Shown one piece after another: positions 1 to 64,000 of a stretch of DNA of 64,000 nt. A model generated the notes under the pieces. It had not been told where the DNA came from. It worked only from the letters and a program-made list of their open reading frames with translations, and ran no database searches. How positions within the stretch are numbered: the stretch's first letter is position 1; each line of letters starts with the position of its first letter. This stretch comes from Planctomycetota bacterium (GTDB lineage Bacteria; Planctomycetota; Phycisphaerae; Phycisphaerales; UBA1924). The position numbers and the translations under genes are program-made. The stretch is from contig JBCBHW010000002.1 in assembly GCA_038525225.1 (NCBI GenBank), positions 488,007 to 552,006 of the forward strand, given 5' to 3'.

Positions 1-288
1 ATTGCGATGTGGATGGCTGCGAACCTCTTTGAGGGGGGAAGCGCGACCTCGAGGCCGTTGTCAACGTGGCTCGTGCGATTCGGTCGCGGCGGCGCTGGGT
101 GGCAGGTGCTTCTGCTGGGTTTGGCGGTCGCGAGCGGCGGGATCGACCCGCGGTCGGCCGATGGCGCGGCGATGGTGTACGCGATCGCGGGCTCCGCGGT
201 CGTCGGCGAGCTGCTGCGGCCTGGTGCGTATCGCGCGATGCGGCGGTTCAGACAGGACCACGCGGGCTCGGGCGTCACTCCACGGTGA
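1..288 (+). CDS. 3' end of an upstream gene running off the window (hydrophobic, membrane-protein-like C-terminus); partial
   Basis: Frame 1 (ORF 7..288 extended to base 1) has the strong GC3 bias typical of real genes here. It has no stop until 286-288 and has hydrophobic stretches (WQVLLLGLAVASGG, VYAIAGSAVVGELL). It converges on the glmS 3' end with a 14-nt overlap. Confidence 0.3.
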   Translation: MAMWMAANLFEGGSATSRPLSTWLVRFGRGGAGWQVLLLGLAVASGGIDPRSADGAAMVYAIAGSAVVGELLRPGAYRAMRRFRQDHAGSGVTPR

Positions 289-2107
289 CTGACTTGGCGA
301 GGTTGCGGGGCTTGTCGACGTCGTGGCCGCGGGCGACGGCGGCCTCGTAGGCCATGAGTTGGAGCGGGATGACGGTGAGCAGCGGGCTGAGGGGCTCGGC
401 GATGTCGGGGACGTAGAGCACGTCTTCGGCGAGGTCGGCGATATCGGTGTCGCCCTCGGTGGCGACGGCGATGACGTGGCCGCCGCGGCTGCGGACCTCT
501 TCGATGTTGGCCAGGACCTTGCTGTACTGGGCGCCCTTGTTTGCGATGAAGACGGCGGGCATGCCTTCGGTGATAAGGGCGATCGGGCCGTGCTTCATCT
601 CGGCGGCGGGCATGCCCTCGGCGTGGATGTAGCTGATTTCCTTGAGCTTGAGGGCGCCCTCGAGCGCTGTGGGATAGTTGAAGCCCCGGCCCAGGAAGAG
701 CCAGTTCTCGCGATCGACGTACTTGTGGGTGACGCACTTGATGGTGTCGGAAGTGGCAAGGATCTGCTCGATCTTGTCGGGGACGCTTTCAAGCTCGTCG
801 AGCATGGCTCGGCACTCTTCGACAGACATGAGCCGGCGGCGGCCGAGAAAGATCGCCATCATCGTGAGCGCGGCGACCTGGCCCGTGAAGGCTTTCGTAC
901 TCGCAACGCCGATCTCGGGGCCGACGCGGAGGTAGACACCCGCGTCGGTCTCGCGGGAGATGGAGCTGCCCACGACGTTGACGATGCCCAGGGCGAGCGC
1001 GCCCTTATCCTTTGCTTCGGTAAGGGCGGCGAGCGTATCGGCGGTCTCGCCCGACTGGCTGATGGCGGCGACGACCGTGCCCTCTTCGACGATTGGGTTG
1101 CGGTAGCGGAACTCGCTGGCGTACTCGATCTCGGTCGGGACCTTGGCGAGGTTCTCGAACAGGTACTCGCCGATCATGGCCGCGTGGAGCGCGGTGCCCT
1201 GGCCGGTGAGGATGAACTTGCGGGCGCGGACGAGCTGCGAGGCGTGGCTGAGCAGACCGCCTAAGACAATCCTGCCCTCGTTCTTGTCGATGCGGCCCCG
1301 GAGGGTCATGCGGAGCGACTCGGGCTGCTCGAAGATCTCCTTGTGCATGTAGTGCGGGTGGCCGCCGAGCTCGATCTGGTCGAGGTCCATCTCCAGCTGC
1401 ATGAGCTTGGGGGTGACGGCCTCGTTGTCAATGGTGCTGGTCTGGATGCCGTCGCGGGTGAGCTTGCAGACGTTGTAGTCGTCGAGGGCGAAGGCCTGGG
1501 TGGTGTGTGCGACGATGGCGGACGCGTCGGACGCGACGACGTACTCGCCCGAGCCGACGCCGATGAGCAGGGGCGAGCCCTTGCGTGCGCAGACGAGCAC
1601 GTCGGGCTCCTTCTCGCACATGACGGCGATCGCGTAGGCGCCGGTGACTTCTTTGAGTGCGGCACGGACCGCGGCTTCGAGATCGCCCTCGTACAGCTCG
1701 CCTATGAGGACGGCGAGCACTTCGGTGTCGGTCTCGCTCTTGAAGGTGTGGCCCTTGTCTTTGAGCCAGGTGCGGAGTGCGGCGTAGTTCTCGATGATGC
1801 CGTTGTGGATGATGCAGATGCCCGTGGCGTCGTGGGTGTGCGGGTGGCAGTTGGCTTCGGTGACGCCGCCGTGGGTGGCCCAGCGGGTGTGGGCGATGCC
1901 GATGGAGGCGCGGAAGGTGTCGCCGGCGGCGTCGATCTTGGCCTCGACGTTGGCGACCCGGCCGACGGCTCGCTCGAGGATGATGCCCGCGTCGTTGAGC
2001 ACGGCGACACCGGCGGAGTCGTAGCCGCGGTACTCGAGCCGCTTGAGGCCCTCGATCAGGAGGTCGGCGGCGGGCTTGGTTCCGATGTAGGCGACGATGC
2101 CGCACAT
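275..2107 (-). CDS. glmS: glutamine--fructose-6-phosphate aminotransferase (isomerising)
   Basis: ORF 275..2356, trimmed to the conserved N-terminus MCGIVAYIG (catalytic Cys2). The cat at 2105-2107 is in frame. Length is 610 aa. Two SIS domains; ends ...KSVTVE. Confidence 0.9.
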   Translation of the reverse strand: MCGIVAYIGTKPAADLLIEGLKRLEYRGYDSAGVAVLNDAGIILERAVGRVANVEAKIDAAGDTFRASIGIAHTRWATHGGVTEANCHPHTHDATGICIIHNGIIENYAALRTWLKDKGHTFKSETDTEVLAVLIGELYEGDLEAAVRAALKEVTGAYAIAVMCEKEPDVLVCARKGSPLLIGVGSGEYVVASDASAIVAHTTQAFALDDYNVCKLTRDGIQTSTIDNEAVTPKLMQLEMDLDQIELGGHPHYMHKEIFEQPESLRMTLRGRIDKNEGRIVLGGLLSHASQLVRARKFILTGQGTALHAAMIGEYLFENLAKVPTEIEYASEFRYRNPIVEEGTVVAAISQSGETADTLAALTEAKDKGALALGIVNVVGSSISRETDAGVYLRVGPEIGVASTKAFTGQVAALTMMAIFLGRRRLMSVEECRAMLDELESVPDKIEQILATSDTIKCVTHKYVDRENWLFLGRGFNYPTALEGALKLKEISYIHAEGMPAAEMKHGPIALITEGMPAVFIANKGAQYSKVLANIEEVRSRGGHVIAVATEGDTDIADLAEDVLYVPDIAEPLSPLLTVIPLQLMAYEAAVARGHDVDKPRNLAKSVTVE

Positions 2108-2262
2108 GATCTGATCTCCATCGGGCATGAGGCCCGGAGACTGTACGAACGCCGGCGGAACGGGGCGGGTTCGGCTGCGGTGAGGTTTCGGGGCTGCTAT
2201 ATTCGTTGAGTTTGCGCCGCCGGGGGTCTTCTCGGCCGCGCAGGCTTGGAGGGTTCGGCCCG

Positions 2263-5200
2263 ATGCCCAAGCGCGACGATATCTCGACCATCCTGCTAAT
2301 CGGCTCCGGCCCGATCGTGATCGGGCAGGGCTGCGAGTTCGACTATTCGGGCACACAGGCGTGCAAGAGCCTGAAGGACGAGGGCTACAGGGTGGTGCTC
2401 GTCAACTCGAACCCGGCGACGATCATGACCGACCCGGCGTTTAGCGACCGAACGTACATCGAGCCGATCACGGCCGAGAGCGTGCGGAAGATCATCGAGC
2501 TTGAACGTGACCGGGGCACACCGATCGACGCGGTGCTGCCGACGTTGGGCGGGCAGACGGGACTCAACGTCGCGTGCGAGCTCTTTGATTCTGGTGCGCT
2601 CGATGAGCTTGGTGTCGAGATGATCGGCGCGAACCGCGCTGTGATTCACCGGGCCGAGGACCGGGCGGAGTTTCAAAAGGTGTGCGACGGGGCGGGGCTG
2701 CCGACGCCGCCGTCCGCGACGTGCGGCTCGCTTGAAGAGGCGGTGGCGGCTGTCGAGGATTTTGGATTGCCTGCGATCATCCGGCCCGCGTTCACGCTTG
2801 GGGGGTTCGGCGGCGGCATCGCGTACAACGCCGAGGAGTTCCGCGACCTGGTGCAGCGTGGGCTCGACGCCTCGATGATTACGCAGGTGCAGGTCGACAA
2901 GTCGCTGATCGGCTGGAAGGAGTACGAGCTCGAGGTCGTGCGCGACAGGCACGACAACTGCGTGATCGTGTGCGGCATCGAGAACATCGACGCGATGGGT
3001 GTGCACACGGGCGACTCGATCACGGTGGCACCCTGCCTGACACTGACGGACAAGGAGTACCAGGCGCTGCGCGACGCGGCGCTCACGGTCATGCGCGAAG
3101 TCGGCGTGGAAACAGGCGGGTCGAACGTGCAGTTTGCGGTGAACCCGAACCCGCCTGAGGGCAAGCACTTCGATTACGTCGTGGTCGAGATGAACCCGCG
3201 GGTATCACGCAGCTCGGCGCTTGCTTCAAAGGCAACGGGCTTTCCGATCGCCAAGATCGCGGCGAAGCTCGCGATCGGCTACACGCTGGACGAGTTGCGG
3301 AACGACATCACGGGGACGACGAGCGCTTGCTTCGAGCCGAGCATTGACTATGTGGTCACGAAGATCCCGCGGTGGACGTTCGAGAAGTTCCCCGAGGCGG
3401 ACGAGACGCTGACGACGCAGATGAAGTCGGTCGGCGAGGTGATGGCGATCGGGCGGACGTTCAAGGAGAGCTTCCAGAAGGCGCTGCGGTCGCTGGATGT
3501 GAAGCGGTTCGGGCTCGGGCTGGACAGGAACGACAAGTGGCTGGCGGCCGAGCGGAGCGATGATGGCAGGACGGCCGACGGGCAGCCGATCGAGTGGCCG
3601 ATCGCCGAGGACAAGCTGACGCGGAAGCTGGCGGTGCCGAGCCAGGGGCGGGTGTATTACATCAGATATGCGCTCAAAATGGGCTGGAGCATCGAGCGTG
3701 TGTGCGAGCTGACGCGGATCGATCCGTTCTTTGTTGATCAGCTTGCACAGCTTGTTGAGTTCGAGGATGAGCTGGCGTCAGCGGGGTCGCTCGATGCGCT
3801 CTCCCCCGAGGTGCTCGCCGAGGCGAAGCGGCTCGGGTACAGCGATGCGCAGCTGGCGAACCTGTATCTTGGATCGATCAGCAGCGAGACGATTCTGAAG
3901 GTGCGGCGGCATCGTGAGTCGCTGGGCATCAAGCCGGTGTTCAAGCTGGTGGACACGTGCGCGGCCGAGTTTGAGGCGGTCACTCCCTACTACTACTCGA
4001 CATACGAGTTCCCGGTGGCAGGCGCGAGCGAGTCGGAGATCCGCGTCTCGGACAAGGAGAAAGCGATCATCCTTGGCGGCGGGCCGAACCGGGTCGGGCA
4101 GGGCTGCGAGTTCGACTACTGCTGCGTGCACGCGGCGTTTGCGGCGCGCGAGCTTGGCTTCGAATCGGTGATGATCAACTGCAACCCGGAGACGGTGAGC
4201 ACGGACTATGACACGTCGGACCTGTTGTTCTTTGAGCCGTTGACGCTTGAGGATGTGTTGAACGTTGTCGAGACCCTGAACGGTCCGGTGACGCTCGCGG
4301 ACATTCGCGGGGAGGGGTTCGTCAAGGGTGTGATCGTACAGTTTGGCGGGCAGACGCCGCTGAATCTTGCGGGCGGGTTGGATCTAGCGGGTGTGCCGTT
4401 GATCGGGACGAGCTTGGATTCGATCGATTTGGCCGAGGACCGCGAGCGGTTTGATGACATGCTTGAGGAGCTCGATCTCAAGCGGCCGGCGTCGGGGATC
4501 GCACGATCGCTTTACGAGGCGGTGCGCGAGGCGAAGCGAATCGGGTACCCGGTCTTGGTGCGGCCGAGCTATGTGCTGGGTGGGCGGGGGATGGAGATCT
4601 GCTACGACGAAACCGCTCTAACGAAATACATGACGACGGCCGTGGATGTTTCAGGGCTTGATGATGCGCCGGTGCTGATCGATCAGTTTCTTGCGAGCGC
4701 GACGGAGATGGATGTCGATGTTGTTGCCGACTTTGATCCGAGTTCGGGGAACTCGGCCACCGGGCAGGCGCTTGTGTGCGGCGTGATGGAGCACATCGAG
4801 CAGGCTGGCGTGCACTCGGGTGATAGCTCGTGCACGATTCCGCCGAGATCGTTGCCGATGCCGCTGATAGAGCAGGTGCGTGCGACGGCGCGGCGGATGG
4901 CCGAGAAGCTGAGGGTCCGCGGGCTGATGAATGCGCAGCTGGCGATCAAGGACGGGCAGGTGTACACCATCGAGGTGAACCCAAGGGCGTCGAGAACAGT
5001 TCCGTTTGTTGGGAAGTCGAAGCACGTGCCGTGGGCCTCGGTGGCGGCGAAGGTGATGCTCGGGAAATCGCTTGACGAGCTCGGCGCGAAGGAAGTGCCG
5101 GACACGGGTGCGTTCGCGGTGAAGGAGTCGGTGTTCCCGTTCAGCCGGTTCCCGGGTGTGGACGTTGTGCTCGGTCCAGAGATGCGGTCGACGGGCGAGG

Positions 5201-5718
5201 TGATGGGGATGGACGTGTCGCTGCCGATCGCGGTGCTGAAGGCATCGATGGCGGCGGGGATGACGCTGCCGAGCGAGGGCGGTGTGTTCGTGAGCGTGCG
5301 CGAGCAGGACAAGGACGAGGTGGTGCCGATCGCGCGGTCGCTGCGTGCGATGGGGTTTGAGATCTACACCACGCGCGGGACGGCCGAGAAGATGGCCGAG
5401 CACGGCATGAAGCCGACGGTCCTCGAGAAGCTCTCGGCGGGCGCTCGGCCCAACGTGCTCGACATGATGGCCGACGGTGATATACAGCTCGTCATCAACA
5501 CGCCGACCAAGACCGGCTTCGGCACCGACGAGGGCCGGATCAGGGCGGCGACGGTTCGGCTGAACATCCCGATTATCACAACAATGACCGGGGCGAAGGC
5601 GGCGGTCGACGCGATCGAGGCTCTGCGTGCCGGCGAATGGGGCGTGGCGTCGCTGCAGGACCACGCCCAGAAGGCGGCGGAGCGAGCGGGAGCGAAAGCG
5701 GCCGGGGCGGTCCCCTAA
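2263..5718 (+). CDS. carB: carbamoyl-phosphate synthase large subunit
   Basis: ORF 2206..5718, trimmed to the conserved [30 protein letters not shown] start (ATG at 2263). Duplicated ATP-grasp halves and a C-terminal MGS-like domain. 1151 aa with a lineage-specific insertion near residue 430. Confidence 0.9.
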
Positions 5719-5740
5719 CGAAGCGTCGGGAGGTGATCTG

Positions 5741-5839
5741 ATGGCGACGGCTCTGGTGATTCTCGGGTCGATGTTCGCGATGGTGGCCGTGTTCTACGCC
5801 GCGGCCTGGTTCGTGAGGCTCTGCCGGGGCGAGAACTGA
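5741..5839 (+). CDS. small hydrophobic peptide (32 aa, single TM helix), hypothetical
   Basis: Internal ATG of ORF 5627..5839. GGGAGG lies 7 nt upstream, immediately after the carB stop. Sequence is MATALVILGSMFAMVAVFYAAAWFVRLCRGEN. Confidence 0.3.
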   Translation: MATALVILGSMFAMVAVFYAAAWFVRLCRGEN

Positions 5840-5851
5840 GGAGACGCGGTG

Positions 5852-6208
5852 ATGGACTGGTGGGTTTGGCTGGTCATCGTGCTCGGGTGCATCGCGTTGA
5901 TCTCTGCGCTCGTTCAGGTGACCGAGAAGGTCGCGGCGGTCACGCGCGACGTGAGTGACGACGGCAACGACATGGCGCCCGGCTGGATGCTGCGGTGCAC
6001 GAGGTGCCAGTCGTGGCGGCCCGCGGCTGAGGCGGGTGTCGTTCGACTCGGCGCCGCGAGCAAGGGCAAGCGAACGATCTCGCGGTGCTCGGCGTGCGGG
6101 AAGCTGACCTGGGTTGCGATCGAACGCGGGCCGGGCGAGAGCGGGAAGCGGCGGATCGATGACCGGACGAACGAGTCGATCTGGCCCGAGACGCTGGCCA
6201 GTGTCTAG
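5852..6208 (+). CDS. membrane-anchored zinc-ribbon protein, hypothetical
   Basis: ORF 5849..6208 begins GTG-ATG; GAGGAG lies 8 nt before the ATG at 5852. It has an N-terminal TM helix followed by CTRC...CSAC (two CxxC pairs). Confidence 0.4.
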   Translation: MDWWVWLVIVLGCIALISALVQVTEKVAAVTRDVSDDGNDMAPGWMLRCTRCQSWRPAAEAGVVRLGAASKGKRTISRCSACGKLTWVAIERGPGESGKRRIDDRTNESIWPETLASV

Positions 6209-7171
6209 CTACTGGAGTTGCGCAGCGGTGAAGGTCTTGCCGACGCCTTCGCGGTCCCAGAGATGCGACGGCCCGCGTTTGGTCTCGTAGAACTCCCAGA
6301 GTTCGAACCAGTAGCTCTTGAACTTGAATCTGCCAAAGGGCTCGTAGTGGGCCTCGAGCTTCTTGGTGATCTGCCGGTCGGTGCCGGTCATGCCGAGGAC
6401 GGCCTTGCCGTGGCGGACGGTCTCGGTGTCGATGGCGAGGCGGGAGTATCGGCCCAGCAGTTGCATGATGTTGCCGGCGGCGTAGGGTCCGATGCCGGGG
6501 AGCGAGACAAGGAACTTGAAGACGTCGTCGTCTGGCGTCGCTGGCGATTCGAGCCAGGGTTCGTCGATCTGGCCTTTGGCGAAGAGCTTGGCGAGGTCGA
6601 TCATGCGTTGGTCGCGGTAGCCCACGCGGCAGCGGCCTCGCAGTGTGCCGGGGCGCGTTCGCGCGGTTTTTTGTGCCGTGGGGAACGCGCCGCCCACGCC
6701 GACGTGCCGGCAGAGCTGGGCGTTCATGTTGACGGTGCTTGGCCAGGCGACGTTGCAGCTGGTGACGGTTTTGATGACGTCTTCGAAGAGCGTGGGCGAG
6801 CGGAAGAGGCGGGCTCGGCCGGGCTTTCGCCAGCGTTTGTCGGCCTTGTGGAAGGCCTTGGAGTGCGACTCGTCTTCGTTGAGCCGGAGCATGCGGCTGA
6901 TCTGCTGTCTCGCATTGTATCGTTCGGCGGGGACGAGCGTTCGGTTGAAGCGGATGCTGAGCTTGTTCGTCGGTTGCGCGATGACGCATGTCGCTGGACC
7001 ATCGGCCAGATGGAGTACGCGTGTGAGGGTCTGATCGGCGACGGACCAGTGGTTGGGGGCGAGGATGAAGTAGCCGTAGGAGCAGACATCGCGCGCGAGA
7101 TCGAAATCTGCGGGCGGCGTGATGGTCAGGCGTGTGCCAGCGGGCTTGCGGGTTGCCTGTCGGGCAGGCAT
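6209..7171 (-). CDS. HhH-GPD superfamily DNA glycosylase (AlkA/EndoIII-like base-excision enzyme)
   Basis: Only the C-terminal 320 aa of spurious ORF 6209..9319 is real. It has the helix-hairpin-helix motif LPGIGPYAAGNIMQLL followed by the catalytic-Asp region LAIDTETVRH. The start ATG (7171..7169) overlaps the upstream stop as TGATG. Confidence 0.65.
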   Translation of the reverse strand: MPARQATRKPAGTRLTITPPADFDLARDVCSYGYFILAPNHWSVADQTLTRVLHLADGPATCVIAQPTNKLSIRFNRTLVPAERYNARQQISRMLRLNEDESHSKAFHKADKRWRKPGRARLFRSPTLFEDVIKTVTSCNVAWPSTVNMNAQLCRHVGVGGAFPTAQKTARTRPGTLRGRCRVGYRDQRMIDLAKLFAKGQIDEPWLESPATPDDDVFKFLVSLPGIGPYAAGNIMQLLGRYSRLAIDTETVRHGKAVLGMTGTDRQITKKLEAHYEPFGRFKFKSYWFELWEFYETKRGPSHLWDREGVGKTFTAAQLQ

Positions 7172-7911
7172 CAGGCCGAGGACAGCGCGTGGAAGGGGAA
7201 GAGATAGGTCGCCATGTTGACGCAGAGGCGATCGGCGACCTGGGCGAAGCGGCTGTAGTGGGCTTCGATCTGTGCGTCGAGCGCTGCGCGGTCGATGCCG
7301 GCGTCGGCCATGACGTCGGCTTCGGAATCGGCGAAGAGGTTGATGGCTTCGAGGTCGGCCTCGAGATGGAACTGGACGCCGAGGGTGCGGTGGCCGACCT
7401 TCATGATCTGGTTCTTTGTGGAGGCGCTGCCCCCGAGCACGGCGGTGGCCGGCGGGTTCTCGGCGACGAAGTCTCGGTGCGACTGGAACTGCATGGTGTC
7501 CCAGGGCATGCCGCCGAGGATGGCCTCGGTCTGGCCCGGCACGCCCAGGCTGACCTTGCCGAAGCCCCACTCGGGGGTCTCGCCGCGCTCGACCGTGCCC
7601 CCGAGGGCGCGGGCGATGAGCTGGTGGCCCAGGCAGATGCCGACGATGGGGAGATCTCGCTCGTAGGCCTCTTTCAGGATCTCGATCTCGGCGTCCATCC
7701 AGGCGGGTGTGTCGGCTGGGGAGGCGGCGGCGGACTGGGGGCCGCCGAGCGAGATAACGGCCTGGTGGTCGTCGAGGTTGGGAGGCAGGGCGTCGGGCTG
7801 GTCGGGCTTGGCGACCTTGCGAATATCGAGCTTGAAGCCGTGGTCCCGCAGGCAGGCGCCGAGGCGGACGGGACCGACGACACCGTGCTGAACAACGAGG
7901 ATCTGTGCCAT
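7171..7911 (-). CDS. class I glutamine amidotransferase (GATase1, GuaA-N-like)
   Basis: 246 aa. Catalytic Cys-His context PIVGICLGHQLIA. Its stop overlaps the downstream glycosylase start by one base. Confidence 0.7.
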   Translation of the reverse strand: MAQILVVQHGVVGPVRLGACLRDHGFKLDIRKVAKPDQPDALPPNLDDHQAVISLGGPQSAAASPADTPAWMDAEIEILKEAYERDLPIVGICLGHQLIARALGGTVERGETPEWGFGKVSLGVPGQTEAILGGMPWDTMQFQSHRDFVAENPPATAVLGGSASTKNQIMKVGHRTLGVQFHLEADLEAINLFADSEADVMADAGIDRAALDAQIEAHYSRFAQVADRLCVNMATYLFPFHALSSA

Positions 7912-8011
7912 GAGCCGATGATAGCCGCGGCCTGGCGGATCGAAACCGGTACGATCGTGCGTCGAACCGGCCGACTCTGGCCCGTGACACTGTGGAAAGG
8001 ACGCCCGGACG

Positions 8012-9481
8012 ATGATGCAGCGATTGGCTTTGTGTGTGACTCTGTTGGTTGTTGCCGTTCAGACGATGGGGCAGGACGCCTCGTCGGATCGGCAGAGCGT
8101 GGTGAAGATCTTCTCGACGGTGCGGGCGCCGAACCTCTTCCAGCCCTGGACGCGCCCTGCCGCGAGCGAGGCGAGCGGGTCGGGCGTGATCATCGAGGGC
8201 AACCGGATCCTGACCAACGCGCACGTGGTCAACTATGCGCGTCGGATCCTGGTGCAGCCCAACCAGTCGAGCGACAAGTACGAGGCCAGGATCGTCGCAA
8301 TCGCGCGGGGGATCGACCTCGCGCTGCTCGAACTCGAAGATGAGAGCTTCTTTGACGAGTACCCGCCGGCGACGCTGTCGAGCGAGCTGCCGGGTATCGG
8401 CGGCACGGTCACGGCGCTGGGCTACCCGCTGGGCGGCGAGGCGCTCTCGATCACCGAGGGCATCGTGAGCCGGATCGAGCACACGGGCTACAAGGGCAAC
8501 ACGCTGGGACTTCGGATTCAGGTGGATGTTGCGCTGAACCCGGGGAACTCGGGCGGGCCTGTGTTCATGGACGGCGATGTGATCGGGCTTGTGTTCAGTG
8601 GGATCCCTTCGGCAGAGAACATCGGGTATGTCATCCCGACCGATGAGGTTCGCATGTTTCTCGATGATGTCGAGGACGGGACGTACGACGGCAACCCGCG
8701 ATTCTTTGGTCGCTTGCAGACCGCTGAGAACGACGCGGTGCGCGAACGGCTCGGGCTGTCTCGCGATCAGACGGGGTTGATCGTGACGGACCCGGGCGAG
8801 GACAGCGTGCTTGAGCCATGGGATGTCATCGATGCGATCGGGCCGAACGATATTGACAATCGTGGCATGGCGGATGTGCCGGGTGATGCGGATCTGCGGC
8901 TGAACTTCAGCTACTTCATCCCGAAGCTCGCGGAAAGCTCGGATGGTGGCACGACGGTTCCGATGACTGTGATCCGCGGCGGCGAGCCGGTCGAGGTTAA
9001 TGTCGCGGTCATGCCGGATCGCGAGCTGCTGATCGCGCCGCTGGACGGCGACTACCCGTCGTATCTGATCTATGGGCCGATGGTGTTCATGCCGGCGTAT
9101 CAGGAGCTGATGCAGCAGGCGTCGCGGGCGGCGCTCGTTTTGGCATCGAGTGACAGCCCGTTGATCGAGCGGATGACAGACGTCGTCGACGAACCCGGCG
9201 AGCAGCTCGTGATTGTGCCCGCGCCGTTCTTCCCACATCGGCTGACCAAGGGGTATGAGATTGGCTTGGTGCCGGTGCTCAAGTCCGTCAACGGTGAGAA
9301 GGTGAAGAACCTCAAGCACCTTGCGGAGCTGCTGGACACGATCGAGGACGAGTTCACCGAGTTCGAGTTTGCGGGCAGCAGCAACGAGACGATCGTGTTT
9401 CGGACCGACGAGCTCAGAGACGCGACCGAAGATGTACTTGATGATGGGGGTATCCGGAGCGACCGGTCGGACGATCTCTAG
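8012..9481 (+). CDS. secreted Do/DegP (HtrA) family trypsin-like serine protease with PDZ-like C-terminal region
   Basis: Signal peptide MMQRLALCVTLLVVAVQTMG. Catalytic triad contexts are TNAHVV (His), DLALLEL (Asp) and GNSGGPVF (Ser). Two PDZ-like segments follow. Confidence 0.8.
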   Translation: MMQRLALCVTLLVVAVQTMGQDASSDRQSVVKIFSTVRAPNLFQPWTRPAASEASGSGVIIEGNRILTNAHVVNYARRILVQPNQSSDKYEARIVAIARGIDLALLELEDESFFDEYPPATLSSELPGIGGTVTALGYPLGGEALSITEGIVSRIEHTGYKGNTLGLRIQVDVALNPGNSGGPVFMDGDVIGLVFSGIPSAENIGYVIPTDEVRMFLDDVEDGTYDGNPRFFGRLQTAENDAVRERLGLSRDQTGLIVTDPGEDSVLEPWDVIDAIGPNDIDNRGMADVPGDADLRLNFSYFIPKLAESSDGGTTVPMTVIRGGEPVEVNVAVMPDRELLIAPLDGDYPSYLIYGPMVFMPAYQELMQQASRAALVLASSDSPLIERMTDVVDEPGEQLVIVPAPFFPHRLTKGYEIGLVPVLKSVNGEKVKNLKHLAELLDTIEDEFTEFEFAGSSNETIVFRTDELRDATEDVLDDGGIRSDRSDDL

Positions 9482-9484
9482 TCG

Positions 9485-10177
9485 TTAGCGGCGCGGCGGA
9501 AGCGTGAAGATGCCGATGGTCGCGTCGTGGCCTCGCAGATAGTCGTGGCGGACCGTGTAGGCGCTGCTGAGCGACGCGGCGAAGGCTGCGACGGCGTGCG
9601 TGTCGAAGCGGTGCGCCGGGCCGGTGTCGTCGGCAGGGGCGTTCGGCATCAGGCTGCTGAGGAAGTTAAAGACAACCGCGCCGGCAGGCTGGTTGCGAAT
9701 CGCGTCGAATGCGCGTTCGACAACGGCAAGCGCGGCGGGCTGCTCGAAGGTGTTCAGCGAGCCAGAGAACAGAAACACCTCGGCCGAGTGCGAGCGGACG
9801 AGAGACAGAAACAGGTCGTCGTCGCCCGCGAAGTCTGCCTCGATGATCTCGGCATCGTCCCGGCCGCTCGTGCGCGTAGTGCTGGCATTGACCAGCTCGG
9901 GGATCGCTTCGACGCCGATGTAGCGGCCGAAGGGGACGCGGTGCTCGTCGAGCCAGGCGAGCATGTCGGCTCTGCCGCAGCCGAGGTCGGCGATGACGCG
10001 GTTCTTGAGTGCGTTCGCAGTCGTCTTGGAGTCGAACGGTGTGAGGCCCGCGGCGGCGGTTTCGATGAGCACGCGGAAGCGGACCTGCTGGAAGTCGCGG
10101 CTGCGCCAGAGCAGGGCCTCGAACCCCGGGCCCATCTCGTCGACGGCGCGCCGGTATGGCTCGAGGTAGTCGGTCAT
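9485..10177 (-). CDS. class I SAM-dependent methyltransferase
   Basis: ORF 9485..10216, trimmed to MTDYLEPY to avoid a 29-nt overlap with the upstream gene. Motif I is VIADLGCGRADM. Confidence 0.65.
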   Translation of the reverse strand: MTDYLEPYRRAVDEMGPGFEALLWRSRDFQQVRFRVLIETAAAGLTPFDSKTTANALKNRVIADLGCGRADMLAWLDEHRVPFGRYIGVEAIPELVNASTTRTSGRDDAEIIEADFAGDDDLFLSLVRSHSAEVFLFSGSLNTFEQPAALAVVERAFDAIRNQPAGAVVFNFLSSLMPNAPADDTGPAHRFDTHAVAAFAASLSSAYTVRHDYLRGHDATIGIFTLPPRR

Positions 10178-10187
10178 CGGGAGATCA

Positions 10188-11117
10188 TCAGAAGCGGAGC
10201 ATGCTCGCGAACTCATCGAAGCGGCTGTTCAGCTGGTCGCCCGTCAGCTGGCTGAGCCGTTCGAGGCTGAAGGTCTCGATGGTGTAGCTGGCCATGACGG
10301 TGCCGTGGGCGAGGGCGGTGCGGAGGGTCTCGAAGTCGAGGTCGGTGTTGGGGAGCGTGGCGAGGTAGCCCATCATGCCACCGGCGAAGGTGTCGCCCGC
10401 GCCGGTTGGGTCAACGACAACCTCGGCCGGGTACGCGGGGAGCGCGCCGATGCCGACCGAGCCGTCGGTCTCGCGGGCGGCGAAGAGACAGCCGTGCTCG
10501 CCCTTCTTGACGACGACGAAGCCGGGGCCCATGTCGAGCAGGTGCTTGGCGGCGGCGACGGTGTTCTTGTGGCCCGTGAACTGCTGGGCCTCATCGAAGT
10601 TGAGCACGAGCCCGTCAACCTTTTTGCAGAGCTCGGTGAGCTCGGGCTTGGCGATCTCGATCCAGAGGTCCATCGTGTCGGCGACGGCGAGCCGGCGGTC
10701 GGGCAGCTGCTCGAGCATGCCGAGCTGGACGGCCGGGTGCGTGTTGGCGAGGAAGATGTGCGTCGAGTCGCGGAAGGAATCGGGGATAGTGGGCGGCGCT
10801 TCTTCGAGCACGTTCAGATCGGTGAACGTGGTGTCGCGCTGGTCCATGTTGTCGTGGTACTTGCCGCCCCAGCGGAAGGTCTTGCTGCCGGCGCGGGTCT
10901 CGAGTCCTTCGAGGCGGATCTTGGCGAAGCTCTCGAGGGTCGAGCGATGCTCAGCCGGGAAGTCCTCGCCCACGACGGCGACGAGTCGCGTGTCGGCGTG
11001 GTGCTGGGCGGCGGCGGCGAAGTAGGCGCACGACCCGCCGAGGACCCCTTCGCGCTTCTCGCCCGCGGGTGTTTCGACGGTATCGATTCCGATGGTTCCG
11101 GTGACAATCAGGCTCAT
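10188..11117 (-). CDS. PfkB-family carbohydrate/nucleoside kinase
   Basis: ORF trimmed to MSLIVTGTIGIDT (ATG at 11117). C-terminal anion-hole motif DPTGAGDTFAGG is typical of the ribokinase/PfkB family. Confidence 0.75.
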   Translation of the reverse strand: MSLIVTGTIGIDTVETPAGEKREGVLGGSCAYFAAAAQHHADTRLVAVVGEDFPAEHRSTLESFAKIRLEGLETRAGSKTFRWGGKYHDNMDQRDTTFTDLNVLEEAPPTIPDSFRDSTHIFLANTHPAVQLGMLEQLPDRRLAVADTMDLWIEIAKPELTELCKKVDGLVLNFDEAQQFTGHKNTVAAAKHLLDMGPGFVVVKKGEHGCLFAARETDGSVGIGALPAYPAEVVVDPTGAGDTFAGGMMGYLATLPNTDLDFETLRTALAHGTVMASYTIETFSLERLSQLTGDQLNSRFDEFASMLRF

Positions 11118-11137
11118 GGGCGACTGTAGCCGGTGTG

Positions 11138-12028
11138 TTAGTCGGCCGAGCGGTCGAGCTGGATCGCGGGCGACCATTCGAGCCACTTGCTTTCAGGTGC
11201 GGGTTCGAGGTCGAACTCGTGGCCCGGCTCGACGACGGGGCCGTGGTCGGTGGGCGTGGCAAAGGCGACGGCGCCGCGGAGGACGGCATCGATCGAGCCG
11301 GCCTCGACGCTGAGGCCCCGGAAGAGGCCGAAGTCGACGCCGACGCCGCTGGCGTCCCAGAAGCGGGAGTCCTCGCGGACGAGGCGTGCGTAGGTCGGAT
11401 CGATGACGGCTTCGACTTCGACGGCTGTCGCATCGTCGGCGAGCTTGACGCCGATGATCCGGCCGACGCGGGTGTTGCGGTAGAGCACGGCCGAGCCTCG
11501 GGTGATGCTGCCGGCGCTTCGCGCGCGGAGGCGGACGAGCAGGCCGTCTTCGGCGGTGACGGGGTCGTCGGGCGCGGAGGCGAGGCCGATGAACTCGCGC
11601 TGCCTGGCTGCGTCGGACGATCGTCCTTCTTCGACGGCGATGTAGCGCGGGCCGATGATCGTGTCGAGGCCCGAGACGCCGCCCAAGCCGACCTCGGGCC
11701 GGACGATCCAGAAGCGGGTGCCCTCAGTCGCGAAGCCCTCGGCGAACGGTGCAAGCTCGGCCTCGACGACGACGGATTCGAAATCGGGCGAGAGCGTGAT
11801 GCCGCGCACGACGCCGATGCTCAGGCCGCGGTGGATCAGGTCGGCGCCGGGCTCAAGGCCGGCGGCGTCCGGGAAGGTAATGGTAATGACGGGACCGCGT
11901 TCCTGGTTGACCTGCACGAACAGGAACGCCGCGAGCACGGCGAGTGCGGCGACGGGGATGAGCCACAGCATGCTCGCGCGGCGGGGCGCGCGTGTGACTT
12001 TGGCGGCAGGCGGGGGCGAGTCGGTCAT
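11138..12028 (-). CDS. MlaD/MCE-domain protein (PqiB-like)
   Basis: C-terminal 296 aa of ORF 11138..12541. N-terminal TM helix (MLWLIPVAALAVLAAFLF) then an MCE-like domain. The ATG at 12028 overlaps the pqiA-like stop as ATGA. Confidence 0.75.
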   Translation of the reverse strand: MTDSPPPAAKVTRAPRRASMLWLIPVAALAVLAAFLFVQVNQERGPVITITFPDAAGLEPGADLIHRGLSIGVVRGITLSPDFESVVVEAELAPFAEGFATEGTRFWIVRPEVGLGGVSGLDTIIGPRYIAVEEGRSSDAARQREFIGLASAPDDPVTAEDGLLVRLRARSAGSITRGSAVLYRNTRVGRIIGVKLADDATAVEVEAVIDPTYARLVREDSRFWDASGVGVDFGLFRGLSVEAGSIDAVLRGAVAFATPTDHGPVVEPGHEFDLEPAPESKWLEWSPAIQLDRSAD

Positions 12029-12624
12029 TCGTCGTCTTCCCAGATGGCGTGCGGGTCGAAGGACATGGAGGCGAGCAGGTTGAGGATGACGACGAGGCCA
12101 AAGACGAGCACGCCGGGGCCGGCGGTGACCTCGACCAGATCGCCGAGCTTGACGGCCGCGACGAGCACGGCCACGAGCAGGACGTCGAGCATCCCCCACC
12201 GCCCGATGAGCTCGACGGCGTGGTAGGTCGCCGAGCGTGCGCCCGCAGACAGTCTGCGCCCGCCGAGGCTGAGCGTGAAGAGCGCGGCGAGCTTGGCGAC
12301 GGGCGCGACGAGCGAGAAGAAGAGGACGGTCAGGCCCACGCCGTAGTCGCCGTTGGCGAGCATCTTGACGGTGCCCGACCAGATGGAAGCGACGGACTCG
12401 TGGCCCAGGCGTTCGAGCGTCATGACGGGGAGCGTGATCGCGGGGACAAAGAGAATCAGCGCGGCGGCGGCGAGTGCGGCGGTGCGGCTCTCGCTTGCTG
12501 GGTGCGTGCCGTGGCGGATGACCGAGCTGCAGCGGGTGCATCGGGCGACGTGCTTGGGCGGGACGTCGGCGACGGTGTGAACGAGGCCGCAGGTGGCGCA
12601 GGCGCGGAGGGGAGGCATGAGCAC
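12025..12624 (-). CDS. paraquat-inducible protein A-like membrane protein
   Basis: 199 aa. N-terminal CxxC...CxxC zinc ribbon (CATCG...CTRCS) followed by TM helices. Translationally coupled to the downstream MCE gene. Confidence 0.75.
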   Translation of the reverse strand: MLMPPLRACATCGLVHTVADVPPKHVARCTRCSSVIRHGTHPASESRTAALAAAALILFVPAITLPVMTLERLGHESVASIWSGTVKMLANGDYGVGLTVLFFSLVAPVAKLAALFTLSLGGRRLSAGARSATYHAVELIGRWGMLDVLLVAVLVAAVKLGDLVEVTAGPGVLVFGLVVILNLLASMSFDPHAIWEDDE

Positions 12625-12646
12625 AGTCTACTGATTGGGCACGCGA

Positions 12647-13885
12647 TCAGTCTGGTTGCGGCGTTGCGTCAGGGAGGCACTCGCGGAGGCGCCTCCATCG
12701 TTCGATCGTGGCCTCATCGATTTCCTCGCGGAGCTTCGAGACCGGATCTTGGTCATCGTGAAAGCTGTGACGCCAACGAGCCATGTAGCCCTCAACGCCA
12801 TTTGGGAACGACAGTGATCCCCATCGCTCGCACTCTCGGACGAGATCCCCGTCATAAGGGCCGGCGTATGCGTCCATCGCGTGGTCCGGAAAGTCAGGAG
12901 AGACATCGGAGATCGAGCAGATGTGTCGGGTTCTGATGTCCATGGGATCAGAGAACACCTCGATGGCGTCGCGTGTAATCGGCGGGATCGGCCAACTGTC
13001 GCGCGAGTAACCGGGCATGATGCCGATCGGACGCCATCGGCCGTAGCGACACTCCCACGAGTTTGTATCGAAAAACCGCACCACCCTCGACTCACCCATG
13101 GTTTCAACGGCATCCGCATCAAACGGGTCAGGTGACCAGTAATCGAGCCCCAGCAAGACAAGGCTCTGAACCTGCCGATCCGGCTTCGCTCGGGCAACAA
13201 GCAGCACGCCGTAGCCTCCGCCCTGCATCGGGAACTCGATCAGATCTCCTTCTTCGACCTGGCGTGTGTACACCTCGCCGTCGCGATGCGTCGCGGACGC
13301 GAGCAACGACGCACGCGTGCGTCGCCAGTGGTCGACCACGGCAGCGTCGACCTTCTCGAATCCAATCACGCCGTCCCACGCCCCGGGACGGCGGCCGGTC
13401 TGGCTATCAACGAGAGCTTTCTCGAATGGCGCAGGCGTCGGCGCCATCTGGATCTCGCAGAGCCCGTCAGCATCGGCTTCATCGACCTGACAACAGGCCA
13501 GCAGCCGCATGCTGCCATCGTCTGCGAAGACCTCGGCAGCGAGTGCGTAGGGCTCATCGTCGTCCCAGCCCCGCTTGCACGGGTCGGCCGGGATGGGCCA
13601 GGCATCGGAATCGAAGTTCTCGATGGGCCCAAGCGGCTTCCATCGTTCGGCTTTGAATGGACGCAGACCGACGAAGCCGTGCCAGCAGGCCCCCCATTCT
13701 CCGAGGGGCGGGATCTCCCTGACCATCTCAAGCTCTTCAACCGGATCGGGGTGCACATAGCAGTAGCACGTTGGGAACTGTGTCTTCACGCTCGGCACGC
13801 GAGTAACGATGCACCGAAAGAACCCGACCTTGGTTGGGATCGCCCAGAGCGTGCCCTGCTGAGGGTGTGCCGGCTTCTTTACCAT
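12647..13885 (-). CDS. hypothetical protein with an internal tandem duplication (Trp/Pro-rich 'WPIP' motifs)
   Basis: 412-aa ORF with coding-like GC3. The two halves share the pattern ...RW(K/R)P(L/I)G(P/I)...D(A/S)WPIP(A/P). Confidence 0.5.
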   Translation of the reverse strand: MVKKPAHPQQGTLWAIPTKVGFFRCIVTRVPSVKTQFPTCYCYVHPDPVEELEMVREIPPLGEWGACWHGFVGLRPFKAERWKPLGPIENFDSDAWPIPADPCKRGWDDDEPYALAAEVFADDGSMRLLACCQVDEADADGLCEIQMAPTPAPFEKALVDSQTGRRPGAWDGVIGFEKVDAAVVDHWRRTRASLLASATHRDGEVYTRQVEEGDLIEFPMQGGGYGVLLVARAKPDRQVQSLVLLGLDYWSPDPFDADAVETMGESRVVRFFDTNSWECRYGRWRPIGIMPGYSRDSWPIPPITRDAIEVFSDPMDIRTRHICSISDVSPDFPDHAMDAYAGPYDGDLVRECERWGSLSFPNGVEGYMARWRHSFHDDQDPVSKLREEIDEATIERWRRLRECLPDATPQPD

Positions 13886-13894
13886 AAACTGAGC

Positions 13895-15745
<1,851 letters not shown>

Positions 15746-15776
15746 GGTCCGCGATGATAGTTCTGCCGCGATCCTG

Positions 15777-16388
15777 TCATTCGGTTGGCATCGGCTCGAC
15801 GCGAAGGCCCATCGCGGCCGCGAAGACGTCGGCCTGCTCGGGCGCGATCACGGCGCCCCGCAGCAGGTCGGGGTGGACGACGATGCCCTCGACCCGCGAG
15901 CCGCGGACGTCGGTCTGGCCGAGCTTGCTGGAGGCGAACCGGGTCTGGCGGAGGTCGCACTTTCGGAAGACGACGCCGGCGAGGGTGGCCTCGTCGAAGT
16001 CGCACTCGCGGAGGTCGCAGTTCTCGAACCAGCAGCGTTCGAGTGTGGTGCCGAAGGCGCGGGCGAGGGAGATCTGGCAGTCCGTGCAGCGAAGGTCGCG
16101 GAGTGTCGCGCCGGAGACGTCGATGCCGACGAGCCGGCAGTCGTGGAGTTCGACGCGGGTGGCGACGAGGTCGGTGCAGCGCGTGTTCGACAGGTCGCAC
16201 GCGCGGATCGTGGCATCGCGGAGACGTTTGACGCTGAACTCCGCGTCAGCCCGGCATCGCTGGAACGAGACATCGGTTTCTTCGGTGTCGTTGCCGATCA
16301 GCTGGTCGGCAACCATGCGTTCGGCGGGCGCGGGCGCTTCGATGTCGTCGCGGGTCAGCGGTGCTCGCATGCGCAGAGCGTACCGCAA
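15777..16388 (-). CDS. pentapeptide-repeat protein
   Basis: Repeated A(D/N)LxG/C pentads (e.g. DLRCTDCQISLARAFGTTLERCWFENCDLRECDFDEATL). Confidence 0.7.
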   Translation of the reverse strand: MRYALRMRAPLTRDDIEAPAPAERMVADQLIGNDTEETDVSFQRCRADAEFSVKRLRDATIRACDLSNTRCTDLVATRVELHDCRLVGIDVSGATLRDLRCTDCQISLARAFGTTLERCWFENCDLRECDFDEATLAGVVFRKCDLRQTRFASSKLGQTDVRGSRVEGIVVHPDLLRGAVIAPEQADVFAAAMGLRVEPMPTE

Positions 16389-16400
16389 ACGTCCGCCGGC

Positions 16401-17519
16401 TTAGGCGTTCGCTGCCTCGAGCGACGGGTAATCGGTGTAGCCCTGCTCGGTTCCGCTGTAAAACGTCTCCTGGTTCCACTCGTTGTACGGCCCGTCCTGC
16501 GCGATTCTCGCGGGCAGGTCGGGGTTCGAGATGAACAGCTTGCCGAAGGCGATGGCGTCGGCCTTGCCGTCGGCAACACGCTGCTCGCCTTGCTCGGCAT
16601 CGAGCCCGCCGTTGCCGATGTAGATCGAGCCCCCGGCGTCCTTGAACCTCGCGGCGATCGAGGCGTGCACGCGGTCGTTCTCGGCGTCCCGCGGCTGGTC
16701 GCCGAAGGACTCGACAGCGTGCAGGTAGGCCAGCCCGAGCTTGCCGAGACCGGCAGCGAGCTCGCCGAAGGTTGCTTCGGGCGCGGAATCGGTGAGGTCG
16801 TTGAATTGGCCCAGCGGGCTGACGCGGTAGCCGACCCGGCCCGCGCCCCACACATCGACTACTGCGTGAGCGACTTCGAGCGGGAAGCGGATGCGGTTCT
16901 CGATCGAGCCGCCGTACTGGTCGTCACGCTTGTTGACGCCGTCGCGTGTGAATTGATCGAGCAGGTAGCCGTTGGCGCCGTGGATCTCGACGCCGTCGAA
17001 CCCGGCGCGCTTGGCGTTCTCGGCGGCGCGGCGGAAGTCATCAACGATGCCGGCGATCTCATCGGTTTCGAGCGCGCGGGGCTCGGAGACCTGGACCATG
17101 CCCGACTCCTTGCTGGTGTAGGTCTGGCTGCTGGCCCTGAGCGCCGAGGGGGCAACTGGCGCGGAGCCGTCGGGCTGGAGATCAGTGTGGCTGATCCGGC
17201 CCACGTGCCAGAGCTGGAGCACGATCCGGCCGCCGGCGGCGTGCACGGCATCGGTGACCTGCTTCCAGCCCGTGACCTGTTCGTCGGAGTGAATGCCGGG
17301 CGTGAAGGCGTACCCCTTGCCCTGCGGCGAGATCTGCGTGGCCTCGGAGATGATCAGCCCGGCACCGGCTCGCTGGGCGTAGTACACGGCGTTCATATCT
17401 TGCGGCACGTCACCAGGCTGGGCGCTGCGGCTGCGGGTCAGCGGGGCCATGAAGACGCGGTTCGGGGCCTCGATGTCGCCGAACGTGATCGGGCTGAGTA
17501 GGTTGTGATGCGTCGGCAT
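16401..17519 (-). CDS. Old Yellow Enzyme family NADH:flavin oxidoreductase (alkene reductase)
   Basis: ORF trimmed to MPTHHNLLSPITFGD (ATG at 17519). AAGGAG lies 7 nt upstream. OYE TIM-barrel signature PLTR...HAAHGYL-like. Confidence 0.85.
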   Translation of the reverse strand: MPTHHNLLSPITFGDIEAPNRVFMAPLTRSRSAQPGDVPQDMNAVYYAQRAGAGLIISEATQISPQGKGYAFTPGIHSDEQVTGWKQVTDAVHAAGGRIVLQLWHVGRISHTDLQPDGSAPVAPSALRASSQTYTSKESGMVQVSEPRALETDEIAGIVDDFRRAAENAKRAGFDGVEIHGANGYLLDQFTRDGVNKRDDQYGGSIENRIRFPLEVAHAVVDVWGAGRVGYRVSPLGQFNDLTDSAPEATFGELAAGLGKLGLAYLHAVESFGDQPRDAENDRVHASIAARFKDAGGSIYIGNGGLDAEQGEQRVADGKADAIAFGKLFISNPDLPARIAQDGPYNEWNQETFYSGTEQGYTDYPSLEAANA

Positions 17520-17604
17520 GGGTGTGTCTCCTTTGGGTGCGTGTCCGAGTCGAACCAAGCCAAGCCAACCGGCATTCCAGAATCTAGAACGATAGTTCCA
17601 TTAT

Positions 17605-19308
17605 TTATGCTTTACTGCTGACAGCCGCGAGTAAGCGGTCAATCCGTGAGAGCGCTCGGTCGCGCCCCAGAGACGACAGCGTCACGCCCAGCGGGGGGCT
17701 GACGGCGCTGCCTGTGAGGGCGACGCGGATGGGCTGGGCAAGTTTGCCAAGCTTGGTTTCGCGCGATTCGCAGAACGACGCGGCGAGCGCCTCGATCGCG
17801 TCGGGCGTGAAGTCGGTGAGCGTGTTCAGCTCATCGCGGAACGCGGCGAGCAGCGCCAGCCCCGATGGCTCGCCCTTGAGCACGTGCTTTTTGACGGCCT
17901 TGTCGTCGTGCTCGATCGAATCGTCATCGGCGAACAGGAACGCGATCGGCTGGCGGCACTCGCTTAGGACGGCCGCCCGCTGCTGGATCGCCGGCGCGAG
18001 CATGAGCATTGTCTCGGCCGACAGCTCGGTCAGGATCGCCTGGTCATACCGCTCGGCCCACGTGCGCCACGCGAGCACCAACTCGGCCGGCTCCATCGCC
18101 TGGATCGTGTCGAAGTTGAACGCCCGCAGCTTGTCGCGGTCGAACTTGCTGGCGGTCTTGCCGACGCGGTCGAAGGCGAAGTGCTGGTCGAGGTAGGCTC
18201 GGCCGAAGCGTTCGAGGTCCTTGCCGTCGTCGGTTTTGACGCCGGGGTTCCAGCCGAGCAGGGCGATGTAGTTGATGACGACGTCGGGCAGGTAGCCGGA
18301 CCTGCGGAAATCCTCGACGTCGATCTCGGGCAGCTCGACCTGTAGCTGGGTTGCGATGGCGATCAGGCGATCCTGCGGCAGCTGAACGGTCTTGTCTTTG
18401 AGCCACTTGGCGAAGTGCTTCTGCTCGTCGGCGCTGCCGGCGTTTGCGAGGGCCTCCTGCACACCCGCGGCCTGCTTGACCGCGGCGCGGACGGCCTTGT
18501 CCTTGTCGCGCTTGCTCATCTTCGAGCCGTCGGGGTTGAAGATCAGCGGCAGGTGCGCGAACGTGGGTTCCCCGAAACCGAGCGCCTTCATCAAGGCGAT
18601 GTGGCGGGGCGTGTTGTTGAGGTGCTCCTGGCCTCGCACGACGTGGGTGACGCCCATCTCGTGATCGTCGACGACGACAGCGAAGTGGTAGGTGGGAAAG
18701 CCGTCTTTCTTGCGGATGACCAGGTCGTCGAGCTCTTCGTAGGGGAAGGTCACCTCGCCGAGGATCTGGTCGTGCACGGTCACGGGCTCGGGCGGCATCT
18801 TGAAGCGGAGCACGTGCTCGTCGGTCTCGGCACGGTTGAGCGCCGCGGCGTGGTCGTAGCCGTCGGGCTGGCGGTAGATGAAGGTCTTCTTCTCCGCCTC
18901 GGCGGCCTTGCGCATTGCGGCGAGCTCGTCGGGGGTTTCGAAGGCCGGGTAGGCCAGTTCCGCGTCGAGCAGCTGCTTGAAGAAGCGGTCGTAGTGCTCA
19001 CGGCGTTGGGACTGGTGGAAGGGGCCAACGCTGCGTGCGTCGCCGCCGAAGCTGCCTGCTGGGGTGGCGTGTTCTGGGCCGTCGTCCCAGCCGATGCCGA
19101 GCCAGGCGAGGTCTTCGAGGATGCCCACGGCTGCGGCCTCGCTCGATCGTTTCTGGTCGGTGTCTTCGATGCGCAGGACGAATCGGCCCGACTGGCCTCG
19201 GGCGTAGGCGGCGCAGAAGAGGGCGGTGCGGGCGCCGCCGATGTGGAGGTGGCCCGTGGGGCTCGGGGCGAAGCGTGTGACGGGCAGGTTTGCTGGCTGG
19301 TCGGACAT
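17605..19308 (-). CDS. gltX: glutamate--tRNA ligase
   Basis: RFAPSPTGHLHIGGARTALF (HIGH motif) and KMSKR. 567 aa. Confidence 0.9.
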   Translation of the reverse strand: MSDQPANLPVTRFAPSPTGHLHIGGARTALFCAAYARGQSGRFVLRIEDTDQKRSSEAAAVGILEDLAWLGIGWDDGPEHATPAGSFGGDARSVGPFHQSQRREHYDRFFKQLLDAELAYPAFETPDELAAMRKAAEAEKKTFIYRQPDGYDHAAALNRAETDEHVLRFKMPPEPVTVHDQILGEVTFPYEELDDLVIRKKDGFPTYHFAVVVDDHEMGVTHVVRGQEHLNNTPRHIALMKALGFGEPTFAHLPLIFNPDGSKMSKRDKDKAVRAAVKQAAGVQEALANAGSADEQKHFAKWLKDKTVQLPQDRLIAIATQLQVELPEIDVEDFRRSGYLPDVVINYIALLGWNPGVKTDDGKDLERFGRAYLDQHFAFDRVGKTASKFDRDKLRAFNFDTIQAMEPAELVLAWRTWAERYDQAILTELSAETMLMLAPAIQQRAAVLSECRQPIAFLFADDDSIEHDDKAVKKHVLKGEPSGLALLAAFRDELNTLTDFTPDAIEALAASFCESRETKLGKLAQPIRVALTGSAVSPPLGVTLSSLGRDRALSRIDRLLAAVSSKA

Positions 19309-19354
19309 GCCGCACGGTATCCGGCGTGGGTGTCTCGGCGCGGGCTTCGCGATT

Positions 19355-19363
19355 TGGTATAGT
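19355..19363 (+). promoter_or_regulatory. candidate extended -10 element (TGgTATAGT) followed by a GGAGG-attt-CCTCC hairpin in the ~140-nt leader of the EF-G-like gene
   Basis: A TGnTATAAT-like string sits in an otherwise GC-rich 198-bp divergent intergenic region. Purely sequence-based. Confidence 0.25.
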
Positions 19364-19506
19364 GGACAGGTTCGGAGGATTTCCCTCCCAGCGACATCTC
19401 ACCCGGGCCGATGCGCCCATCCGCGCTGTGCGTCAACGGCGCGACCATCCGATCGGCCCACAGGCCTCGCCTTCAAGAACGCGGGGACGAAAGGAGCGCC
19501 GAAACG

Positions 19507-21612
19507 ATGGCCACTCAAGCTCACGCTGGTGCACGCGCCGCCGAGGAAATCCGAAACGTGGCGCTGGTCGGCCAGGGTGGTTCGGGGAAGACCACCCTCA
19601 CCGAGCGGCTCCTTTTCGATGCCGGCGTGATCCAGCGAATGGGCACGGTCGAGGATGGCAACACCGTCAGCGACTTCACCGAAGAAGAGCACCACCACCA
19701 CCACTCGCTGGGTCTCGCGATGACCCACTTCGAGACCGAGAGCCGGCTGTCGGGCCGCAAGGTCCTGGTGAATCTGCTCGACACGCCGGGCATGACGGAC
19801 TTTCTTGGTCACGCGATCGCCGCGCTGCCGGCGGTTGACACCGTCGCGGTCGTGATCGACCCGGCCAAGGGCATCGGCACGGTGACCCGGCGCATGTTCG
19901 CGATCGCAAAGGACCGCAACCTGCCGCGGTGCATCATCGTCGATAAGATTGACGAGAGCGGCATCGACCTCGCAGCGACTGTCGAGCAGATCCGCGAGCA
20001 GTTTGGGACCGAGTGCCTGCCCATTAACCTGCCGGCCGGCGACGGGGTCGTGAACGTATTCGAGCACGAGCATGCCGAGGGCGTGGAGCCCGGGTTCTCG
20101 TCGGTCGAAGAGGCGCACCAGCAGATTCTTGAGCAGGTCGTCGAGGTGAACGACGAGCTGACCGAGACGTACTTCGAGGGCGGCCAGCTCGACCCGAAGA
20201 AGCTGCACGAGGCTTTCGAAGAGTGCCTGCGTCAGGGTCACCTCGTTCCGATCTGCTTCTGCTCGGCCAAGACCGGCGCGGGCATCGACGATCTGTCGCA
20301 TGTGATCGCCGACTACCTGCCCAGCCCGCTCGAGGGGAACCCGAGGCCCTTCGTCAACGAAGACGACGACGGCAACGAGACCGATTACCCGCACACGCCC
20401 GATGCCGGGAAGCCGCTGCTCGCGCACGTGTTCAAGGTCAAGGCGGATGCACACTTCGGCAAGCTCGGCGTGTTTCGCGTGCACCAGGGCACGATCAAGG
20501 CCAAGGACGAGGTGTTCATCGGGGCGAACAAGAAGGCCGTGCGTATTGCGCACCTTTACAAGCGGCAGGGGGCGAAGTCGATCGAGGTCGATGCGCTCGA
20601 GCCGGGCGATATCGGGGCGATCGCCAAGATTGATGATGTTCACTTCGGGTCGGTTTTGCACGGTGATCACGACGCGGACCGCGTGCATCTCAAGAAGCTG
20701 CCAATGCCCAAGCCGATGTTTGGGCTCGCGATCGAGCTCAAGAACCACAAGGACGAGAGCAAGTTTGCGCCGGCCACGCACAAGATGATGGAGGAGGATC
20801 CGTGCCTGGTCATCGAGCGTGTCGAGGCGACGGCCGAGACCGTGATGCGAGGGCTGGGCGAGCTGCACCTGCGCGTCGTGCGCGAGAAGCTGCACGAGCA
20901 GTACGGCATCGAGGTCGAGACCGCGCCGCCCAAGGTGGCGTACAAGGAGACGATCACAGGCTCGGCCGAGGCGACGCACCGGCACAAGAAGCAGTCCGGC
21001 GGCTCGGGCGAGTTCGGCGAGGTGCATCTGAGAGTGTCACCGATGGAGATCGATGCGACGCTCGGCGACGAGCCGACGTTTGAATTTGTCAACGCAACCG
21101 TGGGCGGTTCGATCCCCAAGCAGTTCATGCCGGCGATCGAGAAGGGCGTGCGGGAGGTGCTGAAGACCGGGGCGTTCGCGGGCTATCCGCTCACGGGTGT
21201 TCGCGTCGAGGTCTTTGACGGCAAGCACCACCCGGTGGACTCGAAAGAGGTCGCGTTCATCAAGGCCGGCAAGCGGGCGTTCATCGAGGCGGTCAACAAG
21301 GCCCGGCCCACGCTGCTCGAGCCTTTCGTGCATCTCGAGGTCACGGCGCCGAGCTCGTCTATGGGCGACATCACTGGCGACCTGTCGACGAAGCGAGGGC
21401 GGGTGCAGGACACCGACATGCTCGGGGCCGACATCGTGATCGTGAAGGCCGAGGCGCCGCTGAGTGAGCTGCAGAACTACTCGACGATGCTCAAGAGCAT
21501 GACGGGCGGGGCCGGCAGCTACACGATGGATTTCAGTCACACGGAGCAGACGCCGCCGAACGTGCAGCAGGAGGTGATGGCCAGCTTCGCGGGGCACGGT
21601 GACGAGGACTGA
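19507..21612 (+). CDS. elongation factor G-like translational GTPase paralog with degenerate GTPase motifs
   Basis: ORF 19411..21612, trimmed to MATQAH (ATG at 19507). AAAGGAG lies 12 nt upstream. Five-domain EF-G architecture, 701 aa. P-loop is GQGGSGKTT. G3 is DTPGMTDF (Met in place of the catalytic His). G4 is VDKID. Confidence 0.8.
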   Translation: MATQAHAGARAAEEIRNVALVGQGGSGKTTLTERLLFDAGVIQRMGTVEDGNTVSDFTEEEHHHHHSLGLAMTHFETESRLSGRKVLVNLLDTPGMTDFLGHAIAALPAVDTVAVVIDPAKGIGTVTRRMFAIAKDRNLPRCIIVDKIDESGIDLAATVEQIREQFGTECLPINLPAGDGVVNVFEHEHAEGVEPGFSSVEEAHQQILEQVVEVNDELTETYFEGGQLDPKKLHEAFEECLRQGHLVPICFCSAKTGAGIDDLSHVIADYLPSPLEGNPRPFVNEDDDGNETDYPHTPDAGKPLLAHVFKVKADAHFGKLGVFRVHQGTIKAKDEVFIGANKKAVRIAHLYKRQGAKSIEVDALEPGDIGAIAKIDDVHFGSVLHGDHDADRVHLKKLPMPKPMFGLAIELKNHKDESKFAPATHKMMEEDPCLVIERVEATAETVMRGLGELHLRVVREKLHEQYGIEVETAPPKVAYKETITGSAEATHRHKKQSGGSGEFGEVHLRVSPMEIDATLGDEPTFEFVNATVGGSIPKQFMPAIEKGVREVLKTGAFAGYPLTGVRVEVFDGKHHPVDSKEVAFIKAGKRAFIEAVNKARPTLLEPFVHLEVTAPSSSMGDITGDLSTKRGRVQDTDMLGADIVIVKAEAPLSELQNYSTMLKSMTGGAGSYTMDFSHTEQTPPNVQQEVMASFAGHGDED

Positions 21613-21648
21613 TCACTTTCGATCGCACTGATAGCCGTTGACGAGCCC

Positions 21649-21698
21649 GAAGCCCAAGCGAGGCACTGGTATACCAAGCCACACCTCGCTTGCGCTTC
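21649..21698. repeat. imperfect inverted repeat/hairpin element, copy 1
   Basis: Arms are gaagcCcaagcgagg and cctcgcttgcgcttc (15-bp stem, one mismatch) around a 20-nt loop. It lies 37 nt after the EF-G-like stop. The stem sequence recurs at 23445..23497. Confidence 0.5.
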
Positions 21699-21812
21699 AG
21701 CCTCGTCGACGCAACGTCCGAGAATGTCGGTGGTTTGCTCCGGTTTACCGCGGGTGCATGTTGAAGTCTGGCGCTCTACACTGCCCCTCGACCGACGGAG
21801 GCCTTACGACGC

Positions 21813-22172
21813 ATGGACCGCATCGATACCTCACTGCTGTCATCGCTCACGATGAAGCCCGCGGGCAGGGCCGGGAACACGGTCGGGCCTCGGCTGGTCG
21901 ATCCGTCGCCCCGGCTGCGGATGGTGGATCGCCGTGACACGGTCGAACTCGGCGCACGGAACAAGGTTCAGAACGTTGCTGCCAATCCGCTGGTGGCGGG
22001 TACCGTGGGCACGGCCGCCGTCGCAGCACCGGTCGCGCCGGCGACGCCCGCTGCGAAGTCCGTCGCCGCCAACGCCGCGATGCGGATGTACGCCTCGCCG
22101 GCTGACCAGAACGCAGCGGCCACTCGGATGGCTTCCAACGCGACCGGCTCGACGCTGGACGTGACCGCGTGA
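21813..22172 (+). CDS. hypothetical Ala-rich protein
   Basis: 119-aa ORF with GGAGG 11 nt upstream. Its stop overlaps the next gene's GTG start (GTGA). Confidence 0.4.
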   Translation: MDRIDTSLLSSLTMKPAGRAGNTVGPRLVDPSPRLRMVDRRDTVELGARNKVQNVAANPLVAGTVGTAAVAAPVAPATPAAKSVAANAAMRMYASPADQNAAATRMASNATGSTLDVTA

Positions 22173-23437
22173 GTCGGGCTCGCCCCGACCCGAGCCCGCT
22201 TGCGCATCACTTCGGGCTCGATCCAGACATCGTCTTTCTCAATCACGGCTCGTTCGGCTCGTGCCCCGCGTCGGTGATCGCGGCTCAGCAGCGGCACCGC
22301 GATCTGATGGAGCGCGAGCCGGTGTCGTTCTTTATGAAGACTGCTTTCGAGCTGATGGACCACTCACGGGCAGCGGTGGCGGGGCTCATCGGTGGCAACG
22401 CCGAGGACTACGTGTTCGTCAGCAACGCGACGGTTGCGGTGAACACGATCTTCGAGAACGCGGCGACCGGGCTCGGGCTTGCCGAGGATCGGCCGCTTGG
22501 ACCGGGCGATGAGATCCTGGTCAATAGTCTGGAGTACCCGGCGTGCATGGCGAACGCACGTCGGCTGGCCGAGCGTACGGGCGCATCGCTGCGCATCGTC
22601 GACATTGCTCGGCTCGACGGCGCGATGACGCCCGCATGCTTCACTGCGTTGCTGATGGCGGGCGTGACTGATCGCACACGGTTGTGCCTCTTGAGCCACG
22701 TCATCAGCCCGACCGGCTGGGTGCTGCCAGCGGCCGAGGTCATCCGCGAGCTGGAAGCACGCGGGGTGACCACGGTCCTCGACGGCGCGCACGGGCCGGG
22801 GTGCATCCCAATCGATCTCGACTCGATCAAACCCGCGTTCTACACGGCCAACGCACACAAGTGGCTCTGTGCGCCGAAGGGGGCGGCGATCCTGTACGTC
22901 AGGCCTGATCTGCAACAACGGTTCCGCCCGCAGACGCTGAGCGTGTACGACGAAGCGCCGGCGGGCTTTCTCGATCGCTCGCGGTACAACCGCGACTTTG
23001 ATTATGTGGGTACCGATGACGTGAGTGCCAGGCTCGCCGTCGCCGATGCGATCGAGTTCGTGCCCGAGATCGCAGGCGTTTCTTGGGCCGACATTGTCAA
23101 ACGAAACAATGCGCTGGCAATGGAAGCCGCCGATCTGCTCAGGGATCGGCTGGGCACCGATCCGTGCCAGACCGACGACATGGTCGGGCCCATGGCAATG
23201 ATCGAGCTTCCGACGATGCCCGAGACACACCGCGAGCGGCTTGAAGCTCGGCCCAAGGTGTACCTCGATGCGTTGCAGGATGCGCTCTTTGAGCGGCACG
23301 GCATCCAGGTGCCCGTGTACTCAATCGGCGAGGGTCGGCGGTACGTGCGCATCAGCGTGCAGGTGTACAACACGATCGGGCAGTACGATTACCTGGGGAG
23401 CGCGCTGCTCGAAGAGCTCGATCGAGAAGTGCGATAG
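22169..23437 (+). CDS. class V (fold type I) PLP-dependent aminotransferase/desulfurase-like enzyme (isopenicillin N epimerase-like)
   Basis: LNHGSFGSCP N-terminal signature and AHKWLCAPKG lysine region. 422 aa. GTG start. Confidence 0.8.
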   Translation: MSRARPDPSPLAHHFGLDPDIVFLNHGSFGSCPASVIAAQQRHRDLMEREPVSFFMKTAFELMDHSRAAVAGLIGGNAEDYVFVSNATVAVNTIFENAATGLGLAEDRPLGPGDEILVNSLEYPACMANARRLAERTGASLRIVDIARLDGAMTPACFTALLMAGVTDRTRLCLLSHVISPTGWVLPAAEVIRELEARGVTTVLDGAHGPGCIPIDLDSIKPAFYTANAHKWLCAPKGAAILYVRPDLQQRFRPQTLSVYDEAPAGFLDRSRYNRDFDYVGTDDVSARLAVADAIEFVPEIAGVSWADIVKRNNALAMEAADLLRDRLGTDPCQTDDMVGPMAMIELPTMPETHRERLEARPKVYLDALQDALFERHGIQVPVYSIGEGRRYVRISVQVYNTIGQYDYLGSALLEELDREVR

Positions 23438-23444
23438 ACGAGCG

Positions 23445-23497
23445 CGAAGCGCAAGCGAGGGTTGCTCTCATTCTTCATATCCCTCGCTTGCGCTTCG
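23445..23497. repeat. inverted repeat/hairpin element, copy 2 (probable bidirectional terminator)
   Basis: Perfect 17-bp arms, cgaagcgcaagcgaggg and ccctcgcttgcgcttcg, around a 19-nt AT-rich loop. It starts 8 nt after the aminotransferase stop, between convergent genes. Confidence 0.55.
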
Positions 23498-23511
23498 GGC
23501 TCGCCAAGGCT

Positions 23512-25065
23512 CTACAGCCGGTAACTGGGCTTCAGCTTCGCTTCGAGGTACTCAACGAGAGGGTCGGCGGATAGGTCCTCGCCCGTCGCCCGCTTGGTGA
23601 GCTCGTGCGCGCTGTAGCGTCGGCCGTGCTGGTGGATGTTGTCACGCAGCCATGCAAGCAGCGGTGCGAACTGGCCCTGCGCGATCTGGTCGTCGATGTC
23701 GGTGATATCCCGGCGGATCGCCTGCCAGAGCTGAGCCATGTGCAGGTTGCCGAGGGTGTAGGTCGGGAAGTAGCCGATCAGGCCGAAGCTCCAGTGGACG
23801 TCTTGCAGGCAGCCCTCGCGGTCGTTGGGCACGTCGACGCCGAGGAATTCTTTGCATCGATCGTTCCATGCGGCGGGCAGGTCGCTCGTTGACAGGTCAC
23901 CCGAGATCATCGCGCGCTCGAGCTCGAAGCGAATCATGACGTGCAGGTTGTACGTGCCCTCGTCGGCCTCGACGCGGATGAGGCTGGGGGTGGCGGTGTT
24001 GACCGCGGCCGCGAGCGACGTGGGGGTCTGATCGTTGAACGCGTCGCCCATCAGCCGCTGCGCGTACGGGAGCGCGAAGTGCCAGAACGCCTCGCTCCGG
24101 CCGACGGCGTTTTCCCAGAGCCGGCTCTGGCTCTCGTGCATGCCGAGGCTGACGGCTTCGCCGCAGGGCAGGCCGAACTGGTCGGGCAGCGTGCCGCGCC
24201 CGTGCCGCTCGCCGAGGGGGAGGCCTTGTTCGTAGAGCCCGTGGCCCATCTCGTGCATGGTGCCGTAAAGGGCGTCGGTCCACGAGTCCTCGCGGTAGCG
24301 GGTGGTCATGCGGGTGTCGCCGGGCGCGACGCCCTCGCAGAAGGGGTGGACGGTGACGTCCAGTCGGCCGCGATCGAAGCTGAAGCCGCAGGCGTCGGCG
24401 ATGAATCGGCCGAAGGCTTCTTGCTTGGCCGCGGGGATGTTCGCGCTCAGGAGGTCGGTCTTGGGCGGCGTGCCGTTGTCGGCGATGTCCTTGATCATGG
24501 CGCTCAGCCGCTCGCGGAGCGGTGTAAACACGGCCTCGATGTCGGCGGCCTTCGCGTCGGGCTCGTACTCGTCGAGCAACGCGTCGTAGAGCTCCCCATC
24601 ACCCGCCCCACCTGTAGTCAGGCATCTCGCCATCTCCCGGGTCAAGCCGAGCACGGTGTCGAGGTGCGGCTGGAAGGTTGCAAAGTCGTTGTTCTCCCGT
24701 GCGCCCTTCCACGCGTGCTGCGCGGCGCTGCGGGCTTCGGCCAGGCGAGAGACCAGATCCGCCGGGATCTTCGTGCGGCGGTCGTAGTCGCGGCGGGCCT
24801 CGCGGACGTTGGCCGATGCATCGGTATCGATCGACGTGTCGACCTCGGCCTCGCATGCCGAGATCAGGTCGCCGAGCTTGGCATCGCTGACGCGTTCGTG
24901 GTGCAGTCTTGCAATCAGCGCGGCCTGCTCGCCCCGCGCGCTCGCGCCGCCGCCGGGCATGTAGGTTTCCTGATCCCAACCGAGCACGTTGCCCACGGCG
25001 TGCAGATTGGCGCACTCGCGGAGGTAGGCGGAGAGCTGCTCGTAGCTGCTGGCGGCGATGGTCAT
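23512..25065 (-). CDS. M32 family carboxypeptidase (Taq-like)
   Basis: C-terminal 517 aa of ORF 23512..25842 starting MTIAASSYEQL. HEMGHGLYEQG zinc motif. ATGA overlap with the upstream gene. Confidence 0.85.
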   Translation of the reverse strand: MTIAASSYEQLSAYLRECANLHAVGNVLGWDQETYMPGGGASARGEQAALIARLHHERVSDAKLGDLISACEAEVDTSIDTDASANVREARRDYDRRTKIPADLVSRLAEARSAAQHAWKGARENNDFATFQPHLDTVLGLTREMARCLTTGGAGDGELYDALLDEYEPDAKAADIEAVFTPLRERLSAMIKDIADNGTPPKTDLLSANIPAAKQEAFGRFIADACGFSFDRGRLDVTVHPFCEGVAPGDTRMTTRYREDSWTDALYGTMHEMGHGLYEQGLPLGERHGRGTLPDQFGLPCGEAVSLGMHESQSRLWENAVGRSEAFWHFALPYAQRLMGDAFNDQTPTSLAAAVNTATPSLIRVEADEGTYNLHVMIRFELERAMISGDLSTSDLPAAWNDRCKEFLGVDVPNDREGCLQDVHWSFGLIGYFPTYTLGNLHMAQLWQAIRRDITDIDDQIAQGQFAPLLAWLRDNIHQHGRRYSAHELTKRATGEDLSADPLVEYLEAKLKPSYRL

Positions 25066-26261
25066 TCTGGGGTCTCCGAGTTGGCGAGGGTCTGACGGGC
25101 GTTCTGTGCCGCGATGAGCGCGTAGCTCGTGATGAGCACCGGATTGTCTTCCATCCAGCGATCGTCGACCGAGCGGACGCTGCCGTCGGGCTGCTGGAGC
25201 TCGAGCAATTTGTCGGCGAGGTCGGTGGTCCAGTCGGCGTTGCCGGCGTCGGTCGGCAGGATGAGCAGGCCCCGCGCGCCGAGGGCTCGGCCGAAGACGA
25301 GCAGGTAGTAGTAGTACCCGTCGGTGCCGATGCCCGGGTTCTCGTCGAGGGTGTAGTTGGCGGCCATCCACCGCATCGCCGCGGCGACGCGCGGGTCGTC
25401 TTCGGTCAGCTGGGCGTAGGCGTAGCTCTTGAAGCCGGCGTAGGTCATGCTGCCGTACGCGCGGAAGCGGCTCGCGGTGGTGCCGTCGCTGAGGGTCTCT
25501 CGGATTTCGCCTGCTTTGGACTCGCCGATGCCGAGGTCGGCCTCGTTGCCCGTCGGGCTGGTCGAGTAGATGAACCCGCCTTGTGTTGAACCCTCGCCGT
25601 ATGGCATGTCGTTTACGCTGCCGAGCATCTGCGTGCGCTCGAGGAAGATCAGTGCGCGCTGCACAGCGGGGTCGTCGCCGGGCACGCCGGCGTCCTTGAG
25701 TGCTTGGAGCCAGAGCGTGAGGTTGGAGTTGTCGGGCCGGCCGCTTCGGCCGTAGCCCACGCCGCCGAAGAACGGGTGCGAGCGATCGACGGCGTCGACC
25801 TCGTCTTGCAGGGCCGCGGGCACGTTGGCGGTGCTCCCCCACTGCAGCTCGCGCAGGAAGCTCACGGCGGGCTCGATCGCGACGTCGGCCTCGGGCAGCT
25901 CGTCTCTGGCGAGCGCGAGGGCGGAGACGCAGATGGCGGTGTTGTAGCTGGCGAGGATTCGGTCGTAGATGCCGCCATCGGGCTGGCGGTAGCCGAGCAT
26001 GAACTCGATGCCTTCGAGCACGTCGGGGTCGGTGGAGTCGACGGCCGGGTCCATGAGGATGCCGGTGATCGCGATGCCCGTGATGGCGGGGAAGACGGGG
26101 CCTTGCGGTGGAACCGCCCAGCCGCCGGTGTCGCCCTGCTGCGAGCGCAGGAACTCGATCGCGCGGCTGGTGAACTGTTCGAGCTTCTCGTCGGTCGTTT
26201 GCGCTTGTGTTGCGCTCGCGAGCGTTGCGATCAGCAATGGCACGATCAGTCGCGCGATCAT
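25062..26261 (-). CDS. secreted prenyltransferase/squalene-oxidase-repeat (alpha/alpha-toroid) protein
   Basis: Signal peptide MIARLIVPLLIATLASATQAQ. Repeated QxxDGGW-like motifs (QQGDTGGW, QPDGGIY, QQPDGS). Confidence 0.7.
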   Translation of the reverse strand: MIARLIVPLLIATLASATQAQTTDEKLEQFTSRAIEFLRSQQGDTGGWAVPPQGPVFPAITGIAITGILMDPAVDSTDPDVLEGIEFMLGYRQPDGGIYDRILASYNTAICVSALALARDELPEADVAIEPAVSFLRELQWGSTANVPAALQDEVDAVDRSHPFFGGVGYGRSGRPDNSNLTLWLQALKDAGVPGDDPAVQRALIFLERTQMLGSVNDMPYGEGSTQGGFIYSTSPTGNEADLGIGESKAGEIRETLSDGTTASRFRAYGSMTYAGFKSYAYAQLTEDDPRVAAAMRWMAANYTLDENPGIGTDGYYYYLLVFGRALGARGLLILPTDAGNADWTTDLADKLLELQQPDGSVRSVDDRWMEDNPVLITSYALIAAQNARQTLANSETPE

Positions 26262-26992
26262 GGGTTCCCTTTCACTCGGAGCTGGTCCTCAGCGGACAGA
26301 ACGATACCCGCCGCGACCACGGCGGCCGTCTCGATCCGCATCACGTGCCTGCCGAAACCGGCGATTGTCACGCCGGCCGCACGGGCCTGGTTGAGTTCGG
26401 CGTCGGTCCAGCCGCCCTCGGGGCCGACGAGCAGGGTGACGTCATCTGCGCCTGTCGGTTGGTAGGGCTCGCCGGAGGCGTCTGCGATGACAGCTCCCCG
26501 GGCGATCGCGGCGGGGAATGTAAGCCCGTTCAAGATTTCCATCGCCCAGGTCCGGCCGGACTGCTTGGCAGCCTCCAGTGCGACCCTGGTCATCCGATCG
26601 AGTTTGCCGGCGCGGGGGTCGACGACCGACCGCGCGCAGGCCAGCGGGGACCAGGCCGCAACGCCGACCTGGCTGAGCTGATCGATCATGGACTCGATCC
26701 GCGGCCCCTTGGGGACGGCGGTGTTCACCACGACTCTGGGTGTCGGTTGCGGGTAGCGGGTTACCGTGTTGATCCGGGCGTGGAGCGCCCAGCCGGCTTT
26801 CTTGCCGAGCTTGACGATCTGGGCGACCTCGGCCTGGGCGACCGCGCCGGCTCCGTCGAGCAGCTCAAGGGGCTGGCCAGGCTCGACGCGCTTGACCCGG
26901 GCGGCGTGGTGCGCCTCGTCGCCGAGGATTTCCATGATGATGCCGGCAAAGGTGTCGTCCGCGAGCGGGCGTGAGAGCATGATGCGGTGCAT
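26258..26992 (-). CDS. rsmE: 16S rRNA (uracil1498-N3)-methyltransferase
   Basis: C-terminal 244 aa of ORF 26258..27253 starting MHRIML. RsmE motifs GDEAHH and LLVGPEGGWT. ATGA overlap with the upstream gene. Confidence 0.8.
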   Translation of the reverse strand: MHRIMLSRPLADDTFAGIIMEILGDEAHHAARVKRVEPGQPLELLDGAGAVAQAEVAQIVKLGKKAGWALHARINTVTRYPQPTPRVVVNTAVPKGPRIESMIDQLSQVGVAAWSPLACARSVVDPRAGKLDRMTRVALEAAKQSGRTWAMEILNGLTFPAAIARGAVIADASGEPYQPTGADDVTLLVGPEGGWTDAELNQARAAGVTIAGFGRHVMRIETAAVVAAGIVLSAEDQLRVKGNP

Positions 26993-27113
26993 AATCAGAC
27001 CCCGGAACGGGTGCCCCGCGATCGGGGTGGCGGTTGGCGTTGCAGGATCGCGGGAAAGCCCTTGAGTGCGCGGCCGGGGTGCCCGATCATGGAGGCGGAG
27101 AAGTCTCGAAACG

Positions 27114-28541
27114 ATGTCCGATTCGCAGGATAGCCTGGTCGACGAGCAGCTCGACGCACGCGTCGATGCGCTCATCCAGGAGATCGATACGGTCTCCACG
27201 AACATCGCCCGCGCGATCGGCGACGACAGCGTGGACCCCGAGCTCGAGGACATTCTGTCGGAGCCTGACGATTCGGAACCCGATGACGCGAGCGAGCCTG
27301 AGAGCGGGCCCGCCGATGTTGACCCTCAAGACGAGGCCGACGACGACCCGGCTGACGCGCGAGTCGATGAAGACGATTCGGACGCGAGCGCTGAGGCTGC
27401 GGCAGCACTGGGTGACGCGGACAACGTCGCGGTCGAAGACGTAGACCAAGATCTCGAGAACGCGTTGCCAGCGGAGACTCCGCTCGACGTGGGCGATGCT
27501 GACGCCGAGGGCGACGCGCTGGACGAGGCCGGCGAGACACGCGGCATGGATGATGATGCCGCACCTGCGATCGATGACCAGATCAGCGCGATGCTGGGCA
27601 CGGCCGCGGAGGAGATCAGCCCGTCCGAGGAGCCGGCGGATGCGGGCATCGAGCCGTTGGTCGGCGATGAGGCAGAAGCGATCCTCCGCGAGTCGGTTGC
27701 GGCCGCGGGTGCCGATGATGATGCGGCCGGGGCCGAGCCGGCCTCCGACACCGAGGCTCATGTTCGGGACGAGCCGCGGTCAGAGCCCGAGACTGAGACT
27801 GAATCTGAGACTGAGATACCGACCGAGACCGAAGCCGAGGCCGAGGCCGAGGCCGAAGAGCCTGTCTACGCGACTTCGGTGGAAGACCTCGACGCCGAGC
27901 TCGCGGGGCTCGCCGACGAATTGCTCGAAGGCGACTTCGACGACGTTGACGATGTGCTGGAGGCCGGCAACCCGGACGACGCCGCAGAGATCTCGGAGCC
28001 TCTGAAGGCCGCCGCTGAGTCGAACGCCGACGAAGAGGGCGGCGCAGTCGGCAACGCGGACGCGTTGTCAGACGACAGCGTCGTCTCCGTCGCGGGAAGC
28101 GGCACACCCGACGCAGAAGAAGCGCGACGCGCAGAGACGGCCTCGGCTGCTGTTCAGGCTGAGCCCGGCCGGTCGGCCGAGCCCGGCGTCGAACAGCGAC
28201 CAAGCGACGAGGATTCCGCCGATACCGTGCGATCGCGCGACGCGACGACCACGCTGCCTGCAGCGGCGGAGACGGCTCGAACGAGCCCGCTGCGGCGTGC
28301 GAAGGCGTTTGTCTACGAGACCGCCGTCAGAACGAACAAGCCTCTGGACGGGAAGCCGACGTATGCGAGGGACATCGTGGGGTGGTTTGCCGCGGTGACG
28401 CTGTTCAACGCGATTGCGGTGTGGGCGTTCTGGGTGTTGGGCCGCGAGCCCGACCCGGTGCCGACGTCAACGGATGCCGTGTCGATCGAGGTTCCGGCCG
28501 AAGCAGCGACCGCAGACGCAGCCGTCAGCGATCTTGAGTGA
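27114..28541 (+). CDS. highly acidic, low-complexity protein with a single C-terminal TM helix (tail-anchored), hypothetical
   Basis: ORF 27066..28541, trimmed to MSDSQDS. Roughly 30% Asp/Glu with ETETESETE and EAEAEAEAEE runs. C-terminal IVGWFAAVTLFNAIAVWAFWVLG. Confidence 0.55.
   Translation: MSDSQDSLVDEQLDARVDALIQEIDTVSTNIARAIGDDSVDPELEDILSEPDDSEPDDASEPESGPADVDPQDEADDDPADARVDEDDSDASAEAAAALGDADNVAVEDVDQDLENALPAETPLDVGDADAEGDALDEAGETRGMDDDAAPAIDDQISAMLGTAAEEISPSEEPADAGIEPLVGDEAEAILRESVAAAGADDDAAGAEPASDTEAHVRDEPRSEPETETESETEIPTETEAEAEAEAEEPVYATSVEDLDAELAGLADELLEGDFDDVDDVLEAGNPDDAAEISEPLKAAAESNADEEGGAVGNADALSDDSVVSVAGSGTPDAEEARRAETASAAVQAEPGRSAEPGVEQRPSDEDSADTVRSRDATTTLPAAAETARTSPLRRAKAFVYETAVRTNKPLDGKPTYARDIVGWFAAVTLFNAIAVWAFWVLGREPDPVPTSTDAVSIEVPAEAATADAAVSDLE
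27789..27860 (+). repeat. coding microsatellite-like tract (GAGACT/GAGGCC hexamer repeats) inside the acidic protein gene
   Basis: gagactgagactgaatctgagactgagata...gaagccgaggccgaggccgaggccgaagag. Confidence 0.5.
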
Positions 28542-29652
28542 TCGAGTCTCGCCAATCGGCATCCAGTTCGGAGAACGGCACGCCGAACACCTCGGCCGTC
28601 GCGTCTTCGAGCGTTAAGCCCTCCATCATGGCGCGGAGCCAGGCGTTGCGGGGCGTGCGCCCGAAGCGGTCTGATACGTACGCGACGAAGTGCAGGCCCT
28701 GCACATACACGTAGCCGTAGTCGGCTGGGTCGGTCTCGTAGAAGTTGGTGATGTCGTCCCAGTCGGCGAGCTGGTCGTTCTCGTGCCAGGCCGAAACGGC
28801 TCGCTGAGCGCGTCTGTACGCACGGCTGTACTTGTTTGCGCCGAGCTCGGCCGCGCCTTCCAAGACCCACCACGGCATGCTGTGTGCACGCTCGATAGCG
28901 ACCGGGATATCGGGCCCGCCCATGGCAAACGTGAGCGCGTGGCCGTACTCGTGCGCGAGAACGGTCTTAAGCCCCTGGCGGTCGCCGGCGCGGGTGATCA
29001 GCTTGATCGACTCGCCGGGCTCGTTCCATCCGCCGAGCGGCTCGACGTACGACGCGTAGATCGAGAACTGAAGCTCCTGCATCGACGGGTAAAGCTTGAC
29101 GACCTGCGGGTGATCGAGCTCAAACTCGAAGCCGGCCTCGACGTGATCCTTGATGTCAGGCCAGACGGCGACGGTGTCTCGCGCGGCACCCGAATTGCCC
29201 TCGACGTACATGACGCGAAGGCCCTCGGCGTCGATCTCTTCCCACGCTCTGCCGCCGAAGTCCCACGCGTTGCTCTCGTTGTCCCACACGAACCGAGCGG
29301 GGATCTGGATGCCGCGGTTCTGGCCCTCGCGGTTGGGCGTGTTCCAGAGAATGATAAGATCGACGTGAACCTCGCCATCGGCGGTCAGTTCGGGCTCGGA
29401 GATCATGTCGTACGCGATGACAAAGGGCGTGATTCGCGAGAGGTCATTCGCCCACGCGATCTGCTCGACGCGGAACTCGGGCTCGTCGACGGCGATGTGC
29501 TCCGGATAGGCATCGGCGTCAGCGGCGAGCACGGCGGCGGTCATCGAGTCGAGCGTGCTCTGGAGCTGGTCGCGCAGATCGGACGCCGTCTGCGCGGCGG
29601 CGCTTGCGGCAACAGCGAGGAACGCAATAGCGGTGGCGGCAAGTTTGTGCAT
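28525..29652 (-). CDS. secreted putative zinc metallopeptidase (HExxH)
   Basis: Signal peptide MHKLAATAIAFLAVAASAAAQ. Motif VLAHEYGHALTF. Only 1 nt downstream of asnS. Confidence 0.6.
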   Translation of the reverse strand: MHKLAATAIAFLAVAASAAAQTASDLRDQLQSTLDSMTAAVLAADADAYPEHIAVDEPEFRVEQIAWANDLSRITPFVIAYDMISEPELTADGEVHVDLIILWNTPNREGQNRGIQIPARFVWDNESNAWDFGGRAWEEIDAEGLRVMYVEGNSGAARDTVAVWPDIKDHVEAGFEFELDHPQVVKLYPSMQELQFSIYASYVEPLGGWNEPGESIKLITRAGDRQGLKTVLAHEYGHALTFAMGGPDIPVAIERAHSMPWWVLEGAAELGANKYSRAYRRAQRAVSAWHENDQLADWDDITNFYETDPADYGYVYVQGLHFVAYVSDRFGRTPRNAWLRAMMEGLTLEDATAEVFGVPFSELDADWRDSITQDR

Positions 29653-29653
29653 C

Positions 29654-31060
<1,407 letters not shown>

Positions 31061-31186
31061 CGGGGGCCTCCTGCGGCGAGCAGCCGCTTCGAATGGGGAG
31101 AATCGTAGCGCGGCCCGGCGGGTATCCTGAAACCGAACGCTGCGGTTCCGGAACAAGTCTGGTAGGCAAAGAGCGGGGAGAAACAT

Positions 31187-32815
31187 ATGGGTCTTACGTC
31201 CATCGTCATCGGCTTGGTGCTCGCGGTCATGGTGCTGTCGCTGATCGCCAAGGTCACGAACCAGGGTCTGCGCGCGGCGATCGCGGTCGCGGCGCTGCTC
31301 ATCATCGTCATCAGCGTGATCTTCTCGAGCATCCGCTACGTGTCGCCCAGCGAGGTCGGCATCGTCAAGAAGAACGCGTTCGGCAGCAAGCTGACCGGGG
31401 GCCGGATCGTCGCGACGGGCGGCGAGATGGGCATCCAGGCGGACGTGCTTAGCCCGGGCTGGCAGACGGGGTACTGGCCGATCATCTTTGATGTGTCGAC
31501 CGTGCCGCTGGTCGAGGTGCCGGCCGGGCAGGTGGGCCTCGTCGAAGCGCGCGACGGCGACCCGCTCGATCCCGGTCAGCTTTACGCGCCCGAGGTCGAC
31601 ACGGCCGAGTTCAAGAAGATGGTCGAGGATGCGAGCTATTTCCTTGCCAATGGCGGTAGAAAGGGCCCGCAGTCGAACGTGCTCACGCCTGGTAAGTACC
31701 GGGTGAACACCGAGCTGTTCAAGGTCGAGATGGTGGAAGCGACGGACGTTGCGAACGCGACCGTCGCGGTGCTGAAGGCCAACTTCGGCGCTCCGCCCAC
31801 CGTCACCAGTGGCGAATCGGGGACGGACCCTGTTACGCTCGCCGCGCAGGGGGAGAAGGGCGTGCGAGCCGTGCCTCTGCCGCCCGGCACATACCCGATC
31901 AACCCGAACGCGTTCGAAGTGACCAACGTTTCGACGCGTGAGACGATCCTGCGGTTTACGGCGGGCCAGGGCGTGCTGAACCAGACGCGGGGGCTGACGA
32001 GCAACACGGCCGTCGAGGAGCGAGAGATCACCGTGCGGACGAGCGACGGCTTCACGTTCCCGGTCGATGTCCGCGTCGAGTACAAGATCGAGCCCGACAA
32101 CGCGCCGGTGGTGGTCGCCAAGCTCGGCTCGGATGGCCAGCCGCTGCTGAGCAAGATGAATTCGGCCGTTCGGGCGATCTTCCGGAACAACGCGGAGAAC
32201 GTGAAAGCGCTCGACTACGTCAACCAGCGTTCGCAGCAGGAGAGCCAGTCGCTCGTGATGCTTCAGCAGGCGATGAGCGATCTGGGCGTGACGATCCTCG
32301 CGGTCCGCATCGGCGATGTCGGCAACGAGGACACGCTGGGCGAGCTGCTGACCACGCAGCGCGACCGCGAGATCGCGGTGCAGGAGCAGATCACGTTCCA
32401 GGAGCAGCAGCGGGCGGCCGAGCAGAAGAAGGCTCTGACCCGCACGCAGCAGGAGGCCGAGGAAGAGAAGCGGCTGGCGACGGCGCAGTACGAAGTCCAG
32501 ATCGCCGAGCAGGACAAGCAGAAGCAGATCATCGCGGCCGAGGCCGAGGCCGAGGCGATCCAGATCCGCGCCGAGGCGCAGGCGTCGGCCTACGAGCGGA
32601 TCGCGCTGCAGATCGGTGCGGGAAACGCAGCGCTGATCGAGGTCCTCAAGATCGTGGGCGAGCAGGCGATCGAGATCACGCCGCGGGTGATGGTATCAAA
32701 CACCGGCGGCGGCGAGTCGCCGGGTGATGCCGAGACGACAGCGCTCATCGGCACGATGCTGGACACCATGGTGAGCCGCGATGTGCCGCAGCGGTCGACG
32801 GCTTCGGCGGAGTAA
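31187..32815 (+). CDS. SPFH/band-7 (flotillin-like) membrane protein
   Basis: N-terminal TM helices, an SPFH core, then a long coiled-coil rich in EA/Q repeats. GGGGAG lies 6 nt upstream. Confidence 0.8.
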
Positions 32816-32853
32816 CCCGCAGGGAACATTGACGAAAGATGACCTACGAAACA

Positions 32854-32880
32854 GCGACCCCAATCGGGGTCGCTTTCGTT
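32854..32880. terminator. bidirectional intrinsic terminator
   Basis: gcgacccc-aatc-ggggtcgc (8-bp GC stem) followed by tttcgtt. It sits between convergent genes ending at 32815 (+) and 32913 (-). Confidence 0.6.
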
Positions 32881-32912
32881 GCGTTTGACATTGAAGTGAA
32901 CGACTCGCGAAT

Positions 32913-33848
32913 TCAGCGGGCCTGGTTGACCCAGCCGTAGGGCAGTGCGGACCGACCGGCGGGCACATTGTCACCCTGATCTGACCAAAGATTGTCCCAC
33001 TGGATGCGGTTGCCATTTCTTATGTCTTTGATCTTCACGTAGAAATCGTTGGCAGTAAAATCGCTAAAGTCATCCCAGACTTCTTCACCGCCAGGCCCGT
33101 CGGTCGGTTCAAAGATTTCAACAACGCCGTCGATCATCAGCAGATTGCCCCTGCCGCTGTGCCGCTGCGTGAACTGATCGTCGTTCGCCCACCGGCCGTC
33201 AAAGTCAATGGCACCGCCCTGTGGGACGCCGTTGTAGAAGAACGAGCTTTCTTCACCGAAGATAGGCAGTGTCCGCATGCTGAGTTCATTCGGCAGAAGA
33301 CGATCGATCTGTACCTGACTGAGCGTGCCGACAAAGTCTGGTGCGCTCTGCCCGTTGTGGCCTCCAGGCTCTCGGTTGAGCCTTCTCACAACCCACTGCT
33401 TCGACGTACGTGCCCCCTGAGCACCCTCAAGGAACGTAAAGTCGAAGTCGAGTTGGGCATTTTCGTTGGTGATGTTTGTCGTGGTGAAGTCTCGGCCGTC
33501 CGCCGACTGCCGCTTATTGGTCGGACACTCGGCTATTTCGTCGACATCTTCGACGTACTCGTACAGCGCACCCTGCCGGGGCTCTTCTCCGCTGCCAAAC
33601 CCGGGCTCGCCCTCGTCGTCGCCGATGCGGTTCCAGGTGTACGCGTCCCAGATCTGGTCCTTGTGATCGTTCGCGTAGAGGGCCGTGGCCTGCCCGATGC
33701 CGCGGAGGCGTGTCTGGCAGATGGTGTTCTGTGCCGTGGCGCGGGCCTTGCCGAGCGCAGGCAGGAGGATGCCGATGAGCAGCGCGATGATCGCGATGAC
33801 GACGAGAAGTTCGATGAGCGTAAAGCCGCGGCGGGTCGATCTGGGCAT
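32913..33848 (-). CDS. DUF1559 (H-X9-DG) protein with prepilin-type N-terminal cleavage/methylation domain
   Basis: ORF trimmed to [24 protein letters not shown] (ATG at 33848). AGGAG lies 6 nt upstream. C-terminal ...[14 protein letters not shown]. Confidence 0.8.
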
Positions 33849-33983
33849 GTCCAACTCCTGAATCTCACAGCACGAGCGATTGTGCGCAAAAGCATACAAC
33901 CCCTACAAGACATATGGAAGTGGTTTTCGACTCAGAATGACGACGTCTTGACGGCTAACCCGTTGCAGGGGCCGCAAATAGGG

Positions 33984-33995
33984 ATACACGTGTAT
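33984..33995. promoter_or_regulatory. perfect 12-bp palindrome ATACACGTGTAT in the inter-paralog spacer (candidate operator)
   Basis: Located about 140 nt upstream of the 33848 start, in a locally GC-poorer spacer. Confidence 0.25.
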
Positions 33996-34036
33996 ACAGG
34001 ACGAAGGGGTGCCGATTTTTCTGCTCTTTCGCGCGA

Positions 34037-34864
34037 TCAGCGGGCGGAATTGAACTCGCCATAGGCCGTGAACCGGTTGTTGAACGAGTTGTCGAACACC
34101 AGCCGGCCGGCGGTATCGTCGATCCGAAAGTAGATGTCGTTGGCTCTGAAATCGGACCGGTTCAGCGTTTCCTCGTCATCGTCCGGGTTGAAGTCGAAGG
34201 CCTCGACGACGCCGTCGATCATCGCCATGTGGCCCCTGCCCTGATGCCGCTGCGTGAGCTGGTCGTTGTTGCCCCACCGGCCGTCGGTGGTGGAGTCGTT
34301 GAACCAGAACGTGCTCTCTTCAATGAACACGGGCATGGTGCGGAGGCGCTTGTCGGCGAGCAGGTTGTCGGCCGCGGAGGGAAGCAGGAAGTTCGGAGGG
34401 TTGTTGCCGGTGTACTTCGTGCGGTCGAGCCGGTAGACGTTCCACTGCTTGGCGACGTCGGCCCCGTTCGAGGCCTCGAACATGGTGAAATCAAAGTCGA
34501 CGCCGAGCTCGAGGTTGTCGAACAGGTCGCTGCTGTCGCGGCCGTCGCGCGAGCGGCGTTTGTTCTTCGGGCACGCCATGACCTCGCTGACGTTTTCGAC
34601 GTAGTCCCAGATCGCGCCGGGCTCGGGGTCTCGGCGTGGCCGATCGATGCGTGCCCAGCTGCCGGCCTCCCAGATCTTGCCCTTATGGTCGTTGGCGTAG
34701 ACATTGGTCGCAAGCGCGGCCTGGCGGAGCCGGGCGGCGCAAATCGTGGTCAGGCCCGACTCCCGCGCCGAGCTGAGCGCCGGCAGCAGGATGCCGATGA
34801 GCAGCGCGATGATTGAGATCACCACCAGGACTTCGATCAGTGTGAATGCCGAACGGCGGGGCAT
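34037..34864 (-). CDS. DUF1559 (H-X9-DG) protein with prepilin-type N-terminal domain, paralog 2
   Basis: MPRRSAFTLIEVLVVISIIALL. C-terminal ...QRHQGRGHMAMIDG. Confidence 0.8.
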   Translation of the reverse strand: MPRRSAFTLIEVLVVISIIALLIGILLPALSSARESGLTTICAARLRQAALATNVYANDHKGKIWEAGSWARIDRPRRDPEPGAIWDYVENVSEVMACPKNKRRSRDGRDSSDLFDNLELGVDFDFTMFEASNGADVAKQWNVYRLDRTKYTGNNPPNFLLPSAADNLLADKRLRTMPVFIEESTFWFNDSTTDGRWGNNDQLTQRHQGRGHMAMIDGVVEAFDFNPDDDEETLNRSDFRANDIYFRIDDTAGRLVFDNSFNNRFTAYGEFNSAR

Positions 34865-34926
34865 CGGTCGAACTCCGGGGGCCCGAGCGGAGAACCCGCC
34901 GAGCCGGATCGCGAGACACTCAGAAT

Positions 34927-34945
34927 ATCACAAACCCGGTGTGAT
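34927..34945. promoter_or_regulatory. inverted repeat ATCACA-N7-TGTGAT in the divergent promoter region (candidate operator)
   Basis: Located about 60-80 nt upstream of the DUF1559 start at 34864, between it and rlmN. Confidence 0.25.
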
Positions 34946-34997
34946 GCACGGGTAATCGCGCAGGACCGGGCTTGCTCGGCGCGATACCGTTCGCCCT

Positions 34998-36164
34998 GTG
35001 ATGTCCGATACCGGCCAACCCGACCGACTGCCCCATCCGTTATCGGTGACGTGCGAGTCGTGGTCGGACGCTTGCCGGCATCACCGCGGCGGCCGGCAGT
35101 GGGCGACGAAGGCGTACAAGAAGCTGTTCCGCGCCGCTGACAGCTCCGAGCTGGTCGAGCCGTGGCGCGGTTTCGACCCGTTCCTGCCGGTCGTGGGCGA
35201 GCAGGTCTCGCCCAGCGACGGGCCCGAGGGCGACACGGTCAAGATCCTGACCGAGATCGATGCGTACGCCGGCGGTCGCACGGCCGCCGAGCGCGATGCC
35301 GCGGCACACGGCCGAACGCTGCCCGTGGAGTCCGTCGTCATCCCGATGATCGGGCGCAAGGGCGAGCTGACGTACACGCTGTGCGTCTCGAGCCAGGTCG
35401 GCTGCGCGATGGGGTGCGGGTTCTGCGAGACGGCGCAGATGGGGCACGTGAAGAACCTGCGTGCCGAACAGATCGTCGCGCAGTGGTTCACCGCGCAGCA
35501 CGGCCACGGCGCGACGCACGGCAAGCGCATCAAGAACATCGTCTTCATGGGCATGGGAGAGCCCTTGGACAACGCCGACAACGTGATCCGGGCGATCGGC
35601 GTGCTCAACGACCGCTCGGCGGCGAACATCGGCATGCGGTGCATCACCGTGAGCACGGTCGGCCGGGTCGACGGCATCCGCAAGCTCCGCAGGCAGTGCG
35701 AGCAGCACGGCTGGCGAAGGCTGGGCATTGCGATCAGCGTGAACGCGCCGAACGACGAGATCCGTGACACCATCATGCCGATCAACCGCAAGTGGAACAT
35801 GGCCGAGCTGCGCGAGAGCCTGATCGGTTTCCCACGGTCGGGCCAGAACCGGATCATGATCGAGTACGTGCTGATCCCGGGCGTGAACGACCGCCTCGAG
35901 CACGCGGACGAGCTCGCGGACTACGTCTCGCCGCTGCTGTGCGCGGTGAACGTGATCCCGTACAACCCGCGGCGTGACTCGCCGTGGCCCGCGCCCGAAG
36001 AGTGGGCGGTGGACGCGTTCGTCGAGCGGCTGCGCTCGCGGAAGGTGTTTACCAAGCGGCGCAAGACCAAGGGACGGGACCAGATGGCGGCGTGCGGGCA
36101 GCTTGGGACCGAGCACATCCGCGGGCGGAAGCTTGTGGGCGTGACAACCAACGCGAGCGAGTAG
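34998..36164 (+). CDS. rlmN: 23S rRNA (adenine2503-C2)-methyltransferase / tRNA m2A37 methyltransferase (radical SAM)
   Basis: Radical-SAM cluster motif CVSSQVGCAMGCGFCET. C-terminal ...DQMAACGQL typical of RlmN/Cfr. Confidence 0.85.
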   Translation: MMSDTGQPDRLPHPLSVTCESWSDACRHHRGGRQWATKAYKKLFRAADSSELVEPWRGFDPFLPVVGEQVSPSDGPEGDTVKILTEIDAYAGGRTAAERDAAAHGRTLPVESVVIPMIGRKGELTYTLCVSSQVGCAMGCGFCETAQMGHVKNLRAEQIVAQWFTAQHGHGATHGKRIKNIVFMGMGEPLDNADNVIRAIGVLNDRSAANIGMRCITVSTVGRVDGIRKLRRQCEQHGWRRLGIAISVNAPNDEIRDTIMPINRKWNMAELRESLIGFPRSGQNRIMIEYVLIPGVNDRLEHADELADYVSPLLCAVNVIPYNPRRDSPWPAPEEWAVDAFVERLRSRKVFTKRRKTKGRDQMAACGQLGTEHIRGRKLVGVTTNASE

Positions 36165-36165
36165 G

Positions 36166-38661
36166 GTGGCGAGGCGTCGAGGCTGGGTCTGGTCGATCGT
36201 TGTGTGCTTCTATCTCGTTGGGCTTGTGCTCACGAGCCATGCCAACACGGCATCGCGCAAGGGCAACCGCCAGCCGATGCAGACGTTCGTCGACGCTGGG
36301 CGCGCCGTGTGGCTGCCGCCCATGACGAGCGAGGGCCCCGTCGATGGACTCGAGCAGAGCGCGCGGCTCGGACAGTCCTTTCAATCGTGGGGCGACCAAC
36401 GCGGGATCGCACCGGTCATCCTGCTGCACGGATCTCCCGGTGGATACCAGAACTTCGTCGGCTCGCGGTCTCGCCCCGGACTCGGCGAACTCGTTGCCGA
36501 AGGCCGTCGATCGTTCGCGCTCGATCTGCCCGGCATGGGCCTGAGCCGCCGAGATCCGCCGACGTGGTCGGCGCGATCTCACGCGCATGCCGTGCTGGCG
36601 TTTATGGATGAAATGGGCGTAAAGCGTGCGCACATCGTCGGCTGGTCGAACGGCGGCGCAGTGGCGCTCAATATGGCGGATATCGACGCCGATCGGGTCG
36701 CATCGATTGTCATGCTCGGCTCGGTCGGAGCCCAGGAGACGGAAGGGTCGGGCAGCTACTGGTTCGAGCAAGCGAAATACGAGATTGGCATCGGCGCGAC
36801 GCACGTTGCAGAGCGACTGCTGCCGCACTTCGGCCTGCTCGATCTGCGTGATCTTCGGCGTGGGCTTCGCAACTTCGATGACACCGACCAGCGGCCGCTG
36901 GCGGGCATCATGCGCGAGCTTGCCACGCCCACGCTAATCCTGCACGGGCGGAATGACTTTCTGGTTGCTGACTGGGCGGCCGAGTATCACCACGAGCTGA
37001 TGCCGACCTCGACGCTCGTCATAACCGACGACGATCATTTCATGCCGTTCCTGGCGGCGGAAGAGACGGCCCAGCACATCGGCGCGTTCATCGAGCGGTT
37101 CGATGACCCGGCGGCGGTGGCCGAACGCGCGACCGTGGATCTCGCGCCGCGGGTCAAGCCGTTTGGTGATGCGGGCGATGCGGCGCTGCATTGGCTGCAC
37201 TTTGCGCCGGTGTTGCTGGTGCTTCCGCTGGTGACGCTGGTGGGCTGGGTGCGGCCCGGTCGTGCGTGGGTGGCCGTGTTGGTCGGCGCAACAGAGCTCG
37301 ACATCGGTGTCGCATGGCTTGGCCTCGCGGTCGGAGAGGGCGTGCGAGCTGTGCGGCATGGGCGCGGGCAGAAGGTCTCCGCCTGGCTTGGATTGCTCGT
37401 GCGGCCTCTTGCAGCGCTCGGGCTTGGGTTTGTGTTTGTGCAGCTTGTGGCGAGGCCCGTGATCCGGCTCGGCCCAGACTGGGCGCATGGCATTGGCTGG
37501 CTGCTCGCCGTCGCTGTGCTTGTGATAGTGATGCGCGCGCTGCCGGTGCTGGTGCGCAACATCTGGACGATGCGCGGTCGGCAGCGGTTGCGGGCTTCGG
37601 TCGCTCGTCTTCTGCACCACGAGTGGTGGCCAAGTTGGGCGTTGTACCTGCCGCTTGTGCCGTGGTTCGTTTGGCAAAGCGTGAAGCACCGGCACCCGCT
37701 CGTGTTCACCGCGTGCAACCCGGGGATCGCCAACGGCGGCGGGCTCGCGGGCGAGAGCAAGAGCGAGATCCTGGACGGCCTGCTCGCGTCGGGCGACCGG
37801 CGCGTGCTGTTCGGCGTGCGGCTGCCGAATGACGGAACGCCCGAAGAACGAACGGCATGGCTGATGCAGCAACTCGACGACGAGCCTCGGCTCGGCGGGC
37901 TGCCGATCGTGATGAAGCCCGACGCGGGCGAGCAGGGGCGAGGGATCAAGGTCTGCCGATCGCGCGAAGATATCGAACGATTGGTTGCGGATACATCCGG
38001 TCCGATTCTGGCGCAGCGGCTCAGTGATCGGCCGAACGAGGTCGGGGTGTTCTTTGTGTGCGACAGTGCGGCCGGGCGGGTGTTCTCCGTCACACGCAAG
38101 GTCTTTCCCGTGCTGACTGGCGACGGAAAGCGAACCCTCGAACAGCTTGTCTGGCGACACAAAAGATTCCGAGGCCAAGCCGAGACGTTTCTCGAGCGGT
38201 TTGCCGATCGGCGAGACGAGGTACTCGACGACGCTGAAGAACTCGTCCTGTCATGGGCGGGGAACCACCGGCAGGGCTGTCAGTTTCGGAATGCACCGGA
38301 GCTGATGACGCCGGGTCTTGAGCGGGCAATTTGTGAGATCGCCGATGGCTTCGCAGGGGTCAACGGCGGCGGGCTCGATTTCGGTCGCTTCGATCTGCGG
38401 TACGACCACGAGGACGCGCTCGCGGCGGGCGAGTTCGATGTGATCGAGGTCAACGGCACGTCGAGCGAGTCGACCACGATCTACGACCCGCGCAGATCGC
38501 CGTGGTTCGCCTGGCGGACGCTGATGCGGCAATGGTCGATCGCGTATGCGATCGGAGCACGCAACCGCGAAGCGGGGTACAAGCCGTTGTCGTTCGTTCA
38601 GGCGCTTCGGCTGGTGCGCGCGCATCTCCGCGAGCGCGAGTCGCTGGGCGCGAGCAGCTAG
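36166..38661 (+). CDS. tri-domain membrane protein: N-terminal signal/TM + alpha/beta-hydrolase, central polytopic membrane segment, C-terminal ATP-grasp ligase domain
   Basis: GTG start 1 nt after the rlmN stop. Residues ~60-300 carry the alpha/beta-hydrolase nucleophile elbow HIVGWSNGGAVA. Residues ~330-510 form several hydrophobic helices. Residues ~560-800 are ATP-grasp-like (LPIVMKPDAGEQGRGIKV ... FDVIEVNGTSSEST). Confidence 0.7.
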   Translation: MARRRGWVWSIVVCFYLVGLVLTSHANTASRKGNRQPMQTFVDAGRAVWLPPMTSEGPVDGLEQSARLGQSFQSWGDQRGIAPVILLHGSPGGYQNFVGSRSRPGLGELVAEGRRSFALDLPGMGLSRRDPPTWSARSHAHAVLAFMDEMGVKRAHIVGWSNGGAVALNMADIDADRVASIVMLGSVGAQETEGSGSYWFEQAKYEIGIGATHVAERLLPHFGLLDLRDLRRGLRNFDDTDQRPLAGIMRELATPTLILHGRNDFLVADWAAEYHHELMPTSTLVITDDDHFMPFLAAEETAQHIGAFIERFDDPAAVAERATVDLAPRVKPFGDAGDAALHWLHFAPVLLVLPLVTLVGWVRPGRAWVAVLVGATELDIGVAWLGLAVGEGVRAVRHGRGQKVSAWLGLLVRPLAALGLGFVFVQLVARPVIRLGPDWAHGIGWLLAVAVLVIVMRALPVLVRNIWTMRGRQRLRASVARLLHHEWWPSWALYLPLVPWFVWQSVKHRHPLVFTACNPGIANGGGLAGESKSEILDGLLASGDRRVLFGVRLPNDGTPEERTAWLMQQLDDEPRLGGLPIVMKPDAGEQGRGIKVCRSREDIERLVADTSGPILAQRLSDRPNEVGVFFVCDSAAGRVFSVTRKVFPVLTGDGKRTLEQLVWRHKRFRGQAETFLERFADRRDEVLDDAEELVLSWAGNHRQGCQFRNAPELMTPGLERAICEIADGFAGVNGGGLDFGRFDLRYDHEDALAAGEFDVIEVNGTSSESTTIYDPRRSPWFAWRTLMRQWSIAYAIGARNREAGYKPLSFVQALRLVRAHLRERESLGASS

Positions 38662-39686
38662 TCGCTTGGGGCTCCGAGGATACGGAGCTTGAGCTCGTCG
38701 CCGGCGATCGCGATGCGGGAGCCGTCGTCGCTCGCGGCGATCGCGCGGACCTTGCCCGCGTCGGCTTCGTACATGCTCGTTTCGGCGTGGCCTGCGATCG
38801 GGAGGACGGCAACGCGTCGGCCGCTGTCAGCGATAAGGACGCGGTCTTTGCCGCAGAGGCACGCGTGCGCGGGCTGGGCCGGGGCCTTAAAGCTGCCGAC
38901 GGTTGCGCGGCGTTCGGCGTCCCAGACGGTGAAGGTCTTTGACGCGTCGTAGGTGGCGATGCGGTTGGCGTCGAGCTGGATCATGCCGCGGATCGCCGAG
39001 CGCGTTGGGCGTTGGCTCGCGCCGGGTTTGTCGAGTGTCTCATCGAGCAGCAGCAGCTTGTTTGCCCCTGCGACGATGAGCGAGCCGGCGGCGAAGGCGA
39101 GCCGGGAGCGGTCGTCGGCTGGCACGCTCCATTTGCGGATAACCTCGCCCGTGAGCAGGTCGTACAGCGTGACGGTGTGATCGGCGGCGAGTGTGGCGAC
39201 GCGGCCCAGCGTGGCGTCGACGACGGCGTGCCGGATGGGTGACGCCGTCTCGCCGGCTTTGGTTGCCGCGGTGATCAGGCCGCCCAGCGGGACAACGACG
39301 GCGACCAGTTCCCTCGCGACCTTTACGGTATTGCCGACCGTCTTCACGAGACCCGTCGGTGACTGCGCCGACTCGAGCAGCGCCTGGACCGTGGTGAACC
39401 GGCCTGTTTCTTCGCTCGATTCGAGATCAACCAGCCGGGCGCTGCCGTCTTCGGCGGCGAACAGGACCCCCTGCTGGTCGGGCCAGAAGCACGCGTACCG
39501 AACGGCGGCGTTGTGGCGGTAGAGCGCGGCCTCGGCGGACTCTTCGCCGAAGACGGTCCAGACCGCGATCGCGCCGTCGCGCCCCGATGACAGCACGACG
39601 TCGTTGCGTCCCGGCGCGAACGCGACGCTCGTGATGCGGTCGCGGTGGCCCGAGAGCGTGGCGATGTCGTGCAGGTCGGTTGGCAT
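38658..39686 (-). CDS. WD40-repeat protein
   Basis: C-terminal part of ORF 38658..40529. Repeated ...SGHRDRITSVAFAP.../...VTLYDL.../...FTVWDA... blades. The start is uncertain (ATG at 39686, or ATG at 39785 which would overlap pdxH by 28 nt). Confidence 0.55.
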   Translation of the reverse strand: MPTDLHDIATLSGHRDRITSVAFAPGRNDVVLSSGRDGAIAVWTVFGEESAEAALYRHNAAVRYACFWPDQQGVLFAAEDGSARLVDLESSEETGRFTTVQALLESAQSPTGLVKTVGNTVKVARELVAVVVPLGGLITAATKAGETASPIRHAVVDATLGRVATLAADHTVTLYDLLTGEVIRKWSVPADDRSRLAFAAGSLIVAGANKLLLLDETLDKPGASQRPTRSAIRGMIQLDANRIATYDASKTFTVWDAERRATVGSFKAPAQPAHACLCGKDRVLIADSGRRVAVLPIAGHAETSMYEADAGKVRAIAASDDGSRIAIAGDELKLRILGAPSD

Positions 39687-39757
39687 GCGCTTGGAAACTC
39701 GCAGCGAGGCTCGGTCCTGATCGCGGTACTCGGGCACATCCGAGTCCGACTTCAGCG

Positions 39758-40507
39758 TCAAGGCTGAAGTCTCGTGCGGGCCCATGACCCGCCCGCGAAG
39801 CCGTCGCCCGCGGGTGTGAGTTCGCGGGTCCATTCCGCGCGGTCGTGGAACCGGCCCTTGCCGCCGATCCAGAGCTCGACGCGCTGGGCCCAGATCCGGA
39901 AGCCCCCCCAGTGCGGCGGGCGTGGGATGGTGATGCCGTCGCCCGGCTCTTCGCCGGCGACGACGCTCATGGGGACGCCGAAGCGGTCGAGCACATCGCT
40001 GTACTGTTCGAGGAGCTGCTCGCGCGTCTCGACGGGCCGGGACTGGTTGCTGGCCCACGCGCCGAGGCGTTTGAGGATGTGCCTGCTGTTGAAGTAGGCG
40101 TCGCTCTCCTCGGCCGGGCTCTGGGTCACGGGGCCCTCGATGCGGACTTGACGGTCGAGGGCGTCCCAGTGGAAGCAGGCCGCGGCGACAGGCTTGGCCC
40201 GGAGCTGGCTGCCCTTGCCGCCCTCGTAGTTCGTGTAGAACACGACCCTGCCGGTCTCGGAATCGGAGTCGGTCTGGTAGCTCTTGCAGAGCACGATTCG
40301 GCTGGACGGTGTGCCGTCGGCCTTGAGCGTGGCAACGTTCATGGCGTTGGGGTTGTCGGTGATCGGCCCGCCGTCCGGGCCGGCGGTGTGGGCGTCGGTC
40401 CACCACTGTTTGAAGATGTCCCACGGGTGTTCGGGGAGCGATTCGGGCAGGGTGCCGCCCTCGGCGAAGGGGTCGTCGGCGACGGTGATGGGCGTGCGTT
40501 CGGGCAT
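39758..40507 (-). CDS. pdxH: pyridoxamine 5'-phosphate oxidase
   Basis: RIVLCKSYQTDS...GRVVFYTNYEGGKGSQL and C-terminal WGGFRIW. Confidence 0.85.
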   Translation of the reverse strand: MPERTPITVADDPFAEGGTLPESLPEHPWDIFKQWWTDAHTAGPDGGPITDNPNAMNVATLKADGTPSSRIVLCKSYQTDSDSETGRVVFYTNYEGGKGSQLRAKPVAAACFHWDALDRQVRIEGPVTQSPAEESDAYFNSRHILKRLGAWASNQSRPVETREQLLEQYSDVLDRFGVPMSVVAGEEPGDGITIPRPPHWGGFRIWAQRVELWIGGKGRFHDRAEWTRELTPAGDGFAGGSWARTRLQP

Positions 40508-40668
40508 AGCGAATGGTACGACGGTTCACGAGGGGTGGATGTTCTGTGGATTGCCGCGAACGAGGCGGGGAACCGACAACAAAGTCGGCAGATCACGACA
40601 GATGCGGGGATGGGTCGGTGTGGGCGTGAGTACGCTGAAGGTCTACCCGAGCGCACGGAGGCAGGGGC

Positions 40669-42441
40669 TTGGCCGACGATCACGGACGCGACCACGGAGG
40701 GGGAAACGGCAGGCCGGGCGGTTCCGGACGACGGGACCGCGCGGTTTTCACAAGCGTCGAACGGCTGTTCGACAAGCTGCCGCCGCACTCGCTCGAAGCG
40801 GAGATGAGCCTGCTCGGATCGATGATCCTCGACCCGCAGGTCATCGCGGACGTGTTGCCCGTGGTCGGCTCGCCGGAGTCGTTCTACTCGTCCGGGCACG
40901 CCGCGATCTACAAGGGCATCCTCCAGCTGTACGACCAGCACCAGGCGGGCGATCTGGTCATGCTCGTCGATGTGCTGCGCAACGCGGGGCAGCTGGATGA
41001 CATCGGGGGCGAGCAGTACCTGGTCGACCTGGCCGAGGGCGTGCCCGCGCCGACGAGCGCCGTGTACTACGCGCGCACGGTTGCTGACAAGCACCGGCTG
41101 CGGTCGCTGATTGAGGCGTCGGGCAAGATCCTGTACGAGGCGTACCACCCGGGCGAGGGCGCACAGGCGGTCAACGAGGTCATCGACGCGGCCGAGAGCA
41201 AGATCTTCGCGATCGCAGAGCAGTCGCAGAGTGATGAGGCCCAGTCGCTCGAAGAGCTGCTGCAAGAAGAGATCGAGCACCTCGAAGCCATCGAGGGCAA
41301 GGGCGTCAGCGGCATCCCGACTGGCTACCTTGAGCTTGACGACATGCTGACCGGCCTGCACGCGGGCGAGATGATCATCGTCGCGGCCCGGCCTTCGATG
41401 GGCAAGACAGCGCTCGCGCTCAACATCGCCGAGCAGGTGGCGATGGGCGGCGCTTCGCTCGGCAACAAGCCCAAGGCGGACAAGTGCGCGGTTGCCTTGT
41501 TCAGCGTCGAGATGAGCAAGAGCGCGGTGACGAGCCGGATGCTCAGCGCGCGGTCGGGCGTGGACAGCCACAAGATGCGTTCGGGCCGGTTCACGCAGGA
41601 CGACTTCCAGCGGCTCATCCGCGCGTCGGGCGACCTGGCAGAGGCGCCGATCTACATCGACGACACGCCGAGCCTGTCGATCCTCGGGTTGCGGGCGCGG
41701 TCGCGTCGGCTCGCACGGAAGCACAACATCGGCTGCATCGTGATCGACTACCTGCAGCTTCTGTCATCGCCCGGCGCAGCGCGCGAGTCGCGGCAGGTCG
41801 AGGTCAGCGAGATCAGCCGGGGCATCAAAGCGCTCGCGCGTGAGCTCGATGTGCCGGTGATCTGTCTCGCGCAGCTCAATCGAGGCCCGGAGCAGCGTGA
41901 GGGCAAGCAGCCCCGGATCAGCGATCTGAGGGAATCGGGCTCGATCGAGCAGGACGCGGATGTCGTCTTGCTGCTGCACCGCGAGGAGTACTACCACATC
42001 GGCGACGAGGACTGGCAGATGGACAACCCTGACAAGCTGGGGCTGGCCGAGCTGATCGTCGCGAAGCAACGGAACGGGCCGACGGGCGTGGTGAAGCTGA
42101 CGTGGGACAGCCAGACGACGCGGTTCAAGAACCACGCGGAGTCTTCGGGCGGCGGCTACGGCGTGGGCGCGGGCTACGGCGGCGGACACAGCTCTGGTCA
42201 CAGCTCTGGACATGGCGCGGGCGTCGGCTACGGAGGCTCGAACGGTGCGTCGTACAGCGAGCCGAAGCCCAGGACCGAGCCGACCAGCGAAACGGCAACG
42301 CATGGCACCCCGCCCGACCAGAGCTTCGGCGGCTTCGGCAATCGGCCCAAGACGGGACCCGCCGAGGACCACCGCGACGGCGGAGGGCCGACCGAGTTCG
42401 ACGGCGATGAGTTCGACGGCGACGAGGTTGCGCCGTTCTGA
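40669..42441 (+). CDS. dnaB: replicative DNA helicase with a ~100-aa Gly/Tyr/Ser-rich disordered C-terminal extension ending in an acidic ...DEVAPF tip
   Basis: TTG start with GGAGG 8 nt upstream. Walker A is GEMIIVAARPSMGKTA. Helicase motif ELDVPVICLAQLNRGPEQR. Confidence 0.85.
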   Translation: MADDHGRDHGGGNGRPGGSGRRDRAVFTSVERLFDKLPPHSLEAEMSLLGSMILDPQVIADVLPVVGSPESFYSSGHAAIYKGILQLYDQHQAGDLVMLVDVLRNAGQLDDIGGEQYLVDLAEGVPAPTSAVYYARTVADKHRLRSLIEASGKILYEAYHPGEGAQAVNEVIDAAESKIFAIAEQSQSDEAQSLEELLQEEIEHLEAIEGKGVSGIPTGYLELDDMLTGLHAGEMIIVAARPSMGKTALALNIAEQVAMGGASLGNKPKADKCAVALFSVEMSKSAVTSRMLSARSGVDSHKMRSGRFTQDDFQRLIRASGDLAEAPIYIDDTPSLSILGLRARSRRLARKHNIGCIVIDYLQLLSSPGAARESRQVEVSEISRGIKALARELDVPVICLAQLNRGPEQREGKQPRISDLRESGSIEQDADVVLLLHREEYYHIGDEDWQMDNPDKLGLAELIVAKQRNGPTGVVKLTWDSQTTRFKNHAESSGGGYGVGAGYGGGHSSGHSSGHGAGVGYGGSNGASYSEPKPRTEPTSETATHGTPPDQSFGGFGNRPKTGPAEDHRDGGGPTEFDGDEFDGDEVAPF

Positions 42442-42453
42442 CGCGGACCCGAT

Positions 42454-43347
42454 CTAGCCGCTGAGGCGCTCGACCATGCCCATCGCGGCCTCAGGCCCGG
42501 GCATCGCGGCGAGGTCGAGCGGCAGGCACACGCCGAACTCGTGGTCGCTGTTGAGAATCACCGCGTTGGGCGGCACGAACGCGCTCCCGAACTCGGCGTG
42601 CTCGTGTCCCAGGATGAACCAGTTGACCCCCCACCGCTCGACAAGGTCCTCGAGCAGCTCGGCGTCGTAGCCCCGGCCCCAGACCATCAGGTGCGCCGAG
42701 CCCTGACGGGGCGTGTAGTCGTCGTCGGTCAGATCGCGCGAGAGCACACCGGGGTCGAACCGCTGCATCATCGCGGGGTTGGGCAGGCTGTGGCTGCACA
42801 GGGCATCGAAGCCGCCGCCGGCGGGGTTCGCGCAGTGGCAGCGCAGGGCCAGCGGCATCGAGCGCACGAAGTCGTCGATCGCGGCTTCGACCCGGGGTGC
42901 CTCGCCGCCGAACGCGTAGTCGAGGCCCAGCTCGAAGGCCTCGACGCACTTGATGCCGTCCTTGAGCACCGGGCTCTTGAGCATCTGCGCGAGCTCGTGG
43001 TTGGCGAGCAGCGTGTGCACGTGGTCGGGGTACTCCGACTTGAGGTGCGCGACCTTGGCCATGACGCGGTAGCTGAAGTCCATGCCGTTCATCAGCCGGT
43101 CGGAGTGGATGATCTCGTGCAGCGTCAGGTGCTTGCGGTCGGCGTCGGCGTGCTCGGGGGTCAGGCCGGCACGCTCGATCAGCGTCTGGAAGTGCATCGG
43201 GTTGTCGTGCAGGTCGCCCGTTGCGATGAGCCGGCCCGGCGGGCGGATCTCGTCGATCGATCCGTTGCGGCAGTCAGCATCGCGGTTGGCCTGTGCGCCG
43301 CGGGTGAGGGCGTCGATCACGGCGTCTGCGTTGGCGAGATCGAGCAT
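42454..43347 (-). CDS. calcineurin-like metallophosphoesterase (PPP-type Ser/Thr phosphatase-like)
   Basis: ORF trimmed to MLDLANADAV. Motifs GDLHDN, LANHE (GNHE-like) and ILGHEH. Confidence 0.7.
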   Translation of the reverse strand: MLDLANADAVIDALTRGAQANRDADCRNGSIDEIRPPGRLIATGDLHDNPMHFQTLIERAGLTPEHADADRKHLTLHEIIHSDRLMNGMDFSYRVMAKVAHLKSEYPDHVHTLLANHELAQMLKSPVLKDGIKCVEAFELGLDYAFGGEAPRVEAAIDDFVRSMPLALRCHCANPAGGGFDALCSHSLPNPAMMQRFDPGVLSRDLTDDDYTPRQGSAHLMVWGRGYDAELLEDLVERWGVNWFILGHEHAEFGSAFVPPNAVILNSDHEFGVCLPLDLAAMPGPEAAMGMVERLSG

Positions 43348-43364
43348 CGATGGGCTCGCGTCGG

Positions 43365-44246
43365 TCAGGCTCTGGACGCGCGGTGCTCGCCGCTGCGGTC
43401 CTTGACGCCGGCTTTGAGCATCGCGTGGATGAGCGCGAGCTGGTTCACGACCGCAGGCATTTCGGGGCGGTCTTCCGGCGCGACCTCGAGGCACTGCATG
43501 ATCAGATCGTTCAGCTTGCCGGGGATGCGCCGGTTGAGATCGATCGCCGGGATCGGCGGCTCGAGCAGCGTGTCATCGATCGAGCCCATGAGCGAGCCGT
43601 CGGGCGCGAGCGCGGTCTTGACCTTCTCGCGTGTGAGCACGAAGTAGATGCTCGCGCCGAGGTTGTACACGTCGGTCTTGGGCGTGATCTGCCGGCGGTG
43701 CACCTGCTCCGGAGCGATGTAGTCCGGCGTGCCCTGGATGCGCTTCTTGATCGTGCCGACGGCGCACGACTGGCCCAGGTCGATGATCTTGGCGGTCCCC
43801 TTGTCGTCAACAATAACGTTGTTGGGCTTGAAGTCGGCGTGGACGAAGCCCCGCTCGTGCATGTGGGCCATCGCGCTGGCGGCCTGCCGGAAGATGTCGC
43901 ACGCCGACTCGAACGTCTTGGGCATCAGCTTGTCGAGCGCCTGGCCGTCCACGTGCTCCATGAATAAGAACAAACGCGTGGTGTGGCGGAGGCCCTTCTT
44001 CTTCTTGACCAACCGTTCGATCTTGCGGATGGTCGGGTGGTCGAGCTTCTGGGCGATCTGGTACTCGGCCTCGGCCTGGTCCATGAAGCGGACTGACTTC
44101 TCGTCGGTCCGCTGGACGTCTTTGAGCGCCCAGACGCGCTTTGTCTTCTGGTCGTGGGCGAGATAGATGATCGACGCCGCCCCGCGTCCCAGCTCGGCCA
44201 GGATACGGCAGCCCTCAACCTCATCGCCCTTGATGAAGACTTCCAA
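43365..44246 (-). CDS. Hanks-type serine/threonine protein kinase (short, no sensor domain)
   Basis: Glycine loop LGRGAASIIYLA and VAIK-like WALKD. Catalytic loop is HADFKPNN. DLG and APE motifs present. TTG start inferred. Confidence 0.75.
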   Translation of the reverse strand: MEVFIKGDEVEGCRILAELGRGAASIIYLAHDQKTKRVWALKDVQRTDEKSVRFMDQAEAEYQIAQKLDHPTIRKIERLVKKKKGLRHTTRLFLFMEHVDGQALDKLMPKTFESACDIFRQAASAMAHMHERGFVHADFKPNNVIVDDKGTAKIIDLGQSCAVGTIKKRIQGTPDYIAPEQVHRRQITPKTDVYNLGASIYFVLTREKVKTALAPDGSLMGSIDDTLLEPPIPAIDLNRRIPGKLNDLIMQCLEVAPEDRPEMPAVVNQLALIHAMLKAGVKDRSGEHRASRA

Positions 44247-44486
44247 GCCGCTCTACCTCGCACGCAGCGGCGTCTCGGATACGCCGAGAGACCGGAACAA
44301 AGACGATGTGGGGCCCCGACCTGCCCGGAGCAGACCGAAGCCGCGAAGACGCATCGTAGCGGGCTGACGCATCGATGACACGCCCGTGGCACTCGCGCGG
44401 GTGAAGCACGCTTTCATAGGTGACGCGACGCGGCGTGGCTTCTCTTGGACCTAGGCAGCGCCGTCGGGTACGGCGACATGTACCCG

Positions 44487-45278
44487 TTATCGGATGAGCT
44501 GCTCGCGGAACGAGGCGGCCGGGAACCGCACGCCCGGGCTGGTGGTGCCGGCGAGGTCGCGGTGCAGCCAGATACCACTCGACGGCACGCCGAGCCGACG
44601 CTGGAGCTCGTTGACCGTCTGCACGAGCCGCTGCATCTGGGCGGGGGTGAAATCGCGGCGATCGCCGTCGCCCACGAGGCAGATGCCGATGGTGTTGAGG
44701 TTGTACCAGTCGCCGTCGGGGCCCGCGGTGTGGGCGCCCGGAGCCTGCTCGAGCCAGCGGCGGCCGACGTGGAGTTCCCCGTCGCTCGCGCCGTTCCCGT
44801 TGCCGATCACAAAGTGGTAGCCGAGGCCGTTCAGCCCCATGTCGCGGTGCTGGCGATCGAGGGTCGCGCCGGACCCGTGCGGCGAAGCGGAGTGGTGGAT
44901 CACGATGCCACGCCACCGGCCACGCTCGATCGGCGATTCCAGATCGAAGGCGGTCTCGAGCGACGTCGGGCCCGCGGAGGCGACGAGCGCTGGGAGCCGG
45001 AGGCCGCTGGTCTCGGGCCTCGGCGCGCCGTCGAGCAGCCAGAGCAGGCCGCCGATGACGGTCATGAATCCGATGAGGGAGGCGAGAACGACCTGGTCAC
45101 GCGTGAAGCCGTTGGCCGTGTGCTTCGGCTCGTGCCTCTCGGGCGTGCGCGCACGCGGCGTCTGCTTCTCGGAGCGTGTTGATGATGTTCGCTTTCGGCG
45201 GTCGGCGGTGCCCACGAGACGCATCCCTTCGTCACGATGCCCTGTTGAGCGACCGGCGCTCCGCCCGGCCCGTTCCAT
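44487..45278 (-). CDS. membrane-anchored N-acetylmuramoyl-L-alanine amidase (Amidase_2/PGRP fold, AmpD/AmiD-like)
   Basis: TM helix LASLIGFMTVIGGLLWLL followed by WRGIVIHHSASP...GYHFVI. The start is either 45278 or 45224; both are in-frame ATG codons. Confidence 0.7.
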   Translation of the reverse strand: MERAGRSAGRSTGHRDEGMRLVGTADRRKRTSSTRSEKQTPRARTPERHEPKHTANGFTRDQVVLASLIGFMTVIGGLLWLLDGAPRPETSGLRLPALVASAGPTSLETAFDLESPIERGRWRGIVIHHSASPHGSGATLDRQHRDMGLNGLGYHFVIGNGNGASDGELHVGRRWLEQAPGAHTAGPDGDWYNLNTIGICLVGDGDRRDFTPAQMQRLVQTVNELQRRLGVPSSGIWLHRDLAGTTSPGVRFPAASFREQLIR

Positions 45279-45350
45279 TCACGATGCCCCGCTCATCGGG
45301 CCGACCGGCCCGTTCCCCTCAAAAACCGTGTACGAGCAACGACTTGCCGA

Positions 45351-45611
45351 TCACTCGCCGTACGTCAGCCTCTCCCGCAGATTCGGAACCCGGCGACCGA
45401 ACTCGTTGAACCGGTACGGCGTCGCGTCCTGCGAGCGGACGCGGTCGTACCGCGCAAAGGGCGATCGTTCGTCGCTCTCGCGGAAGAGTGTCCGGTTGCA
45501 GCCGACCGAGCAGGAGACCACCGCTGCTACGAAGATTACCGCAGAACCACGACTAAAACTAAGCCTAGCTCGGCAGACTCTCGAACGCATGCCGGAGTGT
45601 AGCGTGCGCAC
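45351..45611 (-). CDS. possible small lipoprotein (GTG start; lipobox VVSC), hypothetical
   Basis: 86-aa ORF 72 nt upstream of the amidase. Basic n-region then AVIFVAAVVSC. No convincing RBS. Confidence 0.25.
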   Translation of the reverse strand: MRTLHSGMRSRVCRARLSFSRGSAVIFVAAVVSCSVGCNRTLFRESDERSPFARYDRVRSQDATPYRFNEFGRRVPNLRERLTYGE

Positions 45612-45721
45612 TAGATCCGACGGCTAACGCCCAGCCGAATCGGCCGGGCGTCCGCCGGGGGGAGAGAAACACTTGAAGAGAGGTACCACACAGATACGGG
45701 CCGAGAAGGCGCACCGTTCGT

Positions 45722-46231
45722 TCAAAGCTGTGGATTCGCTGCAAATCGCAGCGATGCATCGAGACTGAGGTCTCCCCTTGCGGCGCACTGTCGGAGACCC
45801 TCGTAGATCGCCGTGCAAACGACCGTGGCAACGTTCAGCGAGCGTTCTCCGCGCGCCATCGGCAGCCGGAGGACCCGGTCGGGAGCGGTCTGAAGCACCG
45901 CATCGGGGAGCCCAACCGACTCTTTTCCAAACACAAGGTGTTCACCCGGTTGGAAGTCGGCGTCATAGGCCAGCCGGCCTGTGCGGCCGCTGAAGAACCA
46001 TCGCCGGCCGTCGGCCGCTGGCGTCGCGTCGGCGTAGCTCTCGAACGAGCCGTGAGTGCGAAGGTTTAGCCGCGGCCAGTAGTCGAGTCCCGCCCGCCTG
46101 CAGGCCCTTTCGGAGAGATCGAAGCCGATCGGCTCGATCAGGTGCAACGCGCAGCCGGTGGCGACGCAGGTGCGGCCGATGTTGCCCGTGTTGTTGGGGA
46201 TCTCCGGCTCGTGCAGGACAACCTGGAACAC
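45722..46231 (-). CDS. trmL: tRNA (cytidine/uridine34-2'-O)-methyltransferase (SpoU family)
   Basis: ORF trimmed to the GTG at 46231, giving MFQVVLHEPEIPNNTGNIGRTC, which is collinear with E. coli TrmL MLNIVLYEPEIPPNTGNI. 169 aa. 4 nt after the upstream stop. Confidence 0.8.
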   Translation of the reverse strand: MFQVVLHEPEIPNNTGNIGRTCVATGCALHLIEPIGFDLSERACRRAGLDYWPRLNLRTHGSFESYADATPAADGRRWFFSGRTGRLAYDADFQPGEHLVFGKESVGLPDAVLQTAPDRVLRLPMARGERSLNVATVVCTAIYEGLRQCAARGDLSLDASLRFAANPQL

Positions 46232-46235
46232 CGGA

Positions 46236-47516
46236 TCAGTCGCCCGCGCGGATGAAGGCGTCCTCCGCGGCACGCCGGGCCTTGACGCCGGGGTCCACTC
46301 GGAGCGTGGTGTCGAGCGCCCGCCGCAGGTCATCCCAGTCGGTGAACAGCTCCTGGCGGCGGAGCACGCCGTCGCTGCTGATGATCCCGACAGAGCCGAT
46401 CAGCGCGAGAGGATCACGCCGGTTGCGGGTATCCAGGCTGGGCATCGGCGAGCCCTCGAGCGGGATGAGGTAGTGCGCCAGCCGCCGCGATCCCACGTAC
46501 TGGTCGATCGTCTCGTTGGAGATCGGGAGCTGGAAGAGCGGGTCAGTCGGCTCGCTCCCCCTGCGGCGTGAGGTGTCAACAACAGGGATCAACGCCCCGA
46601 CGACAACGACATCACGCGAATAGGTACGCTGCAGGTCGTCGATCCGGACCATCAGATCGTCGATGCTCCATCGCGCGACCGGGTGCCAGAGGTACATCAC
46701 CACGACCCGGCCCTCGGTGTTCGGCGCTCGGTCGTTGAACCAGCCGCTCGGCGGGACAGCGATGCTCACGGGGCCCGTGTCGCCTCGCCGGTTGCGGCGC
46801 CGCTCGCGCTCGCTGACTTCCTTGGTCGGCCACTCGACCGCCGCGTACTCCTCCGCGGGCGGCTTGACGAACGGCACGTTAAGGCCGGCGTCGAGATCGA
46901 TTCGCTCGTTGATCCCGCGGGAGAGCCGCCGCTCGCGCTCCGCGTCGGCACGGCGCTGGGCCCGCGTTGACTCGACACTCGCCGCGGCCGCCGCGTCTTC
47001 GCCGGCGACCTCTTGCACCGCGGCACGGACGCTCTCGGTCGTGATGTCGGCGTACCGCACCTGCCCGGCGCGATCGAACACGTACACGTCGGGATCTTGG
47101 TCGCTCTTGAGCTCGCCGCGGATCGAGCCGTCGGTGTCCCGCACGACGGGGAAGCCGAGCTTTCGCCGCTCGGCAAACGTCTGCGCCTCGTCCCAACCCT
47201 CATCGTCGTGCACGCCGACGACCACAAGATCGGGGAACTCCTCGCCGAGCCGCTTGGCCAGCATGGCGACGGAGTGGGACGGGCGGTACCACTCGGCCCA
47301 GGTGAACACGAGCATGGGTCGGCCGCTGATGTCGCCCAGGGTTGGGGCGTCGCCGATCCATTCGTCCTTCTGAAGAATGGTGCGCGTCGGCGCCGGCTGG
47401 TAGACCATCTTGTCGAGGGCGGCTCGCCGGGCCCCGGTCCCTTCGTTGATCACGGCTTGGCCGGCGGCACCGAGGGCTGCGAGACTTCCGACGACGGCTG
47501 CGAAGGTGCGGATCAT
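46236..47516 (-). CDS. secreted protein with two tandem TlpA/thioredoxin-like domains lacking the CxxC cysteines
   Basis: C-terminal 426 aa of ORF 46236..47921 starting MIRTFAAVVGSLAALGAAGQA. Domain 1 has FTWAEWYRPS where W-C-x-x-C is expected. Domain 2 has YLWHPVARWS. A coiled linker joins them. Confidence 0.65.
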   Translation of the reverse strand: MIRTFAAVVGSLAALGAAGQAVINEGTGARRAALDKMVYQPAPTRTILQKDEWIGDAPTLGDISGRPMLVFTWAEWYRPSHSVAMLAKRLGEEFPDLVVVGVHDDEGWDEAQTFAERRKLGFPVVRDTDGSIRGELKSDQDPDVYVFDRAGQVRYADITTESVRAAVQEVAGEDAAAAASVESTRAQRRADAERERRLSRGINERIDLDAGLNVPFVKPPAEEYAAVEWPTKEVSERERRRNRRGDTGPVSIAVPPSGWFNDRAPNTEGRVVVMYLWHPVARWSIDDLMVRIDDLQRTYSRDVVVVGALIPVVDTSRRRGSEPTDPLFQLPISNETIDQYVGSRRLAHYLIPLEGSPMPSLDTRNRRDPLALIGSVGIISSDGVLRRQELFTDWDDLRRALDTTLRVDPGVKARRAAEDAFIRAGD

Positions 47517-47545
47517 GTGATCGGACTCCGTTTGGATGGATGGCG

Positions 47546-48424
47546 TCACGCGCCCTCCGACGCATCGTACGGACGTTTCAACAGCGAGCGGGTTCCGTGC
47601 ATGGCAATCGCGGCGGCGGTGACGACGTTGAGGCTGTCGATACCCTCTTCGATCTCGATACGCACGGTCCTGTCGGCGGCTGCGGCCGCGACGTCGGTCA
47701 GTCCGGCGCCCTCGGAGCCGAGAAGCCACGCCACGCGATCGGACGTGGGCCGCCAGTCGTGCATCGGCACGGCGTCGCGATCGAGGCTGAGTGCCGCGGT
47801 CTCGAAGCCGGCGTGTCGGAGCGCTCGCACGCCGCTGGGCCCGTCCTCGAGCCGCGTGAAGGGCACGGCCAGCGCGTGGCCCATCGATACCCGGATCGCT
47901 TTGCGGTAGAGCGGGTCGCACGATGTCGGGTCGAGCAGGACCACCGCCTTGCGGCCGAGCGCCGCGGCGACGCGGAGGATCCCGCCGACGTTGTCGTGGT
48001 TGGCAAGACCCTCCAGCACGAACGCGGTCTGCGCGCCCTTCAGCAGCCCCGTGACGGATTCGTTCGGACGGCGTAGGCCGGCCGCTAGCACGCCCCGGTG
48101 GATGGGGAAACCGACGACAGCGTCCATCACCGCGCGGCTCGCGGTATAGATCGGTGTGCCCGAGGGCAGATCTGCAAGCCAGCGGCGATCGCGTTCGAGG
48201 CGAGCCTCCGCCAGAAGAACCGACGCGAGACCGAACCGGCTGCCCCCCTCGGCGAACCTTCGGACGACCTTTTCACCCTCCGCGATAAACAGGCCGTGCG
48301 GGGCGGCCGGTGTCGGGCTTGGCAGCCTGTTCTCGGGCAGCGCGCGGTAGGGTTCGATCCGGGGATCGGCGGGGTCGCTGATCGCGATGGTGTGGAGCGG
48401 TTTGGTGGATTTCTCCGGACGCAC
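47546..48424 (-). CDS. SpoU/TrmH-family RNA 2'-O-methyltransferase
   Basis: C-terminal 292 aa of ORF 47546..49450 from an in-frame GTG. Motifs are LVLEGLANHDNVGGILR and LLGSEGAGL...IDSLNVVTAAAIAMH (SPOUT knot). Confidence 0.7.
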   Translation of the reverse strand: MRPEKSTKPLHTIAISDPADPRIEPYRALPENRLPSPTPAAPHGLFIAEGEKVVRRFAEGGSRFGLASVLLAEARLERDRRWLADLPSGTPIYTASRAVMDAVVGFPIHRGVLAAGLRRPNESVTGLLKGAQTAFVLEGLANHDNVGGILRVAAALGRKAVVLLDPTSCDPLYRKAIRVSMGHALAVPFTRLEDGPSGVRALRHAGFETAALSLDRDAVPMHDWRPTSDRVAWLLGSEGAGLTDVAAAAADRTVRIEIEEGIDSLNVVTAAAIAMHGTRSLLKRPYDASEGA

Positions 48425-48499
48425 AGCCGATGCTACCGGGCGAGGCCGGGCGCGTCTCGGCGGCCTCTGGTGTTGAAGTCCTGGACGGAGCGACCCAGC

Positions 48500-49432
48500 A
48501 TGGAATGGTGGCAGGCCGCGATTCTCGGGTTGGTGGAGGGCATCACCGAGTACCTCCCCGTGAGCTCGACCGGGCATCTGATCATCGCGAGCGCCCTGAT
48601 GGGGCTCGACGAGCCGGAGATCAAGTCGTCGGTTGATGCGTTCAACATCGTCATCCAGGGCGGCGCGATCCTGGCGGTGCTGGGGCTGTACCGCGATCGC
48701 GTGTTCCAGATGCTGCGGGGGCTGGTCGGCCGGAGCCCGGCGGGCCGTCGGCTGCTGATCAACCTGTTTGTCGCGTTCCTGCCCGCGGCCGTGCTGGGGC
48801 TGCGGTTCGATGAGCTGATCGAGCGGCACCTTTTCTCGACGGGCCCGGTGATCGCGGCCCTGGCGCTGGGCGGCGTCTACATGATCGTTCTGGACCGCTG
48901 GAAGCTGCGCAGGCATCGCGCGCGGCCCCATGACGACGATAACGATCTGCTCGCCGCGATGACCATCAAACAGGCTCTCATCATCGGTTTCATGCAGTGC
49001 CTCGCGATGTGGCCCGGGACGAGCCGCTCGATGATGACCATTACGGGCGGGGTGCTGGTCGGCCTGAGGCCCAGGCAGGCGGCGGAATTCAGCTTCTTGC
49101 TCGGCCTGCCTACGCTGGGCGGGGCCTGTGTGTACAAGCTGGCCAAGAACATCATCGAGTCGGACCGCGACGGTGTGCCCAACCTGTTCGAGGTTTTCGG
49201 CGTCGCGTCGTTCGCGGCAGGTCTGATCGTGGCGACGGTGAGCGCCGCCTTCGCTGTCAAGTGGCTCGTGGGCTTCCTCAACAAGCACGGGCTCGAAGCC
49301 TTCGGCTGGTACCGCATCGGACTGGCCGTCGTGCTGGGGACGCTGATCGCCACCGGCGTCGTCGCGCTCGACGGTGAGAGTGCCGTGGGCATCGACGTCG
49401 GCGGGTCGGCAGACTCGGCCGGTCAGCCGTGA
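48500..49432 (+). CDS. uppP: undecaprenyl-diphosphate phosphatase
   Basis: ORF 48098..49432, trimmed to MEWWQAAILGLVEGITEYLPVSSTGHL. Second motif PGTSRSMMTITGG. Confidence 0.85.
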   Translation: MEWWQAAILGLVEGITEYLPVSSTGHLIIASALMGLDEPEIKSSVDAFNIVIQGGAILAVLGLYRDRVFQMLRGLVGRSPAGRRLLINLFVAFLPAAVLGLRFDELIERHLFSTGPVIAALALGGVYMIVLDRWKLRRHRARPHDDDNDLLAAMTIKQALIIGFMQCLAMWPGTSRSMMTITGGVLVGLRPRQAAEFSFLLGLPTLGGACVYKLAKNIIESDRDGVPNLFEVFGVASFAAGLIVATVSAAFAVKWLVGFLNKHGLEAFGWYRIGLAVVLGTLIATGVVALDGESAVGIDVGGSADSAGQP

Positions 49433-50676
49433 GCCCGCCGACGACGTCATTCCCGAAGGACCAGCTCCGAGTGCTGCTGGCTGAGAACGTGCACGTGCGG
49501 GCGGCGGAGGTCTTTGCTGATCACGGCTACCGAGTGGAGCGGCTCAAGCGGCCGCTGTCACGGGATGACCTGATCGAAGCGGCATCGGGCGTGCACGTGC
49601 TGGGTGTGCGGAGCAAGACGGCGCTGCCGGGGCCGGTGATCAACAGCATGCCTCGGCTGCTCGCTGCCGGCTGCTTCTGCATCGGCACGAACCACGTCGA
49701 CCTCAGCACGGCTCGCGCCCGCGGCGTTCCGGTGTTCAACAGCCCGTTCAGCAACACACGGTCGGTCGCCGAGCTGACGATCGCCGAGTGTGTCGCGCTG
49801 TCGAGGCGGCTGGGCGATCGATCGAACGAGATGCACGCGGGCGTGTGGCGGAAGAGCTCGGCGGGTTCCTTCGAGGTTCGTGGCAAGACGCTGGGGATCA
49901 TCGGCTACGGCCACATCGGTTCGCAGGTCTCTGTGCTCGCCGAGGCGATGGGCATGCGGGTGCTCTACTTTGACGCCGTGCCCAAGCTCCCGCTCGGAAA
50001 CGCTCGGGCGGTCTCTTCGCTTTCGGAGTTGCTGCAGGCGAGCGACATCGTCTCGCTGCACGTGCCGCAGACGGAGGCAACGCAGAAGCTCATCGGTCGC
50101 GACGAGCTGTCGGCGATGAAGGCCGGGGCGTCGCTGATCAATAACGCGCGGGGCAATGTGGTCGATGTTGCCGGGCTGGCCGAGGCGTTGCGATCGGGAC
50201 ACATCGGCGGTGCGGCACTCGACGTGTTCCCGCACGAACCGGGTTCGAGCGAGGAGCCGTTCGAGAGCGAGCTGCGCGGGCTGGACAATGTGATCCTGAC
50301 GCCGCACATCGGTGGGAGCACAGAAGAGGCGCAGCGCGCGATCGCCGAAGACGTCGCAATCAAGCTCGTGCGGTTTCTCGACATCGGGTCGACGACCGGT
50401 GCGGTGAACATGCCGCAGGTCGAGCTGCCGGCTCAGGACAGCGGCGTTGGCGCCCGGCCGCACCGGATCCTGCACATGCACAAGAACGTTCCCGGCGTTC
50501 TGAGCGCCCTGCACGCGTCGATCAGCGCACGCGGTGTCAATGTGACCGGCGAGTATCTGCGCACCGATGAAGAGCTCGGGTACGTCGTGCTCGATGTGGG
50601 CCCAACGGACACCGTTGGATTGGCCGCGGCTCTGAGGTCCATACCCGAGACGGTGCGAGTTCGAACGCTGTTCTGA
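49429..50676 (+). CDS. serA: D-3-phosphoglycerate dehydrogenase
   Basis: GTG start overlapping the uppP stop (GTGA). NAD motif GIIGYGHIGSQV. Catalytic R/E/H contexts. C-terminal ACT-like domain. Confidence 0.85.
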   Translation: MSPPTTSFPKDQLRVLLAENVHVRAAEVFADHGYRVERLKRPLSRDDLIEAASGVHVLGVRSKTALPGPVINSMPRLLAAGCFCIGTNHVDLSTARARGVPVFNSPFSNTRSVAELTIAECVALSRRLGDRSNEMHAGVWRKSSAGSFEVRGKTLGIIGYGHIGSQVSVLAEAMGMRVLYFDAVPKLPLGNARAVSSLSELLQASDIVSLHVPQTEATQKLIGRDELSAMKAGASLINNARGNVVDVAGLAEALRSGHIGGAALDVFPHEPGSSEEPFESELRGLDNVILTPHIGGSTEEAQRAIAEDVAIKLVRFLDIGSTTGAVNMPQVELPAQDSGVGARPHRILHMHKNVPGVLSALHASISARGVNVTGEYLRTDEELGYVVLDVGPTDTVGLAAALRSIPETVRVRTLF

Positions 50677-50907
50677 GCGCTCCGTGTCTCGGTCATGAGT
50701 TCGAGCGTCAGGACGTCGCTGTTGTAGTCGCTCGCACCAGCGTTGCAGCGGGTGCGTGCAGCGATCCCGTTTCGAGATTCAGCCGTGGACAGCCGTGCCT
50801 TCTCGCGTCCGCGGTGATGTGTCCGAGCGGTCGCGTGCCCGTGTGTCTGCGACCATCAGGCCGCGTCGGGGAGTTGGACTCGATCGTGGTCTCTGCCACA
50901 ACGGGCG

Positions 50908-51918
50908 CTATGCGGCGACGCGGACCAGTGTTCGCAGCTGGTTCGCGTCGGCCGCGACGCGGAGCAGGCCGACTCCGTCGTCGAGCCTTGCGCGGGACGT
51001 CACCATGGGAGCGAGGTCGGCCTCGCCCCGAGCGATCGCGGCGACCCCCTCGCTGATGGCACCGCGGCGGGCGCCGATGACCCGGAGCTCGCCGGCGACG
51101 AGGGCCTCGGCCGCGGCCGCCAGGTCGATGCCGACGCCTTCGACGGGGACGGCTGGGCCGCTGACAACCAGCGCGCCGCGGGGGCGGAGCATCCCGACCG
51201 CGCGGTCGGCGATCTCGCGCGCGGACAGATCGGCCGGGGTCGGCTCGGCGTCGAAGCAGGCAACGACGACGTCCTGGTCGGCGCGAAGGCCTGCTTCGCG
51301 GATGTCGCGGTGTGCGATGCGCCACCGCTCGCACAGCCCGAAGCGGTCGGATCGCGCGCCCAGCAGCCGGACGGAAGCGTTCCTTCGGGCGAGCGTCTGC
51401 GCGATCAGCAGCGCGCTGATGCCGTCGCCGACGACCGTTACGTATGTTGTGCGTTGGACCGGAACGAGCCGGGAGACGTGAACCGCGTCCGCGACGGGCT
51501 GCGCGAAGACCGCCGACTCAACGTCGGTGCCGTCTGGTACCTGGACCAGGTTCCGTCGCGGGACGGACACGAACTCGGCCAGCCCGCCGTCGGTCGAGCC
51601 GAACCCGAGCCGACGCATCGATCGGCAGTGCCGAGGGAGCCCCGCGGCGCAGTTGTCGCAGGTTCCGCAAGGCAGCTCGGGATCGATGGCGACGGTGGCG
51701 CCGACGAGCGAAGGATCCGATTCGCACCGCTCGACGCGGCCGACGATCTCGTGCCCCAGCACGCCCGCGTGCTCGATACGCCCGGCGACGGCGGCGAGGT
51801 CTAGGCCCCCGACTCCCGCGCAGAGGACACGCACGAGCACGTCCGCGTTGGTCCGCGCCGGGTCGGAATAGGCCGCCTCGAGCCTTGGGCCGTTCTCATC
51901 GATGAGCAGTGCTTTCAA
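50908..51918 (-). CDS. zinc-binding medium-chain alcohol dehydrogenase family protein
   Basis: GHEIVGRVE and CGTCDNCAAG zinc sites. Trimmed to the TTG at 51918 (LKALLIDENG), which is collinear with MDR N-termini. An alternative upstream TTG exists at 51999. Confidence 0.65.
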   Translation of the reverse strand: MKALLIDENGPRLEAAYSDPARTNADVLVRVLCAGVGGLDLAAVAGRIEHAGVLGHEIVGRVERCESDPSLVGATVAIDPELPCGTCDNCAAGLPRHCRSMRRLGFGSTDGGLAEFVSVPRRNLVQVPDGTDVESAVFAQPVADAVHVSRLVPVQRTTYVTVVGDGISALLIAQTLARRNASVRLLGARSDRFGLCERWRIAHRDIREAGLRADQDVVVACFDAEPTPADLSAREIADRAVGMLRPRGALVVSGPAVPVEGVGIDLAAAAEALVAGELRVIGARRGAISEGVAAIARGEADLAPMVTSRARLDDGVGLLRVAADANQLRTLVRVAA

Positions 51919-52049
51919 TCCGCTGTCCCCCGCTCGGGGAGCCCCGCCGCGTCGCCCAAGCGTGGAAAGCTTCGCATGCGCTGACTCGATGGCCAACAAA
52001 GGGCGCGAATCGAGGGAACGGCTTCTGCCGTTTGTCGCGTGTGTGCCGA

Positions 52050-52916
52050 TTACCGCTCGATCTTGGGAAGGCCGATGGGCTCCGCCGGGGGGTCGAGGGG
52101 CGGCCTCGGGTAGAGGGGGATGTACTCCACAAGCCGCAGGCCGCGCTCGAACGTTGGGTACCGATAACGGGCCGCGTTGACGAAGGGCTCGGGGGTGTCG
52201 CGGGCGAACTCGAGCCAGGCGACGGGATCGAGACCCAGCTGCTCGCCCGTGAGGATGGTCAGCGCATCCGCCGCGTGGCGATTGACAGTGAGCGAGGGGT
52301 CACGCAATGCAGCAACGAGCTGATCGAGCACGCGCGGCTGCTGGTACTGCCCGAGGGCGTGCGCCGCGGCGGCGCGGACGTCGTGCTCCCGCTCGGTCCT
52401 CGGGTCTAGCCTGGCGAAGAGCGCCGAGATCATCGACGGGTTGTGGATGCGCTGCGCCGCGCGGGCGGCTTCGAGTCGGACGAGAACGCTGTCATCCGCG
52501 AGAGCGGAGGAAACGAACTCGGTGTGCTCGGGGCGGCCGTGACGCGACAGACCCCGGATCGCCGCCGCGCGGACCGCGCTGTCCGGGTCGTTTGCGCTCT
52601 CGATGAACAGCTGCAGGTAGAGGTCTTCGCCGGCGAACGACGCATCGGCCAGGAGGGTGATCCCTCGGTACCGGTTGTCGGCGTCGTGGACGTCGAGCGC
52701 CCAGGCCACGGCCTGGTCCGGCGGCGGGCGTTGCCAGATATCGAGGATGCTCTGCGAGTTTGGGTTGGTCTGATACCCGAAGTCTTCGATCGCCGCGCAG
52801 CCAGACAGGCCTGCCTGCCCGAGCAGCACAAGCGAGCAGACGATCGGCGTGGCTCGGACGCCGCCGCGGGGCGCACCCCGCCGAACCCTCCGTGGTTCTG
52901 GATCTGATCGTGCCAT
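52050..52916 (-). CDS. HEAT-repeat lipoprotein
   Basis: ORF trimmed to MARSD...LVLLGQAGLSGC (lipobox). Repeated (D/A)xxVRxxAAxAL HEAT-like units. Confidence 0.6.
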   Translation of the reverse strand: MARSDPEPRRVRRGAPRGGVRATPIVCSLVLLGQAGLSGCAAIEDFGYQTNPNSQSILDIWQRPPPDQAVAWALDVHDADNRYRGITLLADASFAGEDLYLQLFIESANDPDSAVRAAAIRGLSRHGRPEHTEFVSSALADDSVLVRLEAARAAQRIHNPSMISALFARLDPRTEREHDVRAAAAHALGQYQQPRVLDQLVAALRDPSLTVNRHAADALTILTGEQLGLDPVAWLEFARDTPEPFVNAARYRYPTFERGLRLVEYIPLYPRPPLDPPAEPIGLPKIER

Positions 52917-52967
52917 ATTTCGATTGTAGCGAAGCCGGTCGGCGACTTTCGCGAATACCACTCCGCG

Positions 52968-53741
52968 ATGAAGAAGCGAGCGGTCGTACTGATGCTGGTT
53001 CCCGTGGCATGGGCCCTCGGCAGCTGCACGGGTGGCAGGGTGATCGACGCGATGACGCCGGCTCCCGGTATCGGTATCGGCGAGCAGCTGACAGGCGAGG
53101 GGCTGCTGTCCGCCGAGGTGATTTATTCTCGGAACCCGATCATCGCCCGGTACGACCGGTTCGAGGGCGGATCGTCCACGCCGAGCCGTGACGCCGGAGA
53201 GATCCAGGTGTTCGGCGATGATGAGACGTGGATGATCGAGCGTTACCGCATCCCTCGCGACGAGTCGGAGTCGCCCGTCCTCGAGCGGCGGGTGCTGCTG
53301 GCGGAGGGCGGCGACGGATCGGTCCTGCTCCGAGAGTCCACCGGGGGCGGGCGGAACCTCACGACAACCTTTGATCCGCCGGTGCGCCTGGCCGCGCCGC
53401 TCATGCGCGAGGGCGAGTCGTTCGAGGGCTCGTTCAAGCCGCTCGTGCGTGACGCGTCGGGCGACCGCAACGATAACGGTGACGGCTCATCGAAGGTGAC
53501 GTACCTCGGCCGGCAGCGGATCGAGACGCCCATGGGCGAGTTCGACGCGGACCTGATGATGACCGAGCTCACGTTCGACTTCGGCCCGGTCAAGATCAAG
53601 CGGACGGCGAGGCAGTGGATCGCCCTGGTCGAACCGGGTCGGCCCATGATCGTGGCCGAGGACATCACCGAGCGGCAGACAGTCTTCGGATTTGCGACGA
53701 CCGATCGCACGCGGCTGGCCATACGGTCGCTCGTCCGTTAG
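52968..53741 (+). CDS. lipoprotein, hypothetical
   Basis: MKKRAVVLMLVPVAWALGSC lipobox. 257 aa. Confidence 0.55.
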   Translation: MKKRAVVLMLVPVAWALGSCTGGRVIDAMTPAPGIGIGEQLTGEGLLSAEVIYSRNPIIARYDRFEGGSSTPSRDAGEIQVFGDDETWMIERYRIPRDESESPVLERRVLLAEGGDGSVLLRESTGGGRNLTTTFDPPVRLAAPLMREGESFEGSFKPLVRDASGDRNDNGDGSSKVTYLGRQRIETPMGEFDADLMMTELTFDFGPVKIKRTARQWIALVEPGRPMIVAEDITERQTVFGFATTDRTRLAIRSLVR

Positions 53742-53814
53742 CGACGCAGACGCGGCTCGCTCCGGAGTGACACAGGCTATAGAGCACGACCTGCTCGCTC
53801 TGTCTATCTATCTG

Positions 53815-54498
53815 TTAGATCGGTCGATCGGCTGCGTCTCGCATGCCGACGGGCGGGGCGAGGATCTCCGCGAGCACGACGGCCTTTCGCAGAGTTTCCC
53901 TGTCGAGCCTTCCGCCGGTGAATTCGAAGTCAGACGCCTGAGCCGGGTGGGCCTGTGCGCGGCTGGCGTTGGCTTCCCGTTCGAAGCGGGCGGCGAGATT
54001 CTCGATCTCAGGCGAAGGCTGCTCGATGCGGAGGTCTGCGGTCGGCGCGGGTGGCACCGGGGCCGACGTCTGCCGGCGGGTGTCCTGGCGTGCGGGCCGC
54101 CGAGCTGTGCGGGCCGGCCCGCGCGGAGGGACGGGCGTCGGCGTCGGCGCCGGGACCGTCCCGGTCGATGCGGTGCGTTGGGCGGCGTCACGCTGGCGTT
54201 CGGCCGCCTCTTGCCGTCGCTTGAGTTCCTCGATCTGTCGGCGGCGCCGCTCCGCGAAGTTCTCCGGGGGCTCCTCCCGAGCGGAGGCGGATGCGCTCGC
54301 CGTGCCCGTGCTGCCGGCCGTCTGGTCGGGTTCCGCGCGACCCGTTCTCAGCTGGGCGTCCGCGCGCCGACGCTTCTCGGCCTCGGCCTGCTTCTTCGCG
54401 GCCTGCTGCTGGAGCCATTTGCCCACGCTCGATACGACAGGGATAACGAGCACGAAGACGTAGATCAGCCAGTTGAGGTTGTTGGTCAGCCAGCTCAT
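53815..54498 (-). CDS. bitopic membrane protein with charged coiled-coil and Pro-rich disordered region (TolA/ZipA-like architecture), hypothetical
   Basis: N-terminal TM helix LIYVFVLVIPVV, then QQQAAKKQAEAEKRRRADAQ, then a P/T/A-rich segment. ATGA overlap with the upstream ABC ATPase. Confidence 0.5.
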   Translation of the reverse strand: MSWLTNNLNWLIYVFVLVIPVVSSVGKWLQQQAAKKQAEAEKRRRADAQLRTGRAEPDQTAGSTGTASASASAREEPPENFAERRRRQIEELKRRQEAAERQRDAAQRTASTGTVPAPTPTPVPPRGPARTARRPARQDTRRQTSAPVPPAPTADLRIEQPSPEIENLAARFEREANASRAQAHPAQASDFEFTGGRLDRETLRKAVVLAEILAPPVGMRDAADRPI

Positions 54499-55283
54499 GT
54501 GCGGGAGTGTACGTCCCGGGCGGTCGGGCAGATGGCGACGGTTCGGCCGGACTCATCGCGATGGTGCCGAAACGCCACGCCGAAGGCGTCCCGGAGCGGC
54601 TGATCGGTCAGCACGCTGTCCGGTACGCCTTGGGCGACCGGCACGCCGTTTGCGCCCATGAGAAGAACGCTCGAGAAGTCGGACGCGGCGGCGAGATCGT
54701 GCAGCGCGGCGACCACGGCGACGCCGTCGTCCGCGAGCTCACGAAAGAGGGCCTGGACCGGCAACGCGTGGGCGGGGTCGAGCGACGCGGTGGGCTCGTC
54801 CGCGAGCAGGTAACGGTCACCGGGTGGCATGCCCGAGAGCTGGCAGAGTGCCCGAGCGATCGAGGCCCGCTGCTGCTGACCCTGGCTGAGCTCGCCCACG
54901 GGATCGTCCGCTCGCGATGCGAGGCTCACTCTGTCCAGCGCGTCGCGGACGGCTTCCTCGCTGGTCGATCGGTCAAGGGCGTGTCGGCCGAAGGCAACGA
55001 ACCGCGCGACGCTGAAGGGGAACGCGAGGGAGAGGGCTTGGGGCACGATCGCGATGTGCCTCGCTCGGCGCTTCGGCGGCAGAGCCGAGACCGGGGACGC
55101 GCCGAGCAGAACGCTTCCGGAGGTGGGGCTCAAGTGGCCGCCGAGGAGTCGGAGAAGGGTCGATTTGCCGGAGCCGTTCGGCCCGACGATTGCAACGCGG
55201 CTTCCGGATTCGACGGTCAACCCGACGCGACGCACGGCCTGTCGAGGTCCGAACGCAAAGGTGAGATCGCGTGCTGCAAGCAT
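54495..55283 (-). CDS. ABC transporter ATP-binding protein (FecE/HmuV-like), no adjacent permease
   Basis: ORF trimmed to MLAARDLTF. Walker A GPNGSGKST. Signature LSQGQQQRASIARAL. Walker B LLADEPTASLD. Confidence 0.75.
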   Translation of the reverse strand: MLAARDLTFAFGPRQAVRRVGLTVESGSRVAIVGPNGSGKSTLLRLLGGHLSPTSGSVLLGASPVSALPPKRRARHIAIVPQALSLAFPFSVARFVAFGRHALDRSTSEEAVRDALDRVSLASRADDPVGELSQGQQQRASIARALCQLSGMPPGDRYLLADEPTASLDPAHALPVQALFRELADDGVAVVAALHDLAAASDFSSVLLMGANGVPVAQGVPDSVLTDQPLRDAFGVAFRHHRDESGRTVAICPTARDVHSRT

Positions 55284-55380
55284 CACCCCGATCGTACGGC
55301 TCGCTACCATCGGCCGCCGGCGATGCAGACAAGCCGCCGAGCGTGTGCGGTGAGCGCGAAGGCCGAGGGGATTCCGGACG

Positions 55381-56418
55381 ATGAGCACAACAGAGCACGA
55401 GCCGCCGGAAGCGCTCACGATCGCGGTCGCTGGGGCGACCGGGTTCGTCGGGCGTCATGTCGTCGCGGAGCTCGTCCGGCGGGGCCACACGGTGCGGGCG
55501 CTCGTCCGGGATATCGACAAGGCGAACCGAGCGTTCGCCGACGTGGAGGACCGGTCGCGCGTCGTGCCCGTTCAGGCCGACTCGATCTCGAACGACTCCG
55601 CGGCAAGGCTTGTCGGCGACGCGCAGGCCTGCGTGAACTGCATCGGGATCATCCGGGAAGAGCACGGCAAGCGGTTCGATGCGCTGCACGTGGGTGCGGT
55701 CCGCGCGCTGGTGTCGGCGTGCGAGCGGGCTGAGGCGAAGAGCGGCGCTTTCGAGCGCTTCATTCAGATTTCAGCGCTCGGCGTGAGCCCGGAGGGACGG
55801 GCGAGATACCAGCGGACAAAGGCCGAGGGCGAGCGTGTGGTGCGCCGAAGCCTGCTGCCCTGGACGATCTTTCGGCCGAGCGCCATCGTGGGCGAGGGCG
55901 GCGAGCTGACCGAGCTGCTGCGCGGGTGGGCGCGCGGCAAGGCCCCTCCGTTCGTGTTCATGCCGTACTTTACGAGGAGGGCGGATCGTGTCTGGAGCGT
56001 GTGGCCCGGGGAAAGCGAGGACCCGAGGGTCGCGCCGGTCCCGGTGGTGGATCTCGCCCGGGCGGTCGCCGACGCGTTCGACCTCGGCGGCACGGTGGGC
56101 GAGATCTACAACGTCTGCGGGCACGACGCGGTGAGCTGGCCCGAGCTGCTCGAGTTCGTCCGCGATCACACGTCCGGCGCGAAACCAAAGATCCAGCCGG
56201 CGGGTTTGCCCGCGCCGCCGGCCGTGATCGCGGCGCAGATCGCGGGCATCATCGGCATCGGGAGCCTGCTGCCGTTTGACCCGGGGATGGCATCGATGGC
56301 GGCCGAGGACTCGACCGCCGACATGGGCAAGTTTGAGGCCGACTTCGGCTTCGTGCCGGGCTCGTTCCGCGGTGTGTTTGCGCCCGCGGACCGCGCCGAA
56401 GCGGCGGCGGGTACTTGA
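55381..56418 (+). CDS. NAD(P)-binding Rossmann-fold protein (NmrA/NDUFA9-like epimerase-dehydratase family)
   Basis: VAGATGFVGRHVVAEL glycine-rich motif. 345 aa. Confidence 0.75.
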   Translation: MSTTEHEPPEALTIAVAGATGFVGRHVVAELVRRGHTVRALVRDIDKANRAFADVEDRSRVVPVQADSISNDSAARLVGDAQACVNCIGIIREEHGKRFDALHVGAVRALVSACERAEAKSGAFERFIQISALGVSPEGRARYQRTKAEGERVVRRSLLPWTIFRPSAIVGEGGELTELLRGWARGKAPPFVFMPYFTRRADRVWSVWPGESEDPRVAPVPVVDLARAVADAFDLGGTVGEIYNVCGHDAVSWPELLEFVRDHTSGAKPKIQPAGLPAPPAVIAAQIAGIIGIGSLLPFDPGMASMAAEDSTADMGKFEADFGFVPGSFRGVFAPADRAEAAAGT

Positions 56419-56420
56419 TT

Positions 56421-58892
56421 ATGGCGTTGAAGTATCAGAGCCGACTGTTCGCCCACCTCGCACACGAGCGGTACGTGCCGACGAACGTCGCGCAGCTTGC
56501 GGCAGACCTTGAGATCGACGACCCCGCCGACTTCCGCGAGGCGATCAGCACGCTCGCGACAGACGGACGGCTCGTGGTGTCCGACTCTGGGATGGTGACG
56601 CTGCCGAGCTACGCGGACCTGCCGAACATACTCGAGGGCGAGTACCGCGGCACGGGCAAGGCCTTTGCGTTCTTCAAGCCCGATGTTGTTGTTCGCGAGG
56701 GTGACCTGTTCATCCCGCCCGGCGCGTCGGGCGATGCGATGACGGGCGACCGGGTGAAGGTCGGCGTCGTCGACGACAAGCAGCGCGGCAAACGAGACCC
56801 TGGCAAGCGATTCTTCTGCGAGGTCATCGAGGTTACCGAGCGGAAGAAGTCGAGCTTCACCGGCGCGATCGAGAAACGCGGCACACAGTACGTGGTCATC
56901 CCCGATGCCCGCGAGCTCGAAGGTCGGCCGATCATCGTGAACGACGCCGAGGCGAAGTACGCGGGCGTTGGCGACAAGGTCGTGTTCGAGATCACACAGT
57001 TCCCCGAGGACGATTATCTGGGCGAGGGCGTGATCGTCCGCGTGCTCGGGGCCGCGGGCGAGCCGGACATCGAGACGCAGGCCACGATCGCGGCCTTCGG
57101 CCTGCCCGACCGTGAATTCCCCGAGGCGTGCGTCGAGCAAGCGCGGGAGGCCACGCGGCAGTTCGACGAGGCGATTGACAAGTTCCGCGCAGGCGAGACG
57201 CTTCAGGATCGGCTCGATCTGACGGGCGAGTTCATCACGACGATCGACCCGCCGGACGCGAAGGACTACGACGACGCGATCAGCATCAAGCGGCTGCCGG
57301 AAAGCGAAGGCGGCGGCTGGGAGCTGGCGGTGCACATCGCCGACGTCGGTCACTTCATCCCGACGGGGTCGCCGCTGGATGTCGAAGCGGCGAAGCGTGG
57401 CAACAGCGTGTACCTGCCGCGCTTGGTTATTCCGATGCTGCCCGAGGTGCTGAGTAATGGCATCTGCTCGCTGCAAGAGGGCGTGGAGCGGTTCGCGAAG
57501 ACGGCGTTCATCAGGTTCGACAAGAAGGCCAATGTGGTCGGTCGCGGCGTCGCGAGCACGATCATCAAGAGCCGGAAGCGGATGACGTACCTCGAGGCTC
57601 AGGCGCTGATCGATGGCGATCAGGGAGAGGCGAAGAAGCACGCAAAGACCGAGCCGAACTATTCAGAAGAGCTCGTTTCCTCGCTCAGGGAAATGAACCA
57701 CTTGGCCAAGGCCATCGAGCAGCGGCGGCACCGGCAGGGCATGATCTCGCTCGAGCTGCCCGACGTCGAGCTGATCTTCGACGACAACGGCCACGTTGTC
57801 GACGGCCAACCCGAGGACGACGCCTACACGCACAAGCTAATCGAGATGTTCATGGTCGAGGCCAACGAGGTCCTCGGGCATCTATTCCGGCAGCTCGAGG
57901 TGCCGCTGATCCGGCGGATCCACCCCGAGCCTGTGCCGGGCGACCAGGAAGACATGCGGAAGAGCGCGAGCGTTGCAGGGTTCAAGATCCCGGCGAGCCC
58001 GTCGCGCGAGGAACTGCAGGGCCTGCTCGACGCGACCCGCGGCACGCCCGCCGCGAGAGCGGTGCACATGGCGGTGCTCCGGACACTGACCAAGGCCGAG
58101 TATTCGCCGGCGCTCATCGGGCACTACGCGCTCGCGAGCGAGGCGTACGCGCACTTCACGAGCCCGATCCGGCGATACCCCGACCTGACCGTGCACCGGG
58201 CGCTCATCGTGTTCCTGAGCATGACCAACAACGGCCAGAGCCCGCCGAAGAGCGATGATGCGTTCCGCAAGCTCGGCAAGGAGATGATCAAGCACGCCGA
58301 CTGCCCGGACGAGAAGTCGCTGCTTGAGATCGGCCGGGCGTGCACGCAGACCGAGCAGAACGCGGCGGCCGCCGAGATGGACCTGCGGAAGCTCTTGCTG
58401 CTGATGCTCCTGTCGAACAAGATCGGCGAGGAATTCGACGGCGTCGTCACGGGCGTCAACCCGCGCGGGCTGTTCGTGCAGATCGACCGGTTCATCGTTG
58501 ACGGGTTCATCAAGACGAGCGATCTGCCCGGCGATACGACACGAGACAACCGGCCGCCGCGGTGGCAGCTCGACCGCAAGTCGGGAGGGCTCGTCGATCA
58601 GAACTCGGGGCGGAGTTACAACACCGGGCACCTGCTGAAGGTCGCGATCTCACACGTTGACTTGGTGAAACGGCAGCTAGAACTCGTCGTCAGCGGCGAC
58701 GCGAGCCGGGCCGCGGGCAAAAGCCAGTCCGTGCTCACGCTCGGATCCGACGGCGGCGGGCTGGGCCACGGCGGCGGGGCTGGCTTCAATTCGCGCACCG
58801 GCTCGCAACGGCGCGCAGCCAAGAGCAAGCGACGCGACAAGGGCAAGAAGAGCTACCGCGACGACCGCAAGGGAAAGGGCAAGCGGCAATGA
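56421..58892 (+). CDS. rnr: ribonuclease R
   Basis: RNB catalytic motif HFTSPIRRYPDL. Cold-shock/S1 flanks. Lys/Arg-rich C-terminal tail. Confidence 0.85.
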   Translation: MALKYQSRLFAHLAHERYVPTNVAQLAADLEIDDPADFREAISTLATDGRLVVSDSGMVTLPSYADLPNILEGEYRGTGKAFAFFKPDVVVREGDLFIPPGASGDAMTGDRVKVGVVDDKQRGKRDPGKRFFCEVIEVTERKKSSFTGAIEKRGTQYVVIPDARELEGRPIIVNDAEAKYAGVGDKVVFEITQFPEDDYLGEGVIVRVLGAAGEPDIETQATIAAFGLPDREFPEACVEQAREATRQFDEAIDKFRAGETLQDRLDLTGEFITTIDPPDAKDYDDAISIKRLPESEGGGWELAVHIADVGHFIPTGSPLDVEAAKRGNSVYLPRLVIPMLPEVLSNGICSLQEGVERFAKTAFIRFDKKANVVGRGVASTIIKSRKRMTYLEAQALIDGDQGEAKKHAKTEPNYSEELVSSLREMNHLAKAIEQRRHRQGMISLELPDVELIFDDNGHVVDGQPEDDAYTHKLIEMFMVEANEVLGHLFRQLEVPLIRRIHPEPVPGDQEDMRKSASVAGFKIPASPSREELQGLLDATRGTPAARAVHMAVLRTLTKAEYSPALIGHYALASEAYAHFTSPIRRYPDLTVHRALIVFLSMTNNGQSPPKSDDAFRKLGKEMIKHADCPDEKSLLEIGRACTQTEQNAAAAEMDLRKLLLLMLLSNKIGEEFDGVVTGVNPRGLFVQIDRFIVDGFIKTSDLPGDTTRDNRPPRWQLDRKSGGLVDQNSGRSYNTGHLLKVAISHVDLVKRQLELVVSGDASRAAGKSQSVLTLGSDGGGLGHGGGAGFNSRTGSQRRAAKSKRRDKGKKSYRDDRKGKGKRQ

Positions 58893-59581
58893 AGATCGCA
58901 TGCGTTGTGCTTGCGGGCCTGGTGCTCGCGGGGTGCTCGTCGGACAACGTCGTCTCGCGCACCGCGGGCAGTGTCAGCCGGGCGATCACGGGGGCGGCGT
59001 CGGACGATGATCTCGCGCGTGCGGCGGCCTGGCTTGAGGGCAGCTTCACCAGCGCCGAGCAGGCGGAGAGCGACGAGCGTTACTTTGAGGTGAACCTTCA
59101 CCACGCACGCATCTGGCCCAAGCGCGACGACGGGACGTGGCTCTACGTCGAGCAGGCGCTCGCGACGAACCCTGACGCGCCGTACCGGCAGCGGGTCTAC
59201 CGCGTGTGGCTTCGGCCCGACGGTGTTATTGAGTCGGCCGTCTACGAGCTGCCCGAGCCGAGCCGATTCGTCGGTGCGTGGCGCGACCCCGGTTCACTCG
59301 ACACGCTTTCGCCGCTGTCGCTCGAGAAGCGAGACGGGTGCGCGGTTGTCTTTGCCGAGATCAAGAGCGATCGGATGGTCGGAGCGACGTCGGAGTATGG
59401 CTGCGCGAGCACGCTCCGCGGCGCGGCTCATGCAACGAGCGAGGTCACGATCATGCCCGACGGCATCACCAGCTGGGACCGCGGGTTCAACGAGGCCGGC
59501 GAGCAGGTGTGGGGCGCGGAGGCGGGGCCCTACGAGTTCAAGCACTTCGACCCTTCGATGACCCCCGACCGGTCACGATAG
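58889..59581 (+). CDS. lipoprotein, CpcT/CpeT-like (DUF1001) fold candidate
   Basis: ATGA overlap with rnr. Lipobox LVLAGC. WLEGSFTSAEQA...YRV segments are reminiscent of the CpcT family. Confidence 0.5.
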   Translation: MKIACVVLAGLVLAGCSSDNVVSRTAGSVSRAITGAASDDDLARAAAWLEGSFTSAEQAESDERYFEVNLHHARIWPKRDDGTWLYVEQALATNPDAPYRQRVYRVWLRPDGVIESAVYELPEPSRFVGAWRDPGSLDTLSPLSLEKRDGCAVVFAEIKSDRMVGATSEYGCASTLRGAAHATSEVTIMPDGITSWDRGFNEAGEQVWGAEAGPYEFKHFDPSMTPDRSR

Positions 59582-59586
59582 AAATG

Positions 59587-59637
59587 AGCGTCGCGCACCG
59601 TCATCAGGTGCGCGACGCTGTAGTTCGTTCTGTTTGA
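59587..59637. terminator. intrinsic terminator (13-bp GC stem, 7-nt loop, T-rich tail)
   Basis: agcgtcgcgcacc-gtcatca-ggtgcgcgacgct followed by gtagttcgttctgtttg. Located between convergent genes. Confidence 0.6.
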
Positions 59638-59647
59638 TGCGAGGTGA

Positions 59648-59932
59648 TCAGCCGCCGGTGACGGCGTCTTCGACGGCGTTCGCACCGTCTTCGATAGCCT
59701 CGCCTGCACCCTCGACGGCGTCCTCAACAGCATCGCCGGCATCTTCGATCATCTCGCCTGCCTCGTCGGCGGCGCCCTCAACGGCCTCGGTGGCATCGTT
59801 CGCGGCGTCCTCGAGCGCGTTGCCGGCATCGGTGGCGGCTTCCTCGGTCGTCGCGGCTCCGTCCTCGGCCTGCTCGCAACCGACGAGCGCGAGGCACGAG
59901 ATCATGGCAAGGGCTGCGGTCTTCTGGAACAT
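59648..59932 (-). CDS. small acidic lipoprotein built of 11-residue amphipathic repeats
   Basis: C-terminal 94 aa of ORF 59648..60079 from MFQKTAALAMISCLALVGC. AAGGAG lies 7 nt upstream. Repeats NALEDAANDAT / EAVEGAADEAG / EMIEDAGDAVE / DAVEGAGEAIE / DGANAVEDAVT. Confidence 0.5.
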   Translation of the reverse strand: MFQKTAALAMISCLALVGCEQAEDGAATTEEAATDAGNALEDAANDATEAVEGAADEAGEMIEDAGDAVEDAVEGAGEAIEDGANAVEDAVTGG

Positions 59933-60002
59933 TGTGGGTCTCCTTCGGTTCGAGTCGAGCGGGATTGTAGGACCGCGTTGGCAAGGGTGCCGCGGCCGCG
60001 GC

Positions 60003-60992
60003 TTATCGGAGGGGCTTGCCCGTTCGCGTGATCCGCGGCACGTAGAAATTCGACTTGTCGAGGCTGAAGGCCACGGCAAAGGCCCGGCCGTGCACCCGGC
60101 GCTCGTGCATGATGCCGAAGCTCGTGCCCCACTGCTCCGGCTCGAGATTCCACTGCCGGCTGTCCTTGGAGTTGTCGCGGTTGTCGCCGATCACGACGAA
60201 GTGATCCTCGGGCACCTCGAACGCGGGCACGTTGCGGATGCCCGGCTTCGCGGCGTCGAACACGACCGCGTGCTCGTCGCCGGGCCCGTTCGCATCGGCC
60301 TGCACGGTCTCGGTGAAGAACTCCGCCGCGCTCGCGCGATTGATGCTGTCCTGATCCCAGTTGTCGATGAGGTACTGGACCATCGACTCGCTGGGTTCGT
60401 ACTGCTCGTAGCCGGCGGCCTGGCCGTTGATGACCAACCGGCCGTCGCGGAGCTCGACGGTGTCACCGCCCTGCGCGACGAGCCTCTTGACGAGCCGAAC
60501 CTCGTCGCCTTCGTCGGGCGAGTAGCACACGACGATGTCGCTGCGCTCGGGCGTGCCCCACTTGACGATCCACGACTCCTTCGAGAACGGGACGCGGATG
60601 CCGTAGACCCACTTGTGCACGAGGATGCGGTCGCCGACCATGATGGTCGGTTCCATCGAGCCGGTCGGCACGTCGAACCAGTCGACCGCGACGAGGCGGA
60701 TGGTCATGACAACAAGCAGGATCTGTCCGAGCGGCCGGATCCACTCGCCCCAGAAGTAGGCGAGGATGGAGTCGTACTTCTTCTTGGGCTTCTTCGGCTT
60801 GCGGCGGAGGCCGAACCCGCGGCGGTTTGCCTCTTCGCGCCTCGGCTCCGTCGGCGCGTCGGCCTTACCCTCGGCCATCGCCTTGGCTCGGCGCTGGGCG
60901 GCGGTCAGCTCGCCCGCGGGCTCCGGCGTCGAAGCCGACGAGGTGTCAGTCCCCTCGGCGTTGGCTGGCTGGCTGTCGTGCTCGTCGGGCAT
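60003..60992 (-). CDS. lepB: signal peptidase I
   Basis: VPTGSMEPTI (Ser box), GDRILVHK (Lys box) and VPEDHFVVIGDNRDNSKDSR. Lys/Arg-rich N-terminal extension. Confidence 0.85.
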   Translation of the reverse strand: MPDEHDSQPANAEGTDTSSASTPEPAGELTAAQRRAKAMAEGKADAPTEPRREEANRRGFGLRRKPKKPKKKYDSILAYFWGEWIRPLGQILLVVMTIRLVAVDWFDVPTGSMEPTIMVGDRILVHKWVYGIRVPFSKESWIVKWGTPERSDIVVCYSPDEGDEVRLVKRLVAQGGDTVELRDGRLVINGQAAGYEQYEPSESMVQYLIDNWDQDSINRASAAEFFTETVQADANGPGDEHAVVFDAAKPGIRNVPAFEVPEDHFVVIGDNRDNSKDSRQWNLEPEQWGTSFGIMHERRVHGRAFAVAFSLDKSNFYVPRITRTGKPLR

Positions 60993-61152
60993 CGGCTCGG
61001 CTCCTCGGCGTCAGGCAAGCGTAGGTACGGATGCGACAGTCCGCATCACGGCGCAGCAGCATCCAATCTTCTCGGGAACCACTTGCCTCGCCGCGCATCT
61101 GACATGACGACACGGATCGAGAACGACAGTCTTGAGAACAGGAGTTTCGGAC

Positions 61153-62316
61153 ATGAACAACGGCTTTTGCTTCCTTGTCGCGGCAACTGCGCTTGGTGTC
61201 GCGCAATCTCCGGCGGCGCAGACATGCGATCCGATGGTGATCGGCCCAGTCGTCAGCGCCGATCCAAACGCGTTCGCCGCGTCGTCCGACGGCACGCTCG
61301 CCGCTGTGGTATCCCCGGGGGGCGTGCTGCTGCTGGACTTTGAGACCGAGCCGCCGGCCGAGACGTTCGTCCCGTTTACGGAGCGTGCCGACTGGGTCGA
61401 GGTGTCGGGTGACAGCGTCTACGTGGTCACCAACCAGACCTTCGTCGTGCTCGACGCTTCCGACCGTACGGCGCCGGTCGAGATCGGCTCCGTGAGCGAT
61501 CCTCGTTTCGCGGGCATCTGGGCGGGCGGTCAGGCCAGCCCCGGCGGGCGTGTGCTGCTGTGCGACCTGACAGCAGGCGTGCTTTGGGTAGACGCGAGCG
61601 ATCCGACGGCGCCGATCGTTGCGGCCGAGGCCAGCGTTCCGGTGCCTCACTCGGTCGATGTTGCGGGCGACTTCGCGTTCGTATCGCAGAACGGCATCTT
61701 TCGGACCATGACCGTGCTCGACGTGAGCTCGCCCGCGGCGTTCGCAGAGATTGCATCGGTCGATCTTCCCGGGGCCAGCGCATCGGACGGCATCGCGATC
61801 GCCGGCGATGCTGCGATCATCGGTGTCGGCAACAACCTCGCTGTGGTCGACATCTCGACACCGACCGCGCCGCAGTTCGTGCAGCTGGTCGAGGTCTTGC
61901 CGCGGGTAACGCTCGAGTCGGTGATCGTGTCGGGCGATCGCGGCTTCGTGGTCGGGTTCGACTTTCCGGTGCCGTCCGAGGTCCCGCTGGTCGTGTTCGA
62001 CCTCTCCGACCCGCTCGCGCCGGCGGAGATCGGGCGTACAACGGTCAATGGTGCGGTCTCACGAAGCACCCTCGTGGGAAGCACGCTGATCGTCCCGAGC
62101 ACCGACTCGCAGACGACACTGGTCGATGTCTCCAGCTGTCTGGTCGAGCAGTGCACGCCGGACACCAACGGCGACGGTGATCTGACTCCCGCTGACTTCA
62201 ACGCGTGGATCCTGGCATTCAACGCGCAGGCTGCCGCGTGCGACCAGAACGGGGACGGCGCGTGCACGCCCGGCGACTTCAACGGCTGGGTCCTGAACTT
62301 CAACGCGGGCTGCTGA
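61153..62316 (+). CDS. secreted LVIVD-repeat beta-propeller protein with two C-terminal dockerin-like Ca-binding repeats
   Basis: ORF trimmed to MNNGFCFLVAATALGVAQSPAAQ (AGGAG 8 nt upstream). Repeats VLDVSSP, LAVVDISTPTAP and LVVFDLSDPLAP. C-terminal DTNGDGDLTPADFNAW and DQNGDGACTPGDFNGW. Confidence 0.65.
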   Translation: MNNGFCFLVAATALGVAQSPAAQTCDPMVIGPVVSADPNAFAASSDGTLAAVVSPGGVLLLDFETEPPAETFVPFTERADWVEVSGDSVYVVTNQTFVVLDASDRTAPVEIGSVSDPRFAGIWAGGQASPGGRVLLCDLTAGVLWVDASDPTAPIVAAEASVPVPHSVDVAGDFAFVSQNGIFRTMTVLDVSSPAAFAEIASVDLPGASASDGIAIAGDAAIIGVGNNLAVVDISTPTAPQFVQLVEVLPRVTLESVIVSGDRGFVVGFDFPVPSEVPLVVFDLSDPLAPAEIGRTTVNGAVSRSTLVGSTLIVPSTDSQTTLVDVSSCLVEQCTPDTNGDGDLTPADFNAWILAFNAQAAACDQNGDGACTPGDFNGWVLNFNAGC

Positions 62317-62335
62317 GGGAGGCAGTCGCGATCGG

Positions 62336-63433
62336 TCAGTCGCCGAAGCTGGTGTAGACGCTCCGTGCAGCCTCGATCAGCGGGTGATCGGGCGGGACGA
62401 GGCGCTGCTTGTTGGCCGCGGACGTAATCTCGACATCTGTCAGCTCTCCCTTCTGCATGACGACCAGTCTGTTGCGCTTGCCCTCCTTGAGCAATTCCAT
62501 GGCGTGATGGCCGAACTGGGTCGCGAGGACTCTGTCTGTGGCGACGGGCGTGCCGCCGCGCTGTACGTGGCCCAGCACGACGTAGCGGCTCTCGATCTCG
62601 GTCATGCGTTCAAGCTTGTCGGCCAGCCACTTGCCAATGCCGCCCAATCGAATCGGATCGGGCGAGTCTTCGATGACACGGTCGACGATCTGCTCGCCGC
62701 CCTTGGGCTTGGCGCCCTCGCTGGCGCAGATGATGGTGAAGCGCTTGCCCCGCTGCGACCGTGCGAGGCAGGCCTCGGCGACCTTGTCGAGATCAAACTC
62801 GATCTCGGGGATGAGGATGACATCTGACCCCGACGCAACGCCCGCGTACAAAGCGAGCCAGCCGGCGTTTCGGCCCATGACCTCGACGACCATGACGCGG
62901 TGGTGACTCGCAGCCGTTGTGTGCACACGGTCGAGGGCTTCGGTCGCGACGCTCACCGCTGTCAGAAAGCCGAAGGTGATGTCCGATCCGTGCAGGTCGT
63001 TGTCGATGGTCTTTGGGACGCCGATGCAGTTGACGCCTCGCTCGGCGAACGGGGCGGCCGAGGACATGGTGCCGTCGCCCCCGATGCAGACGAGCGTGTC
63101 GATGCCGTTGGTCTCCATGTGGGTCATGCAGACGCCGGTCATGTCCATGTACTTGATGCTGCCGTCGTCGTTCTTGCCGACGGCGAACTTCTGCGGGTTG
63201 GCCTTATTCGACGAGCCGAGGATCGTGCCGCCGTCGGTCAGGATGTTGGAGACGTCGTCCTTGGCGAGCGGGCGCACGCGGTCCTCGATGAGGCCCAGGA
63301 AGCCGTCTTCGATGCCCATGACGTCGATGCCGTGGTAAAGGGCGTCCTTGGTGACGGCTCGAATGACGGCGTTGAGGCCCGGGCAGTCGCCGCCGCCGGT
63401 GAGGACGCCGATTCGTTTGGGGTAGCTGCTCAT
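62336..63433 (-). CDS. pfkA: 6-phosphofructokinase (ATP-dependent type; GGDGT)
   Basis: C-terminal 365 aa of ORF 62336..63808 from MSSYPKRIGVLTGGGDCPGLNAVIR. Motifs CIGGDGT and MGRNAGW. Confidence 0.85.
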   Translation of the reverse strand: MSSYPKRIGVLTGGGDCPGLNAVIRAVTKDALYHGIDVMGIEDGFLGLIEDRVRPLAKDDVSNILTDGGTILGSSNKANPQKFAVGKNDDGSIKYMDMTGVCMTHMETNGIDTLVCIGGDGTMSSAAPFAERGVNCIGVPKTIDNDLHGSDITFGFLTAVSVATEALDRVHTTAASHHRVMVVEVMGRNAGWLALYAGVASGSDVILIPEIEFDLDKVAEACLARSQRGKRFTIICASEGAKPKGGEQIVDRVIEDSPDPIRLGGIGKWLADKLERMTEIESRYVVLGHVQRGGTPVATDRVLATQFGHHAMELLKEGKRNRLVVMQKGELTDVEITSAANKQRLVPPDHPLIEAARSVYTSFGD

Positions 63434-63570
63434 ATCGGAACCGGTATCGGTCGTTTCGCTGCGATCTGCGTGCAATAGACAGAACACCGGTGCGTTTGAC
63501 CTGTGGGCCCGCGTGGGCCGGCGAGCGAATCCCGCCGATTTCGGGGTCGGCCAGCTTTGGAGCGTGCGAC

Positions 63571-64000
63571 ATGAAAGCGACACTGACGAGGGTGGCTGCT
63601 TTGGTTCTGTTCGGAACAACGACCGGCATCTCGGCCCAGAACGCCGAGCGGTTCGGCGGCCCGGCGATGCAGGCAGGCGAGCAGGAACGCCAGGTCCAGC
63701 GAGAGCGCAAGGGACGCCGGGGCCCAGGCATCGGCAAGGCCGCGATGCTCGAGCGGTTTGACACCGACGGCGACGGCGAGTTGAGCGAGGCCGAGCGTGC
63801 GAGCGCACGAGAGACTATCCGTGCGACGCGTGAAGCCAGGCGCGAGCAGATGAAGGCCCGGCTGCTCGAGCGGTTCGACGACAACGGCGACGGCGAGCTC
63901 GACGAAGCCGAGCGGGCGGTCGTGCGTGAGACCCTTGGCCCGCGGATGCAGGAGCGGCGCCAACGTGGCCAGAGGCGCCACATGCACAGGCTCGCCCGCG
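63571..64000 (+). CDS. secreted EF-hand calcium-binding protein (5' part; continues past window end)
   Basis: Not in the ORF track because there is no stop before the window end. ATG at 63571 with GGAG 9 nt upstream. Signal peptide MKATLTRVAALVLFGTTTGISAQ. Two canonical 12-residue loops, DTDGDGELSEAE and DDNGDGELDEAE. Confidence 0.55.
   Translation, partial: MKATLTRVAALVLFGTTTGISAQNAERFGGPAMQAGEQERQVQRERKGRRGPGIGKAAMLERFDTDGDGELSEAERASARETIRATREARREQMKARLLERFDDNGDGELDEAERAVVRETLGPRMQERRQRGQRRHMHRLAR

What the first reader, a model, noticed from the sequence alone, without database searches (positions are those of the whole stretch)
19507..21612. EF-G paralog with the catalytic His of DTPGH replaced by Met, Asn of NKxD replaced by Asp, and a His5 run in switch I
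The protein has the full five-domain EF-G layout. Its G motifs, however, are P-loop GQGGSGKTT (canonical AHIDAGKTT), switch I ...DFTEEEHHHHHSLGL (where EF-G has ...QEQERGITITSA), G3 LDTPGMTDF (codon ATG at 19792-19794 where all translational GTPases have His), and G4 IVDKID (NKxD expected). The His in DTPGH is the residue positioned by the sarcin-ricin loop to activate GTP hydrolysis. Its loss predicts a ribosome-binding but hydrolysis-deficient, or very slow, factor. That profile fits a regulatory, ribosome-hibernation or ribosome-protection type role rather than translocation. The gene is not in the canonical rpsL-rpsG-fusA-tuf context and has a ~140-nt structured leader.
Basis: partly seen in the sequence, partly recalled or inferred. 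Interest (0 to 1): 0.65.

Follow-up and report, generated by a model that had tools for sequence, protein, structure and literature searches.

The report
EF-G2-type elongation factor paralog
This gene encodes a second, divergent copy of ribosomal elongation factor G from a known subfamily (EFG II / EF-G2) in which the catalytic histidine is normally missing, so the odd motifs are real but typical of that subfamily.

Summary
The ORF 19507-21612 (+), 701 aa, is real.

It is not an aberrant canonical EF-G. It belongs to the EFG II (EF-G2) subfamily:
- It passes NCBIfam NF009891 and NF009381 and fails the canonical EF-G model.
- Its best solved relatives are T. thermophilus EF-G-2 and Bacteroides EF-G2.
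- It carries the EFG II signature residues.
- In a tree it sits in a 100%-bootstrap clade with Planctomycetota and beta/gamma-proteobacterial EFG II proteins.

Loss of the catalytic His is the rule in this subfamily. Among the 136 nearest cluster representatives with a readable G3 motif, 72 have Tyr, 22 Phe and 5 His. The His-Ser-Leu switch I is a described EFG II variant. Only DKID, fixed in relatives of at least 80% identity, and the full His5 run are special to this clade.

The gene is under strong purifying selection (dN/dS about 0.1), with conserved synteny and a conserved leader.

Best reading: a GTP-binding, hydrolysis-poor accessory translation factor like Bacteroides or Mycobacterium EF-G2.

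I could not check whether the same genome also has a canonical or spd-type EF-G.

Verdict: new member of a known kind, modest interest.

The parts
19507..21612 (+). CDS of the EFG II (EF-G2-type) paralog, 701 aa plus stop
   Evidence: ORF and translation. Same gene call in GCA_039816565.1. Five EF-G Pfam domains. NF009891 822 bits against a cut-off of 597.
19570..19596 (+). G1 / P-loop GQGGSGKTT (residues 22-30). Gly22 and the following Leu31 are EFG II signature positions. The canonical His, Ile and Asp of AHIDAGKT are replaced by Gln, Gly and Gly.
   Evidence: Sequence. Column profiles G22 52/52, G25 51/52, L31 52/52. Gly16/Leu25 rule of Margus 2011.
19690..19710 (+). Switch I / G2 HHHHHSL (H62-L68), replacing canonical ERGITI. 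Ser67 is the Mg-coordinating position.
   Evidence: Alignment to solved EF-G and EF-G2 structures. H64 51/52, H66 49/52, S67 51/52, L68 51/52. 'xxHSL' EFG II variant. Also seen in proteobacterial relatives.
19780..19803 (+). G3 / switch II DTPGMTDF (D92-F99). Met96 (19792-19794) sits at the catalytic-His position.
   Evidence: The position is L38 M9 T3 R1 S1 in the family alignment, and Y72 F22 A10 L6 S5 H5 and others in the nearest representatives.
19942..19953 (+). G4 DKID (D146-D149), with Asp in place of the Asn of NKxD
   Evidence: D in 8 of 52 and N in 43 of 52. Fixed in all 10 relatives of at least 80% identity; the sister clade has NKID or TKID. No D among the 75 representatives where G4 was read.
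20263..20271 (+). G5 SAK (S253-K255)
   Evidence: S253 invariant, A254 49/52.
20986..21021 (+). Domain IV loop I, KKQSGGSGEFGE (494-505), the tip that reaches the decoding centre in EF-G
   Evidence: Invariant K494 K495 Q496 G498 G499 G501 F503 G504 E505. Aligns to KQSGGRGQYG of canonical EF-G and KKQSGGAGQFGE of Bacteroides EF-G2.
21229..21243 (+). Domain IV loop II, HPVDS (575-579), equivalent to HxVDSS of EF-G
   Evidence: Invariant H575 V577 D578 S579. Alignments.
19355..19363 (+). Putative extended -10 promoter element TGgTATAGT
   Evidence: Conserved in relatives down to about 74% protein identity. The consensus scan found no full sigma-70 site because there is no -35 match. Inferred, not shown.
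19370..19506 (+). Putative 5' leader of about 137 nt. It contains a 5' hairpin (19370-19392), a palindromic hairpin (19405-19418), and a hairpin (19465-19486) directly upstream of the SD (19490-19496).
   Evidence: Alignments A3 and A4. RNAalifold. Per-sequence folds. Pair counts 90.9% paired against at most 57% when slid, with 5 of 500 shuffles reaching the covariation score. No Rfam match. Single-sequence z-score -1.22.

Best explanation
The gene encodes an EFG II (EF-G2-type) paralog of elongation factor G. It belongs to the Planctomycetota plus beta/gamma-proteobacterial 'xxHSL' branch.

Inferred mechanism: it binds GTP-Mg. The P-loop Lys/Thr, Ser67, DxPG, KxD and SAK are all kept. It binds the ribosomal factor site with a normal five-domain EF-G body and an intact domain IV tip. 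It lacks the canonical sarcin-ricin-loop-triggered hydrolysis machinery, so it hydrolyses GTP slowly or not at all.

The most likely role is an accessory factor that supports slow, hydrolysis-independent translocation when energy is limiting, as Bacteroides EF-G2 does. The main alternative is a brake on post-translocation ribosomes, as in Mycobacterium EF-G2.

Shown: family membership, motif states, selection and synteny. Inferred by analogy: nucleotide binding, lack of GTPase activity and physiological role.
For: Family membership:
- NF009891 822 bits (cut-off 597) and NF009381 799 bits (cut-off 583). Canonical TIGR00484 scores 464, below its cut-off of 659.
- Relatives from Ralstonia, Pseudomonas and Isosphaeraceae also pass NF009891. 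A Thermus EF-G-2-like protein passes NF009381.
- The top PDB sequence and fold hits are T. thermophilus EF-G-2 (1WDT) and B. thetaiotaomicron EF-G2 (8DMF/7UVP).
- EFG II signature residues Gly16, Leu25, Gly333 and Lys352 (1WDT numbering) correspond to G22, L31, G355 and K374. All four are invariant.
- G2 has Ser in the xxHSL form.
- In an NJ tree, canonical EF-Gs split from all others with 100% bootstrap. The window protein lies in a 100% clade with Planctomycetota and beta/gamma-proteobacterial EFG II.

His loss is family-wide.

The gene is functional. dN/dS is about 0.10-0.17, including the G domain. Mean column identity is 72% across 52 Phycisphaerae homologs. Synteny is conserved.

Analogues:
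- MsmEF-G2 has His->Tyr, N->T in G4 and a GPSGG P-loop. It shows no ribosome-dependent GTPase and traps post-translocation ribosomes under stress.
- Bt EF-G2 translocates without GTP hydrolysis and is induced by carbon limitation.
- Domain IV loops are invariant and match those of Bt EF-G2.
Against: - No biochemistry exists for any member of this branch.
[quoted passage not shown] The motif state therefore does not prove a dead GTPase.
- His64 and His66 in switch I are near-invariant. They could supply alternative catalysis.
- Asp146 in place of the NKxD Asn has no characterised precedent among the relatives examined. It could weaken or alter nucleotide binding.
- The protein is no closer to Bt EF-G2 than to MsmEF-G2 or Tth EF-G-2, so the choice among their three behaviours is open.
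- It lacks the domain IV insertion seen in Bt EF-G2.
Confidence: 0.5

Rival explanations
1. Stress-time ribosome brake. Like M. smegmatis EF-G2, the factor binds post-translocation 70S ribosomes in the GTP form and does not leave. This slows or parks translation and does not promote translocation.
For: It shares the catalytic substitutions of MsmEF-G2: non-His in G3, non-Asn in G4 and a glycine-rich P-loop. The conserved leader could give conditional expression.
Against: In MsmEF-G2 the domain IV loops are displaced from the tRNA. Here the loop sequences are invariant and canonical-like. The PDB bit score to MsmEF-G2 (334) is lower than to Tth EF-G-2 (405) or Bt EF-G2 (394). There are no expression data.
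Confidence: 0.22
2. Active GTPase with relocated catalysis. The factor still hydrolyses GTP, as T. thermophilus EF-G-2 does. It would use conserved switch I histidines (His64 and/or His66) or another residue in place of the switch II His, and would act as a second genuine translocase.
For: Tth EF-G-2 has Tyr at the His position and His at -3 of the Mg-Thr (LHRTTV). It hydrolyses GTP and has higher intrinsic GTPase than EF-G-1. H64 is present in 51 of 52 and H66 in 49 of 52 family members. His at -1 of the Mg-Ser is shared with the proteobacterial relatives. The G domain is under purifying selection as strong as the rest of the protein. Acidic G' residues E209 and E213 are invariant.
Against: The H88Y change in M. 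smegmatis EF-G1 nearly abolishes GTPase activity. The P-loop Asp used for the monovalent cation in translational GTPases is Gly here (my knowledge of the Kuhle and Ficner mechanism). The correlation rests on a single active example. No coordinates were available to measure His66-to-gamma-phosphate geometry.
Confidence: 0.2
3. Dedicated ribosome-recycling factor, with translocation and recycling split between paralogs as in spdEFG2/mtEFG2 or Borrelia EF-G2.
For: Planctomycetes are known to split EF-G functions between spdEFG1 and spdEFG2.
Against: The bit score to mtEFG2 (233) is far below the scores to the EF-G2/EFG II structures. mtEFG2 keeps the catalytic His and conserved G motifs. MsmEF-G2, an EFG II protein, cannot recycle ribosomes. 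The tree places the protein in EFG II.
Confidence: 0.05
4. Decaying or non-functional duplicate whose G domain has lost its function.
For: Several catalytic residues are replaced at once.
Against: dN/dS is about 0.1 in the G domain. Nucleotide-binding residues are invariant. The family is found across many Phycisphaerae genomes with conserved synteny.
Confidence: 0.02

Closest known systems
EFG II subfamily of EF-G paralogs (Margus et al. 2011, PMC3150367; Atkinson 2015, PMC4342817); NCBIfam NF009891 / NF009381
   Same: Five-domain EF-G architecture. G1 begins with Gly and is followed by Leu. G2 is relaxed to xxxSx, here in the xxHSL form described for beta/gamma-proteobacteria. DxPG and SAx are kept. 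Gly333 and Lys352 equivalents are present. The gene lies outside the str operon. It passes both NCBIfam cut-offs and has 46-51% identity to proteobacterial members.
   Different: G4 is DKID here and in relatives of at least 80% identity, whereas EFG II normally has NKxD. The switch I histidines are expanded to a run of five. The Phycisphaerae branch is more conserved (about 63% identity across the group) than the fast-evolving picture given for EFG II.
Bacteroides thetaiotaomicron EF-G2 (PDB 8DMF/7UVP; Han et al. 2023, known to me and cited)
   Same: No catalytic His (Ser there, Met here). Glycine/serine-rich P-loop. Ser in G2. Domain IV loops KKQSGGxGxFGE and HPVDS are nearly identical. About 32% identity overall, with 394 bits.
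   Different: Fails the NF058620 cut-off (475 against 1000). G2 is YGYSV, not HHHSL. Bt EF-G2 has a long domain IV insertion that is absent here. It sits on a different branch of the tree.
Thermus thermophilus EF-G-2 (PDB 1WDT)
   Same: Best PDB hit by sequence (405 bits) and by fold. Non-His (Tyr) in G3. His at -3 of the Mg-binding residue. Same NCBIfam subfamily NF009381.
   Different: TKLD in G4 and Thr rather than Ser in G2. About 35% identity. Shown to hydrolyse GTP, which is untested here.
Mycobacterium smegmatis EF-G2 (PDB 9K0Z/9K10)
   Same: The catalytic His is replaced (Tyr). The Asn of NKxD is replaced (Thr there, Asp here). The P-loop His, Ile and Asp are lost. It is a non-essential accessory paralog.
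   Different: Lower similarity (334 bits). G2 is qqRSV. Its G5 is not conserved, whereas SAK is kept here. Its domain IV loops are displaced in the structure, whereas the loop sequences here are canonical-like.
Canonical EF-G (EFG I, TIGR00484) and spdEFG1/spdEFG2
   Same: Same fold and domain order. About 30% identity.
   Different: Below the TIGR00484 cut-off. Lacks AHIDAGKT, RGITI and DTPGH. Not next to rpsL-rpsG-tuf. Scores to mtEFG1 and mtEFG2 are only 308 and 233 bits.

Membership tests
EFG II (EF-G2-type) subfamily | G1 starts with Gly (Gly16 of 1WDT) and the P-loop ends with Leu (Leu25, 99% conserved in EFG II) | tested here: met
   GQGGSGKTTL. G22 and L31 are invariant in 52 homologs.
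EFG II (EF-G2-type) subfamily | G2 RGITI is relaxed to xxxSx, with Ser at the Mg-binding position | tested here: met
   HHHSL, with S67 in 51 of 52. It matches the 'xxHSL' sub-subgroup.
EFG II (EF-G2-type) subfamily | G3 DxPG and G5 SAx are retained | tested here: met
   D92, P94, G95 and S253 are invariant.
EFG II (EF-G2-type) subfamily | G4 NKxD is retained | tested here: not met
   DKID in the window protein and in the 10 relatives of at least 80% identity. It is NKID in 43 of 52 family members. This is a clade-specific departure. Thr and Ser also occur at this position in EFG II.
EFG II (EF-G2-type) subfamily | Domain II type I positions Gly333 and Lys352 (1WDT numbering) | tested here: met
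   By the alignment these are G355 and K374. Both are invariant.
EFG II (EF-G2-type) subfamily | Phylogenetic placement with EFG II and apart from EFG I | tested here: met
   NJ tree, 65 sequences, 100 bootstraps. The split of canonical EF-G from the rest has 100% support. The window protein lies in a 100% clade with Planctomycetota and beta/gamma EFG II. spdEFG, Tet and others were not in the tree. They were judged only by bit scores.
EFG II (EF-G2-type) subfamily | Co-occurs with EFG I, or with spdEFG1 plus spdEFG2, in the same genome and is never the only EF-G | not testable with these tools
   There is no second EF-G in the 64-kb window or in any fetched locus. Indirect evidence: Isosphaera pallida has EFGII + spdEFG1 + spdEFG2, and an Isosphaeraceae protein is 51% identical to this one.
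NCBIfam NF009891 / NF009381 ('elongation factor G', EF-G2-like PRK13351/PRK12740 groups) | Whole-protein score above the curated cut-off | tested here: met
   822 against 597, and 799 against 583.
Canonical EF-G (TIGR00484, EFG I) | Score above the cut-off; AHIDAGKT, RGITI and DTPGH motifs; str-operon context | tested here: not met
   464 against 659. All three motifs are replaced. The neighbours are gltX and an aminotransferase.
Bacteroides-type EF-G2 (NF058620) and EF-G2 equivalog NF009377 | Score above the curated cut-off | tested here: not met
   475 against 1000, and 494 against 890.
Tetracycline ribosomal protection proteins (NF012153) | Score above the cut-off | tested here: not met
   284 against 775. 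TetM and TetO score 163 and 156 bits in the PDB search.

The most novel reading that the evidence does not exclude
In this EFG II branch the catalytic machinery has been relocated, not lost. The near-invariant switch I histidines take over activation or gating of GTP hydrolysis. His64 sits at the Arg position and His66 at the hydrophobic-gate Ile position of RGITI. The factor would then be a ribosome GTPase that does not depend on the sarcin-ricin-loop/His mechanism. Alternatively, these histidines could make nucleotide-state switching sensitive to pH or metal ions. A still less likely reading that is not excluded: Phycisphaerae lack any other EF-G and use this protein as their main translocase.
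Probability: 0.1. Interest if true: 0.65.

Novelty: new member of a known kind. Interest (0 to 1): 0.3.

Why it matters
EFG II paralogs have only recently been given functions: hydrolysis-free slow translocation in Bacteroides and ribosome trapping in mycobacteria. The one other characterised member, from Thermus, still hydrolyses GTP.

This locus shows that a well-conserved EFG II lineage runs through Phycisphaerae. That lineage has a histidine-rich switch I. One sub-clade additionally replaces the NKxD Asn with Asp, and the gene has a conserved leader.

The lineage could serve as a natural test set for which residues decide whether an EF-G2 hydrolyses GTP. It does not overturn anything. The motif changes that drew attention are the subfamily's normal state.

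Tried and rejected
1. Shifted motif alignment: rejected. The G3 alignment is ungapped against three solved proteins, and the AF2 model has the EF-G fold.

2. A second EF-G in the window or in 110 fetched loci: none found.

3. Canonical or spd-type EF-G in the same MAG: not achievable.
- The metagenome scan returned only unrelated low-GC EF-G, LepA and EF-2 genes.
- The only canonical EF-G among the 150 representatives is from Dictyoglomus.
- No planctomycete spdEFG sequence was available to seed a search.

4. Han et al. 2023 (PMC9841332) is not held in the library. Its content is cited through papers that cite it, and from my own knowledge.

5. The Atkinson 2015 consensus-alignment PDF was unreadable as text for the G3 columns.

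6. Known RNA family in the leader: none at gathering threshold or at E<=1. The only hit was a chance one, RT-15 at 13 bits.

7. Sigma-70 consensus scan: no hit. The promoter call rests only on a conserved extended -10.

8. Tet-like, RF3, LepA and BipA identities: rejected on scores.

9. Pseudogene: rejected on dN/dS.
Full report
**Observation**

The ORF at 19507-21612 (+) is real. It encodes 701 aa and starts at an ATG preceded by AAAGGAG. The exact protein is deposited as MEL6498912.1, 'MAG: elongation factor G [Planctomycetota bacterium]'. It lies on contig JBCBXN010000001.1 of GCA_039816565.1 with the same gene boundaries.

Pfam finds GTP_EFTU, EF-G_D2, EFG_III, EFG_IV and EFG_C. All the quoted motifs are present:
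- GQGGSGKTT (residues 22-30)
- EEEHHHHHSL (H62-H66, encoded by five CAC codons at 19690-19704)
- DTPGMTDF (M96 = ATG at 19792-19794)
- DKID (146-149)
- SAK (253-255)

Ungapped phmmer alignments to solved structures put M96 opposite the catalytic His of T. thermophilus EF-G. An AlphaFold2 model (pLDDT 84, pTM 0.79) is an EF-G fold. Its best Foldseek hit is T. thermophilus EF-G-2 (1WDT), and B. thetaiotaomicron EF-G2 (8DMF) ranks fourth. The motif alignment is therefore not shifted.

**What it is**

NCBIfam places the protein in NF009891 (822 bits, cut-off 597) and NF009381 (799, cut-off 583). It fails canonical EF-G TIGR00484 (464 against 659), the two named EF-G2 models, and the tetracycline-protection, RF3, LepA and BipA models.

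As a calibration, canonical E. coli EF-G scores 888 bits against Thermus EF-G and 594 against mtEFG1. It scores only 386-408 against the EF-G2 structures. The window protein scores 405, 394 and 384 against Tth EF-G-2, Bt EF-G2 and Tth EF-G. It is as far from canonical EF-G as the recognised EF-G2 proteins are.

It carries the positions that Margus et al. (PMC3150367) use to separate EFG II from EFG I:
- Gly at the first G1 position.
- Leu after GKTT.
- Ser in G2.
- Gly333 and Lys352 of 1WDT, here G355 and K374.
All of these are invariant or near-invariant in 52 homologs.

About 120 close cluster representatives (61-98% identity) come from Phycisphaerae and other Planctomycetota metagenomes and MAGs. 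The next relatives, at 46-51% identity, are beta- and gamma-proteobacterial proteins and an Isosphaeraceae protein. The proteobacterial genera include Ralstonia, Burkholderia, Paraburkholderia, Luteimonas, Variovorax and Pseudomonas sp.. These carry the switch I ending His-Ser-Leu/Ile. That is the 'xxHSL' G2 variant Margus et al. describe for beta/gamma-proteobacterial EFG II. These relatives also pass NF009891, and a Thermus EF-G-2-like protein passes NF009381.

In a neighbour-joining tree of 65 sequences, canonical EF-Gs separate from everything else with 100% bootstrap. The window protein sits in a 100% clade of Planctomycetota plus beta/gamma-proteobacterial EFG II.

**The 'missing' histidine is the family norm**

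- In the 120 close homologs the position is Leu, Met, Thr, Ser, Lys or Arg, and never His.
- In genome relatives it is Tyr 41, Ala 9, Met 8, Leu 6, Ser 4 and His 2; four of the eight Met counts are the window protein's own loci L001-L004.
- In the 150 nearest 50%-identity cluster representatives it is Tyr 72, Phe 22, Ala 10, Leu 6, Ser 5 and His 5. One of the five His cases is a canonical Dictyoglomus EF-G.

The rest of the canonical catalytic set is also replaced across the family:
- P-loop His, Ile and Asp become Gln, Gly/Thr/Ser/Ala and Gly.
- Switch I Arg and Ile become His64 and His66.

A 2026 preprint reports the same kind of substitutions in M. smegmatis EF-G2: His to Tyr98, Asn to Thr in G4, and a GPSGG P-loop. 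It links them to the absence of ribosome-dependent GTPase.

Two features are specific to this clade. Asp146 is fixed in all ten relatives of at least 80% identity, is Asn or Thr in the sister clade, and was not seen in any representative. The other is the full run of five histidines. The wider family has E-K-H-H-K-H-S-L.

**Is it functional?**

Yes, by evolutionary criteria. dN/dS against four relatives is about 0.10-0.17, and the G domain is as constrained as the rest. The nucleotide-binding residues, the acidic G' residues and the two domain IV tip loops (KKQSGGxGxFGE and HxVDS) are invariant.

The neighbourhood is kept down to 63% identity. It consists of gltX (divergent), this gene, a small ORF, a class-V aminotransferase and an M32 carboxypeptidase.

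**Mechanism**

Three EFG II proteins have been characterised.
- T. thermophilus EF-G-2 has Tyr at the His position. It binds and hydrolyses GTP and supports poly(Phe) synthesis.
- M. smegmatis EF-G2 binds nucleotide but has no ribosome-dependent GTPase. It cannot recycle ribosomes, and it traps post-translocation ribosomes under stress.
- B. thetaiotaomicron EF-G2 promotes translocation without GTP hydrolysis. It is strongly induced by carbon limitation (Han et al. 2023, from my knowledge).

I take the most likely reading to be a GTP-binding, hydrolysis-poor accessory factor. Because the domain IV tip is intact, I favour slow hydrolysis-independent translocation (about 0.5) over a pure ribosome brake (about 0.2). 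An active GTPase using other residues is a serious third option (about 0.2). The Thermus protein shows that loss of His is not sufficient to kill hydrolysis, and His64 and His66 are conserved. All three readings are inferences by analogy.

**What could not be tested**

That remains open.

The literature makes a sole EFG II unlikely:
- Single-copy genomes always have EFG I, and genomes lacking EFG I carry spdEFG1 plus spdEFG2.
- Planctomycetes have spdEFG1 plus spdEFG2, and Isosphaera pallida additionally has EFGII.
- Planctopirus has an EF-G gene in its ribosomal gene cluster, whose ribosomal protein genes are almost all essential.

**Leader**

A conserved extended -10 element (TGgTATAGT, 19355-19363) predicts a transcript start near 19370 and a leader of about 137 nt.

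The single sequence does not fold better than shuffles (z = -1.22), and no Rfam family matches. Seven relatives at 80-100% protein identity nonetheless share four elements:
- A 5' hairpin whose stem sequence differs in each relative.
- An invariant palindromic hairpin.
- A hairpin directly upstream of the SD, with a U-A to C-G swap in three of seven.
- A CGGCCC stretch complementary to the SD flank.

In total 90.9% of cells are paired, against at most 57% for slid controls. The covariation score is reached by 5 of 500 shuffles. This is suggestive but weak, given so few related sequences.

**Verdict**

The gene is a new member of the known EFG II/EF-G2 subfamily, with minor clade-specific variations.

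Noticed in passing
window 19355-19506 (+): The 5' region is conserved. It has an extended -10-like TGgTATAGT and a leader of about 137 nt with three hairpins. A CGGCCC stretch is complementary to the SD flank. Some compensatory changes occur across seven relatives, and there is no Rfam family. It could be a translational control element for this EF-G2 gene.
   Followed up: partly
window 19690-19704 (+): The five histidines are encoded by a perfect (CAC)5 repeat. Relatives vary at exactly these codons (HHHHH, RHHHH, HRHRH, HHHQH, KHHKH). His64 and His66 stay fixed.
   Followed up: partly
window 19942-19944 (+), Asp146: The NKxD Asn is replaced by Asp in every relative of at least 80% identity. 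It is Asn or Thr in the sister clade, and Asp was absent from all 75 wider representatives where G4 could be read. The effect on guanine-nucleotide binding is unknown.
   Followed up: partly
window 13895-15745 (-), 17605-19308 (-), 29654-31060 (-): Three aminoacyl-tRNA synthetase genes lie within about 17 kb around the EF-G2 gene: a GlnRS-like gene, GluRS, and a class II Asp/Asn/Lys-type gene. The gltX / EF-G2 divergent pairing is conserved in all relatives of at least 73% identity that were examined.
   Followed up: partly
window 21813-22172 (+) and 22169-23437 (+): A small conserved ORF of 119 aa has no Pfam hit. It overlaps the start of a class-V aminotransferase by 4 nt and follows the EF-G2 gene in most relatives. 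Some relatives have a 313-aa ankyrin-repeat gene inserted between them.
   Followed up: no
P0257/P0281, P0123, P0240, P0266 (representative search); L043, L070: A few EFG II-like proteins do have His in DTPGH while keeping the EFG II-type P-loop. One of them is from a Planctomycetota MAG. They could be reversions or the ancestral state, and would be useful natural controls.
   Followed up: no
window residues 79-84 (about 19741-19758): A six-residue insertion (SRLSGR) lies between the two strands preceding G3. It is present only in the sub-clade of at least 73% identity.
   Followed up: no

Follow-up and report, generated by a model that had tools for sequence, protein, structure and literature searches.

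In MprF and the aminoacyl-PG hydrolases of the AcvB and PA0919 type, a lipid head group is modified in the cytoplasm, the lipid is translocated across the membrane, and a periplasmic hydrolase acts on it. DedA proteins, which are nearly universal, have a known cargo in few cases: undecaprenyl phosphate, and phospholipids for the eukaryotic homologues. To our knowledge, no ATP-grasp enzyme modifies a membrane lipid head group. In our literature search, no paper connected ATP-grasp to DedA or to ornithine-lipid biosynthesis, and nothing relevant came up for TANGO2 combined with GH3 and ATP-grasp. Known bacterial DedA proteins are ~90-99% single-domain, depending on the subfamily (bioRxiv 10.1101/2023.01.04.522824). 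It was not until 2025 that the planctomycete ornithine-lipid pathway was described, with OlsH and OlsI as experimentally validated synthases of a planctomycete and OlsH as an ATP-dependent, amide-forming enzyme; that paper is silent on ATP-grasp, DedA, TANGO2 or DinB partners (PMC12493201).

The fusion gene, its rlmN-like neighbour and the hydrolase domain

The original prediction described an alpha/beta-hydrolase, a membrane segment and an ATP-grasp ligase in one 831-aa protein, and this architecture is present in the window (the whole 64-kb stretch of DNA analyzed here):

34998..36164, + strand: upstream rlmN-like radical-SAM gene (TIGR00048 RlmN, 262.9 bits; cutoff 290)
36166..38661, + strand: fusion gene, 831 aa, GTG start, TGA stop included
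36181..36243, + strand: N-terminal signal-anchor helix, aa 6-26, after MARRR (KD hydropathy 1.89)
36298..37140, + strand: alpha/beta-hydrolase domain, aa ~45-325, with a cap at aa ~190-255 (from Pfam, conservation and Foldseek)
37165..37566, + strand: membrane core, aa 334-467, a DedA/VTT remnant (from hydropathy, AF2, alignment and profile comparison)
37570..37686, + strand: juxtamembrane module, aa 469-507, an Arg-rich amphipathic helix and a hydrophobic helix with HHEWWP
37693..38580, + strand: ATP-grasp ligase domain, aa ~510-805, predicted cytoplasmic, without the usual Rossmann-like N-domain

Both the gene and the fusion are genuine. In four independent assemblies, a protein (P0001) 100% identical to the window protein is called. 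The searches recovered more than 466 full-length homologues, and relatives are encoded by at least 553 GTDB species genomes. The four identical assemblies and the hundreds of homologues rule out an assembly artefact or chimeric ORF, and the fusion is conserved. The motifs quoted in the prediction were all located: GWSNGG at aa 159-164, KPDAGEQGRGIKV at aa 584-596 and FDVIEVNGTSSE at aa 757-768. The AF2 model of the full-length protein reached a pLDDT of 94.1 and a pTM of 0.83. Hydropathy analysis placed TM segments at aa 6-24, 344-362, 369-387, 410-428 and 445-463, with an additional hydrophobic helix at aa 490-507.

As had been noted, the GTG start lies 1 nt past the rlmN stop: the TAG of the rlmN-like ORF ends at 36164, leaving one base between the genes, and no terminator-like site was found at the junction. 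Given this spacing, the two genes are probably co-transcribed. An rlmN gene is directly upstream in 29 of 82 related loci, and this adjacency belongs to a broader syntenic block with AsnS, pilin-like genes and DnaB. Functional coupling to rlmN was therefore rejected, and the link looks like conserved synteny.

The signal-anchor helix, which is continuous over aa 2-33 in the AF2 model, is predicted to be N-in and uncleaved; an N-terminal hydrophobic segment with KD >= 1.6 is present in 56 of the 73 hydrolase-fused homologues. The domain that follows has the alpha/beta-hydrolase fold, the G-x-S-x-G elbow in the form GWSNG, and a Ser-Asp-His triad consisting of the nucleophile Ser161 (nt 36646-36648), Asp264 and His291, all invariant across 73 homologues. 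It matches Abhydrolase_1 (PF00561; 4.8e-21, 76 bits, cutoff 25.8) and Abhydrolase_6 (PF12697; 1.2e-16, 62.5 bits). The hydrolase appears catalytically intact and is predicted to be periplasmic. Foldseek matched it to esterases (many at probability 1.0), MCP hydrolases, PlaF and ABHD6; note that with the full-length model the alpha/beta-hydrolase matches dominated and the search was uninformative on the remaining domains. PlaF of P. aeruginosa and ABHD6 (structures 6i8w and 7ots) resemble the window protein in having a single N-terminal anchor helix followed by a membrane-surface alpha/beta-hydrolase, but this likeness is generic to the fold, as many esterases score equally well, and both proteins lack further membrane or ligase domains.

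The C-terminal ATP-grasp domain

Our analysis shows that the C-terminal domain is an intact ATP-grasp carboxylate-amine ligase, with its activity being predicted. The central and C-terminal domains of the ATP-grasp fold are present. The Rossmann-like pre-ATP-grasp domain is absent: PDB profile matches begin at profile position ~74-100, and the stretch ahead of the central domain is only ~45 residues long (aa 510-555), with membrane-associated helices further upstream. An NPGxxxGGGxxGESK loop spans residues 518-532. The key residues are K584, R741, D743, R745, E761 and N763. All of these except R745 are invariant in sets of 73 and 22 homologues, and K584 and E761-N763 correspond in the alignment to KP and ExN of cyanophycin synthetase. 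Searches with the single C-terminal sequence gave nothing in Pfam, E~1e-3 in NCBIfam and E 0.036 in a phmmer search of the PDB, and no Pfam or NCBIfam model attains its cutoff on the ligase domain. Because these single-sequence results were only suggestive, the ATP-grasp call needed both a family profile and a structure model, and it agrees with the original assignment; a GNAT or DUF2156 match was not seen in Pfam or NCBIfam at E<=0.01.

The nearest structural relatives of the ligase are LysX/ArgX, RimK and cyanophycin synthetase, with Ddl and VanA as close structural neighbours. RimK, LysX/ArgX, the G-domain of CphA and Ddl carry a Rossmann-like N-domain, whereas the fusion family has the membrane-associated helices and the NPGxxxGGGxxGESK loop instead. 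Unlike the RimK, LysX/ArgX and Ddl group, its ligase is also covalently tethered to a membrane transporter domain. CphA1 is defined by its N, G and M domains at ~870-930 aa. The window protein lacks the N and M domains, its alignment to CphA1 is confined to the G-domain region (chain residues 236-452), and it scores 16 bits on the NCBIfam cyanophycin synthetase model (cutoff 850).

The juxtamembrane module ahead of the ligase is kept in the short, long and hydrolase-less forms of the family, with E486 and W488 of its HHEWWP motif being invariant. In the model, this module would tether the ligase at the membrane surface on the cytoplasmic side.

The DedA/VTT membrane core and its topology

We further find that the window protein is a polytopic inner-membrane enzyme on a DedA/VTT scaffold. 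In its membrane core, the helix pair 349-359/363-374 is the equivalent of the first re-entrant hairpin and is followed by TMs at 380-397, 404-435 and 438-467, with Asp379 as an invariant residue. Of the VTT domain, this leaves the first hairpin, TM2 and the final two TMs. A deletion of about 41-75 residues has removed the second hairpin, the GRxxG loop and the cytoplasmic helix, and the S-E-D tip of the first hairpin is replaced by RPGR. The loss of the second hairpin with the cytoplasmic helix is put at ~60-75 aa. The window protein has no PF09335 match at E<=0.01, while relatives (P0052, P0074, P0108, L061, L077, L078) match this family at E 1e-13 to 1e-16. An HMM of the long-form membrane domain aligned to other short forms in two collinear blocks (positions 4-68 and 144-199 of 199), and hmmsearch with this HMM retrieved those forms and missed the window protein itself. 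Profile-profile comparison was therefore needed to show the DedA origin: in hhalign, the short-form profile with the window protein as master matched the long-form VTT profile over aa 341-393 (Prob 97.1%, E 5.7e-11). Judged from these alignments, the core is a truncated, degenerate descendant of the DedA/VTT domain, which is intact in the ~900-aa relatives.

The ~540-aa and ~900-aa relatives have a genuine VTT domain in common with YqjA/YghB of E. coli, UptA of B. subtilis and the eukaryotic TMEM41B/VMP1. Beyond what these known DedA proteins have, the fusion family carries a cytoplasmic ATP-grasp domain, joined in many lineages by a periplasmic hydrolase. In the long forms, the first hairpin is still acidic and the second still carries R-x5-R. 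Both of these two-hairpin features (the acidic tip, equivalent to E39/D51, and R-x5-R, equivalent to R130/R136) are absent from the window protein. With their loss, lipid translocation by the window copy is doubtful.

The best named NCBIfam match of the intact VTT domains in relatives is UptA, the undecaprenyl phosphate (Und-P) transporter (E 2e-12 and 9e-12), so that a polyprenyl-linked substrate has to be considered. The ATP-grasp domain would then act like a D-aspartate ligase on a polyprenyl-phosphate-linked precursor (Lipid II or another Und-P intermediate), attaching an amino acid to the carboxylate of a stem peptide or sugar acid, with the DedA part handling undecaprenyl phosphate and the hydrolase acting on the exported product. 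The structural proximity of Ddl and VanA fits this idea, as does the R-x5-R of the long forms, a type of motif carried by phosphate-binding COG0586 DedA proteins (bioRxiv 10.1101/2023.01.04.522824). However, the UptA score of 47 bits is far under the cutoff of 250, the Arg-bearing hairpin is lost in the window copy, and peptidoglycan- or glycan-synthesis genes do not recur as neighbours in the 82 loci, whereas aminolipid synthases do. We consider a polyprenyl-linked substrate quite unlikely.

In the SCAM map of YqjA, the N-terminus is inside, the first hairpin enters from the periplasm and the C-terminus is cytoplasmic (bioRxiv 10.1101/2021.10.18.464800). With this topology, a domain inserted ahead of the first re-entrant hairpin would be periplasmic and a C-terminal extension cytoplasmic. 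The family charge bias on the predicted cytoplasmic segments agrees (+2.3 for the N-tail, +2.8, and +4.6 after the last TM). A hydrolase-less protein opens with the first hairpin arm, and its S/T-E-D motif lies 6-28 residues into the chain. Forms with a hydrolase gained the signal-anchor helix along with it, which fits the requirement of periplasmic insertion. The arrangement foreseen in the original prediction, with the hydrolase outside and the ligase inside, is thus supported indirectly by DedA homology, charge bias and co-acquisition of the anchor.

Family distribution, operon partners and proposed function

Searches for hydrolase-less DedA+ATP-grasp proteins of ~540 aa returned 4257 matches. 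Hydrolase-fused forms dominate the Phycisphaerae loci, and most hydrolase-less forms are from other Planctomycetota; a few non-Phycisphaerae loci carry the hydrolase too, such as L061 of the Isosphaeraceae. DedA+ATP-grasp is the ancestral unit and the core of the family, with the hydrolase and signal anchor as a lineage-specific periplasmic addition. Together these proteins form a large and widely conserved Planctomycetota family whose ligase domain is without database annotation.

Relatives sit in a five-to-six-gene cluster, with DoxX, DinB-like and TANGO2/NRDE genes as operon partners. In L077, the operon order is DoxX-DinB-NRDE-[DedA-ATP-grasp]-OlsI-OlsH, and stop and start codons of its genes overlap. 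Against the OlsH model, the GH3 gene of this operon reaches 677.8 bits (cutoff 620); the ABH gene reaches 363 bits against OlsI (cutoff 385). In ~19 Phycisphaerae loci, the long-form gene has OlsH-like and ABH genes next to it, the OlsH-like loci being L001, L010, L011, L013-L016, L018, L028, L030, L042, L047, L068, L069, L071, L076 and L077. L061, L079 and L082 have an OlsF-like synthase as a neighbour, and tblastn adds L044 and L053 to these. In total, aminolipid synthase genes are adjacent in only ~25 of 82 loci. Among the best 120 of 1702 GH3 matches, the contigs in common with fusion-family matches carried long forms only. By tblastn, the 64-kb window contains no OlsH, OlsI, OlsF, NRDE, DinB or DoxX homologue. 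On a 4.6-Mb contig, an OlsH-like gene was found beside lnt, with no DedA-ATP-grasp gene within 10 kb, indicating that linkage to DedA-ATP-grasp is not universal.

OlsH, OlsI and OlsF are operon partners of the DedA-ATP-grasp gene in relatives. Like the predicted fusion-family ligase, the GH3 protein OlsH forms amides in an ATP-dependent reaction. The window protein is homologous neither to OlsH nor to OlsF. Its hydrolase shares only a generic 22-26% identity with OlsI, an alpha/beta-hydrolase O-acyltransferase, and a duplicated OlsI was rejected as its origin. Two observations strengthen the proposed membrane-lipid link, namely the DedA homology and the operon linkage of relatives to OlsH/OlsI or OlsF-like synthases, and the fusion protein probably modifies or handles membrane amino-lipids.

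The DinB, DoxX and Cys-Ntn TANGO2 homologue partners could indicate other chemistry. DinB-fold and Cys-Ntn proteins are found in thiol and peptide pathways. The modules might be merely co-localised, with the membrane part serving as anchor or exporter and the ligase acting on a soluble or protein substrate, either as a C-terminal ligase of the RimK, LysX or cyanophycin type or in a low-molecular-weight thiol or peptide pathway with the DinB-like and TANGO2/NRDE proteins. The occurrence of both folds in such pathways speaks for this possibility, all of the closest relatives in sequence and fold join amino acids to carboxylates of peptides or proteins, and the window protein, with its degenerate DedA core, could use its membrane part purely as an anchor. 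However, the juxtamembrane helices and the NPG...GESK loop do not vary among any of the forms and replace the substrate-binding N-domain, which argues for membrane-surface catalysis. Moreover, adjacency to aminolipid synthases that are not homologous to each other arose independently in different lineages, and TANGO2 itself is reportedly tied to acyl-CoA and lipid metabolism (PMC11867700). A soluble or protein substrate is therefore improbable in our estimation.

The original prediction proposed a self-contained, reversible, ATP-driven head-group modification similar to MprF. On a glycerophospholipid (PG, PE or PS), the ATP-grasp domain would attach an amino-acyl or amide moiety, which the periplasmic hydrolase would take off again. 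In favour of this are the indirectly supported opposite-side topology, the lipid-transporter-derived core, which parallels the MprF flippase domain, and the two intact and conserved catalytic sites. The self-contained and reversible character is not supported, given the ~540-aa forms without hydrolase and the five-to-six-gene clusters. As the hydrolase is missing from the bulk of the family, it is a lineage-specific add-on rather than an obligatory reverse half, and hydrolysis is not an obligatory partner reaction. Relatives cluster with aminolipid synthases and not with phospholipid genes, so that the genomic evidence favours ornithine-type aminolipids over PG, PE or PS as substrates. In addition, no DUF2156 or MprF-flippase similarity was detected (Pfam/NCBIfam, E<=0.01), and a synthase fused 1:1 to its own reverse enzyme would run a futile ATP cycle unless regulated. 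We regard reversible PG, PE or PS modification as unlikely. The likeness to MprF and the aminoacyl-PG hydrolases is one of analogy only, in the combination of a head-group module, a lipid-translocating module and a periplasmic lipid hydrolase. MprF has no sequence relationship to the window protein; its chemistry is tRNA-dependent (DUF2156/GNAT) rather than ATP-grasp, its translocating module is the MprF flippase rather than DedA, the hydrolase is fused only in the present family, and the partners here (in relatives) are aminolipid genes.

Our preferred explanation, held tentatively and falling somewhat short of an even chance, is a DedA-scaffold enzyme that combines an ATP-driven aminolipid-head-group ligase with a periplasmic lipid esterase. 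The ligase would act on a membrane lipid head group, most likely that of an ornithine-type acyloxyacyl aminolipid. With ATP, it would convert a carboxylate to an acyl-phosphate, the lipid's own free alpha-carboxylate being a plausible site, by analogy with the macromolecule-bound carboxylates of LysX/ArgX, RimK and cyanophycin synthetase; an amine would then react with this acyl-phosphate in a condensation. Where relatives have kept the DedA domain intact, either this product or the aminolipid as such would be translocated to the outer leaflet, where the periplasmic hydrolase would de-acylate, trans-acylate or trim it. Given its degenerate translocation module, the window protein may act mainly as a scaffold coupling the cytoplasmic ligase to the periplasmic lipid esterase.

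New beyond the original prediction are the truncated DedA/VTT core, the ancestral DedA+ATP-grasp unit and the operon and Ols linkage in relatives. Thousands of entries labelled 'alpha/beta fold hydrolase' or 'VTT domain-containing protein' conceal a ligase domain of ~330 aa. As the 2025 description of the ornithine-lipid pathway omits these neighbour genes, they may provide missing steps such as head-group extension, outer-leaflet flipping or periplasmic remodelling. A concrete cargo hypothesis follows from a large DedA subfamily that is fused to an ATP-dependent ligase and shares operons with aminolipid synthases. It is conceivable, though on balance doubtful, that this is the first ATP-grasp ligase to act directly on a membrane aminolipid, activating the carboxylate of an ornithine-type lipid and adding an amine, coupled to a DedA translocator and, in the hydrolase-fused forms, to an esterase, and that with DoxX, DinB-like and TANGO2/NRDE proteins it constitutes an unrecognised Planctomycetota module for modifying and trafficking aminolipids. 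If so, the head group would be dipeptide-like or otherwise extended by an ATP-grasp ligase, a DedA protein would gain a non-phospholipid, non-polyprenyl cargo, and bacterial TANGO2 homologues would gain a lipid context.

The target gene and its fused domains

In the window, the target gene lies among housekeeping genes (AsnS, an SPFH protein, two prepilin-like genes, an rlmN-like gene, WD40, a PNP oxidase and DnaB).

Genes around the target ORF
29654-31186, minus strand: AsnS
31187-32815, plus strand: SPFH/Band-7 domain protein, 542 aa, divergent from AsnS
32913-33899, minus strand: protein with prepilin-type N-terminal methylation motif, 328 aa
34037-34864, minus strand: protein with prepilin-type N-terminal methylation motif, 275 aa, in tandem with the 328-aa one
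34998..36164, plus strand: rlmN-like radical-SAM ORF directly 5' of the target, its TAG stop one base before the target GTG
36166..38661, plus strand: target ORF, GTG start, 831 codons
38658..~39761, minus strand: WD40 beta-propeller protein, ~367 aa (public gene calls)
39758..40507, minus strand: pyridoxamine-5'-phosphate-oxidase-family protein, 249 aa (public gene calls)

The rlmN-like protein scored 262.9 bits with TIGR00048, below the RlmN equivalog cutoff of 290, and its first ~100 residues have diverged. The prepilin-like family recurs 5' of rlmN in many related loci, often duplicated. The WD40 gene is convergent with the target and overlaps its 3' end by 4 nt. Note that a mechanical 623-aa ORF (38658-40529, minus strand) corresponds to two genes in the public calls. 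Long antisense ORFs of up to 414 aa lie over the target (36934-38178, 37035-38162 and 36049-36828, all minus strand), and comparable ORFs turn up as 'conserved' clusters in related loci. We rejected them as genes; they result from high G+C content together with conservation of the sense gene.

The fusion is genuine and not an assembly artefact. Gene calls from four independent assemblies include a 100%-identical protein (P0001) flanked by the same genes. Full-length homologues number more than 466, and relatives occur in at least 553 genomes (scanned at one genome per species), nearly all from Phycisphaerae and other Planctomycetota MAGs. The full-length AlphaFold2 model, built on an alignment of 73 homologues, was very confident (pLDDT 94.1, pTM 0.83). 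Together, these results rule out a chance ORF or a chimera. All three motifs quoted in the original prediction were found in the protein: GWSNGG (159-164), KPDAGEQGRGIKV (584-596) and FDVIEVNGTSSE (757-768).

The protein falls within the alpha/beta-hydrolase and ATP-grasp superfamilies. Pfam Abhydrolase_1 and Abhydrolase_6, both over cutoff, span aa 83-303. The residues Ser161, Asp264 and His291 are unchanged in 73 of 73 homologues, and the same holds for a cap motif specific to the family. Structural neighbours of the hydrolase are ordinary esterases and C-C hydrolases, none of them prominent; the TM-anchored lipases PlaF and ABHD6 are among them but not singled out. Some members are much longer, including P0030 (1294 aa), a homologue with two tandem alpha/beta-hydrolase stretches N-terminal to the membrane core, an ORF of ~1247 aa at locus L060, and cluster representatives of 1000-1130 aa.

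No Pfam or NCBIfam model reached its cutoff in the C-terminus, which explains why the public annotation reads only 'alpha/beta fold hydrolase'. A ligase profile of 22 sequences (aa 470-831) matched the ATP-grasp G domain of cyanophycin synthetase (E 1.2e-7), a RimK-domain protein (1.7e-5), and also Ddl, GshAB and biotin carboxylases. The Pfam RimK and CPSase_L_D2 models were touched by 12 of the 22 members. The ATP-binding lysine (K584) and the metal site (R741-x-D743...E761-x-N763) are invariant. Thus, the C-terminal domain is an ATP-grasp, as originally proposed, and not another fold. The Rossmann-like N-domain usual for ATP-grasp enzymes is absent, and three elements kept in every family form occupy its place.

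Elements replacing the N-domain
aa 469-483: Arg-rich amphipathic helix
aa 490-507: hydrophobic helix with the invariant HHEWWP motif
Invariant loop: NPGxxxGGGxxGESK

One alternative is that the ligase, anchored through the membrane part, uses a peptide, protein or thiol in solution. We consider this unlikely, given that invariant membrane-tethering elements stand in for the normal substrate-binding N-domain.

The membrane core and its predicted topology

Homologues of ~900 aa carry a VTT/DedA domain (PF09335, E 1e-13 to 1e-16) between hydrolase and ligase. Their best named match, far under cutoff, was the undecaprenyl-phosphate transporter UptA. This match suggests a polyprenyl-linked envelope precursor as substrate; cell-wall genes are not recurrent nearby, however, and we regard such a substrate as rather improbable.

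The window protein did not pass the Pfam VTT model. In the alignment its first re-entrant hairpin is without the acidic S-E-D tip, and the GRxxG loop, cytoplasmic helix and second hairpin (with the R-x5-R motif) are all missing. When the membrane HMM of the long form was run on short forms, the matches formed two collinear blocks, covering positions 4-68 and 144-199 out of 199; the window copy itself was too diverged for this search. Profile-profile comparison of the window core with the long form gave 97.1% probability (E 5.7e-11, aa 341-393). The two-block pattern and this match show that the window protein carries a truncated DedA domain and is a degenerate descendant of the DedA family. 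This DedA origin is the main addition to the original description.

A topological reference is E. coli YqjA, for which cysteine accessibility placed the N-terminus in the cytoplasm, followed by TM1, a first hairpin entering from the periplasm, a second entering from the cytoplasm, and a cytoplasmic C-terminus (bioRxiv 10.1101/2021.10.18.464800). In the target family the hydrolase insertion directly precedes the first hairpin, and the ligase comes after the final TM. Crossing parity is unchanged whether the first helix pair forms a hairpin or two full passes. Across 73 homologues, the net charge is +2.3 for the N-tail, +2.8 for the TM2-TM3 loop and +4.6 for the segment after TM4, with neutral or acidic junctions on the predicted periplasmic side. 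Hydrolase-less members open with the first hairpin arm (S/T-E-D 6-28 residues from the start), while hydrolase-bearing members gained a signal-anchor helix along with the hydrolase, exactly what periplasmic insertion would require. Independently, ATP dependence demands a cytoplasmic ligase. The YqjA map, the charge bias, the joint gain of anchor and hydrolase and the need for ATP thus agree with the originally proposed placement of hydrolase and ligase on opposite sides of the membrane, as predicted sidedness. The target protein is shown to be a DedA-scaffold membrane protein with an intact, predicted periplasm-facing serine hydrolase and an intact membrane-tethered, predicted cytoplasmic ATP-grasp.

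Family forms and linkage to lipid genes

ORFs were called and clustered in 82 related loci, which fall into three arrangements.

Arrangements of the family
Type A (includes the window): membrane region often shortened to 141-159 aa (window 156), with 200-224 aa kept in seven loci; rlmN immediately upstream (29 of the 82 loci; in many of them a few bases separate the two genes or are shared by them), DnaB downstream
Type B: long form, membrane region 214-216 aa; preceded by alpha/beta-hydrolase, GH3, DinB_2-like and TANGO2/NRDE (Cys2 Ntn type) genes, the last overlapping the target start
Type C (Gemmata, Isosphaera, other Planctomycetia): ~540 aa, DedA and ATP-grasp with no hydrolase; preceded by DoxX-like, DinB-like and NRDE genes

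Among 80 genome loci no two came from one assembly, which suggests one copy per genome and that the arrangements are orthologous, not paralogous. A library-wide profile search returned 1451 cluster representatives at E<=1e-30, with lengths clustering at ~350-400, 520-600, 800-940 and 1000-1130 aa. The hydrolase-less type C form is very abundant (4257 matches, all labelled merely as DedA/VTT proteins).

Neighbouring GH3 proteins matched the NCBIfam model 'lyso-ornithine lipid synthetase OlsH' with 370 bits at locus L010 and 677.8 bits at locus L077, the latter over the equivalog cutoff of 620. The L077 hydrolase scored 363 bits with OlsI (cutoff 385). At L077 (5386-11592, plus strand), DoxX, DinB, NRDE, DedA-ATP-grasp, OlsI and OlsH lie on the same strand with overlapping stops and starts. 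A bifunctional aminolipid synthase resembling OlsF (365-417 bits, full length) takes this place at L061, L079 and L082, and tblastn located an OlsF-like gene also at L044 and L053. A conserved Planctomycetota operon encoding a DoxX-like small membrane protein, a DinB_2-like protein, a TANGO2/NRDE Cys-Ntn protein (MCT...NRDE start) and DedA-ATP-grasp was seen to adjoin OlsI/OlsH or OlsF-like synthases at L077:5386-11592 (plus strand), L010:2176-9083, L015, L079 and L082. Work published in 2025 on the planctomycete Singulisphaera acidiphila showed that ornithine lipid is made by OlsH, which consumes ATP and free fatty acid, and OlsI, the O-acyltransferase; genes for ATP-grasp, DedA, TANGO2 or DinB proteins go unmentioned there (PMC12493201). 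The recurrence of the same module beside two non-homologous aminolipid synthase systems across lineages is the strongest functional clue available.

This linkage is lineage-dependent, because at L083 (7043-12373, contig of 4.6 Mb) a solitary OlsH-like GH3 gene has no DedA-ATP-grasp gene closer than 10 kb. On the other strand, upstream of it, are Lnt (apolipoprotein N-acyltransferase) and then a TsaD-family gene (PF00814) adjoining GH3; a 200-aa protein of no assigned function lies 3'. The 64-kb window holds no homologues of OlsH, OlsI, OlsF, NRDE, DinB or DoxX. OlsI-type hydrolases share 22-26% identity with the target hydrolase, a generic likeness only.

A candidate role in aminolipid modification

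One reading, after the original prediction, is a reversible, MprF-like phospholipid modification. Most of the family does without the hydrolase, and the gene-cluster partners indicate otherwise, leaving this reading improbable.

We tentatively favour a mechanism acting on an ornithine-type aminolipid. The ligase would activate a carboxylate as acyl-phosphate at the membrane surface and then join an amine. An ornithine-type aminolipid is the most plausible lipid partner. The nearest relatives, LysX/ArgX, RimK and cyanophycin synthetase, use carboxylates bound to a polymer or protein, which the free alpha-carboxylate of such a lipid resembles. Where the DedA domain is intact, translocation of the lipid would come next. 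De-acylation, trans-acylation or trimming would be the task of the periplasmic hydrolase. The window copy probably translocates poorly, and its membrane part may serve chiefly as a scaffold.

The target protein is none of MprF, cyanophycin synthetase or the Ols enzymes, and we found no characterised member of the architecture and no relevant literature. We classify it as a candidate bifunctional membrane lipid-modifying or lipid-translocating enzyme. Whether human TANGO2 has an acyl-CoA role is debated, and the placing of a bacterial homologue within a lipid-synthesis operon may be relevant to that question. The enzyme could prove categorically new if its ATP-grasp were shown to ligate onto a membrane lipid.

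What the first reader, a model, noticed from the sequence alone, without database searches (positions are those of the whole stretch)
42139..42441. DnaB helicase carries an SSB-like C-terminal tail: Gly/Tyr/Ser/His-rich disordered linker ending in acidic DGDEFDGDEVAPF
After the conserved DnaB C-terminus (...VKLTWDSQTTRFKNHAE) the ORF continues for ~100 residues: SSGGGYGVGAGYGGGHSSGHSSGHGAGVGYGGSNGASY...EFDGDEFDGDEVAPF. This resembles an SSB intrinsically disordered linker plus acidic tip. Canonical SSB ends ...DFDDDIPF, a hub that recruits many replication and repair proteins. GYG-type repeats are also typical of condensate-forming low-complexity domains. A replicative helicase displaying an SSB-tip mimic could compete with SSB for partner proteins or cling to SSB-binding partners. 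To my knowledge this is not a described feature of DnaB.
Basis: partly seen in the sequence, partly recalled or inferred. Interest (0 to 1): 0.7.

Follow-up and report, generated by a model that had tools for sequence, protein, structure and literature searches.

The report
Conserved disordered tail on DnaB helicase

Summary
ORF 40669-42441 (+) is a bona fide chromosomal DnaB. After the conserved core (…TRFKNHAE491) it continues in frame for 99 residues to …EFDGDEFDGDEVAPF.

It is not a frameshift or read-through. Of 197 complete Phycisphaerae-type DnaB orthologs from independent assemblies, 192 carry at least one of the two tail motifs. Indels in close relatives are in frame, and the motif codons show about 10 synonymous changes per nonsynonymous one.

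RDGG is present in 179 of 197 orthologs. An acidic end closing with Pro plus F, I or V is present in 172 of 197. Twelve orthologs end D[DE]EPPF, the mycobacterial SSB tip.

The Gly/Tyr/Ser/His linker is lineage-specific and not conserved, so the condensate idea gains no support. AlphaFold2 models the tail as disordered. No solved DnaB has such a tail.

The closest precedent is the acidic, Phe-terminated tail of phage T7 gp4, which tethers the polymerase. My best reading is a flexible tether carrying several short linear motifs, with an unknown partner. I could not obtain the cognate SSB, so mimicry remains untested. I rate it a new variant of a known kind, of moderate interest.

The parts
40669..42441 (+). 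dnaB ORF (590 aa plus TGA stop), the chromosomal replicative helicase
   Evidence: One search lists the ORF. TIGR00665 DnaB scores 499.8 bits against a cut-off of 385.25. It is 100% identical to NCBI MEM9662934.1, 'replicative DNA helicase [Planctomycetota bacterium]'. The window also holds housekeeping genes (glmS-like, carB, GlnRS, GluRS, EF-G).
40780..41088 (+). DnaB N-terminal domain (aa 38-140)
   Evidence: Pfam PF00772, E = 7.4e-26. AF2 pLDDT is above 90.
41311..42132 (+). DnaB C-terminal RecA-like ATPase domain (aa 215-488)
   Evidence: Pfam PF03796, E = 5.8e-102, covering the full profile 1-255. All solved DnaB chains align only up to query residues 460-490.
42142..42333 (+). Variable, disordered Gly/Ser/Tyr/His/Pro-rich linker (aa 492-555)
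   Evidence: AF2 pLDDT is below 50 for residues 495-554. Neither sequence nor length is conserved: whole tails range from 51 to 158 aa, median 88, and linker composition is G 20%, P 14%, A 14%, S 9%, Y 4%.
42187..42209 (+). 12-bp tandem repeat (CACAGCTCTGGT x1.9) encoding HSSG-HSSG
   Evidence: Tandem Repeats Finder. Copy number differs in the 97%-identical L001, which has three units. This is slippage-type variation that keeps the reading frame.
42259..42270 (+). E-P-K-P mini-motif (aa 531-534) inside the linker
   Evidence: E[PA]KP occurs in 35 of 116 ortholog tails, and a looser form in 50 of 116. It is visible in L001-L004. Its significance is unknown.
42334..42393 (+). Conserved short linear motif FGNRPKTGPAEDHRDGGGPT (aa 556-575). 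Consensus: F-[AGS]-[PGN]-[GR]-x-[KR]-[TS]-G-P-[VIA]-x-x-[HF]-R-D-G-G-G-P-[DET]
   Evidence: G563, P564, R569, D570, G571 and G572 are invariant. RDGG is present in 179 of 197 complete orthologs. Among these, F at -13 is 91%, G-P at -6/-5 is 96%, and P at +5 is 87%. Codon differences are 5-10 synonymous against 1-4 nonsynonymous versus L001-L006. All real matches in the metagenome pattern scan were DnaB tails.
42394..42438 (+). Acidic C-terminal segment EFDGDEFDGDEVAPF (aa 576-590). It overlaps a 15-bp tandem duplication (42393-42426, encoding EFDGD-EFDGD) and ends in the hexapeptide DEVAPF (42421-42438)
   Evidence: 172 of 197 orthologs end P[FIVLYM]. In these, Pro at -2 is 100%; the terminal residue is F 53%, I 28%, V 12%; and the last 12 residues hold on average 4.5 acidic and 0.15 basic residues. 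It is the only ORF in the window with such an end.

Best explanation
The tail is a genuine, selectively maintained, intrinsically disordered C-terminal extension of the chromosomal replicative helicase DnaB. It is shared by the class Phycisphaerae (Planctomycetota).

It has four parts in order:
- a variable, slippage-prone spacer of about 30-100 residues;
- an invariant short linear motif, F-x-P-G-x-K-T-G-P-x3-H-R-D-G-G-G-P;
- an acidic stretch with net charge about -5;
- a C-terminal hydrophobic-Pro-(Phe/Ile/Val) end.

A DnaB hexamer would display six such tails from its C-terminal (RecA-domain) face. In DnaB-family helicases that face looks toward the fork and the leading-strand polymerase.

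The most likely function is a flexible, multivalent tether. It would dock one or more replisome or fork-processing partners onto the helicase, as the acidic Phe-terminated tail of phage T7 gp4 docks the T7 polymerase, and as the SSB C-terminal tip docks its clients.

Shown: the tail's existence, conservation, predicted disorder, motif architecture and restriction to DnaB. Inferred: that the motifs are protein-docking peptides, and which face they act on. Unknown: the identity of the partner or partners.
For: - DnaB identity.
- Tail present and in frame in independent assemblies.
- Motif statistics over 197 orthologs.
- Invariant tail columns equal to catalytic-core conservation.
- Purifying selection on the motif codons.
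- AF2 gives pLDDT below 50 for the linker and only 50-61 for the motif and tip, with no secondary structure, in both a 590-aa and a 522-aa ortholog. This is the signature of short linear motifs rather than a folded domain.
- No Pfam or NCBIfam family matches the tail.
- The motif is restricted to DnaB. In a DNA-pattern scan of metagenomes, about 53 real matches were all DnaB tails, plus one chimeric contig; the remaining matches were off-frame. A HMMER search against 1.84 billion representative proteins found only DnaB fragments.
- Tip resemblance to real SSB tips: 12 orthologs end D[DE]EPPF, matching M. tuberculosis and M. leprae SSB (PDB 1ue1_A, 3afp_A).
- Precedent: T7 gp4 ends EEESHSESTDWSNDTDF (PDB 6n7i_A). 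Its acidic tail binds basic patches on gp5, and deleting 17 residues lowers processivity from 17 kb to about 5 kb (PMC12593628). The gp5 thioredoxin-binding domain binds both the helicase and the gp2.5 SSB through their acidic C-termini (PMC1616965). This tail region is described as partly conserved in Twinkle (PMC7231222).
Against: - No partner is identified, and nothing here measures binding.
- The AF2 monomer models neither support nor exclude docking back onto DnaB itself.
- The terminal residue varies (F, I, V). One subclade (P0065, P0087, P0089, P0099, P0105, P0113) has no terminal Pro-Phe, and several of its members carry an upstream PPPF. The tip therefore does not always need a free C-terminus, unlike SSB-Ct binding as I know it (own knowledge, not checked here).
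- The best-conserved motif (HRDGGGP) has no counterpart in T7 gp4 or in SSB, so the analogy covers only part of the tail.
- Gene neighbours are unrelated to replication (pdxH, a WD40 protein, a phosphoesterase, a kinase) and give no functional hint.
Confidence: 0.5

Rival explanations
1. Autoregulatory tail. The acidic end, and possibly the HRDGGGP motif, folds back in cis or onto a neighbouring subunit. It would occupy DnaB's own basic DNA-binding channel or modulate the ATPase, acting as an electrostatic gate on loading or on unwinding rate that is released by a partner or by DNA.
For: The tail has net charge about -5 and sits immediately after the RecA-like domain. [quoted passage not shown] From my own knowledge, acidic tails of SSB-type proteins compete with ssDNA for the DNA-binding cleft. 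The slight pLDDT rise over the motif (50-61, against below 50 in the linker) in monomer models is compatible with weak self-contact.
Against: AF2 gives no confident docking. A long and highly variable spacer (whole tails 51-158 aa) suits reaching out to partners better than it suits a precise intramolecular latch. The exact conservation of Pro at -2 and of the G-P…R-D-G-G-G-P motif suggests a specific peptide-binding pocket rather than generic charge.
Confidence: 0.25
2. Strict SSB-tip mimic. The tip binds the same pockets as the cognate SSB C-terminus, for example on chi, DnaG, PriA, RecQ or ExoI. DnaB would then compete with SSB for its interactome, or share it.
For: The tip is acidic, closes with Pro-Phe and sits at the extreme C-terminus. 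Twelve orthologs end D[DE]EPPF, identical to mycobacterial SSB tips. P0077 ends DDVDDLPF and 28 orthologs end [DE][DE][IL]P[IV]. The SSB motif DDDIPF is described as highly conserved and as engaging many partners (PMC5872125). T7 shows that a helicase tail and an SSB tail can share a binding site (PMC1616965).
Against: The terminal residue is Phe in only 53% of tips, and the residue at -3 varies (L, A, P, I). That is much looser than a hub peptide bound by many clients should tolerate. In the window itself the tip is DEVAPF, not DDD[IL]PF. 25 of 197 orthologs lack such an end. The more conserved HRDGGGP motif is unexplained by this model. No Phycisphaerae SSB could be retrieved, so the key comparison is missing.
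Confidence: 0.2
3. The Gly/Tyr/Ser-rich low-complexity region drives phase separation and replisome condensates.
For: The window's linker contains GYG-like and HSSG repeats.
Against: These repeats are confined to the closest relatives. Across 116 orthologs the linker is G/P/A/S-rich with only 4.4% Tyr and no conserved sequence. Selection acts on the two motifs, not on the linker.
Confidence: 0.05
4. The tail is an artefact: a sequencing frameshift or a read-through of the true stop.
For: None was found. The window's close relatives are metagenome-assembled genomes, which can in principle carry such errors.
Against: The same reading frame and C-terminal motifs occur in about 190 orthologs from NCBI, ENA, JGI and Logan assemblies. 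Indels are in frame. Synonymous changes far outnumber nonsynonymous ones in the motif. There is no stop codon after …KNHAE in this frame.
Confidence: 0.01

Closest known systems
Acidic C-terminal tail of bacteriophage T7 gp4 helicase-primase (with a partly conserved region in mitochondrial Twinkle)
   Same: Both are DnaB-family hexameric helicases. In both, the tail follows the RecA-like domain directly, is acidic, carries an upstream aromatic residue in many cases, and ends in a terminal hydrophobic residue. gp4 ends EEESHSESTDWSNDTDF; orthologs here end, for example, …DWEDEDIDDLPI or …EFDGDEVAPF. The gp4 tail tethers and exchanges polymerases, and it shares its binding site with the phage SSB tail (PMC12593628, PMC1616965, PMC7231222).
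   Different: The gp4 tail is 17 residues with no long spacer, no Pro at -2 and no HRDGGGP-type motif. There is no detectable sequence homology between the tails. gp4 is a phage enzyme working with a single-subunit polymerase. Here the tail sits on a cellular DnaB, which as far as I know normally couples to Pol III through the tau subunit.
Bacterial SSB C-terminal tail (disordered linker plus acidic tip, SSB-Ct, e.g. DDDIPF or DDEPPF)
   Same: The architecture matches: a disordered Gly/Pro-rich linker followed by an acidic tip ending Pro-Phe at the extreme C-terminus. Twelve orthologs share the exact hexapeptide D[DE]EPPF with mycobacterial SSB.
   Different: The tail is attached to a helicase, not to an OB-fold tetramer. 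The terminal residue is often Ile or Val. The window's tip is DEVAPF. An additional invariant motif lies upstream. Some lineages carry internal rather than terminal PPF elements.
Canonical cellular DnaB helicases with solved structures (T. aquaticus, Geobacillus, V. cholerae, E. coli, A. aeolicus, H. pylori, M. tuberculosis)
   Same: The N-terminal domain, linker helix and RecA-like domain are shared, with E-values down to 8.9e-115.
   Different: The full-length solved chains align up to query residues 488-490 and end within about 3-14 residues after that. None has a tail of about 100 residues.

Membership tests
DnaB replicative helicase (TIGR00665 / Pfam DnaB + DnaB_C) | Whole-protein score above the curated equivalog cut-off | tested here: met
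   TIGR00665 scores 499.8 bits against a cut-off of 385.25, covering residues 37-490 and profile positions 1-434 of 435.
DnaB replicative helicase (TIGR00665 / Pfam DnaB + DnaB_C) | N-terminal helical domain plus a RecA-like C-terminal domain with a Walker A P-loop | tested here: met
   PF00772 covers residues 38-140 and PF03796 covers 215-488. The P-loop residues R241-P-S-M-G-K-T247 are invariant or nearly invariant. AF2 core pLDDT is above 90.
SSB C-terminal tip (SSB-Ct) | Acidic run ending hydrophobic-Pro-Phe at the extreme C-terminus | tested here: met
   The window ends …EFDGDEFDGDEVAPF followed by the stop. 172 of 197 orthologs end P[FIVLYM], and 53% of those end in F. Twelve end D[DE]EPPF, as in the SSBs of PDB 1ue1_A and 3afp_A.
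SSB C-terminal tip (SSB-Ct) | Carried by an OB-fold ssDNA-binding protein | tested here: not met
   The carrier is DnaB. No SSB or OB domain is present in the ORF or elsewhere in the window.
SSB C-terminal tip (SSB-Ct) | Near-invariance of the terminal Phe and of the motif within and between lineages | tested here: not met
   The terminal residue is F 53%, I 28%, V 12%. Position -3 is L 35%, A 28%, P 15%, I 10%. 25 of 197 orthologs lack such an end.
SSB C-terminal tip (SSB-Ct) | Binds the SSB-Ct pockets of SSB-interacting proteins, and matches the cognate SSB tip | not testable with these tools
   No binding assay is available.
T7 gp4-type acidic helicase tail | DnaB-family helicase with an acidic tail after the RecA-like domain, ending in a hydrophobic or aromatic residue | tested here: met
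T7 gp4-type acidic helicase tail | Tail binds basic patches on the replicative polymerase and raises processivity | not testable with these tools
   Known for gp4 (PMC12593628). It needs biochemistry with the Phycisphaerae Pol III.
T7 gp4-type acidic helicase tail | Sequence homology of the tail itself | tested here: not met
   A HMMER search with the last 40 residues against 1.84 billion representative proteins returned only Phycisphaerae DnaB fragments and spurious repeat proteins.
Condensate-forming (prion-like) low-complexity domain | Conserved aromatic-plus-Gly/Ser composition maintained by selection | tested here: not met
   Pooled linker composition over 114 orthologs is G 20%, P 14%, A 14%, S 9%, Y 4%. 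The GYG and HSSG repeats occur only in the window's near relatives.

The most novel reading that the evidence does not exclude
Phycisphaerae may run a cellular replisome in which the helicase itself carries the recruitment peptides. In this reading, the clade-invariant HRDGGGP motif is a new kind of replisome docking peptide, and an SSB-Ct-type acidic tip gives a T7-style direct link from helicase to polymerase, primase or restart protein. That link would supplement or replace the tau-DnaB and SSB-chi links of the E. coli model.
Probability: 0.3. Interest if true: 0.75.

Novelty: new variant of a known kind. Interest (0 to 1): 0.55.

Why it matters
Bacterial replisome architecture is known almost entirely from E. 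coli and Bacillus, where DnaB ends right after its ATPase domain and partners are recruited through tau, DnaG and SSB. Here a whole class of Planctomycetota keeps a motif-bearing disordered tail on DnaB, and parts of it are as invariant as the active site. That points to an unrecognised, lineage-specific contact in the replisome. It also gives a cellular counterpart to the T7 gp4 tail. The two peptides are short, sharply defined and ready for pull-down or co-folding experiments, so the hypothesis is cheap to test. The finding does not bear on a long-standing open question, and the mechanism is still inferred.

Tried and rejected
1. Frameshift or read-through: rejected on comparative grounds.
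2. Known-domain search of the tail: Pfam gave nothing. NCBIfam gave one meaningless 7-bit hit to a serine-rich protein.
3. HMMER search of the last 40 residues against 1.84 billion representative proteins: only two DnaB fragments and spurious repeat proteins. A single short query has too little power to show absence elsewhere.
4. DNA-pattern scan for G-P-x3-H-R-D-G-G-G-P. The viral contigs gave 3 off-frame chance hits.
5. Finding the cognate SSB failed. tblastn of E. coli SSB against the window and all 130 loci held at that point found nothing. Four dnaB neighbourhoods of ±10 kb in large contigs (476 kb-3.9 Mb class) contain no ssb. I ran no further search on a generic SSB query, because the 120 best hits would not have been Phycisphaerae.
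6. Intramolecular docking by AF2: two monomer models, with long and short linkers, give tail pLDDT at or below 61. This is inconclusive.
7. Functional hints from gene neighbours: the divergent pdxH-dnaB pair is conserved in four of the five arrangements inspected (the window and three of four other large contigs), but it is unrelated to replication. The downstream phosphoesterase and kinase are not conserved neighbours.
8. Helicase-loader replacement: unlikely, since Phycisphaerae have DciA homologs (bioRxiv 10.1101/2022.01.24.477630).
9. Beta-clamp-binding motif or PIP-like motif: the tip lacks the conserved Gln. This was judged by eye only.
10. Literature: no hit for 'RDGGGP' in this context, and none for a DnaB tail in Planctomycetes.
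Full report
**What is in the sequence**

The ORF at window 40669-42441 (+) encodes 590 residues. Pfam finds a DnaB N-terminal domain at residues 38-140 and a complete DnaB_C domain at 215-488. The NCBIfam equivalog TIGR00665 scores 499.8 bits against a cut-off of 385.25 and ends at residue 490.

From S492 the frame continues without a stop for 99 residues and ends …TEFDGDEFDGDEVAPF, with TGA at 42439-42441. A convergent gene ends 13 bp downstream, at 42454, so the tail overlaps no other gene.

The rest of the window holds housekeeping genes: a glmS-like gene, carB, GlnRS, GluRS and EF-G. The protein is identical to an NCBI record annotated as a Planctomycetota replicative helicase. It is therefore the chromosomal DnaB, not a phage or plasmid copy.

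**Not an artefact**

- The 120 best database homologs are all Phycisphaerae or Planctomycetota DnaBs. Apart from a few truncated entries they are 520-640 residues long, so nearly all carry a tail.
- Six related genome assemblies (75-97% identity) keep the frame through to the same C-terminal peptide.
- Their length differences are in-frame indels in the linker. For example, the window's 12-bp repeat gives two HSSG units, where L001 has three HS[ST]G units.
- GC at the third codon position is 0.82 in the tail and 0.89 in the core.
- In the 20 codons of the conserved motif, the window differs from L001-L006 at 5-10 synonymous but only 1-4 nonsynonymous codons.

A frameshift or read-through is excluded.

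**Anatomy of the tail across the clade**

I pooled two homolog searches. This gave 197 DnaBs with a complete C-terminus. Tail length in the first set ranges from 51 to 158 residues, median 88. Four zones emerge.

1. A variable linker with composition G 20%, P 14%, A 14%, S 9% and Y 4%. A weak E-P-K-P mini-motif recurs in about a third of tails.
2. A sharply conserved motif: F-[AGS]-[PGN]-[GR]-x-[KR]-[TS]-G-P-[VIA]-x-x-[HF]-R-D-G-G-G-P-[DET], at window residues 556-575.
   - RDGG occurs in 179 of 197 orthologs.
   - Among these, F at -13 is 91%, G-P is 96% and P at +5 is 87%.
   - In two alignments, G563, P564, R569, D570, G571 and G572 are invariant, like the Walker A residues.
3. An acidic segment with median net charge -5. 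In the window it has been duplicated by a 15-bp tandem repeat, giving EFDGD-EFDGD.
4. A terminal hydrophobic-Pro-X end.
   - 172 of 197 orthologs end P[FIVLYM].
   - Pro at -2 is 100% in these, and the last residue is F 53%, I 28% or V 12%.
   - 159 orthologs have both motif and tip, 13 have the tip only, 20 have the motif only and 5 have neither.
   - 41 of 116 carry an extra internal [AP]PF.

One subclade (P0065, P0087, P0089, P0099, P0105, P0113) has RDGGGSD (RDGGGGD in P0099) and no terminal tip, and several of its members carry an upstream PPPF.

**Structure and family searches**

- AlphaFold2 with a 100-sequence alignment gives pLDDT above 90 for the core and below 50 for residues 495-554. 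The motif and tip reach only about 50-57 and have no secondary structure.
- A 522-residue ortholog with a short linker behaves the same way: below 50 for 479-499 and 55-61 for 500-522.
- The tail matches no Pfam or NCBIfam family.
- A HMMER search with the last 40 residues against 1.84 billion representative proteins returned only two DnaB fragments and spurious repeat proteins.
- A DNA-pattern scan for G-P-x3-H-R-D-G-G-G-P found three off-frame chance hits in viral contigs.
About 53 were genuine matches, all DnaB tails. About 66 were off-frame hits in GC-rich DNA. One, L039, is a 2.7-kb, 4x-coverage contig in which a truncated 2-oxoacid dehydrogenase E1-alpha runs into the last 40 residues of a DnaB tail. 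It is most likely an assembly chimera.
- Within this sampling, the motif is specific to DnaB.
- No solved DnaB aligns beyond query residue 490, and the full-length chains end a few residues after that point.

**How SSB-like is the tip?**

The architecture does parallel the SSB tail: a disordered Gly/Pro-rich linker, an acidic run and a terminal Pro-Phe. The SSB hexapeptide DDDIPF is described as highly conserved and as engaging many partners (PMC5872125).

I confirmed that M. tuberculosis SSB (PDB 1ue1_A) ends GGGDDEPPF and that M. leprae SSB (3afp_A) ends GDEEPPF. Twelve Phycisphaerae DnaBs end D[DE]EPPF, P0077 ends DDVDDLPF, and 28 end [DE][DE][IL]P[IV]. The resemblance is therefore real at the peptide level.

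Against strict mimicry:
- the window's tip is DEVAPF;
- the terminal residue is Phe in only about half of the tips;
- position -3 varies;
- some lineages lack a terminal tip.

A peptide that must fit the pockets of a dozen clients would be expected to vary less. The decisive comparison is the DnaB tip against the SSB tip of the same genome. I could not make it. No ssb lies in the window, in the 130 loci fetched by that point, or within 10 kb of dnaB in four large contigs.

**Closest precedent**

For cellular DnaB, my literature searches found nothing. A DnaB-family helicase with exactly this logic is, however, well known.

- Phage T7 gp4 ends EEESHSESTDWSNDTDF (PDB 6n7i_A residues 550-566).
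- Deleting 17 residues drops processivity from 17 kb to about 5 kb (PMC12593628).
- The thioredoxin-binding domain of gp5 binds both the helicase and the phage SSB gp2.5 through their acidic C-termini (PMC1616965).
- This tail region is described as partly conserved in mitochondrial Twinkle (PMC7231222).
- In Twinkle, the C-terminal tail also controls ATPase activity and slows unwinding (PMC12214949).

Many Phycisphaerae tips (…DWEDEDIDDLPI, …DWDDANDDGLPM) share gp4's pattern of Trp, then acidic residues, then a terminal hydrophobic residue.

**Most likely mechanism**

I read the tail as a flexible tether bearing several short linear motifs. A hexamer would project six copies from the RecA-domain face of the ring. 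The spacer sets the reach. The HRDGGGP motif and the acidic Pro-Phe tip are docking peptides for one or more partners at the fork.

- Shown: conservation, predicted disorder, motif architecture and restriction to DnaB.
- Inferred: that the motifs bind proteins, and which face of the ring they act on.
- Unknown: the partner. Candidates, from my own knowledge of E. coli, include the proteins that bind SSB-Ct (chi, DnaG, PriA and RecQ-type helicases) and the leading-strand polymerase, by analogy with T7.

My confidence in the tether function is 0.5. The main rival is autoregulation, in which the tail folds back onto DnaB's DNA or ATP sites, as in Twinkle (0.25). Strict SSB-interactome mimicry is a narrower version of the tether idea (0.2). 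Condensate formation (0.05) and artefact (0.01) are disfavoured. Replacement of a missing helicase loader is unlikely, because Phycisphaerae have DciA homologs (bioRxiv 10.1101/2022.01.24.477630).

**Novelty and score**

The protein is an ordinary member of the DnaB family with an unusual, clade-wide appendage. Acidic helicase tails and SSB-type tips are both known kinds. A long tail on a cellular DnaB that combines an SSB-type tip with a new invariant motif is a new variant.

The motif is short, sharply defined and testable, and it hints at replisome wiring that differs from the E. coli model. It does not resolve a long-standing question, and the mechanism remains inferred. Interest: 0.55.

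Noticed in passing
L039 1-354 (+): On a 2.7-kb, 4x-coverage microbial-mat contig, an ORF joins a truncated thiamine-dependent 2-oxoacid dehydrogenase E1-alpha fragment (…NIVNNQWAISSFQGIAGGEEAPF) to the last ~40 residues of a DnaB tail (…YAPGKKTGPISNHRDGGGPDLADEFGLD). It is probably an assembly chimera. If it were real, it would be the only non-DnaB carrier of the motif.
   Followed up: partly
window 39758-40507 (-) and 40669 (+); L007, L131, L132: The divergent pdxH (pyridoxamine-5'-phosphate oxidase) and dnaB gene pair is conserved from the window to orthologs of about 56% identity in three of the four other large contigs inspected (not in L133). dnaB is not next to rplI or ssb, as it is in many bacteria.
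   Followed up: partly
window 42187-42209; L001: The 12-bp tandem repeat encoding HSSG gives two HSSG units in the window, where the 97%-identical L001 has three units (HSTG-HSSG-HSSG). This shows ongoing in-frame slippage in the linker.
   Followed up: yes
window 42393-42426: A 15-bp tandem duplication (x2.3) creates EFDGD-EFDGD in the acidic segment. It is shared with L001, L003 and P0002, so it is a lineage-specific duplication of the acidic/aromatic unit just before the tip.
   Followed up: partly
P0065, P0087, P0089, P0099, P0105, P0113 (DnaB orthologs): This subclade has RDGGGSD (RDGGGGD in P0099) instead of RDGGGPD. It ends …RPEVEEDEGL or similar, without a terminal Pro-Phe, and several members carry an upstream PPPF. 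The tip element may have been relocated or lost, together with the change at motif position +5.
   Followed up: partly
window 42259-42270 (aa 531-534) and many orthologs: An E-P-K-P mini-motif, often preceded by Tyr, Phe or Val, recurs in the otherwise unconserved linker: 35 of 116 tails in the strict form and 50 of 116 in a looser form.
   Followed up: partly
P0123 (204 aa, from the representative-protein library): This called protein begins like an Hsp20/alpha-crystallin small heat-shock protein and then continues as the DnaB C-terminal strands plus the tail. It is probably a chimeric contig or a gene-calling artefact.
   Followed up: no
window 41440-41490 (about aa 258-275): The DnaB RecA-like domain has a variable segment of about 12 residues (GGASLGNKPKADKC) between the helix after Walker A and the next strand. 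In alignment A1 it appears as an unconserved stretch ('AxGGxxxxxxxxxxxxPVAxFSLEMS'). It may be a clade-specific insertion relative to model DnaBs.
   Followed up: no
window 42454-43494 (-) and 43365-44246 (-): Convergent with dnaB are a calcineurin-like metallophosphoesterase and a Ser/Thr protein kinase. Their longest ORFs overlap by about 130 nt. These are not the genes downstream of dnaB in L007 and L131-L133, so no conserved link to the Ser/Thr/Tyr-rich tail is evident.
   Followed up: partly
window 38658-39740 (-): A WD40 beta-propeller protein is encoded next to pdxH. The listed 623-aa ORF extends upstream across the pdxH region as an Arg-rich stretch that looks non-coding, so the true start is probably near 39740.
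   Followed up: no
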